Origin: Octopus bimaculoides
Lineage: Eukaryota
Direction of reading: 5' to 3'
Length of the DNA stretch: 37,687 nt
Assembly: GCF_001194135.2 (NCBI RefSeq)
Contig: NC_068982.1
Coordinates: 115,404,688 to 115,442,374, forward strand
Numbering within the stretch: the stretch's first letter is position 1; each line of letters opens with the position of its first letter. Below, one piece after another: positions 1 to 37,687 of the stretch. Made by a program: the position numbers and the translations under genes. Below the pieces are notes generated by a model. That model saw only the letters and a program-made list of their open reading frames with translations, was not told the DNA's origin and did not search any database.

Positions 1-236
1 CATCAGCATCGTTTACATGTATGACGACAATGATGATGATGATGATGATGCAGCTGATACATACAACAGACCTCTTTCAGTTTCTGTCCACCAGATCTAC
101 TCAAAAGGCTGTGTCTTAACCAGACAGAGATTTTGGAATTGTATATTGTGAGGTGCATACATAAAGCTATAAACCTTCAACTTTTCTCTTTCAAAAGGAT
201 TTTTTTCAGTCCATATATATATATATATATATATCA

Positions 237-1715
237 TCATTAACATCATTTAATGTCTGGTTTCCATGCTGGCATGGGTTAGGTGCTTTGATCGGAGCTA
301 GTAACACCGGGAGATGTAACAGGTTCCATTGTCTGTTCTGGCATGGTTTCTATGGCTGGATGCTCTTCCAAATGTTAACCACTCCATAAAGTGTACTGGT
401 TATTTTTTATGTGGTCCCATAAAAAGCACTGGTGCTTTTTATGCGGTCCCAGCACTGGTATCAATTCTGCTGTGGTGGACAGGCCTTCTTGGTGAATGGC
501 TCGTCTTGAGTACAGCAAAATGTCAGATATCTTAGTCCTTTGTCATCCCCTTTATAAGATTCAGTGTCTTGAGATCAGCTTTCAATATTTTGTTCTGTGT
601 CTTTCTGGGCCTCCCTCTTTCACAATTTCTTTCCACTTCAAGTGATTGGCACTTTTGTATGCAACTGTCTACATCCATATACATCACATGACCTAACCAG
701 CACAGTCTTCTCGCTTGCACACTGCATTTAATTCCTCTTATGCTCAACTTTTCTCTCAATACACTAGCACTGTCACACATGTACACTTACACTGCACATC
801 CAGCAGAGCATACTTGCTTCATCCCTCTCTAGCCTTCGCATGTCTTCTGCGTTCAGGGCCCACATCTCACTGACATGTAGCATTGCTGTTTGTATACAAA
901 CATCATACAATCTTTCTTTCATGCAGAGCGAGACCTTTAGTTGCCAACTAAAGTAAAAGCTTTCTGAATTTTTTCTATATTATTCTTATTCTAGCAATTA
1001 CACTTTCAGTGCATTCTCCCACACAGCCAGTTAGATCCCCTAAGTAGTGAAATTATCCACTACTTCTGAAGAGTATCTGTAGTTTTTGTGGCTCTTGTGC
1101 ATTTTCCACATACAAACACTATCTTCTCTGACAACCTTCTTATTATTCTGCTGCACCTCTTGTGTATCGATAGCTTGCACTGGGTACACCATATAGACTT
1201 TTTGTCTACACCTTTCCTACATATCAAGCAAGGCCATTTACCTGATGGGGAAGGATCCTGTCCATTTTCTTGCTAATTCCAGTAAGTAGTCTTTGCTAAG
1301 TTAACCTTAAGGCCTTTTGATTTCAGGTTTTGCTTCCACACCTGGAATTTCTTTTCTAGTTCTGTTACAGAATCTGCTATAAGAGCAAGATCATCAGCAT
1401 ATAACTGTTTCCAGGAGCAGCTGGTATTGAATTCTTGTGTTATGGCCTGGATGATGATGATGAATAGGAAATTGAGAACCGAACCCTGATGAGTGCCTAC
1501 CTGTACACTAAATTCATCACTATGCTCATGGTTAACTCTCACCTTACAAAATATCTGTACATGGTATGTGTGATTTTCAAAGGTCACTCGTCCCCAAGCT
1601 TCGTCAGAGCTCACCATATCACCCAGTGAGGTACCCTATCAAAGGTTTTCTCTGAATCAACAATCAGAAAGTACAATGGTTTATTCTTAGCCAAATACTT
1701 CTCCTTGCATGTGCG
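237..1715 (-). mobile_element. Degenerate RTE-clade LINE: RT core, C-terminus and 3' UTR ending in a (TGA)n-like tail
   Basis: Minus-strand peptides DSEKTFDRVP, QVGTHQGSVL..F, LYADDLALIA, RRLCWLGHVM and GRPRKT. The 3' UTR motif ggctggatgc(t)cttcc recurs throughout the window. Confidence 0.85.
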
Positions 1716-3720
1716 TGCACACACACACACACACACATACAAACACACACGCACACACACACACACATGTGCATGCGCGGGGGATTTAACATACAAACAA
1801 ATATCAAGTGCTCTCATAACAACAATCATTTTCACTAACATTGTTATTATTATGACCACTACCATCCTCTTCAGCTTCCACTTAATCTTGTTGACTGCTA
1901 GTTGTGTTTGTATTCTCTTGGCTACTGTTTTCTATTCTGCTACACTCGTCTTGTTTAAGGTTTGTTCTATATTTCTTTAAATTTGCTGGGAAGGGAAAGC
2001 TTTCCCTTTAAAACATTGGCAGCGTAGCAACTCTACAACTGTACCCTAAATTTATCCTACATTCATATGTGCCAAACATACCTCAAAAGTGCAAATTTTG
2101 CAACTGCAGCTATATAATTCAACTGTTAACCAGCAACAGAACTCGGATCAAAGAGAAAACTGCTTTTCGAAACTTGACCCACTAAATCTTTTTAACTACT
2201 TTGAACTGACTTTAAACTAGGAACCATATATTTTATGTCCTAATCTTTTAAACAACTTGTCTCTATACTACATCTGAGTCATAACTAGAATTTCCTGTTG
2301 AATGAGCATTTAATTATCTTTATGTTACTGGTCAACACAAACAAGAAATGAGTGAATCTAATTAAGAACAGTATACCCAACTACTTCCAGTTAGGCTTCA
2401 TCTGATTTTAGTCTACATTAATTCTGTTCATCAACAGTTCATTTATTTGTTTCCTGAGTTCTCAGCTCATGTCAGATTACCCCAGCACTAGCTGACTAGA
2501 GACCTCAACTTTATTTACTAATAGTACATAAGTTTGTTATACTTGTTCTCAACTCATGTAAGAGTACTCCAACACAAATTAACTAAAACGGTTTTTAAAT
2601 TAATTATTATCAACAGAGGCAGTATTAATAACAAAAGGTTATCTTTATATCTAACTAAACATGGAACTGCTTTATTAGCCTTGAGAGATCCTCTCATATA
2701 GGTGCTTGATACATAGAAGCAGGCATATAATTGTAGCAGATAAAATTTGTCTCCTACAATGTGTGTTATTTTATGTACCAAGTGCCTCTATGTGAGGATC
2801 TGTCAAAGCTAACAACACAGTATTCGGATATAAAGATTACTAATGCTACTTTTTACTAACCCAGTATGCAATATATAACCATTTCCTTGTGAATCCTAGA
2901 ACAACTTCAATATTTAAACTGGAGTGTGATAAAAAAAATTTGTCACATCAATCATATTACCATGTACGCAGTGTCTATACTATTCAGGTGTTCTTAAATA
3001 GTAGTCATTAAAACCAATTGTTCACAACTTGTATTAAAATATCTTACACAATGGAGTCCTCTTAATTATAGTACCATATACTTTTTTTTTTTTCATATGA
3101 CAGCTATCAAAATATATATTTGATGTAGATAAAAATTGTTTGAAAGGAAGTTAGTACAATACAAATTTGAAATAATAAAGGAAGATGAAATAACTGCTTA
3201 TACTTTATCTAATAAGTGTAAACTGTTGTTATGTCTTCCTTACTTCTCTTTTCTCTCCTTTGTTTCAAAATTGTTTGTACTGACTTTCAAACAATTTTAA
3301 CTGGTACACAAAGCTTAATTCAAAATACAATACTTGTGTTGTAATTGTTTTACTTAATTTGGCAGCGACATAACTAATATAGACATACAATGGGAAACAA
3401 TGACATGAGATGTCAGCTGGTAATGTGGGATAAAAAGGTAGGAGTAGGTAGAAGTGAGGGAGTTCAAATAAATTGAAAAAGACAGGTCAAATAAATTGAA
3501 GAAGACAGGTCAAATTTATCCTTGTTTGGCCTACAGATGGAATATTAAAAGGTTAGGTTCAACAGATGGTGACTTAGAAATGTTAATGCTAGACTGAAGA
3601 AAAATAGAAAGAAAATATTTAGATAGAGGACCCAAGGAAACTTTTTTACATATAGAGTCACTTATAAAAAATGTATGTTTACAAGTAAACTAATTCACAA
3701 AACAAAACTAAATGATAGCA

Positions 3721-3786
3721 TTGTAGTTGTGGGTGTGTCTCCTTGTAGTTGCGGGTGGGCCCCCTTGTAGTTGCAGGTGGGTCCCC
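3721..3786. repeat. 22-bp minisatellite, 3 copies
   Basis: ttgtagttgtgggtgtgtctcc / ttgtagttgcgggtgggccccc / ttgtagttgcaggtgggtcccc. Confidence 0.8.
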
Positions 3787-3840
3787 TTAGTCCCCTGGCA
3801 ACCAATTATTTTTAGATCCAGTATGCCACTGCATATAGAT

Positions 3841-3880
3841 ACACACACACACACACACACTGTGTGTGTGTGTGTGTGTG
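3841..3880. repeat. (AC)10 directly abutting (TG)10, a self-complementary microsatellite
   Basis: Read directly from the sequence. Confidence 0.9.
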
Positions 3881-4397
3881 CGAGTGTGTAGGTGTGTGTG
3901 TAAGAGCAATCAACCAAAACCCTTGAACATCTGACATCAGTAAAAGTATCAAAGAACATGCATATATTTTTTGAAAACATTTAGTAACAACACTCACAAA
4001 AGAAATGCTCTAAATGTGTCATCCATTTAAATATATATAATTTTTCATATGTAAAAACGTTCGTATCCATGGTATTAAAAATATTTTTATATTCATTTAT
4101 TTGCTTAGTATTTGACGGGAACAAAACGTTTTTATATAAAGATCTGTGAGACAGTGGTGTGAAAGTAAAGGGGAAATAAGGCTAATTCATCTAGCAGATA
4201 GATGAGACGATTTATCAGTATGGGCTGTAAGAAGTGACAAAGGTATTTAGGACAGAGGGCAGAATGTTCACAGGATCTGACTAATAAACAAACATACAAG
4301 CATATATATATACACACACACATACATGCATGCACGCATGCACACTTGAACATGTGCATACACACTCATGCTCATTCACATGCACATACACATTGGC

Positions 4398-4570
4398 GTC
4401 ATCATTATCATCATTTAACATTTGTCTTCTATGTTGGTATGTATTGGATGGTTTTACAGGATTCAACAAACCAGAAGACTGAATCAAGCTCCAATGTCTG
4501 CTGTGGTATGGTTTCTAAGACTGGATGCTCTTCCTAATGCCAATCACTTTACAGAGTGTACTGAGCACTT
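4398..4570 (-). mobile_element. RTE 3' UTR remnant
   Basis: (CAT)n tail plus the motif tttctaagactggatgctcttcctaatgc, shared with 237-530 and 17100-17300. Confidence 0.65.
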
Positions 4571-4879
4571 TTTCTCATGACTGGCACTAGTGAGGTTGTC
4601 AAGTAACATGCAAGACATAGAAAAAAGAAGTCCCCCCACCATTGGAGTGAAGTTGTAGTGCGATAGGCACAGGTGTCTTGCTATAAAAGATCCATATAAC
4701 TGCTTTGAATTATATAAGAGTGATGGGAGTAGTTGGAAAGAAGATAATGATTTACAGCTCTAGTCATCTATTTACATTACTTGATCATATCAGTACAGCT
4801 TTCTCTCTTGCCCACTACAACGTGTGTGTGTCTTTAGTAATGAGATTCAATACTGGAAAAGTATATATAAGATTGCCAA

Positions 4880-4960
4880 GAATTTATCTCTCTCATCAAA
4901 GATCAGTGGCTATCGGACGCTGACGAAGGGAAATAACCCTGAAACCCGGGTCCGTTCGTG
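4880..4960 (+). mobile_element. Possible Penelope-like terminal fragment
   Basis: ctgacgaagggaaataaccctgaaac resembles the CTGA(A/C)GA..G...CCGAAAC tail motif of Penelope-like elements. The match is short. Confidence 0.3.
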
Positions 4961-5112
4961 CTACAGATCATGATGGGAGGGATAACTTCCCTTGGCAAAC
5001 AGGACACAGTAGTGTGTCGATAAGCCAGCTGGAGGAGATGTCCTCCTGGGGCTAAAAGCAACAGTAACATCCACCCCTAGGGGTCAGCCACACTTAAGTG
5101 GCAATATACTAC

Positions 5113-5158
<46 letters not shown>

Positions 5159-5179
5159 CATGCATACATACATACACAA

Positions 5180-5820
5180 GAGGTGTAGTTTTCATGTGTG
5201 GAAGATGCAGAGATGCCATAAAGTCTGTGGTTGCATGGGAAATTGATTTTCTCACATACCATATAGGCTTCCTAGAGGTAATAGATAGTTTCTGTTACCT
5301 AGGTGACCTAATTACCAGTGGAGACGAAGGTTCTGAAAGTGTGGTTGCTAGAATAAGAGTAGGATGGAGTAAGTGCAGAGAGCTATTACCTCTGTTGGCA
5401 GCAAACGGTCTTTCTCTCTCTCCCTCTCTGAGTGAAAGGCAGATTGTGTACATACAACAATGCTACATGGTAGTGAGAGAGAACATGCAAAGACTACAGA
5501 GGAACAAAACTAGTATGTTCTGCTTGATGTGCAGTATTAGTGTTCATGTATGACAAAGTGCAGATATATTGAGAGAAAAGTTAGGCATAAGAGGAATCAG
5601 ACATAGCATGAAAGAGAGAAGACTGTGTTGGTTCTGCGAAGCGAATGGATGAGGACAGTTGAACAAAGAAGTGTTGATTTCTTAAAGTGGATGAAACTCA
5701 TAGAAGAGGTAAACTCAGGAAGGTATGGAACAAGATGTTGAAGGCTGATTTCAAGATGCTTAGCCTTACAGAGATGACAAAGGACTGAGAAGATTGGCAT
5801 CATGCTGTACTCAAGAAGAG
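5180..5820 (+). mobile_element. RTE LINE, 3' part of ORF2 (decayed)
   Basis: LEVIDSFCYLGDLI..ESVVARIRVGWSKCRELLPLL, followed by a GKLRKVWNK segment (GRPRKTW-like). Confidence 0.85.
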
Positions 5821-6699
5821 CAATTGATTACAGCAAAAAAAATATCCTATAACCACTCAGATATGTGCAAAGCTGTGTCCCTCTTCTCCTCCCTCCCTGA
5901 GATGTCAAGTATTCCTCCCCCTCCCCATCTATGGTTCTATGTAGCTGCTGCACTCATCTGCGAGCAATATCACATATATTACATCCCATACTCTCCCAGA
6001 TACTCTTCATGCCGGATCTACTTCCATTTCTCATCATTTCTACTCACATCATTTACACCAATCACTTCTACTCTGTACCTTCTGCCACTGCCCTTTTTTC
6101 TCTCTGCTATAGCCAATTCTAAACACCTCTTTTATTTGCTATCATTCTCAATTCCCTCACATATCTACTATCATAACCCACCTACTGTAGCCTCTTATGT
6201 ATCCCTATCTCTCCCTCTCCCACACCTCATATACAACTTTCTGTTCCATTCTTCCTGAGCCACTCCTATATCTCCAACCTCACCCTTTTGCATCTTTGAA
6301 TTTCCCATCATCTGCACCTCCACACTTGTTTTTCACTCACTACACTAACCTCTACCTCCACCTGTTTATTCCCTCCTCACACTCTTATGAAAGCATCCAC
6401 TCTCATCCCTTCCCATGACCTACCATTTCTCACCCTCTCTTATGCTCACCTTCTTCTTCCTTGTGAGTTTGTTCTTGTATCCCATCACTGCCTTCCTCTT
6501 ATCTCCTTCAGCTATATACCTCCTCTAAAGCAAGGCACTTGTGCTTGACTTTCTATCATACTTTAGCCTTTCAACACCTGACATACAGCCACTCATCTCC
6601 ACCTTTCTTTCCCAAATACTTCTTAATAGTGGGAGCTTTTTCCTCTTTTTCTTTCTCTGTTCTTTTCTGTTTTGTTAGTTTCATTGCAACTTCACTAGT

Positions 6700-6900
6700 A
6701 CTGGTGGCACAAAAATGCACCTAGTACACTTTGTTAAAGTGGTTTACATTAAGAAAGGCATCCAGCCATAGAAACCATGTCAAAAATGACATTGAAACTT
6801 GACACAGTTCTGCAGCTCACCGGTTCCCTGGCAAACGGTCCTACTCGTGCCATCAGGGAAAGCAGAACATTAAAGGACAACGAATATGATGATGATGATG
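6700..6900 (+). mobile_element. RTE 3' UTR remnant with (GAT)n tail
   Basis: aaaggcatccagccatagaaacc motif and gatgatgatg tail. Confidence 0.65.
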
Positions 6901-6904
6901 TATA

Positions 6905-7095
6905 TGTGTGTGCTTGTGCTTGTCCCCACCATTGCTTGACAACTGGCTCAGTTTGTTTATATCCCTATAACTTAGTAGTCCAGTAAAAGAGATCAATAGA
7001 ATAAGTACCAGACTTAAAAATAAGCACTGGGGTTGATTTGCTCAACTAACCACTTCAATGTGTCCCAGTATGGCTGAAACAAATAACTGGAAAAA
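6905..7095 (+). mobile_element. Cephalopod SINE, 3' half
   Basis: Homologous to 30130-30330 (aaagagatcaatagaataagtacc...ggggttgatttgctc). Confidence 0.65.
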
Positions 7096-7867
7096 ATTAA
7101 ATGACAAAGATGTAAAAACATGTGTTAGTAATTTACAGATTTCCAATATATTAAAAGTGTGCCTTAATTTTTCCTGCATACTAACACATTTAAATACTGT
7201 TTTAGAAGCCTGATTAAATAAGTATTTTTAATTTTGTCATGCAAATATTCTGCTTGTCTTTTAAAACCCTGCAATAAAATCTCACAAAGTTTGGATTGTA
7301 GCTTCATCATCCTTTATATTTGCTATTCCACATGAATGTACACATTTAACTAGCATAACACCTTCAAATTTATAGGCAATATTAGTCAACAAAATTTAGA
7401 ACATTAAGTATTGTAAGAAAAATGCCTCAAAATGACATTTCAACTTTTCTTCATGCAAAACTAATGAAAAAATAATTGTGATAGGATAAAGTGTTTGTAA
7501 CTTGGGAAATTTCCCTGATATAAGGGAAGAGAAAAAAAATCAGAACATTAACTAACCAAGTTTCTTGTTTTATTTTTAGCTGCCCTTTGTTACAATTTAT
7601 TTCAACTAAAAATAGTTACTGGTTCTGTGTTGCCAAAATAGCTTCGATAATTGTGTTAACTGTTGCCAATAATCGACTACAACTGGAAACAATTATCAGC
7701 TCTGGTGCCAGTCAATGAAAGTCAGAACTTAAGTTCAGTTAAATGAAACACAACTCTTGCCAATTTAAAAACAGCATATTACTAGTTTCTGACACCATTT
7801 CCTTAGAATATACAATGAATAGATATCATTTGTAGTTGCATATTTATGAGGGACATCTTATAAACAG

Positions 7868-7985
<118 letters not shown>

Positions 7986-8129
7986 CACAGTATCATGGTA
8001 TCAACCAGATTATCAAATGTTGTTATACACTACTAGTTACAATGCTGTTTCTTGCATTTTAAAATGATGCTGCCACACTGGCTAGGTGGGCAGGCCAACA
8101 TTCTCCCTGAACAGGGTGCCAGTCCATTC

Positions 8130-8520
8130 CAGGGCTACATATTCACTGGGGCAATGTGAAGTTACTCTCACTTTACTTGCTGTGTCTTTGTACATAGCTT
8201 GTATAGCCTTCACAAGCCATTCTGCTACACCTAATTTCTTTAGTGACCACCAAATTGCTGAGAATGGTATACTGTCAAATACCTTCTTCAAGTCAATGTC
8301 AGGAACAATGGTTTACTCTTAATCAAGTATTTTTCCTGCAGTTGCCTCACTTGGACTACTGCATCCATGGTACATCTTCCGGGCATGAAACCAAATTGCA
8401 TCTTATCGAAATGTATCCTGTCATGGATCACTTGTGCTAGGACTCTCTCCATGACCTTCACAGCCTGGTCTAGTAGTTTGATTCCTCTATAGTTTCCTCT
8501 GAGGCATCTCCTTTACTTCA
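8130..8520 (-). mobile_element. RTE reverse transcriptase fragment
   Basis: NYRGIKLLDQAVKVMERV, MQFGFMPGR and FDSIPFSAIWWSLKKLGVAEWLV. Confidence 0.85.
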
Positions 8521-8639
8521 TCTGGGTCTACTCTGTCATGGATTGATTATGCTATGACTCTCTCTGTGACAGTCATAACCTGATCCAGTAATTTGATTCC
8601 TCTAAAGTTCCTACTCACTAAGTTATCTTGTTTGTCTTT

Positions 8640-10320
8640 GTCGTAGTTTTCTTCTTCCTTGGAAGTCCTACTGATCTCAAAAGTTGTTAGTCACTCTTTG
8701 ATGATGGATCTCCAGCGTTTTCAATCCTGAACATTTCTCTCCCAGTTCTCAGTGTCAATATAACATTCCTTGAAGTTAGCTTTCAGAATATCTTTCAATC
8801 TTTTCTTTTACCCTCCTCTTCATTTTCCTTCTTTTAGTTATGGGTAGAGAAATTGCTTTGGTACATGATTGTTATTCATCCGAACAACATGTTTCTGGAC
8901 GCTTATACCTTCAATAGAGGTCATGTTGGCTTCTTTCAATGCACTAATGTTTGTCCATCTTTCTTCTCAGCTCAATGTTGAGAATACTTTGAAGGCAGCA
9001 TTGGTGGTACCTTTCAAGAGCTTTTATGAGTCTTCTGCATGTGGTCCATGTCTTGGATGCATAAAGAAGTGTGGGGATGACTACTGCCTTGCATACCATC
9101 AATTTGTGTCAGTACGAATGTCTCGATCCTGGAACACTCTCATTTGGAGACAGCCAAATACAGCACTGGCACTTTTGAGATAATGTTGGATTTCGTTGTC
9201 AATGTCATCTTTGGAAGAGAAACGACTTCCCAGATATGGAAAATAATTCATGCTTTCTAAGACTGCACCCTCAATTCTAATGGCTGCACCCTCAATTCTA
9301 TTTGCATCGACTGGTGATAGTTGGAAGATGATTTGTGTCTTCTTGCAATTGATGGTGAGTTATAGTTTTCTGTAGCCTTCATGGAATGCATTGAGGGTCT
9401 GTTGCAAATTTTCTTCAGACAGTGCTGCAAAGCTGTTGCATATTGAAACTTGATGATGCAGCATGTCAAGATTTTGTTTTTGCACTTCAATCTGGCAAGA
9501 TTGAAAAGCTAAGCATGCCATTAGTTCAAGAAATAATTTCAGTTCCTGATGGGAGATTACTCTTCATGATTTCAATGATGAAAGCAATAAAGATGGAAAA
9601 AAAGTGTGGGAACTACGATGTAGCTTTGTTTTACTCCTTATCTTACTTGAAATGGTTGAGTATCACAGTTGTTGACTTGGAACTTTGCCTGCATGTTATC
9701 ATGGAGAAGCTAAAGGATCTGTATGTATTTATCAGGGCATTTGTAGATGGATGTCTCACAGGAGTTCTCTCAAAACTGAGGCATTTCTCTTGCAGTTGTC
9801 ACATGGAGAAAATCATATTTGTTGTTCTGTGTTATGCTCTGAATCCAACTTGCTTCTCTCAAAGGATCTTCTCAGCAATTGGTTTCAGTCTGTTTTTGAG
9901 AATACTGGCTGGGACCTTTCCTGCAGTTGCTAACAGGGAAATTCCCCAGTAGTTTCCACAGTCTAAACAATCTTCTTATAGATGGTAACAGTATTTGAAT
10001 CTCTGAGATCAGGTGGCATTTCCTCATTTATCCAAATTTTGGTCAGGAGTTGATGGAATCGGTAATGAATCAAATTCCTTCCTGATTTGTAGGCCTCAAC
10101 TGGTATTCCAGCTGGTCCTGTAGCTTTGTAATTTTTTAAGTTTATGGTTGGGATTTGCTGAAGGAATGTTCCACTAGTTGTTTTGGGATGTTGTTTACTA
10201 TATGATGGTCAAAGGTGACAGGTTAGTTCAGAAAATTTTGAAAGTGCTCCTTCCACCTGGTACTGATAGCAACATTGGATTTAAAGATGGATACCATCTT
10301 TGTTTTTGAGAGGGGATCAA
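8640..10320 (-). mobile_element. Second RTE family (BovB/AviRTE-like) ORF2 fossil
   Basis: Minus-strand peptides GNYWGISLLATAGK, FPYLGSRFSSKDDIDNEI, VVIPTLLYASKTWT and KRLKDILKANFK, with many stops and frameshifts. Confidence 0.8.
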
Positions 10321-10323
10321 CCA

Positions 10324-10424
10324 TGCATTGAAGAACCCAAGATGACTTTAGTTGTATTGAAGAACCCAAGATGGCCTTAGTTGTATTGAAGAACCCAAGA
10401 TGGCCTTAGTTGCATTGAAGAACC
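10324..10424. repeat. 29-bp minisatellite, about 3.5 copies
   Basis: Unit ttgtattgaagaacccaagatggccttag, period 29. Confidence 0.85.
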
Positions 10425-10439
10425 ATCCCCTCTCAAAAG

Positions 10440-10795
10440 TCCTGCAAATACTTGGTAACCCTGTCAGTGCAGGTGCCCCTTAAAAGCACCCAGTCCATGT
10501 TGTAAAGTGGTTGGCATTTGGAAGGGCATCCAGCTGCAAAGACCTTGCTAAAACTAACCTTGCCTGTGCTTGTGTCACATAAAAAGCACTAAGTCCACTC
10601 TGCTGAGTGGTTGGTGTTAGGAAGGGNNNNNNNNNNAAAAAGCACTAAGTCCACTCTGCTGAGTGGTTGGTGTTAGGAAGGGCATCCAGCTGTAAAAATC
10701 CTGCCAAAACAGTTACAGAAGTCTAGTGCAGGCTTCTGCCTAGCTGGCTCTTGTTAAACTGTCCCATCCATGCAAGCATGGAAGGCGGATGTTAA

Positions 10796-10826
<31 letters not shown>
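10440..10826 (+). mobile_element. RTE 3' UTR with (GAT)n tail, crossing a 10-N gap
   Basis: ggaagggcatccagctg motifs and a (GAT)n run at 10796-10826. Confidence 0.75.
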
Positions 10827-10827
<1 letters not shown>

Positions 10828-12184
10828 ATATATATATATATATAGTGAAGGACAAAGAGAAAATGGAGAATAAAAAGAATGTATTTATTGATTTATTTGC
10901 ATGTTATAAAAAAGATGATGTTTCTTTAAAAAAGACATTACAAATAAATGGATTGATTGGAAGTTGGAAGCTCAAAAAATTAAGATTAAAAACAGAAAAA
11001 AGAACCTACGTATATGTTTCAGTCGAACTATCTAGATGATGGGAATCTCCAAGCATATTGTTTAGTGCCAGGGAAGTTCTCACATTCAAAACTATATTGT
11101 GGTAGGACTTCTTCAGGGTTCAAAAAAGAGCTAACACAACTTAAGTGATCATTTTATCTTTTGAGGGACGTGTATAGTATTAGCAGGTTAAAGTTAAAGG
11201 CTATATATTGAGGTTTAATTTGATTGAACATCAAAACATAAAACAAAGTAAAATAAAGAAATTCACTGTTTCTATTTTTTATTTGGCACCTATCTGACCC
11301 AGATATTATGTTTATAACCATTGTATTCATATGAAACACGCTCCACCAATTAATAGTCCCTTCTTGTACTTCAATATTCTCATAAATATTAATTTTATTT
11401 GCAACAATAACTACTCAATATTCACATCATATTTCTATTTATTTTTAGACCCAACACCTACCTTTAATAAATTATTTAACCCAAATCCTAATTTATTAGA
11501 TACATACAGGATATAAATATAAATGTATGTTTGTGCGTATGTATGCTAGTATGTGTGTATGTACATACAGTTGTATGTACATATGTTTATATGTATGTAT
11601 GCATGTATGTATGCATGTATGTATGTATGTATGTATGTACATATGTATGTATGTAGACACATATATACATATACACATACATACACATGTGCATGCTTTC
11701 ATACAAGTCTAAATTTTCATCAGTTAGCAAAGAAGTTAATTGAATAACTGCAATTATATGTATTTTTCCTTGCTCTTCCCCACATGATTTTTTTCATTAA
11801 GAATGTAATGCATAACCATATTTTCCTTCTTTTCTATGAAACAAGCAAACAAAAAAAAAAAAAAAANNNNNNNNNNAAAAAAAAAAAAAAAAAAATCCAA
11901 AAGAATCCAAAGCTTTTAGAAATTTGAAAAATGTTGGGTATCATACAGATACAGTTTCATGTGCCTGCTTACTTATTTACAAGTCAAGTAGAGGATTAGA
12001 AAAAGTAAAGTATCATATGCATGAAAAACAGGATAATGCGTGTTTGCATTCATACAGACACATATATATACATACATGCATACACATATACATACAACTG
12101 TATGTACATACATACAAGCACACACATACACGCACACACATACATATATCACCAGCATCATAAACAGTTGCCTAAAAATGTCAT

Positions 12185-12786
12185 TATGATATCTACTGAT
12201 GAGACATGATGTAGCTAGGACACTATATAATGAAATTTGTCAGAAGGATAACCCCAGGACAAAGAAATAAGAACCCACAGTATGGTAGAAGCCAGTAGCC
12301 ACTCATAATAAAAAGAAGTATTCGTGGAATGTCCCAGTAAAAACCTCAATAAAATGTAAACACAATAGACTTGACATAATGATTTAGGATAGAGAAGAGA
12401 AACTGTGTACAGTTGTGGAAATCAGCTACCCAACAGATGTTATCATAAAGCTGAAGATCAGTGGAAAAGAGAATACCTATGTTGAACTATTGAGAAACCT
12501 GCAGTTACTATCCAGATTACAAGTTTAGGTTCATACCTGTAATTACTGGGACACTAAGATATGTGACACACTGCCTACCAATCTTGAGAAATTAGGAAGG
12601 GAGAAAGCTGATTCAAGGACTACAGATCCAAGCCATCACTGGAACTGTAAAAATCTGTAAAACTTTCCAGAAGTTTATCATTTAAGTATATGTGAGAATG
12701 TCTAGACATGCAAGTATATCCATGAGAAGACATACAGAAAACAAAACATACAAATCTGTTCACATACATACATACATACATACATA
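12185..12786 (+). mobile_element. R4/Dong-type REL retrotransposon, 3' end with (CATA)n tail
   Basis: Homologous to 25330-25857 (RHDVVARTL, KHNRLDIMI, CTVVEISYP). Ends in (CATA)n. Confidence 0.85.
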
Positions 12787-12789
12787 CCA

Positions 12790-13585
12790 ACATTTGGGCT
12801 GCTTGATTAGATGCTTGATGATATTCGAGCCATTGATGTGAAAACCCCCAAAATACTAACAAGCACACATAATTTCCATATAAACAGTGAAGGCAGAAGA
12901 GGCTTAACATCAATCCAAAATGTCTTTGAATGTTGCATTGGCAACATCTTTTAACCACCAAATGTCGAAGTGCATCCCTTGACCAAGTTTGCATACATGA
13001 GACTGATAACATCATAAGACTTGGAAGGTAGCTCCTTGAGCAACACTCTTTGTCTGATAACCTAGAATACATGCCTAAAGAAGTCGCATGATTCTACTGC
13101 AACGTATCATCAGATGAAAGAATGAGCCTATATGAGCAGAAAACTATGCATGGATATGTTACTAGAAAGCTCTGTGATGATAGTAACATTGATCATCAAA
13201 GCAGTTTATCACGGACCAATAGCCAGATTACTACCTCCCACTNNNNNNNNNNACGGACCAATAGCCAGATTACTACCTCCCACTTTGAAGGGTATGCATT
13301 TGCAATCCAGGAACAGGAAATATCAACCAAGTACCTGATGTACAAGAGGGATAGAGATGCATGTAAAGCTGTAAAAGTGTGACAACCAATGCAGACTTTG
13401 TTGAGTTCACATTGAAGATATCACCCACATCATAAACAGTTGTCCAAAAGTGTCATCTTGGTATTATCTACCGATGAGACATGACGTTGTAGCTAGGACA
13501 CTCTACAATGAAATCCGTCGGAAGGATAATCCCGAGGACAAAGAAATAAGAACCCACAATATGGTAGAAGCCATAGCCACAGCAT
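12790..13585 (+). mobile_element. Second R4/Dong fragment (post-RT region and CCHC knuckle)
   Basis: FEGYAFAIQEQEISTKYL, CDNQCRLC..H.EDITHIINSC and RHDVVARTLYNEIRRKD. Homologous to 24620-25470. Confidence 0.85.
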
Positions 13586-14299
13586 ACCTTCTCGTCGTCT
13601 GCATTAAATTCAAATCTTCGATGTTGGATATTTATATGCATCCTTACCTACCTATATACTTATATAAATATGTATTTGCATGTGCATACTAGATTAGAGG
13701 ATATTTAATTAAAGTTTGTTCTTAAAGGACATGTTGGACCATTTAGTCTGGTTTTGCTTGAAATGACTTTAATCAAAGGTCTGCTTTTTGAGGGTCTACC
13801 TAAGGTCATGGGTGTCACCTCTTCAGCTATGACTAAACAATGAAAAGAAAAAAATAAACAAATAAAAAGCAACTACATTACTCAGAATTCCTGAGTTTTG
13901 AACATTTTTTAATATTACAAACAGCAGCTATGATTTCTTTCAATTTCCCTTTTAATGCTGAAAAATTACAAATAGAAAGTATTTTCCACCAGAAGTACCT
14001 AATTACATAATTACTGAAATGATTTATTCTTGAATTTCATTGCTTAAATTGAATCAATTTTTGGCAGCATTACATTTAGCCAACATCTCTATCACCATCA
14101 CTCTTCTCTTTCTTTTTGTTTCCCTGTAACATTCCAACAATATTGTTTTTAGGTCAAAAATTAATATTGAAAATCTCATGAAGGATATAAAAATTGTTTC
14201 CTTCACTATGCGTATGTTTTAGATGTGCATACATGAGTGTGCAGAGAAAGGAAGAGAGAGAGAGAAAGAGAGAGGGTACAGAGAGAGAGAGAGAGAGAA

Positions 14300-14332
<33 letters not shown>

Positions 14333-14892
14333 AGTAGAAAGAGGAAGGAAGGGAAGGGAAGAGAGTTTGTATCAGTGTGTATGTATGTATCATTACCAAC
14401 TTCTATGTATATATATTCTATGTATGTATATCTATGCTTGTGTGTTAAACATATGTACATATCATCATCATCATCAGCAGCAGTAGCAGTATTATTTTTA
14501 TATCTATTTTTCCATGCTTGCATGGGTTGGATGAGATCTTTCTAACATAGCATCCTGTCACATCCTTCTTACATCCTCTTTATCCAATGGCCATGTCTCA
14601 CTACATTGCAGCATCACAATTTGGACATATGCATTCTACAATCTACCTTTCACTTGGAGAGGGCTCTAACCTAGTATGCACATGCATATACATATTTATA
14701 TAAGTAGGTAGGTATGCATATATGTAAATATGTGTTTGTGGATGTAAATAAGTCTATCTTGGCAATATCACTTTCAGTAACAGCAGCATCATTTTACTTG
14801 TTCTTCTGTTCTTCCACACTGAAATAAGTGGACTATTTTTACAGTCCACATTATCTTGCACACAAAGCAGCAGAGTAAAATCAATCAACACA

Positions 14893-15003
<111 letters not shown>

Positions 15004-15259
15004 TCTCTCTCTCTCTTTCACTCTCTCCCTTTCTCTGCACATTCATGTATGCATATCCAAAACATACAGAGTGGAACACTTAAGCATAGTGAAAGGACCA
15101 CCGCTTGTATTTTATTGTGCCTCCATCACTAGAGTACTGGCTGCCTCATTCAATAGGCATTAATAGAATATCTTGTACTCTACATCAGTTCCTATTCAAA
15201 GTAGCTGCTGTAGTGAGACACTTCCTAAACTGTTGACTAGTTTGTAATGAACTGAAAAT

Positions 15260-15520
15260 CTGTCAATCTTGGAGCTTCTTAAATTCAAATGGAACATCTG
15301 TAGGTAAGAGAGGAAATTTAGGAATCTCCAAGTTCTTCTTTGTGACTTGTGATTGTTGCGTGTAGGACATAGGGCTTCATGGAAGTAAGTTAAATGAGTT
15401 CCATTACACAGGCAAGGTGGGCCAAGATTCCTAAGCAACATAATGGGAGCATCCAGCTTTAGTGTCAAGTTATGCAGTGGCATCCCAGTGGGTTTAAGTG
15501 TAATGTAGCTTGTAGAGCCT
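15260..15520 (-). mobile_element. Helitron Rep/Hel (PIF1-like helicase) fragment
   Basis: GMPLHNLTLKLDAPIMLLRNLGPPCLCNGTHL and IPKFPLLPTDVPFEFKKLQ match the conserved C-terminal helicase motifs. Confidence 0.85.
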
Positions 15521-15554
15521 ACATCTTGTTTCTAAATTCTACTTTTGGCATATT

Positions 15555-15738
15555 TTCTCTAGCTGGATGCCATTCTAATCCCCAATAACTTCACAGTGCC
15601 ATGATAAAATGCATTCTGTACACTATGTGAAGTTATTGGGGATTAGAATGGCATCCAGCTAGAGAATTAGAATGGCATCCACCTTTTTTGGGTTAGTGCC
15701 ATGATAAAATGCATTCTGTACACTAACCCAGAAAAGGT
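15555..15738. repeat. Twin fold-back structure: 41-bp perfect inverted repeat and 18-bp inverted repeat enclosing the same 31-bp core
   Basis: Arms 15555-15595/15626-15666 and 15681-15698/15721-15738. Core agtgccatgataaaatgcattctgtacacta at 15595-15625 and 15695-15725. Confidence 0.9.
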
Positions 15739-15850
15739 TGTCCTATGTAATCAGAATTAGAGAGCCACCCTCAACTCTGTATCAGTTCTAATTGAAGCTA
15801 CTGGACTCTTAGTTTACACCACTTGCTACAATATTTCATCTCATATTCCA

Positions 15851-16070
15851 GTAAGGCGACAAGCTGACAGAATCATGAACACCCCAGGTGAAATGCTAAG
15901 GGGTATTTTATTTGTCTTCACATTCTGAGTTCAAATTCCACTAGGGTCAACTTTGCCTTTCATCCTTTCAGAGTCAATAAAATAAGTGCCAGTTGAGTAC
16001 TGGGATCAATATAATTAACTATTTCCCTCACCAAAATTTCAGGCCTTGTGCCTATAGTACAAAGGATTAT
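15851..16070 (+). mobile_element. tRNA-derived SINE with a Meta-like central domain
   Basis: B-box-like gagttcaaattcc followed by gcctttcatcctttcagagtcaataaaataagtgccagt. Confidence 0.7.
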
Positions 16071-17100
16071 ATCCTCCACTGCAACCCTATCGTGGCATTT
16101 TGTCTTGCTACATGCACTGGTCTTTTGCCGTGCAATCTTGATATAGCTCTTTATCTCAGCCTGTTACCTGGTATGCTTTTTTTGTCTTACTATGCACCAT
16201 ATTTTTTATCACACTACATTACACACCATGCAATTACTCTTTATTGGATCATGCTATACCACATCACACTACAACACATCACATTACATTATATCACACC
16301 ACCACTTACTACATCTCACTACATCAAACCTTACAACTACACTATTCTACAATGTTGTAGTTGATAATGTTGTATAGTGAGGCCAACCCTGATCAATCAA
16401 ACTTATGATGAAAGGCACACCAACTGTGACCTTCCTATAATTTTCCTATGCGCAGGGAACACAAGATCACATTATCCAACATGTCTATTTTGAAGAAGAT
16501 AGAGTGTGATTTGAGAGTATTTGGCTGCTGTTTCTAACAGGTGAAATGACTACATAGAGGCTTCCTTGCTGGCTCAACCACAATACTGTAATGCTATCAG
16601 GCATCTATATTTCATGTAATATTAAAATGTTTACAACAACACTACCAACAACAACAGCATCAAAATCAAATTTAAATATCTTTGTGAAGAGATAATGTCA
16701 TTATTTCAAAAGAGAATATATATATTTTTAAATATTATTAACCATATATACATTTAAGTACACACTATAAACAATGCTCTCCTTTCCTATGAACAAAAAT
16801 AAAATTATTACCCAAAGCATGAAATTAAATTCTTTTACTTGTAACATTATTGGAATGTAGCCATGCATTGTAGGCTTTATAATGTAAAGCCTACATTAGG
16901 GTTTAGTCAAACACTTTTTAAGTGTAGTACTTATTCTATTGGTTCTTTTGCCAAACTGCTAAGTTACAGGGATGTAAACAAATCAAAACTGGTTGTCTGG
17001 TGGTGACAAGCACAAATGCGATGACATGCACATATATGTAATACATATGCATATACATATACGTACATGTATAAACATGCATGTGTGTATGTGTGTGTAT

Positions 17101-18563
17101 ATCATCAACATCATCATTGTTTAACGTCCACTTTCCATGGGTTGGACGATTTGACTGAGGACTGGCGAACCAGATGGCTGCACCAGGCTCCAATCTGATC
17201 TGGCAGAGTTTCTACAGCTGGATGCCCTTCCTAACGCCAACCACTTTGCGAGTGTAGTGGGTGCTTTTACGTGCCACCAGTACAAGGGCCAGTCAGGCAG
17301 TACTGGCAACAGCCATGCTCTGGCAATGATCATGCTGGGACGGTGCTGTTAGCACTCCACTGGCACAAGTGCCAGTCATCGAATTTGGTTCAATTATGAT
17401 TTCGATTTCACTTGCCCCAACAGGTCTTCGCAAGCAGAGTTTAGAGTCCAATGAAGGAAAGGTACACACAAGTGGACTGGCTACACCCCTGACAAAAGCC
17501 ACGGATTATGGTCTCACTTGGCTTGCCGGGTCTTCTCACGCACAGCATATTTCCAAAGGTCTTGGTCACTAGTCATTGCCTCGGTGAGGCCTAATGTTCA
17601 AAGGCTTCATGTTCACTACCTCATCCAAAGGTCTTGGTCACTAGTCATTGCCTCAGTGAGGCCTAATGTTCAAAGGCCTCATGTTCACTACCTCATCCCA
17701 GGTTCCTTCAACTGCTAGGGTGTGGCACTTTTTCACACAGCTATCCTCATCCATTCTCGCCACATGACCATACCAGCGCAGTCGTCTCTCTTGCACACCA
17801 CAACTGATGCTTCTTAGGTTCAACTTTCTCTCAAGGTACTTACACTCTGTCGAGTACGCACACTGACATTACACATCCATCGGAGCATACTGGCTTCATT
17901 TCTTTCGAGCTTACGCATGTCCTCAGCAGTCACGGCCCATGTTTCACTGCCATGAAGCATGGCTGTTTGTACACATGCGTCATAGTCTGCCTTTTACTCT
18001 GAGCGAGAGGCCCTTTGTCACCAGCAGAGGTAAGAGCTCTCTGAACTTTGCCCAGGCTATTCTTATTCTAGCAGCTACACTTTCAGCGCACCCTCTCCCG
18101 CTACTGACATGGTCACCTACGTAATGGAGCTTTCCCTGTCTTCATAATTGCTTTATCTATCATGGTACTGTCAACTCGGATAGCTGGTCCCTCTGTTGGG
18201 TTGACATTCAGCAAACTCTTTCTCCCATTCATTCTCTTTATTGAGCAACTTTTCATAGTGGCGTCTCCAAACCTCTCTCTTTGCAGCCACGTTCAGTGCA
18301 AGTGAACCATCATCCATGCGGACACATTTCTCTCCTACGACATCACAATTCTCTCTCACACACAATCTTGCAACATGAAATACCTCAAGTCTTTGATCCT
18401 CACAGTGCAGAACAATTGGCAACTTTTTTCTCATCTGCTTCCTCTCTGGCTAAATAAACCTGTCTCCTAGCTTCCCTTCTGGCAGTCTGATACAATTCCC
18501 TGCTACCGCTGTTCTTCCAGTCCTTCCAAGCCTGTTTCTTTTCTCTAATAGCCCTGTCAACAG
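17101..18563 (-). mobile_element. Relatively young RTE LINE, 5'-truncated and internally deleted, with a ~74-bp tandem duplication at about 17552-17698
   Basis: VDRAIREKKQAWKDWK, EVWRRHYEKLLNKENEW, AARIRIAWAKFRELLPLL and RRLRWYGHV. The RT core is missing at a jump near 18140. Full 3' UTR, CpGs retained. Confidence 0.9.
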
Positions 18564-18564
18564 C

Positions 18565-19369
18565 ACAGTATTGGCAGCGGCCGATGATGCGGTGATGTTG
18601 GCGGCAGCTGCGGAGATGTTTGTGGAGGTGGTATCGGCAGTCGCAGCTGTGGTGATGTTCGTAGTGGTGGTGGCAGCAGTTGTGACGTTGCCGATGGTTG
18701 CGGTGGTGGCAGCGGCGGCAGCACAGGTGGTCGTGGTGGTGANNNNNNNNNNNNNNNNNNNNNNNNNNNNNNNNNNNNNNNNNNNNNNNNNNNNNNNNNN
18801 NNNNNNNNNNNNNNNNNNNNNNNNNNNNNNNNNNNNNNNNNNNNNNNNNNNNNNNNNNNNNNNNNNNNNNNNNNNNNNNNNNNNNNNNNNNNNNNNNNNN
18901 NNNNNNNNNNNNNNNNNNNNNNNNNNNNNNNNNNNNNNNNNNNNNNNNNNNNNNNNNNNNNNNNNNNNNNNNNNNNNNNNNNNNNNNNNNNNNNNNNNNN
19001 NNNNNNNNNNNNNNNNNNNNNNNNNNNNNNNNNNNNNNNNNNNNNNNNNNNNNNNNNGGCGGCAGCGGCGGTTGCGGAGATGATCCCGGTGGTGGTGGCG
19101 GTGGCGGCGGTGGCGGAGATGATCCTGGCGGCGGCAGCGGCGGTTGCGGAGATGATCCTGGTGGTGGTGGTGATGGCGTCGGCGGTGGCTGCGGAGATTA
19201 TCGTAGTAGTGATGGTGGTGGTGGTTTTGATGGTGTTTGGTGGCGACTGTTGGAAAAGGACTTGAAAATTCACAGAATTTGGTCTCATGTGCGTGCAGAA
19301 AAATATTTAACATCCGAGGATATTCATCCTGATACGGTTACATTAGAGGACGACACTCCAATTCGCTGA
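18565..19369. other. GC-rich 3-periodic repeat with long open frames on both strands (Gly/Cys/Asp-rich on +; His/Arg/Cys-rich or Thr/Ala-rich on -), interrupted by a 315-N gap
   Basis: + frame 19058-19369: GGSGGCGDDPGG...WWRLLEKDLKIHRIWSHVRAEKYLTSEDIHPDTVTLEDDTPIR*. - frame from ATG 19313: ...HHQDHLRNRRCRRQDHLRHRRH.... Coding status is unresolved. Confidence 0.4.
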
Positions 19370-19470
19370 CTTCCATCATTATTGATTTGGGATGGCATCG
19401 GCATGTCAAAACCATACATTCGCGAGCAAATTAAATATTTGTTAGCTAACAAACCAAGATTTGCTAGAAA

Positions 19471-19843
19471 TTAGAGGCAAAACATTGTTTTAAACAGACA
19501 TTTATTAAAATTCGAGATCGAAAGTTTGGAATACACTATGATTTAATAAAATGAATTAAATTTCTCGTATCTCCTTCTCCACATATTTACGAGTCTATAA
19601 TATAAGAGTCAACCATGCACAGGTACGTTCAATTTGTTGAATGTGAGTCCCATCTGTTATGAAAACAATTATAGAATAGAGGCAAAACATTGTTTTAAAC
19701 AGACATTTATTAAAATTCGAGATCGAAAGTTTGGAATAAACTGTATGATTTAATAAAATAAATTAAATTTCTCGTATCTCTTTCTCCACATATTTGTGAG
19801 TCTATAATATAAGAGTCAATCATGCCCAGGTACGTTCAATTAT
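19471..19843. repeat. Tandem duplication, period about 205 bp, with AATAAA on both strands in each copy
   Basis: agaggcaaaacattgttttaaacagacatttattaaaattcgagatcg...caggtacgttcaatt occurs twice. Confidence 0.9.
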
Positions 19844-19888
19844 AGAACAAGGTGGCTATACTCCTTGTGTACATGCACAGCGTCTTTG

Positions 19889-19962
19889 GTTACTATGGAA
19901 ACAATTCTTCACAATCAGCTTTGGAACACGTTGAGTTTCTTTGCTTTGGTTACTATAGAAAC
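19889..19962. promoter_or_regulatory. Two RFX X-box matches exactly 60 bp apart
   Basis: GTTACTATGGAAAC (19889-19902) and GTTACTATAGAAAC (19949-19962) both fit GTHNYY-AT-RRNAAC. Confidence 0.45.
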
Positions 19963-20259
19963 AGACTTCTTCGCCACGGTGATGTCTATTCTGATTTTTT
20001 GCAAATTTTAAAGGCTAACTTTATAAAATTTGATTTATAGGGAAAACAATTGGAACAATATTGTAAACAGACGAAAACCACAAAGATCCCTCCAATAACC
20101 ATATTTGTTCAATAATATCTTGTCGGTTTAAGTGTGTGAGAGAGAGAGAAATTGTGTGTATGAGATTGAAAGAGGGGCGTGAGAGAGTTAATGCTTATGT
20201 ATGTATATAAGAGAGTGGGGAGACTTTCAAATGGTGAGCCTAGATGATGACCATTTTAG

Positions 20260-20545
20260 AGAGTGAGAGGGAAGGAGAGAGAAGGAGCGCGAGGAAGACA
20301 AACGAATGAAGAGAGAGGGGTGAAAGAGAGAGAGAGAGGGGGGGAAGAAAGAAAGAGAGGAAGAAAAGATGAATGAAGAAGAGAAGAGAGAGAGGGAGAA
20401 AGAAAGAGGGAGAGAGAAAGGAGACTGGGGTCAGAACTTTGAGGGAGAGGGAGGGAAGAAAGAAAGAGGAACAAAAAAAAAAGACGGATGAAGAGAAGAG
20501 AGGGAGGGAGAAAGAAAGAGGGAGAGAGAAAGAGAAAGAGAGGGA
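20260..20545. repeat. Degenerate GA-rich polypurine tract
   Basis: Direct. Confidence 0.85.
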
Positions 20546-20659
20546 GACAAGTCAAAACTTTCTTGATTCTAAGCCAGGATTCGAAACTGAATCTTGCATT
20601 TTTCTTACCAGTTCCTATTGTTCCGACTTTTGCAGAACTTGTGGCTATGTCGAGAGAGC

Positions 20660-20977
20660 TGGTTCCTCCTGATGATGTCTTGAGCTAACTGGATCCTAAT
20701 CCACCAAGGGAAGGTATGTCAGAAGAAAGTAATTCAACAACGCGGGTTGATGAACCATAAGACGTGTGGCCAGAACCTCCTGAAAAATAACCATAGCGAG
20801 GGACATTCCACAGTTGAATTAAAACAGTCACAAACAGTGAAAGAAGACATGCACCCAACACCAGAGCTGAAGACACCTCCGAAAGGGGGTGGCCCCGCCA
20901 CGTCAAAACGGTAGAGGAGTAGGGGCCGAAACCGGACGTGGTTCCTCCTGATGATGTCTTGAGCTAACTGGATCCTA
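20660..20977. repeat. 39-bp perfect direct repeat, copies 279 bp apart
   Basis: tggttcctcctgatgatgtcttgagctaactggatccta at 20660-20698 and 20939-20977. Confidence 0.9.
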
Positions 20978-21116
20978 TAAAGTAGCTGTTGTGGTAGCAA
21001 ACCACGAAACATGGTTGAAATTCCTCCTTCCAAACTTTCTTAGCTGTTAAATCGGCTTAGTTTTTCATTGATGGGAATTATTTTCAACCTTTGATAGAAT
21101 TTTTAACTTTGCTTTC

Positions 21117-21314
21117 TGTTTTAAGCGAGCCATGGCAGTTCAGCCCGAACAATAAAGACAAAACAAATTTTCGGAAACATTTATTAATCGTCTTATATTC
21201 TTAATTCCAATTTTCAACTTTGTTTTAAGCGACCCATGCAGTTCAGCCCAAACAATAAAGACAAAACAAATTTTCGGAAACATTTTTATTAATCGTCTTA
21301 TATTCTTAATTCCA
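21117..21314 (-). terminator. Tandemly duplicated polyadenylation cassette of the protamine-like gene
   Basis: ~93-bp units at 21221-21314 and 21117-21209. On the minus strand each has AATAAA (21290-21285; 21185-21180) followed by a U/GU-rich tract (tttgttttgtctttattgtt). Confidence 0.65.
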
Positions 21315-21445
21315 CGTGCGGTAAGCAATAATGGCCAACTTAAGAAGCGAAAGTCCAAGAGATGTTAAGTGCCTCATTTTGTGAAGTCGCAAAAGCCAAC
21401 CGAGAACTATTTTTATAGAAATAGTTCAATTCACTTCTGTCGTCT

Positions 21446-21715
21446 TCATCGTCGCCTCCTTCGGCCGCCCCTCCTTCTCCTTCGTCCTCTCCTGCCTCTT
21501 CTTCTTGACCTTCGGGATCGTCGTCGTCGTCGTCCACCAATGGAATACACTCGTCTACGTCTTAATCTGCCTCCGTTTAAACTACCATAACTTCTCACAC
21601 TGGATACACTGCGCTCTCGTCTTCCGCCACCGACCAGCAGACTCTGCCGGCTCATAGATGGGCGGCGTATTGCTCTACGCGTTCTCGAACGCGATACGTT
21701 TTCTTTAACAATCAT
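21446..21715 (-). CDS. Intronless arginine-rich protamine-precursor-like protein (sperm nuclear basic protein), 89 aa
   Basis: MIVKENVSRSRTRRAIRRPSMSRQSLLVGGGRRERSVSSVRSYGSLNGGRLRRRRVYSIGGRRRRRSRRSRRRGRRGRRRRRGGRRRRR*. 38/89 residues are Arg and 22 of the last 28 are Arg. Mixed CGN/AGR codons, so not a simple repeat. ATG has A at -3. TATA upstream and AATAAA about 155 nt after the stop. The ORF track's GTG start at 21733 is not a eukaryotic start. Confidence 0.8.
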   Translation of the reverse strand: MIVKENVSRSRTRRAIRRPSMSRQSLLVGGGRRERSVSSVRSYGSLNGGRLRRRRVYSIGGRRRRRSRRSRRRGRRGRRRRRGGRRRRR

Positions 21716-21816
21716 CCTTGTGTCTGTCGTCACTCAAGGCTTCCGAAAGTGTCTCACCCCTCTCTCTCTCTCTATTGCAGCGAAAGTTAGAGCAAGATTT
21801 AAAATCGGTACAACTA

Positions 21817-21915
21817 TGAACTAACTCGACGAACGTCGTGTTTTATATAAGGTAGGTGTACCACGTGATCAGCCAGATCAAAGATATTATTGGTTGAAAA
21901 GAACGGTCACGTGAC
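21817..21915 (-). promoter_or_regulatory. Pol II promoter of the protamine-like gene
   Basis: Minus strand: TATATAAAA starting at 21849; Inr-like TTAGTT/TCATAG about 27-32 nt downstream (21822/21817); CACGTG at 21862-21867; CCAAT at 21893-21889; palindromic GTCACGTGAC at 21906-21915. Confidence 0.65.
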
Positions 21916-22027
21916 AGGAATGGTACATTGATATTCCCATTTCCAGACATACAGACACACGTTCGTGCGCGTTTTCGCATTCGTATTCACACACATGCAC
22001 ACGCTCACACACGCACACATGCACACG

Positions 22028-22029
<2 letters not shown>

Positions 22030-22088
<59 letters not shown>
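22030..22088. repeat. (CA)n microsatellite upstream of the promoter
   Basis: Direct. Confidence 0.95.
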
Positions 22089-22091
<3 letters not shown>

Positions 22092-22359
22092 GAGTTCGTT
22101 GAAAGTTCCAGCGTTCCAAGTTCTCACGCAATTCTTTATGACATCATTGAAATTACGCTCACCGCCAAAGTTTTGAAAGGAAAGCAAATTCAATTTCGAA
22201 AAAAAAAAAAAATATTGGGAATACGTTTGTGGACAGACATGATTAGATGCATTCACTTTGTCCGTAGTAGCTACTTAAATTATGTTTGGTGGTCGGTAAA
22301 GAAGCAAACACGCACGCACGCACGCACGCACACATGCACGCACACACGTACGTACGTAT

Positions 22360-22775
22360 GTATGTCTTCTATTTTTTTAATTATCATAAATCTTCCACTG
22401 AGGAGGGAGCTAGTTTCCAACAAGGATACAAGGCTCCATCTTTGGGATGTAGTTAACACAGACAAATTCACATTTGGAACTTGAGAGGAGTCTTGCATAT
22501 TTTTTCTGTTCGACTCACAGATTGCACTTGTAATGTACGAATTAGCTGCTCGATTTCTCTTTCTGAAAATCCCAGTTTATCCAGATTCTCCTGTAAGCTT
22601 TTACTAACAAAACCTAGTGCTCCAGTTATCATTGATATGAATTCATAGTCTAGATATAGAGGGTGGAGGTTTCGAAGCAGATGTCCATAGATATCCTCCT
22701 CTTCTTTGATTTTCAAAGAGATATTTATATCTGCAGGGCAGCTGACCTCTCTGATGGTACATACCTTTGCGTCAT
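22360..22775 (-). mobile_element. R4/Dong-type 3' end, a diverged second family
   Basis: KVCTIREVSCPADINISLKIKEEEDIYGHLLRNL..ITGALGFV..QVQSVSRTEKICKT parallels the C-terminus at 25560-25850. Flanked by (TATG)n on both sides. Confidence 0.8.
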
Positions 22776-24859
22776 ATGTATGTATGTATGTTATTTCGCA
22801 CAACTTAGCTACATAGCCTTATTACGTACAACTTGTATTGACTTAAACGCCAAATCGAAAGACAGCCAGTGTATACGTATATTTACAGTTCTGTCTAAAG
22901 ATCGTATTTTTCTATTGCTATTCTAGTCTCAGCCCTTCCATATCTGTCCGTTTTTCCTGTCTGCTCATCTTACACCCCAGCAGCTTCTGTTGCTGATATT
23001 TCCATATTGAACAATATCGATAGAAGGTGTCAAAATCGTGATGGTATTTAGTCGCCGACTAATGGGGGATAGAGGATATTTGCGTTCATTTGTGTGTATG
23101 TATTTTTGTTCTCCCCGTAAATTTATTTGTCGACCAAACTGTGATATGTTTTAAATAAATACATACATACATACAAGCAAATCTCTATACAACTTACTAA
23201 CAAAAAGTGAAGGAGATAGAAGTGATGTTTGGCGATAGCAAAAAGAGGATACTGATCACTATCAAGCAGGAACTAATAGCTGTCAATGAGAAACTCCGAC
23301 ATCAGAAGAAAACAACCGAGAGAAAAACAATAGACAAACAATTTAACCGGAACCAGGCAGTAACGTACAGAGATATGAGAGGAGAAACGGTGAACATCAT
23401 AGAAGCTCCTTCACTAGAAGACATAGACTCCTTCTGGAGGAAAATTTGGAACGAGGAGATGGAGTTTAACCAAGATGCTCTGTGGCTGGAAGAAATTTGA
23501 AGAAGTTATTGTCCCTGCATTACACCCAAGACAGACAGTATTGATGGTGATACCTTTATGACTGTAATCCAGAAACTTCAGGAAGGAAAAGCCCTTGGAA
23601 GAGACTTGATTGTTGGATACTAATACAAGCAGCTAACCTTCTAATGACCATATCTTATCAACCTATACGAGCAAGCTCTCAATAGGAATAGTAGCATATC
23701 AGACTAGTTAGCTCTGGCAGAGACAAAACTGATCCCCAAATGCAGAATCACTCACGTGAGCGTATTTAAACCTCTTCCTCTAAGACCATTGTGAAAGTAA
23801 TAGCATGATCACAGCAGAACAAGCTACTGGAGGAAGGATGTGTACCGAGCAATTGTTAGTAAACAAACCTGTAATATCAGAGGTGCGGGAGCATAGAAGG
23901 GACCTAGTTTAAATGTAACTAGACTACAAGAAAGCCTTTGACTCTGTCCCCTACTCATAGATGTTAGAAGCCCTTCGACAAGTCCCAGTGAACATAGTCA
24001 AAGCCATAGTTGACCTGACTTCATCATGGGCCACCATCTTGAAATTAAACAGAAGGATTGTATTACCACTGATAGAATACAGTATCGCAGAGGCACATTC
24101 CAAGGGATCAGCATTTCTGTGATGTTATTTATACTTTCTGTAAACTCCTTCTTACTCAGGTTGAGGATGTCTAAAGGATATCTCACTTGTTCCCAAGGAA
24201 ACAGAAATAGCAAAATTACACACTATTTTTTTGTGGATGACTCGAAACTATATGCCAAGAATATGATTGAGATGAAAAAGTGCCTTGACATGGTTACAAT
24301 ATTCTCAAAGGATATAGGGCTAGAGTTTGATCAAGATAAATGTTGCTATATGGTTGTGAAAAGAGAGAAAACTGTAAACCAGACTTGGAACATCTCCATC
24401 AACAACTTGACTGTTTCCTCTATATCTGATGAGTAATGTTACAGGTATCATGGGGTAGACGAAAACATATCTTACAATGGCACCTGTAACAATTTTACAG
24501 TCAAATAAAAAAAATTTGGACCTTGGAACTCTCTGCATTCAATAAAACAGTGGCCTTCAATCTGTTTGTAATGCCAGTACTCTTACCGACATTTGGGCTG
24601 TTTGATTGGACTCTTGATGGGATCCGAGCCATTGATGTGAAAACCCAGAAGATACTAACGAGCACATCAATTCAGACTGCTTTTGAATGTCGTATCATTT
24701 CCCTTCCTCAATATCTTTTAACCACCAAGTATGGAAGTGCATCCCCTGACCATGTTTGCGTACATGAGGCTGATAACATCATAAGACTTGGAAAGCAGCT
24801 CCTTGAGCAGCATTCCTTATCTGATAATCTTAAATACATGCCCAAAGAAGTCATACGAT

Positions 24860-25009
24860 CACTAGCGTAGCTAGAGTGTGTTCCGCCCGGGGCAGCTCTT
24901 CCTTTTGTTACCTCCGGACACCACAAAAAACACGTATTGCCTACAGTAAATACAAAAGTGCCGCTCGGGGCGGACCGCCCTTACCGCCCCCATCCCAGCT
25001 ACACTAGTG
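24860..25009. mobile_element. 150-bp hAT-type MITE
   Basis: 13-bp TIR CACTAG(C/T)GTAGCT and degenerate 8-bp TSD catacgat/cgtacgac. Absent from the homologous site near 13085. Confidence 0.8.
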
Positions 25010-25857
25010 CGTACGACTCTACTGCAATGTATCATGAGATGAAAGGAAGAACATATATCAGCAGAAGACTATGCATGGATAAGTTCGTAGAAAGCTGTGA
25101 GATGATAGTAACATTGATCATCAAAGTAGTCTATAATGGACCAACAACTGGATTACTATCTTGCAATTTAAAGGGTATGCGTTTGCAATCCAGGAACAGA
25201 AAATATCAACCAAATACCTGATGCACAGAAGGGACAGAGATGCAGGGAAAAGCAGCAAAATGTGACAACCAATGCAGACTTAGTGGAGTTCACACTGAAG
25301 AAATCGCCTACATCATAAGCAGTTGTCTGAAAATGTCATCACGGTATTATCTACCGATGAGAGATGATGTTGTAGCTAGGACACTGTATAACGAGATCCG
25401 TCGGAAGGATAACTCCGAGGACAGAAAAAAAATAAGAACCCACAGTATGGTGGAAGCCATAGCCACTCATACTAAAAAGGAGTACCCGTGGAATGACCCA
25501 GTGAAAACCTCAATAAAATGTAAACACAATAGACCTGACATAATGATTTGGGATAGAGAAGAGAAACTGTGTACAGTTGTGGAAATTGGCTGCCCAGCAG
25601 ATGTTAGCATAAAGCTGAAAATAAGTGAAAAAGAAAATACCTATGCTGAACTATTGAGAAATCTGCAGTTACTCTATCCAGATTACAAGTTTAAGTTTAT
25701 ACTTGCAGTTATTGGGGCACTGCCTAAATACCAATCTTGAGAAATTAGGCTTCTTAAAACCAGAAAGGAAAAAGCTAATTCGAAGACTACAGATCCAATC
25801 TATCACTGGAATTGTGAAAATCTGTAAAACTTTCCAGAAGTTTATCATTTAAGTATA

Positions 25858-26849
25858 TGTAGAGAAACGACCGTGCGAACCAAAGGAGAATGGTGACGAA
25901 TGGAACAGGCTCCTTTTAACGCGTCGCACGGTCGACACAAAATATGATATATTATATTATATATGTTATAATACTATAACATAGAGAACTAGGAAATGCC
26001 AGTAAGGAAAAGATAGGGAGTCAACCGATAAAGATGTATAACAGTAAGGTTTATTAGAGCATTAAACTGTATGTCTGTGTGTGAGTGTATGCGACATAAT
26101 AAAACACAATATAAGACAGGCCGTCATGTAAACAAAAGAGTGTATGTATACAAATATATGTATGTGAATGCAAGCGATACAGAGCACATAGAAAAGAGTC
26201 TGTAACACGGATAAGAAAATACCAGTTCTCAGTTAAGGTACACAGTAGTTAGAAAGTCTGTATATAAGAGGTTGAGGCGTTGAGGCAGAGCTAAGTCACT
26301 TGTCGTGCAGTTGAGGCTTCTATGCCGAGCCGGGCTACTTGATACAGGGGTTTCTCGCAGGTGTCGAATTCTGGCTGTTATTTCGTGGTAAAACAATTCA
26401 CGCAAACAGTAGTGTTGAGAGAAGCTGCGGTTGCAGTTGATAGCTTGTGTACGTAGAGACGTAGTGTTGACGTTGGGGACGAAGGTTGTAGTAAATAGTT
26501 GAACGATGGTGTTGATGTCGTCGCTGGAAACTGGCTGGTTGGTGTTACGTGGTCAACGACCAGATCTTAGAAGATCTGAAGCCGCGACGAAATGACGCGG
26601 ATAAAACAGGCTATTTATAGGTAAAGGGAGGCTCCAGAAACATTAGGAAAACACTCTCTCACGTGACCTTATTAGATGGCCACGATTGGTCGGTATGCAC
26701 CCTGGCGCGAAACAGGACTGGAGACATAATGCCGCGCAAATAAAAGTCAGTCAGGGTGATGGACACAGCGGGGGCCAAGGCAGGAAAGAGATGTTACCTG
26801 CTACGTTCGCATTTGTAAATAAATAACCGAGAGAAGTGGTTTCACTACA
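25858..26849 (-). mobile_element. 992-bp solo LTR (Ty3/gypsy-like)
   Basis: TG...CA ends, 11-bp terminal inverted repeat TGTAG(A/T)GAAAC, 4-bp TSD TATA (25854-57, 26850-53). Empty site seen near 12685. Minus-strand TATAAATA at 26619-26612 and AATAAA at 26055-26050. Confidence 0.85.
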
Positions 26850-27064
26850 TATATATGAGAATGTCTAGACATGCAAGTATATGCATGAGAATACGTACAT
26901 AAAACAAAACTTACAAATTTGCTCACATACATACATACATACATACATACGTACGTACGTACGTACATACATACATACATACATACATACATACATACAT
27001 ACATACATAAATACATAAATACATGGTCAGCCATTATTATGATTGACAGTTGACTGAACACTAT

Positions 27065-27235
27065 TCAATTTTTTTTCTCCGTGTTTTTCTCCTTGTCTCC
27101 GTATTCTTTCTGTTGAAGAGCTTAGCTCGAAACGTCAAAGACTTTCCGTATTCCCGAGCGTCATACTAATACATCCTTTTGTTATTTACACCACCTGTCC
27201 TCGTCTGTTGTTGTTTTTTCGTATATTCTCCCACA
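27065..27235 (+). mobile_element. Penelope-like terminal repeat fragment
   Basis: ttgaagagcttagctcgaaacgtcaaagac resembles the Penelope-like tail motif. Confidence 0.5.
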
Positions 27236-27317
27236 TTCATACATACAAAAGTACCCTGTTGATGTTGAAATTCCAGTGACGGATTCTTGGAGGATCTAGG
27301 TGAGAAACAGATTCTTC

Positions 27318-27876
27318 GGATCTTTTTTAAAACGGGGGCCACATTTTTCATTAATGTTTTACGTAGTGTTTTTGGTACCGAAAGACTTTCAAACTTCGTA
27401 TACTTATCTATTTTGTGTTATAGAACAGAAAAATATTTCTGTATTCGAATTTATTTCATGTAAAAAATTGTCTTATTTCGATAATTTCAACCAATCACTG
27501 ACAAGTATTCAGTTGTTTATATTTACTCCTTTGGCTGATTAAGCGGTGTAAAGCGTATTTAATTTCCATAGCTTCGTTTTGCTTTTTTCTTTTTAAATTT
27601 GCTGTTTTACCCTAATCCTAACCCTATCACCGATAGAATTGTTTCAGAATCGTTTGTTTATGTAGTCGGCACTTAATGTATATCGGCTGAATGGACGTCA
27701 GTGATTGGTTGAAATTACAGAAATACGACAACTTTAACATGGAATAACTTAGGGATTTCTTTTTTTTTTAAGAAGACTAAGAAAAAAAGATGTTTTATAT
27801 GACACATTCTACCAGTGTTCCAAGTTTCAAAGTGTTTCGTTAATGAAAAATGTGGCCCCCGTTTTAAAAAAGATCC
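27318..27876. mobile_element. MITE with perfect 37-bp TIRs (Merlin-like)
   Basis: TIR ggatcttttttaaaacgggggccacatttttcattaa at 27318-27354 and 27840-27876. Flanks gattcttc/aaataggg show no TSD. Confidence 0.85.
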
Positions 27877-28297
27877 AAATAGGGTTTATGCTGATAAGAG
27901 ACAGAAAATCATTTGTCTAGCTTGACCTCATTTAGTTAGAAGTAAATATAAATACGGAACTTAAAATCGGTTCCATCTTGTTGATTATTCGGGCTCTGGT
28001 CAAAGAGTATCTCCTTGCCTTCACTTATGGACTGTCATCGCGTGACAATACAACTTTCACCCTATCTACTTGTCAGCCCAGAGAGGCAGACTCTCTTACT
28101 CACTCTCGTTTTCCCATCAGTCCTACCACAGTCATTCAAAGATGTTGTATCCTGCATTGTATCGTTGAAAATAAAGGTATATTTCAATTAATAATATTTT
28201 TTCCCTTTCGTTTATTTGCAACATGCAATTGTTATACATGCATATGTATGTATGTATGTATGTGTGTGTGTATGTATGTATGTATGTATGTATGTGT

Positions 28298-28674
28298 GGA
28301 GGCGCAATGGCCCTGTGGTTAGGGCAGTGGACTCGCGGTTTCGATTCCCAGACTGAGCATTGTGAGTGTTTATTGAGCGAAAACACCAAAAGCTCCATGA
28401 GGCTCCGGCAGGGGATGGTGGCGAACCCTGCTGTACTCTTCCACCACAACTTTCTTTCACTCTTACTTCCTGTTTCTGTTGTGCCTGTTATTCAAAGGGC
28501 CAGCCTTGTCGCACTGTGTCACGCTGAATATCCCCGAGAACTACGTTAAGGGTACGCGTGTCTGTGGAGTGCTCAGCCACTTGCACGTTAATTTCACGAG
28601 CAGGCTGTTCCGTTGATCGGATCAACTGGAACCCTTGACGTTGTAATCGACGGAGTGCCAACAACAACAACAAC
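28298..28674 (+). mobile_element. Near-complete tRNA-derived SINE with (CAA)n tail, inserted in (TATG)n
   Basis: A-box TGGCCCTGTGGTTAGG, B-box GGTTTCGATTCCC, tail caacaacaacaacaac. Confidence 0.85.
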
Positions 28675-29173
28675 ATGTATGTGTGTATGTATGTATGTAT
28701 TTGAACATTTTGAACTTTTTGAGTACTTTGTTACTTCGTATGTTACTAACTTAGCTACTTTCTTTCTTTATCCTCTATTTCTTATTCCGACATACTGATC
28801 ATAGACCTTTCCTCTTCTGCTTCTACCACCGTCTCAAACATTACTTCACCATGTTTCCTGCGAGCTCCAGCCCTCCCTTAACCTTTCCTTATACATTAAT
28901 AAAATAAAAAGCAGCATGACTTGCCTCATCCACAGACAGCATAAAAAGAGGCAGACTTTCCCCCTGTCACTTGCCGACGTGACATCATCTGGTCCCTTCT
29001 GATCTTCCTGTGCCGTCTCTCCTTCTCCCTTCTGATCAATTACCCTTCCACCACATGCCCCCTTGATCTAAAGATTTCTGCTCCCCTTGTTCTGTTTCAT
29101 AATTGTCCATCCAAGTAGTGGTGGTGGTGGTGGTGGGGCGACGTTCCCTTTCAGATTTCTGTAGGGTCACAGG

Positions 29174-30066
29174 TAGGGATGTCACTGATGGGTTTTTCCA
29201 CCAAGATCTGGGTTTTGCGAACAATGATGGGTTTATGGGTTTTAATTTCCAAATTTACATTACATCTGGTGTTTTAAGTTAGTTTTGGCTGCAAACTTAT
29301 CTTTTAAAGAGAATTCGGTGTCATACTCTTTGTATGCAATATGTAGCAAAGTTGCACCTCTTCTAATACTTTGTAAACTTTCTATACATCATCCATAATC
29401 ATTTCACATAATGAATTTATCGATACAAATATTGTAAGTGACATAATTACTGATTGTATGCGTTCATTATTTGCTTATACTTGTATCATACTGGGCAACT
29501 ACAAGTTACAATACGTTGGTGGCCGCTTGTACATTTGTCTGAAACTCTGACTCCACCAGTTGACAGCTTGACTATGTTGATGGTGTACGCTTTGATTGTT
29601 ACTCAGGATTTAAAACTTGTTTAACAGCATTTTGAGTGAGTGTTTTTGCTTTGTAACCCTTTGCGAAGTAATAGAAGACAATAGTGTATCCAAAAGAGGA
29701 AGTGGAAGTGGTACAGCCAAAATTTTAAGAAGTCGTGGTTAGAGGATGTTGAGCTTAAAAATTGGTTACAACAAGATGATAAAAATCCCGACACTTGCTA
29801 CTGTGTTTGTTGCAACGTTGTGTTGAAAAATGCTAACAAATCAATGCTGTTAGATCATAAAACACTGCCAAACACAAGAAAGCTTTTGATTGTGCAAAAT
29901 CTGCTATTAAATTAGATTCATTTATTGTTAAAAAAACACATGATACATTAAATGAAAAAGTAGCTAAGGCAGACTTGCTACTAACAGATTATGTTGCTGA
30001 ACATCCCTCGGTTCGACCAAAGCCTTGTGAGTGGATTTGGTAGACGGAAACTGAAAGAAGCCCGTC

Positions 30067-30112
<46 letters not shown>

Positions 30113-30565
30113 ATGTTTGTGTGCCTGTGTTTGTCCCCCTAGCATTGCTTGACAATCGATGCTGGTGTGTTTATGTCCCCGTCACTTAGCGGTTCGGCAA
30201 AAAGAGACCGATAGAATAAGTACTAGGCTTACAAAGAATAAGTCCCGGGGTTGATTTGCTCGACTAAAGGCGGTGCTCCAGCATGGCTGCAGTCAAATGA
30301 CTGAAACAAGTAAAAGAGTAAAGAGAAAGAGTATACATTATGCAAGACAAAATTGCACGTTATAAACGAAATGAAATCTTGGAAATTCTCAAGAAACAAA
30401 AGTTTCCATTATTGATAGATGAGAGTTCAGACATCTCATTGACACAAATCTTAGCAATAGTTGTTTGCTTTTTTGATGAACAATCGCTTAATGTCAAGGA
30501 TGCTCTTCTGGATGCAATTGTAGTAGAAAATGGTTCATCTCAGCGTTTGTATGATGCCCTCAAGT
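29174..30565 (+). pseudogene. hAT transposon fossil: left end, BED zinc finger and first catalytic Asp
   Basis: Ac-like terminus TAGGGATG at 29174. From 29691: YSQNFKKSWL..WLQQ..CYCVCC..LLDH..TAKH. From 30340: FPLLIDESSDISLTQILAIVV. Split by a SINE and truncated by an RTE. Confidence 0.8.
30007..30331 (+). mobile_element. 5'-truncated cephalopod SINE with internal (TA)n/(TG)n, nested in the hAT fossil
   Basis: gaccaaagccttgtgagtggatttggtagacggaaactgaaagaagcc ... cagtcaaatgactgaaacaagtaaaagag. Confidence 0.8.
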
Positions 30566-30566
30566 C

Positions 30567-30830
30567 TCACCAACAAGAGATTGCCATCTATCTTGATCTT
30601 AGGCAATGGTTTGCAGTTATTCCCCAGATTGTAGTTGCCTGCCTGTGCTTCAGTTTCTGTAGACATTCTCCATGTTTTTTTGTTTTTTTTTGGTCTGTCA
30701 CACTTGTCCCTTCTTTGGGTGTCCACTGGAGGGCTTACTTTGTAATATTGGAAACATTTTCCATAGGGTGTGTCCCAGTCAAACCACATTTCCTCCACTT
30801 GATTTGGGCTTTGATAGGTTACTGGTTCAC
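30567..30830 (-). mobile_element. RTE-clade LINE 3' end (third family)
   Basis: Across frameshifts: QIKWRK..G.H, NITK*ALQWTP, RPKK..TWRMSTETEA and A*DQDRWQSLVG, matching the RTE WIGHTLR/ALxWNP/GRPKxTW/DRxRW pattern. Confidence 0.65.
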
Positions 30831-32049
30831 CTTTTCCTGAGAAAGTATTTGATAATGTGGACAGGGTGACACTGGAAATTGGTATCACTGTCATCATACT
30901 TTGAGTGATTATTACTTTGGTCAGATTTGCTTATGATTGATTAACATGTCAACTTGTACATGGTGAAACTTTAATGCAACTATTCTCTGTCCTGATGTGA
31001 GTTGGGCAAGTGAGACAAAGATGTCTACTATATCCTCTTCTTTTGCTAATGACAATTGACTAAGTGATGAAAGAAACAACCGAAGTACAAGAGGAATACC
31101 AAGGTTAAACAGTAGCATCATTAATAATCATGGTTGTTTGCCTAGGACTGTTGACACCTCTCATTTGCAATGTTTTCTTCATATCTGAACATTAAAAAGA
31201 AAGAAAGAAAGAAAGAAAGAAAGAGAGAAAGGAAGAAAAGCAAAACAGAGAGTGTGAGAGAGAAAGAAAGAAGAAAGACATATTTTACCCTCTGAAGTTC
31301 TATTACAATTGAATGAAGATCTAGGTTTGAGAGAAACAACAAATGCTACAGATAGAAATGCAGCAAAGCAAATCCATAGACCCAGTTTTCAGTGACATGA
31401 TGGTACTACTGCTGTTGTTGATTGTATTTAATTAGCTATCCTTCAGGTAACACCCTGCTAACTTCAGCTTTGTCATTTCTCTTATTCAACAAAGTACCTG
31501 TCATATTGTGCAAAATTATGCTGGTTGTATCCGCTTCTCAAGAAATTGATCTGTGTATATGTATTTATGTATATTTTGTGTGTATGTGTTTTGGTGTGTA
31601 AATTTACATGTGGTATCTGAGTATGTGTGTGTGTGTTACAAGTATTCAGACTTGTCTGGTTCTCTTTCTATCCACATTTTCCACAAATAACTTAACCTAC
31701 AAATGTTCTAGCTGGACATTGGCTGTATCACTGACATTACTCTCACCCACATCACTCCTCTAACTAGCTCATAAAAAATAGTATGCCATGCATGTGTGCA
31801 CGTGTATGTGTGTGTGTGTGTATGAGTGTGTGTATGTGTGCATGTGTATGTGTCAGAGAGAGAGAGAGAGAGTATGTGTGTGTGTGTGTGTGTGCGTTTA
31901 TGATGGAAGGTGAGTAAGCTGTGTGAACAACAGAACTGGTGAGTGTAAGCAAAAGCAAAAAGAAGCCAAAGTGCCTTGTAATCCCTGATCAAGTAAACTA
32001 CTGGTATATAAGTGTTCCAATATATTGTGCATCACACTACCCACAGATA

Positions 32050-32270
32050 ATCCTACCTCCTAAATAACAGCAGATCCTTTTGGATCCTTGCCAAAAAATT
32101 ACCACCAGCTTTTTAGAAACTGTTTTTCCTCCATTTCTGAACTGTAACAGTCTTGTGAGCAGTATTCCAAAGAATAAATACTCCACATTTACTGCCTGTC
32201 TTATATCCAGCTCTACACTGTACGCATTTAGTAAATCTTTAAAATATTCATTTGCACTCCACCAGACTCC
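32050..32270 (-). mobile_element. Old LINE (RTE-like) pre-RT fragment
   Basis: Open frame with WWSANEYFKDLLN and FRNGGKTVSKKLVVIF, resembling RWxEYFxxLLN and LKxGGE motifs. Confidence 0.45.
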
Positions 32271-33927
32271 CTACCACACATAATATAAATGTTAAAATCT
32301 AAATAGGGCCTCAAAGTTTTCCATCTTGATTATTCTCAAGGCAATTCTCCCATTTCATCTCGCTTAATGAGAAGAAGGAGGAGGAGGAGGTGTACATTCT
32401 GGGCTATCTTATTAAAAGAATAACTAGGAAAAATACCCAGGAATGCCTACTGTATGAATGCTTGATAGTAAAGTGGGGACCAGCATACTTGAGAAGTCAA
32501 GAATAGTAAATACACTTACAAAAAGAAAGGTTTGGTAAAGAAGAAAAAATAACAAAGAAAGCATAGAAAATGAGTTGCTTTATGGACAGCTTTTGTGGCA
32601 TAGAGAGGCTTGGTATTGTTGTCTGTGTGACCTAAAAATGAGGCTGGATTAACTTCCTGATTAACATTTGTGTATATCAATTAAGAAAAGAAAATATGAA
32701 ATAAATAATAAATGAAATAAAAGAGGGTAAAAAATTAGAATGGTTTTTTAATCAAATGGTGGATTGATGAATGTGTCTGATGAATGTGACATTATAAAGA
32801 AGGAAAGTAATGACACAATTAGTAGAGAACAAATGTATAATTAATCATATGTTTTAATTCTCTCAAGCCAAAGTATGTATGTATGTGTGTATGTATGTAT
32901 GTATGTATGTGTGTATGTATGTATGTACATACATATGCACACATGCACGCATGCATGCATGTATGTACACATGCATGCATGTATGTACTTGCTTAAACAC
33001 ACATATATCTAATACACTTAAACGTACATATAACTATTTATACATACACACACACATATATATATACACATGTACACACATGCTCACACACAGACATAGA
33101 CACACACACACATACTCACACACACTATAAAGAAAGAAATATGAGGACAATATGACGCCATTTTATAAGTTGTAGAATGTTTTCAAAGTGTCATAATAAA
33201 GTTTCTCTTCTTCTGTGATGTTAAAATATTCATANNNNNNNNNNCATGCATGTATGTACACATGCATGCATGTATGTACTTGCTTAAACACACATATATC
33301 TAATACACTTAAACGTACATATAACTATTTATACATACACACACACATATATATATACACATGTACACACATGCTCACACACAGACATAGACACACACAC
33401 ACACACTCACACACACTATAAAGAAAGAAATATGAGGACAATATGACGCCATTTTATAAGTTGTAGAATGTTTTCAAAGTGTCATAATAAAGTTTCTCTT
33501 CTTCTGTGATGTTAAAATATTCATAGACCCATTTAAATTTACAATCATTATCCTAAATGAAGAAAAAAGAGGATAAACAACAAGAAGACAAATCCCTCTT
33601 ATAGGCTTGTACTAAAGTATGTGGAGGTGAACTAAGAGATTTTAATTCGTTCAAATTACACTCATAGTAAAGAGTACAGATAATTAGTCTAATGAGTAAT
33701 TCTGGTTAAGAAATGTTGGGGAGAGAATAATGAAATTTAAATTCATAAAATTTATTTTAATTAGAATATCAAGTTTGAGGTTTTTTTTAATTTGATGATA
33801 TTTGTGTTGTTATTAAAGGACATTAATAATGTAAGAGATAGTTCTAACGAGAAGCCGAAACAGGGTCATAGACAATAGTGTCCACCATACATACTGAAAA
33901 AATAAAAATAAAAACATCCAGAGTGTA

Positions 33928-33959
<32 letters not shown>

Positions 33960-34304
33960 TGAGTAGTAGTTGTTATAGTGGTGTAGCACCAGGCTAAACC
34001 TGATGGAGGAGACATATGATATGAAAGTAAATGGCTAAATGACAAGATACAACTCACACTTTTATCTTCCTAGTTGTACCATGTCACTCTGTCTAGCTGA
34101 GCTTGATTTTGCGCTCTCTCACATACAATGATGAACCACATGGTGTGCAGTGTAATAATTATTCTTTCTACTGTCTAATCTATTTCTGTATGCTTTCAGA
34201 TTTTGGTGGTGGCCACAGGGAAGATGGTTGGGTGTGACAGTTGCTGTTCCTCTGTAGTTATTATTGATGTTGTATTTTTCAATACAATGTTTGGGACCAC
34301 TGAA

Positions 34305-34973
34305 GGATCTTTTTTAAAACGGGGGCCACATTTTTCATTAACGAAACACTTTGAAACTTGGAACACTGGTAGAATGTGTCATATAAAACATCTTTTTCTC
34401 TTAGTCTTCTCAAAAAAAAAAGAAATCCCTAAGTTATTCCATGTTAAAGTTGTCGTATTTCTGTAATTTCAACCAATCACTGACGTCCATTCAGCCGATA
34501 TACATTAAGTGCCGACTACATAAACAAACGATNNNNNNNNNNNNNNNNNNNNNNNNNNNNNNNNNNNNNNNNNNNNNNNNNNNNNNNNNNNNNNNNNNNN
34601 NNNNNNNNNNNNNNNNNNNNNNNNNNNNNNNNNNNNNNNNNNNAGCAAATTTAAAAAGAAAAAAGCAAATAAAACGAAGAAAAAAAAAAGAAAATGAAAA
34701 AAGCAAATTTAAAATGAAAAAAAGCAAATAAAACGAAGCTATGGCTTAATCAGCCAAAGGAGTAAATATAAACAACTGAATACTTGTCAGTGATTGGTTG
34801 AAATTATCGAAATAAGACAATTTTTTACATGAAATAAATTCGAATACAAAAATATTTTTCTGTTCTATAACACAAAATAAATAAGTATATGAAGTTTGAA
34901 AGTCTTTCGGTACCAAAAACACTACGTAAAACATTAATGAAAAATGTGGCCCCCCCCGTTTTAAAAAAGATCC
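34305..34973. mobile_element. Second copy of the Merlin-like MITE, opposite orientation, spanning a gap
   Basis: Same TIR, with a perfect 8-bp TSD CCACTGAA at 34297-34304 and 34974-34981. Confidence 0.9.
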
Positions 34974-36689
34974 CCACTGAAACTATCAATGTTGCAGAAA
35001 ACAATGTTTGTAGGATATTGTTTGCTCTGGTGTATGGTATATGTGCATAGATAACTGGTGATGGGTTTTCATGTAGTGACAAAGACTCTGATACTGAATC
35101 TTGCTACAGCAACAGACTGTGCTCCTCACATGTTCAGGTGGTTTTTCATTTTTAGAATTTTTGTTTTGTTGTGTAGGTTTTCTGTGGGACTAGTTTGTGA
35201 ATAACCTGTTGTGATGGGTAGTGTATTGTTTTATGTTTCTCATAGTTTATGGTCATTAATTGTAGAGTGATTGAGATCCCAAGTAGGACTTGACATTATG
35301 TATTGTTTGTACACCTTGGAAGTCTCTATGTGGTTACACAACTGGCCAGAAATTTCAGCCAGATCTTCCTTAAATACTACCCTACTATCTTGAAAAATGG
35401 TCAAGAAACTGGGAACATGAATACTGAAAGTGTCAGTAAGAATGGATGGTTATGGTTAGAATAGCAGTTTTACTAGAATAGGGATAAATTCTCAGCTTAA
35501 AAAATATTTAAGTAGTGTATGGAGGTGTGGAGTGGTGTACGAAGTAGTGTGTGCATGTGTGTTTGTGTGTGGTATGGAGTGGTGTGTAGAAGTGTGATAA
35601 GTACTCTGAATATGTGGAGAGTGATATGTATACATAGTGGCATGCAGTGATGAGATGTGTAATGGTGTCATCTGAAGTGATGTAGTGGCATGGAATGATA
35701 TGGAAGCATGAAGTGATATGTGAAGTGGTGGGGGAGAAGTAGTCTGAAGATGTCGAGTGGAGTTGTGTAATGTTGGACAGTCCCGATCAGCAAAACCTAT
35801 GACAGAAAGGATTCTTTGATGACTTTCCAGTTATAATCATTCTATCTCTTTCTATATCTAGGATAACATTGTCCAATACAGCCTTAGTTAGGGTTTGATT
35901 TGAGGGAAATTTGGTTTCTATTTATAGCAAGTCAAGCACCTGTATAGAAGCTGCACAGCTAGCTTGCAATAGTCTTGTGGTAGTATGTGGAAGTGGGGTG
36001 AAGTGTGATGTAGTGTGTGTAGTGTGGTTTGGTGCAGTATGGGTGTGATGTTGTTGGGGAGAAAGGTAACAATATAAATGAAAGTATGAATCACTGAATG
36101 AACAGAAGGAAAAAAGATGTAAAAAATCACAAAATATATAAATAAATCTAAAAAGAAAGTTTAACATAACAAGATGAAGTAATGGAGAAACTGGTTCATA
36201 GAAAAATTGTTGAAGAATGAGATATATTCATTGATTTTTATCGATTTATTTTCCGATCAAAACTCCCTGCAGCAGATGCTTCAGATGTTGGCTTCATTAA
36301 TGTCTGGCTATTCAGCTTGAATCAGTTGAAATGAAAAGATATTCATACAAGGTTGCATATGATGTACAAAAAACATGGGATAGTCATAGCTGGAAAGTCT
36401 TTAATCATAGGTTGGCTTCCTCAAAGCTGACCTGGGTTAAACAACAACAACAACCAGAAAATAAAATAGTGATGAATTGCTTAAGAAGTGAAGTACTGAA
36501 GGATATCTTCAAAAACTTCTGTATTGTTTGATATTTGCTTCCAAGTAACTCATTGATAGCCCTAGTAAAGGGAGTGGTCCATCAGGTTCAGACAAGCCCC
36601 CCAAGCAATACCATGCAAATATAATTACTACCTAATATCTATTATAAGTGTTTCCACAATTGCAGAATTGATTGTGGAGATATCACCAT

Positions 36690-36900
36690 CATCCTTGATG
36701 TCATCATTCTCATCATCATCGTCGTCACCACTGCTGCCATCGCCATCATCATCATTTCAACGTTTACTTTTCCATGTTTGCATAAGTCAATATGCTGGGT
36801 TACAGAATTCTACAGCTGGATGCCCTTTCTGTTGTTAACCCCCATTTGTTTCCAAGTATGGTAATAATCTCTCAGTCTGTTGAACAACCAACAGCCCAGG
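36690..36900 (-). mobile_element. RTE 3' UTR remnant
   Basis: (CAT)n tail plus ttctacagctggatgccctttct. Confidence 0.6.
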
Positions 36901-37334
36901 CATGTTTACATGGAGAGCTGGAAACAAACAACATTGTATGGATGAGCCTTTTGTTAATAAAGATTGTGCAATATGTCAAGAAACCTGGATATCATTTCAT
37001 AGTGGACTGTAAGCAAATGACACCACTAGTGAAGCCATTTTTTATATCTTGTATCTTTTATCTTTTACTTGTTTCTGTCATTTTGATTGTGGACATTTCT
37101 TGAGGAATTTTAGTTGAATGAATCAACTACAATACATGTTTTTTGAGCCTCATACTTATTCTGTTGGTCTCTTTTACCAAACTGCTAAGTTACAAGGATG
37201 TAAGCATACTAACACCAATTGTCAAGCAGTGGTGGGAGACAAACACAGATACAAACTCACACACACATGCATGCACTTGCACATGTCACATGCACACATA
37301 CATGCAAGCACATGTGCACACACACACATACATA

Positions 37335-37645
37335 CAGGGTAGACCCAGGAAGACGTGAGATGAAGTGGTGAGAAGGGATTGTCAGATGCTGGGCCTTACT
37401 GAGATGACAAGGAATCAGGACTTATGACGATTTGCTGTATTCGAGAAGACATGTCAAGCTAGTAAAATTGTGGCCATCCATACATACAGGCCAATTGAGA
37501 GGTTTTGTCTTATAGGTGCTGATGACACATAAAATGCACTTGTGCCAGTACCACGTGGACTGCACCCATGCTAGTGACACATAGAAAGCACCCAGTACAC
37601 CCTGTAAGTAGTTGGTGTTAGGAAGTGCACCCAGCCATAGAAGTG
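37335..37645 (+). mobile_element. RTE C-terminus and 3' UTR
   Basis: GRPRKT*DEVVRRD..LGLTEMTR, followed by UTR motifs (aagcacccagtacac, ttaggaagtgcacccagcc). Confidence 0.8.
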
Positions 37646-37687
37646 AATTTGATAGATGAGAAACTGAAAGCGGCCCATCATATATAT

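Follow-up and report, generated by a model that had tools for sequence, protein, structure and literature searches.

We tentatively assign the minus strand of positions 21285-21915 in the window, by which we mean the whole 37,687-nt stretch of Octopus bimaculoides DNA analyzed, to a real, single-exon, and apparently unannotated gene for a protamine-type sperm nuclear basic protein. Judging from the anatomy of the segment and from frame-specific statistics, a real small gene is the single most likely reading. The use of the term protamine should be noted; we infer it from composition and architecture, and the product is protamine-like in those two respects only. Sperm nuclear basic proteins are fast-evolving and rarely annotated, and few cephalopods are represented among those characterized by sequence. 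An octopod gene, if verified, would provide a genomic handle on octopod sperm chromatin, including its promoter, processing, and copy number, and would serve as a worked example of finding protamine-type genes by sequence anatomy alone.

Anatomy of the candidate gene and its product

The elements of the candidate gene are as follows, from the promoter side to the 3′ side.

21906-21915, minus strand: GTCACGTGAC, a 10-bp palindrome with an E-box-type CACGTG, the most distal element of the putative promoter
21889-21893, minus strand: CCAAT motif, ~45 nt upstream of the TATA box
21862-21867, minus strand: second CACGTG (in atCACGTGgt), between the CCAAT and TATA motifs
21841-21849, minus strand: TATA box TATATAAAA, a sequence motif
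21716-21817, minus strand: putative 5′ untranslated region of ~100 nt, with a short (GA)n run and no ATG
21446-21715, minus strand: coding sequence, 89 codons and TGA, with the product MIVKENVSRSRTRRAIRRPSMSRQSLLVGGGRRERSVSSVRSYGSLNGGRLRRRRVYSIGGRRRRRSRRSRRRGRRGRRRRRGGRRRRR
21533-21715, minus strand: N-terminal 61 codons, non-repetitive DNA, putative leader or processed region
21449-21532, minus strand: C-terminal 28 codons, 79% Arg, putative DNA-binding protamine domain
21285-21290, minus strand: AATAAA poly(A) signal, 155 nt past the stop codon
21241-21280, minus strand: T/GT-rich stretch tttccgaaaatttgttttgtctttattgttt downstream of AATAAA, putative downstream cleavage element
21117-21314, no strand: 103-bp tandem duplication (1.9 copies, 94% match) spanning the poly(A)-signal region, which is thereby present twice

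A complete and collinear gene anatomy is present on one strand within 630 nt. The original prediction had described promoter motifs, an ATG in good context, an 89-aa ORF, a stop codon, and AATAAA in this arrangement on the minus strand, and all of them were located where it had placed them. Transcription would start at the A of tTCAtag, 32 nt past the TATA box (the usual spacing is 25-32 nt), and the implied unspliced mRNA is ~0.55 kb in length, with no intron needed. The start ATG (21715-21713) lies in the context acaaggATGa with an A at position −3, and the 110 nt preceding it contain no upstream ATG. The ORF is closed by TGA at 21448-21446. A second AATAAA at 21185-21180 was produced by the 103-bp tandem duplication.

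The frequencies of the motifs in the window should be noted. TATAAA, CCAAT, and AATAAA occur 56, 61, and 80 times, respectively, on both strands, the first of them at a frequency of approximately one per 1.3 kb per strand. CCAAT alone is weak evidence owing to its 61 occurrences. Since each of the three motifs is common individually, their correct order and spacing weigh more than their presence. CACGTG is found at seven sites in the 37.7-kb window, three of which are located within 21313-21913.

The ORF product contains 38 Arg (42.7%), 13 Ser, 12 Gly, two Tyr, and one Lys residue but no Cys residue, and its pI and mass are calculated to be ~12 and 10.8 kDa, respectively. The C-terminal 28 residues, RRRRRSRRSRRRGRRGRRRRRGGRRRRR, are 78.6% Arg. 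These counts agree with the values of 43% and 79% that had been given initially. The Arg clusters are separated by neutral spacers in the order RRRR-VYSIGG-RRRRR-S-RR-S-RRR-G-RR-G-RRRRR-GG-RRRRR, in which a GG pair precedes the final Arg run. The Arg contents of the best stretches of 28, 32, 41, and 58 aa are 79%, 69%, 66%, and 53%, respectively. The N-terminal 48 residues are themselves basic (11 Arg, one Lys, and two Glu), and the peptide encoded by the N-terminal 61 codons has Arg and Ser contents of 26% and 18%, respectively, along with RRPS, RERS, and RS sites. In the C-terminal 28 codons, Arg clusters of 2-5 residues with Ser or Gly between them are encoded by 10 CGA, seven AGG, and five AGA codons.

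Frame specificity of the arginine codons and the CpG-rich patch

The main rival explanation is that the ORF has arisen by chance, as an untranslated, purine-rich, triplet-repeat-like stretch in a young or unmethylated CpG-rich patch that is fortuitously open in the Arg frame and flanked by common AT-rich motifs. We regard this explanation as unlikely but serious, and the evidence differs between the two parts of the ORF. The DNA of the tail is T-poor and triplet-repeat-like, with (CGA)5, (AGA)3, and AGG/GGA runs. In this DNA none of the three frames contains a stop, and the tail on its own is thus of little evidential value. ORFs of 53-99 aa are also produced by low-complexity purine tracts in other parts of the window, and the (GA)n-derived ones reach up to 43% Arg. 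The abundance of TATAAA, CCAAT, and AATAAA described above is likewise compatible with a chance origin, as is the lack of a homologue or a product record in the protein and contig collections searched.

Contrarily, the N-terminal 61 codons are non-repetitive and use five different Arg codons, with G accounting for 49% of the bases at codon position 2, and both other frames are closed by several stops. The Arg richness is confined to a single reading frame and is not explained by base composition. The whole ORF makes use of all six Arg codons (12 AGA, 12 CGA, seven AGG, three CGT, three CGC, and one CGG). Among the ATG ORFs of at least 50 aa in the window, equal Arg richness is found only in (GA)n microsatellite artefacts (RERERE...), and a six-frame scan of the window detected no other Arg clusters apart from such artefacts.

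The probability of a chance ORF was evaluated by 5000 dinucleotide-preserving shuffles, which keep the CpG content, of the 561-nt region 21270-21830. An ATG ORF of at least 89 aa appeared in 310 of the 5000 shuffles (6%), a result in keeping with a chance origin. No shuffle gave an ORF with at least 38 Arg residues, the maximum being 22, though this result is partly trivial since shuffling breaks up the triplet repeats of the tail. The test of the N-terminal part is therefore the meaningful one. When the N-terminal 183 nt were shuffled, an open frame with at least 16 Arg residues was obtained in only four of the 5000 shuffles (p ~0.001), which argues against a chance ORF. The good context of the ATG, the lack of an ATG upstream of it, and the correct order and spacing of the promoter and poly(A) motifs on one strand argue in the same direction.

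The segment had also been described as a CpG-rich island, and this description holds with a qualification. The observed/expected ratio of CpG is 1.42 over 21270-21830, compared with 0.41 for the whole window, and the CpG density of the segment, at 33 CpG per 400 nt, is the highest in the window. It is the strongest patch but not a unique one, since CpG-undepleted patches are also found at 19100-19900 and 25800-27900. The presence of these patches, which is in keeping with a chance origin of the ORF, suggests that the CpG richness may be a sign not of a promoter but of DNA that is young or unmethylated.

The state of the CGN codons should also be noted in this connection. The 19 CGN Arg codons in the ORF are intact, and 12 of them are CGA, a codon that a single deamination converts to TGA. 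None of the CGA codons has become an in-frame TGA, which argues against a chance ORF. The deamination products of CGN codons are nearly absent from the ORF as a whole: it lacks in-frame stops and Cys, Trp, and His residues, and has only one Gln. Intact CGN codons in a CpG-depleted window fit germline hypomethylation, purifying selection, or young age. If the ORF is nonetheless a chance one, it serves as a warning that DNA of this CpG-rich, triplet-repeat-like type can look like a complete small gene.

Comparison with known protamines

Decapod (squid and cuttlefish) protamines carry a leader of ~21 residues, and the Octopus vulgaris protamine contains cysteine and is made as a precursor. Fish protamine genes are intronless. 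Arg clusters of 3-5 residues ending the protein are typical of protamines, whereas RS domains alternate R and S.

Typical mature protamines are small and usually 60-80% Arg, with Arg tracts between neutral residues; salmine consists of 32 aa with 67% Arg, and squid Sp2 consists of 58 aa with 79% Arg and four Tyr residues, while Sp1 has five Tyr residues (PMC3073880). Squid and cuttlefish protamines are made as a longer precursor from which the N-terminal part is removed, and the N-terminal parts of protamine precursors are commonly processed in both invertebrates and vertebrates (PMC12216123). In the precursors of Apis P2 and Tribolium, a disordered N-terminal region with less charge precedes a highly charged, Arg-rich C-terminal part that is left after trimming, and those of Tribolium castaneum are 89-aa and 177-aa forms (PMC12216123).

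With 89 aa and a mass of 10.8 kDa, the ORF product falls within the size of protamine precursors (~100 aa or fewer), and it has Arg clusters between neutral residues. The Arg content of the whole product (42.7%) is below the norm of 60-80%, which is reached only if the product is cleaved to ~30-40 residues. Compared by composition and description, the product resembles Loligo Sp1/Sp2 and Sepia T1/T2 as a small protein having C-terminal Arg clusters with Ser, Gly, and Tyr, though it has two Tyr residues versus 4-5 in Sp1/Sp2. The Arg content of squid Sp2 is 79% over 58 aa, whereas that of the best 58-aa stretch of the ORF product is 53%, and no stretch of the product corresponds to the domain of ~57-58 aa with ~77-79% Arg in Sepia T1/T2 and Loligo. 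In addition, the leader is short in Sepia and Loligo, whereas the part of the ORF product outside the clusters is 48-61 aa in length and basic in itself. The parallel with cuttlefish-type precursors, on which the original prediction had drawn, is consequently a loose one.

The ORF product resembles salmine in that its best 32-aa stretch is 69% Arg and both are cysteine-free. The Arg runs of 2-5 residues in the tail, with Ser or Gly between them, and the intronless gene are further points of likeness. Salmine differs in having no long N-terminal extension and in its Pro and Val spacers. Any such likeness lies in composition and is convergent, and does not indicate common descent. The Arg contents of the best stretches suggest that the Arg domain of the ORF product is fish-sized rather than squid-sized. 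In layout, the less charged N-terminal part followed by an Arg-rich C-terminal part is similar to those in the Apis P2 and Tribolium precursors, one of the latter also being 89 aa, though these belong to another phylum and the processing of the ORF product is a presumed one.

In an octopod, the expected counterpart is the protamine of Eledone cirrhosa, which is likewise an Arg-rich protein that condenses sperm DNA in an octopod. This protein is described as cysteine-rich, with inter-protamine disulphide bonds (Gimenez-Bonafe 2002). The ORF product contrarily has no Cys in its 89 aa, suggesting that it is not an obvious orthologue of the Eledone protamine. If the gene is real, it would provide a cysteine-free protamine-type protein in an octopod. 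It is conceivable, though doubtful, that an octopod uses a cysteine-free, fish-like poly-arginine protamine derived from a long, basic, Ser-rich precursor, either in addition to or in place of the Eledone-type one. If this were true, charge-only and disulphide-linked locking of sperm chromatin would coexist or have been exchanged within one cephalopod order, and a verified gene would be a test of the coexistence of cysteine-containing and cysteine-free protamines in one lineage.

Taken together, the identification of the ORF product as a protamine precursor, as made in the original prediction, is sustained in part. The gene-like anatomy and the Arg clusters speak for it, while the lack of Cys, the 53% Arg over 58 aa, and the lack of a homologue speak against it. 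The same gene-like evidence would be given by a genuine nuclear protein that is rich in Arg and Ser but has a role other than the packaging of mature sperm DNA, e.g., a spermatid transition-type protein, a nucleolar peptide, or an RNA-binding peptide. The overall Arg content of only 43%, the N-terminal part that is basic rather than neutral or acidic, and the absence of Cys, unlike the Eledone protamine, are in line with such a role, as are the RS, RRxS, and RxRS motifs, which resemble kinase targets of many nuclear proteins. It has also been cautioned that high arginine alone is insufficient to define a protamine (PMC12216123). We nevertheless consider another role rather unlikely. The product ends with uninterrupted Arg clusters of 3-5 residues, which are protamine-typical and not RS-domain-like, and no Pfam match to an RNA-binding or other domain was detected.

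Under the favored protamine-type reading, the TATA/CCAAT promoter would direct synthesis of the ~0.55-kb mRNA in male germ cells, and the mRNA would be translated into an intrinsically disordered precursor of 89 residues. The N-terminal two-thirds of the precursor, moderately basic and Ser-rich with the RRPS, RERS, and RS sites, may be a phosphorylatable and possibly cleaved part. The Arg clusters in the C-terminal 28-41 residues would neutralize DNA phosphates and condense spermatid chromatin in replacement of histones. A putative C-terminal fragment that would be present in sperm may begin, for example, near RLRRRRVYSIGG.

We searched for homologues of the product in various collections. In a word-sharing search of 5.8 billion protein clusters, including octopus transposon ORFs, 8000 candidates were obtained for the full ORF, but none had an E-value of 1 or less; as for the N-terminal 61 aa, only four proteins had 5-residue words in common with it, none of which scored. 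An unindexed phmmer search against 1.84 billion cluster representatives and a sequence search of the PDB gave no matches to the ORF. Neither the 89-aa ATG form nor the 95-aa GTG form of the exact product has a record, with Logan and ENA contigs covered. Pfam contains no family for the ORF, for the acidic frame at 21340-21540, or for the plus-strand ORF at 21369-21590. Pattern scans of 2.9 million viral contigs and of JGI metagenomes gave 600 matches each, none of which was confirmed. In the literature, five peptide fragments of the ORF were found in no paper, and no octopod protamine sequence was found in open papers.

The product thus appears to be unannotated, as collections in which O. bimaculoides proteins are present contain neither an exact record nor a relative of it, in agreement with the initial suggestion that the gene may have been missed. 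The searches lend no support to conservation or expression of the gene. The absence of homologues is of low weight against the protamine reading, since matches of Arg-rich sequences are masked by composition filters. Detection of the bee protamine gene required repeat filters to be off, and the annotation of sperm nuclear basic proteins (SNBPs) is described as "almost nonexistent" (PMC12216123). Empty searches and a lack of annotation are therefore expected for protamine-type genes.

Genomic surroundings and copy number

The surroundings of the ORF unit are transposon debris, as had been described. The following features were identified.

21988-22089, no strand: (CA/TG)51 microsatellite, which bounds the unit on the promoter side
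22309-22356: (CACG)12 repeat, after the LINE fragment at 22468-22803
22468-22803, minus strand: fragment from the C-terminal end of a LINE-type ORF; no other transposon remnant lies closer on the upstream side
1273-1617 and 24026-24436: reverse-transcriptase fragments (Pfam)
30340-30840: weak DUF4371 match, below the cut-off (Pfam)

Membership of a high-copy repeat family had been set beforehand as a test of the gene reading. Apart from the local 103-bp tandem duplication on the 3′ side, no second copy of the ORF segment is found in the window. The segment does not look like a high-copy repeat, and such a family is unlikely because the ORF has no relatives even though the protein collection includes octopus transposon ORFs.

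The ORF might instead be a nonfunctional or redundant duplicate, young enough to be still intact, of a protamine-type gene at another genomic site. It stands alone among the debris, with a LINE 3′ fragment and microsatellites immediately before it, the undecayed CpG is compatible with a young age, and the 94%-identical 103-bp duplication represents a recent local rearrangement. Contrarily, the ORF is intact, and neither a parent nor a sister ORF is found in the protein collections. A processed retrocopy is ruled out, since no poly(A) tract follows the signal and the unit has its own promoter motifs; no target-site duplication is evident either. Judging from these observations, a duplicate of this type is improbable.

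Cargo of a mobile element or an endogenous virus, such as a basic, nucleic-acid-condensing protein of the type found in large DNA viruses of invertebrates (e.g., baculovirus P6.9) or a transposon-encoded basic protein, is very improbable: the R/S/G/Y composition resembles viral protamine-like proteins (P6.9 is so described in PMC12159748), the neighborhood consists entirely of mobile-element remains, and the CpG content differs from the surroundings, but no relative was confirmed in the 2.9 million viral contigs or found among the octopus-derived transposon ORFs of the protein collection, no viral genes were found near the ORF, no second copy is present in the window, and the promoter carries TATA/CCAAT motifs, a cellular type.

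Several other candidates were rejected. An RNA gene is ruled out, as whole-window scans for Rfam families and tRNAs were empty. The acidic D/E frame at 21340-21540 was considered as an exon, but it is closed just upstream and has neither a plausible splice acceptor nor a Pfam match. The ORF is not part of the neighboring LINE, since the microsatellite intervenes and the segment shares no DNA similarity with the other LINE copies.

The LINE remains themselves have recognizable relatives. The LINE ORF at 25240-25740 matched Octopus bimaculoides proteins at 68-76% identity, as well as ENA and Logan contigs. The fragment at 22468-22803 aligns at 76% to an ENA contig carrying a relative of the LINE ORF of the window. 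At the DNA level, the transposon copies in the window and the contigs retrieved are only 72-76% identical.

Poly(A) signals, CpG content and purine tracts

The poly(A)-signal region of the candidate gene, a minus-strand unit of putative protamine type, lies in a tandem duplication of a 103-bp unit (21117-21314; 1.9 copies, 94% match). The duplication takes in the AATAAA, thus giving two alternative poly(A) signals with a spacing of ~105 nt. The T-rich stretch after the AATAAA is also copied within the unit.

CpG-depleted and undepleted DNA form a mosaic across the window; the CpG observed/expected ratio averages 0.41, and reaches ~1.0-1.5 in further patches at 19100-19900 and 25800-27900. This mosaic makes a high CpG content a less telling sign of a promoter. 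The (GA)n-type purine tracts at 14223-15046 and 20256-20672 provide a local control for mimicry of basic proteins by low-complexity DNA, since they generate spurious ORFs of 53-99 aa that are Arg/Glu- or Lys/Glu-rich.

Transposon remnants

LINE-type retrotransposons are represented in the window by several copies and fragments, all diverged, and one further ORF is listed with them:

1273-1617, minus strand, LINE-type copy or fragment with an RVT_1 match
12153-13580, LINE-type copy or fragment
22468-22803, minus strand, LINE-type copy or fragment
23207-25860, plus strand, LINE-type copy or fragment, containing an RVT_1 match at 24026-24436
30340-30840, 166-aa ORF matching DUF4371 weakly (E 1e-4, which falls short of the Pfam cut-off)

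The LINE C-terminal ORF shares 68-76% identity with related Octopus bimaculoides entries named 'uncharacterized protein', and the 166-aa ORF is probably a remnant of a hAT-type transposase.

Repeats and assembly gaps

A segment of ~240 bp immediately downstream of the candidate gene is enclosed by a perfect direct repeat of 39 bp, present in two copies (ggatccagttagctcaagacatcatcaggaggaacca...; 20660-20698 and 20939-20977). No Pfam match was found for the ORFs between the copies, which may stem from a duplication within the locus or from a small element.

Coding-like tandem repeats, with several frames open and His/Arg-rich (HRRRHHHH...) or Thr/Ala-rich, occupy 18450-19313 and contain a 315-N assembly gap (18743-19057), probably representing a collapsed or unresolved minisatellite. 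Two 281-nt copies (32954-33234 and 33245-33525) are 100% identical and separated solely by a 10-N gap (33235-33244); this pair has the appearance of an artefact of scaffolding, not of a biological duplication.

Inverted repeats at 27334-27876 and 34305-34954, in two blocks (211 and 228 nt) with 99% complementarity, are 6.4-7.2 kb apart. They may represent either an inverted duplication or a young element whose termini are long inverted repeats. A 111-N gap (34533-34643) lies between the blocks of the right-hand arm, and the left one is located in a CpG-undepleted patch.

Follow-up and report, generated by a model that had tools for sequence, protein, structure and literature searches.

A short open reading frame on the minus strand of an Octopus bimaculoides contig, found in a stretch of 37,687 nucleotides that was analysed as a whole and is called the window below, encodes a protein in which blocks of increasing Arg content are set off from each other by Gly-Gly pairs followed by Arg (written here as GG/R, with the slash marking the junction). 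The locus raises two questions: whether the reading frame is a genuine gene for a sperm protamine, and whether its GG/R junctions are sites at which a longer precursor is cut in several steps, as was proposed when this DNA was first annotated. We find that the protein is most likely a protamine precursor, an identity that is well supported by evidence internal to the sequence, and that sequential cleavage at three sites in its leader is a plausible reading of the analysis described here. The two claims taken together, i.e., an intronless gene for an octopod sperm protamine precursor whose leader would be cut stepwise at three GG/R sites, form the interpretation that we favour, with a moderate degree of confidence.

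The coding sequence and its product

The coding sequence and the parts into which its product can be divided are as follows.

21446-21715, minus strand: coding sequence of the predicted protamine precursor, a single exon of 89 codons plus TGA; product of 10.76 kDa, pI 12
21533-21715, minus strand: leader, residues 1-61; 26% Arg, three S-[LI]-x0-2-GG/R junctions, no hydrophobic signal peptide
21449-21532, minus strand: predicted mature protamine, residues 62-89; 28 aa, 78.6% Arg, composed of Arg, Ser and Gly only, with a putative maturation site at its start

Translation of the minus strand of 21446-21715 yields an 89-residue product, MIVKENVSRSRTRRAIRRPSMSRQSLLVGGGRRERSVSSVRSYGSLNGGRLRRRRVYSIGGRRRRRSRRSRRRGRRGRRRRRGGRRRRR, which contains 38 Arg (42.7% of the protein), 13 Ser, 12 Gly, a single Lys and no Cys. 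Protamines have a pI of at least 12, a length of 30-106 aa (up to 106 aa in molluscs) and Arg residues arranged in clusters (PMC12216123). The octopus product is small, has a very high content of clustered Arg and a pI of at least 12, and in these respects it is a protamine by the criteria of that work (PMC12216123). The strings that had been singled out in the initial annotation, LLVGGG/RRE, SLNGG/RLRRRR, SIGG/RRRRRS and GG/RRRRR, are all four present in the translation; the corresponding junctions follow residues 31, 49, 61 and 84. The five blocks that these junctions delimit consist of Arg to 23, 22, 42, 74 and 100%, and the rise in Arg density that had been noted along the protein can be accepted on these figures.

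The composition of the protein changes abruptly. Residues 60-89 are G, R or S without exception, whereas 15 amino-acid types are used upstream, and it is because of this sharp break at residues 60-62 that we divide the precursor into a leader of 59-61 residues and a protamine of 28-30 residues. The block 62-89 has a calculated mass of 3856.5 Da and is 28 aa long, in agreement with the mature length of ~28 aa suggested earlier; if the Gly-Gly pair is kept, the predicted mature part comprises 30 aa (residues 60-89, reaching to position 21538) and has a mass of 3970.6 Da. Its Arg residues form clusters of 5, 2, 3, 2, 5 and 5, with a single Gly at 74 and another at 77 inside the Arg-rich block. 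Residues 1-61 hold most of the Ser (11 of 13) and more than half of the RS/SR dipeptides (6 of 10). The proposal of a protamine-type gene that combines a less basic leader with an extreme block of 28-30 residues made of Arg, Ser and Gly only is thus backed by internal sequence evidence. As a counterpoint to the precursor reading, the leader is itself very basic, with 16 Arg and a pI of 12, and it might be retained.

Non-randomness of the junctions and of the Arg tract

Every run of two or more Gly in the protein (four of four) is followed by Arg. When the sequence was shuffled 200,000 times with its composition preserved, four or more GG/R sites appeared with P = 5e-4, and shuffling the leader and the C-terminal block separately gave P = 3.6e-4. 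The GG/R arrangement is non-random. The resemblance between the three junctions of the leader, which read QSLLVGGG/R, GSLNGG/R and YSIGG/R, goes beyond the Gly-Gly pair itself: an extended motif, S-[LIVM]-x0-2-GG+R, is found three times, at aa 25, 45 and 58. Its shuffle P of ~3e-6 has to be discounted since the motif was defined post hoc, after inspection of the data. The extended motif is peculiar to the three leader sites; the fourth one (RRRGG/RRRRR) and the spacers of a single Gly at 74 and 77 do not have it.

At the level of DNA, the three leader modules show no likeness to each other above that of shuffled controls. A recent internal duplication of DNA was considered as the origin of the repeated motif and was rejected, the module alignments being no better than those of shuffles; because the modules have no DNA similarity beyond these controls, the motif appears to recur at the amino-acid level. 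The 38 Arg residues are encoded by six types of codons (AGA 12, CGA 12, AGG 7, CGT 3, CGC 3, CGG 1), and in the Arg tract Tandem Repeats Finder detected no repeat other than a weak hexamer and (CGA)5. This mixture of codons and the lack of an underlying DNA repeat indicate that what is maintained in the Arg tract is the protein sequence. The reading frame is also the sole Arg-rich stretch of non-microsatellite origin in the six frames of the window: a six-frame scan of Arg density for a second protamine gene returned only artefacts derived from (GA)n and (CAC)n, and among the 112 ATG-initiated open reading frames of at least 60 aa in the window two exceed 16% Arg, the second being the same frame read from Met21.

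Gene structure and genomic surroundings

The elements that surround the coding sequence are listed below in the direction of transcription, followed by two features that are assigned to neither strand. Promoter function, the transcription start and the poly(A) site are predictions from motifs and their positions.

21905-21914, minus strand: palindrome GTCACGTGAC, at the upstream end of a putative proximal promoter block, 21861-21914
about 21889-21893, minus strand: CCAAT box of the same putative block
21862-21867, minus strand: second CACGTG (E-box), also in the putative proximal promoter block
21842-21849, minus strand: TATA box TATATAAA, 134 nt upstream of the ATG
21716-21820, minus strand: predicted 5' UTR of ~100 nt, with the transcription start placed ~30 nt past the TATA box
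21285-21445, minus strand: predicted 3' UTR; its first AATAAA (21285-21290) begins 156 nt after the stop codon
21117-21314, no strand: tandem duplication of 103 bp, 1.9 copies with 94% matches, which doubles the polyadenylation signal
21000-22400, no strand: the strongest CpG-retaining island of the window, CpG observed/expected (o/e) 1.1-1.7

The octamer TATATAAA is present seven times in the window when both strands are counted; the copy listed here lies upstream of the reading frame, whose start is the first ATG to follow it. The start codon lies in the context ACAAGGATGA, which has an A at -3, and the predicted 5' UTR holds a (GA)n run. A second AATAAA, created by the 103-bp tandem duplication, is located 261 nt past the stop codon. 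Three of the seven CACGTG palindromes of the window fall within 600 bp around the gene. The CpG o/e ratio reaches 1.57 in the coding sequence, as compared to 0.40 in the whole window and to 0.03-0.5 in most of its 1-kb bins. The chance that a TATA box and an AATAAA would be placed in this way around the frame is estimated, from the densities of the two motifs in the window, at below 1%. The possibility that the reading frame is an exon of a larger gene was rejected, since an in-frame stop (21734-21736) is located 7 codons upstream of the ATG and there is no plausible splice acceptor or donor. Judging from its sequence, the locus looks like a compact gene that has no introns, is driven by a TATA box and would give rise to an mRNA of ~550 nt.

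The window as a whole is animal DNA: its GC content is ~37%, and fragments of reverse transcriptases are found in it along with microsatellites and an assembly gap. The only named relatives of a transposon-type reading frame located 3.5 kb from the gene are from Octopus bimaculoides, with 68-76% identity, and an exact look-up of its sequence returned no record. That the genome is that of an octopod fits with the analogy to cephalopod protamines. A reading frame at 18450-19313 whose product looks rich in His, Arg and Cys was set aside as a CCACCGCC-type minisatellite that is open in several frames and adjoins the assembly gap. An Rfam scan of the window gave no match.

Searches for relatives

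Relatives of the protein were sought by several routes. A word-indexed search against 5.8e9 proteins produced 8000 word-sharing candidates for the full protein and 4 for the leader alone, none of which scored in either case. An exhaustive phmmer search against 1.84e9 representatives returned no matches, the Pfam scan yielded no family at E <= 0.1, ribosomal families included, and scans of metagenome contigs and of viral contigs revealed no confirmed relative. Look-ups of the exact product from the ATG, GTG and Met21 starts found no recorded gene call. In the literature searched, the peptide strings of the reading frame do not occur, and no octopod protamine gene, leader sequence or cleavage motif is described there, the references being to proteins only. 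The gene is new and unannotated; processed protamine precursors as such are already known from cuttlefish, squid, a neogastropod and mammals.

The empty homology searches weigh little against the gene, because the composition correction of HMMER suppresses poly-Arg matches and because BLAST is known to fail on SNBP genes, which are short, of low complexity and fast-evolving and are almost never annotated (PMC12216123).

A proposed maturation pathway

Protamine precursors commonly undergo N-terminal cleavage, both in vertebrates and in invertebrates such as squid (PMC12216123), and the way in which spermatid chromatin condenses, in patterns of a phase-separation type, has been tied to this cleavage in combination with phosphorylation (PMC13251019). 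The octopus gene can be fitted into such a scheme. Transcription in spermatids from the promoter with its TATA, CCAAT and E-box elements would lead to the mRNA of ~550 nt and to a protein whose moderately basic, Ser-rich leader (residues 1-61) would allow it to displace histones at a stage when its DNA binding is still relatively weak. By analogy with other precursors, phosphorylation of Ser residues in the leader would modulate DNA binding, and endoproteolysis at the S-[LI]-x-GG/R junctions would strip the leader. The likeliest order of the cuts is from the N-terminus, i.e., 31/32, then 49/50, then 61/62; with each step the net charge per residue would increase, from 0.42 to 0.52, 0.68 and 0.79, so that binding would be tightened stepwise until an Arg/Ser/Gly protamine of 28-30 residues would hold the chromatin of sperm in its final, condensed form. 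Besides the two mature forms given above, the calculated average masses are 10626.2 Da for residues 2-89, 7276.3 Da for 32-89, 5327.2 Da for 50-89 and 4334.0 Da for 57-89, to which each phosphate would add 80 Da.

Two elements of the scheme as it was put forward in the initial annotation need to be changed. The assignment of the RS motifs to SRPK-type kinases is weak: the protein has a single short SRSR stretch (aa 8-11), and the contexts of the remaining Ser residues, RRxS or RxRxxS, suit basophilic kinases equally well. In addition, the fourth GG/R junction (84/85), which had been counted among the staged sites, is unlikely to be one: it is not preceded by the S-[LI] context, and a cut at this point would free only a 5-residue peptide. 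It is probably a Gly-Gly hinge between Arg clusters within the mature protein.

The pathway can be extended further. The S-[LI]-x-GG/R sites may act as a "charge ratchet" served by one Gly-Gly-directed endoprotease, and the protamines of 33, 30 and 28 residues reportedly found in octopus may be trimming products of one precursor. A single gene would then supply timed DNA binders of growing charge, which would bring about successive patterns of chromatin condensation, and the small "homologous" protamines of octopus would come from one precursor and not from separate genes. This extension is speculative, and we regard it as doubtful. The LVGG and LNGG sites fit the LxGG specificity of cysteine proteases of the ubiquitin-like-protein/deubiquitinase type, and sites of the LxGG class are used by a viral protease in the maturation of protamine-like viral core proteins.

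Alternative explanations

The main rival accepts the protein as a real SNBP and disputes the staging: the GG/R junctions would not be successive cleavage sites, the protein would stay uncut (88-89 residues) or be cut once, possibly elsewhere, and the Gly-Gly pairs would serve as flexible hinges between Arg clusters. The strongly basic character of the leader (16 Arg in 61 residues, pI 12), which could thus remain on DNA, speaks for this view, as do the mollusc protamines of up to 106 aa (PMC12216123); furthermore, the junction 84/85 and the single Gly residues at 74 and 77 lie inside the Arg block and are only possible as spacers. The extended S-[LI]-x0-2-GG-R context is, however, common to the three leader junctions and absent from the internal Gly spacers, the alphabet of the protein shrinks abruptly from 15 letters to 3 at residues 60-62, and cephalopod protamines, like many others, are as a rule made as precursors that are processed at the N-terminus (PMC12216123). 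We therefore consider this rival unlikely, albeit to be taken seriously. It is less probable still that the reading frame is a chance or decayed one in purine-rich, CpG-rich non-coding DNA and gives rise to no protein. Frames of 90 codons are not rare in the window, as the count of 112 given above illustrates, transposon debris and microsatellites are found all around, the searches turned up neither homologues nor a recorded gene call, and another frame of the same DNA encodes an equally striking peptide rich in Asp and Glu. That acidic frame, however, has neither an ATG nor a start consistent with the promoter, whereas for the Arg-rich frame a TATA box, a first ATG with A at -3, an AATAAA at +156, a cluster of E-boxes and a CpG island coincide; the heterogeneous Arg codons with no DNA repeat beneath them and the non-random pattern of GG/R junctions likewise speak against a chance origin.

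The remaining alternatives assign the protein to a different function. High Arg content is not enough to identify a protamine and is found in many ribosomal proteins too (PMC12216123), so that a nucleolar or RNA-binding, ribosomal-protein-like or intracellular antimicrobial-type peptide might be encoded here. This we judge to be quite improbable: a tail of 28 residues that consists of R, S and G only and is 79% Arg is beyond the composition of ribosomal proteins or RS domains, the Pfam scan recorded no family at its threshold, the ribosomal ones included, and the protamine genes of fish are typically mini-genes of this kind, free of introns and driven by a TATA box. A DNA-condensing, protamine-like core protein of an endogenous virus or a transposon is suggested by the transposon fragments among which the gene is set, and small Arg/Ser-rich core proteins are encoded by several large DNA viruses. 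No relative was confirmed in the scan of viral contigs, though, no virus-like reading frames adjoin the gene, no terminal repeats bracket it, and it has its own promoter and poly(A) signals of host type, all of which makes this origin very improbable. Gly-Arg-Arg-type strings act in prohormones as signals for amidation and dibasic processing, and the G-R-R and G-R-x-R-R strings of the octopus protein resemble these canonical signals; a secreted neuropeptide or prohormone precursor could be imagined that would release ...LLVGG-amide, ...GSLNG-amide and VYSIG-amide. A poly-Arg tail of 28 residues is foreign to such precursors. The protein also has no signal peptide (its highest Kyte-Doolittle mean over 9 residues is 0.41, the first 25 residues average -1.17, and its longest hydrophobic run, MIV, is 3 residues long), and because of this it would not enter the secretory pathway, in which convertases and the amidating enzyme reside; the probability of a neuropeptide precursor is close to nil and we consider it effectively refuted. 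Derivation from histone H1, as in protamine-like (PL) proteins, was rejected as well: the Pfam scan gave no match to the H1/H5 winged helix at E <= 0.1, and a globular domain would need a longer and less polar leader than these 61 aa.

Implications

The interpretation that we favour, a protamine precursor with a leader cut in steps, is of moderate interest beyond the locus itself, in that work on octopod sperm chromatin gains a gene, a motif and mass predictions. The gene model supplies the full sequence of the precursor, whose leader is unusually long, basic and rich in Ser, a candidate cleavage motif in three copies and exact predicted masses of the intermediates. It thereby makes accessible to mass spectrometry the idea that a stepwise rise in protamine charge drives patterned condensation in cephalopod spermatids. 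If staged cleavage is wrong, an ordinary addition to the catalogue of protamines remains.

Comparison with known protamines

The closest comparison is with decapodiform cephalopods. In Sepia officinalis, the spermatid protein T is reportedly converted into the protamine Sp, as Wouters-Tyrou/Martin-Ponthieu are said to have described in 1991, and a protamine gene of Loligo opalescens was reportedly described by Lewis et al. in 2004; PMC3073880 and PMC12216123 cite this work. The leader of the Sepia/Loligo precursors is ~21 residues long and its Gly-Gly end directly precedes the Arg run. The same arrangement, a leader Gly-Gly before poly-Arg, is seen in the octopus protein at YSIGG/RRRRRS (residues 57-67). 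The octopus leader, at 61 aa, is three times longer, and unlike that of Sepia it is strongly basic and Ser-rich; it contains three GG/R junctions instead of one, and the predicted mature part has 28-30 aa as opposed to 56-58 aa in Sepia/Loligo. We liken the octopus precursor, for which cleavage is a prediction, to those of Sepia and Loligo, which lose their N-terminal leader in spermatids (PMC12216123). The mature protamine of squid has 58 aa, 79% Arg, 4-5 Tyr and one Pro (PMC3073880), and its Arg share is alike to that of the predicted octopus mature part, ~79% in both, with Ser residues as spacers. The predicted octopus part has neither the Tyr nor the Pro of the squid protamine.

Among octopods, the protamines Po1-Po5 of O. 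vulgaris were reportedly characterized at the protein level by Gimenez-Bonafe et al. in 2004 (said to be in Mol Reprod Dev 68:232). The main one is said to have 44 residues, to consist of Arg, Ser and Gly only and to contain ~80% Arg; smaller protamines of 33, 28 and 30 residues and a putative late precursor in sperm were reportedly also found. Products of the present reading frame that begin at residues 57, 62 and 60 would have 33, 28 and 30 aa, the same lengths as those reported for O. vulgaris, and residues 62-89 (28 aa, G, R and S only, 78.6% Arg) may correspond in composition to what is reported for the Po-type proteins. Because L, N, V, Y and I occur among the final 44 residues encoded here, this reading frame cannot be the source of the 44-residue main protamine of O. 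vulgaris. The protamine of Eledone, also an octopod, is Cys-rich; the octopus protein described here lacks Cys, and this difference counts against our reading.

Stepwise trimming from the N-terminus is a feature of the precursors of the mammalian protamine P2 and of the Murex brandaris protamines. The concept is the same, namely that trimming together with phosphorylation and dephosphorylation raises charge density by degrees as the chromatin moves through a series of patterned condensation states, the steps being predicted in the case of octopus. Neither of the two has a sequence relationship to the octopus protein; mammalian P2 contains His and Cys, and Murex protamines contain Lys and Gly. 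To our knowledge, a repeated S-[LI]-x-GG/R site is present in neither the P2 nor the Murex precursors. Murex and the processing of precursors are discussed in PMC13251019. A further parallel is offered by P2 of Apis mellifera, whose Arg-rich protamine follows a long N-terminal stretch (residues 1-69) that is disordered and of lower charge; this stretch has been suggested as the driver of phase-separation transitions that take place ahead of cleavage (PMC12216123). The bee protein belongs to another phylum, has no detectable homology to the octopus one and differs from it in its cleavage contexts and in modifications such as pyroglutamate. Since its leader spans 69 residues, however, the long leader predicted for the octopus precursor is not unprecedented.

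CpG island, CACGTG sites and upstream microsatellites

The small intronless gene predicted to encode a protamine precursor lies within a CpG-retaining island, in contrast to the strong CpG depletion of the rest of the window: observed/expected is 0.03-0.5 in most 1-kb bins and 0.40 for the window as a whole. CpG-normal patches, weaker than this island, are also present at 19-20 kb and 26-28 kb.

21000-22400: CpG-retaining island, CpG observed/expected 1.1-1.7
21988-22089: (CA)51 microsatellite, flanked by degenerate sequence of the CACGCA type and lying upstream of the putative promoter block at a distance of ~75 bp
22295-22360: array related to the (CA)51 microsatellite

Three of the seven CACGTG palindromes of the window are grouped around the small gene: one lies inside its predicted 3' UTR (21313-21318), another is found at 21862-21867, and the third (21905-21914), a perfect palindrome of 10 bp (GTCACGTGAC), precedes the CCAAT and TATA boxes.

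Repeats downstream of the small gene

21117-21314: tandem repeat, 103-bp unit x1.9, 94% matches, just beyond the stop codon
20660-20698 and 20939-20977: pair of identical direct repeats, 39 bp each, separated by about 240 bp of unrelated sequence
20250-20560: long (GA)n-rich tract adjoining the direct repeats
18450-19313: minisatellite of the CCACCGCC/CACCAC type, on both sides of an assembly gap (N, about 18742-19056)

The 103-bp repeat carries the AATAAA signal in duplicate, and this duplication provides the small gene with two candidate poly(A) sites ~105 nt apart. The 39-bp repeats and the ~240 bp that they enclose may represent a small insertion flanked by long duplications.

Alternative reading frames

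One frame over, the same purine-rich DNA (21340-21540, -) encodes an Asp/Glu-rich peptide (VDDDDDDPEGQEEEAGEDEGEGG...). Because no ATG is present in this frame, we rejected it as an overlapping gene and regard the peptide as arising incidentally from the Arg codons. The 18450-19313 minisatellite is open in several frames, with His/Arg/Cys-rich, Thr/Ala-rich or Pro-rich readings; its appearance as a basic-protein ORF is most likely a low-complexity artefact.

Mobile-element remnants

1273-1617 (-): second reverse-transcriptase fragment, mobile-element debris
24026-24436: RVT_1 fragment
30340-30840 (+): weak, sub-threshold match to DUF4371 (transposase-associated), mobile-element debris

Two ORFs in opposite orientation, 22468-22803 (-) and 25240-25740 (+), share a module (CPAD.. 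LLRNL .. GAL) that is 51% identical between them. Since the longer of the two sits just downstream of the RVT_1 fragment, both are probably retrotransposon remnants; the longer ORF is 68-76% identical to uncharacterised proteins of Octopus bimaculoides.
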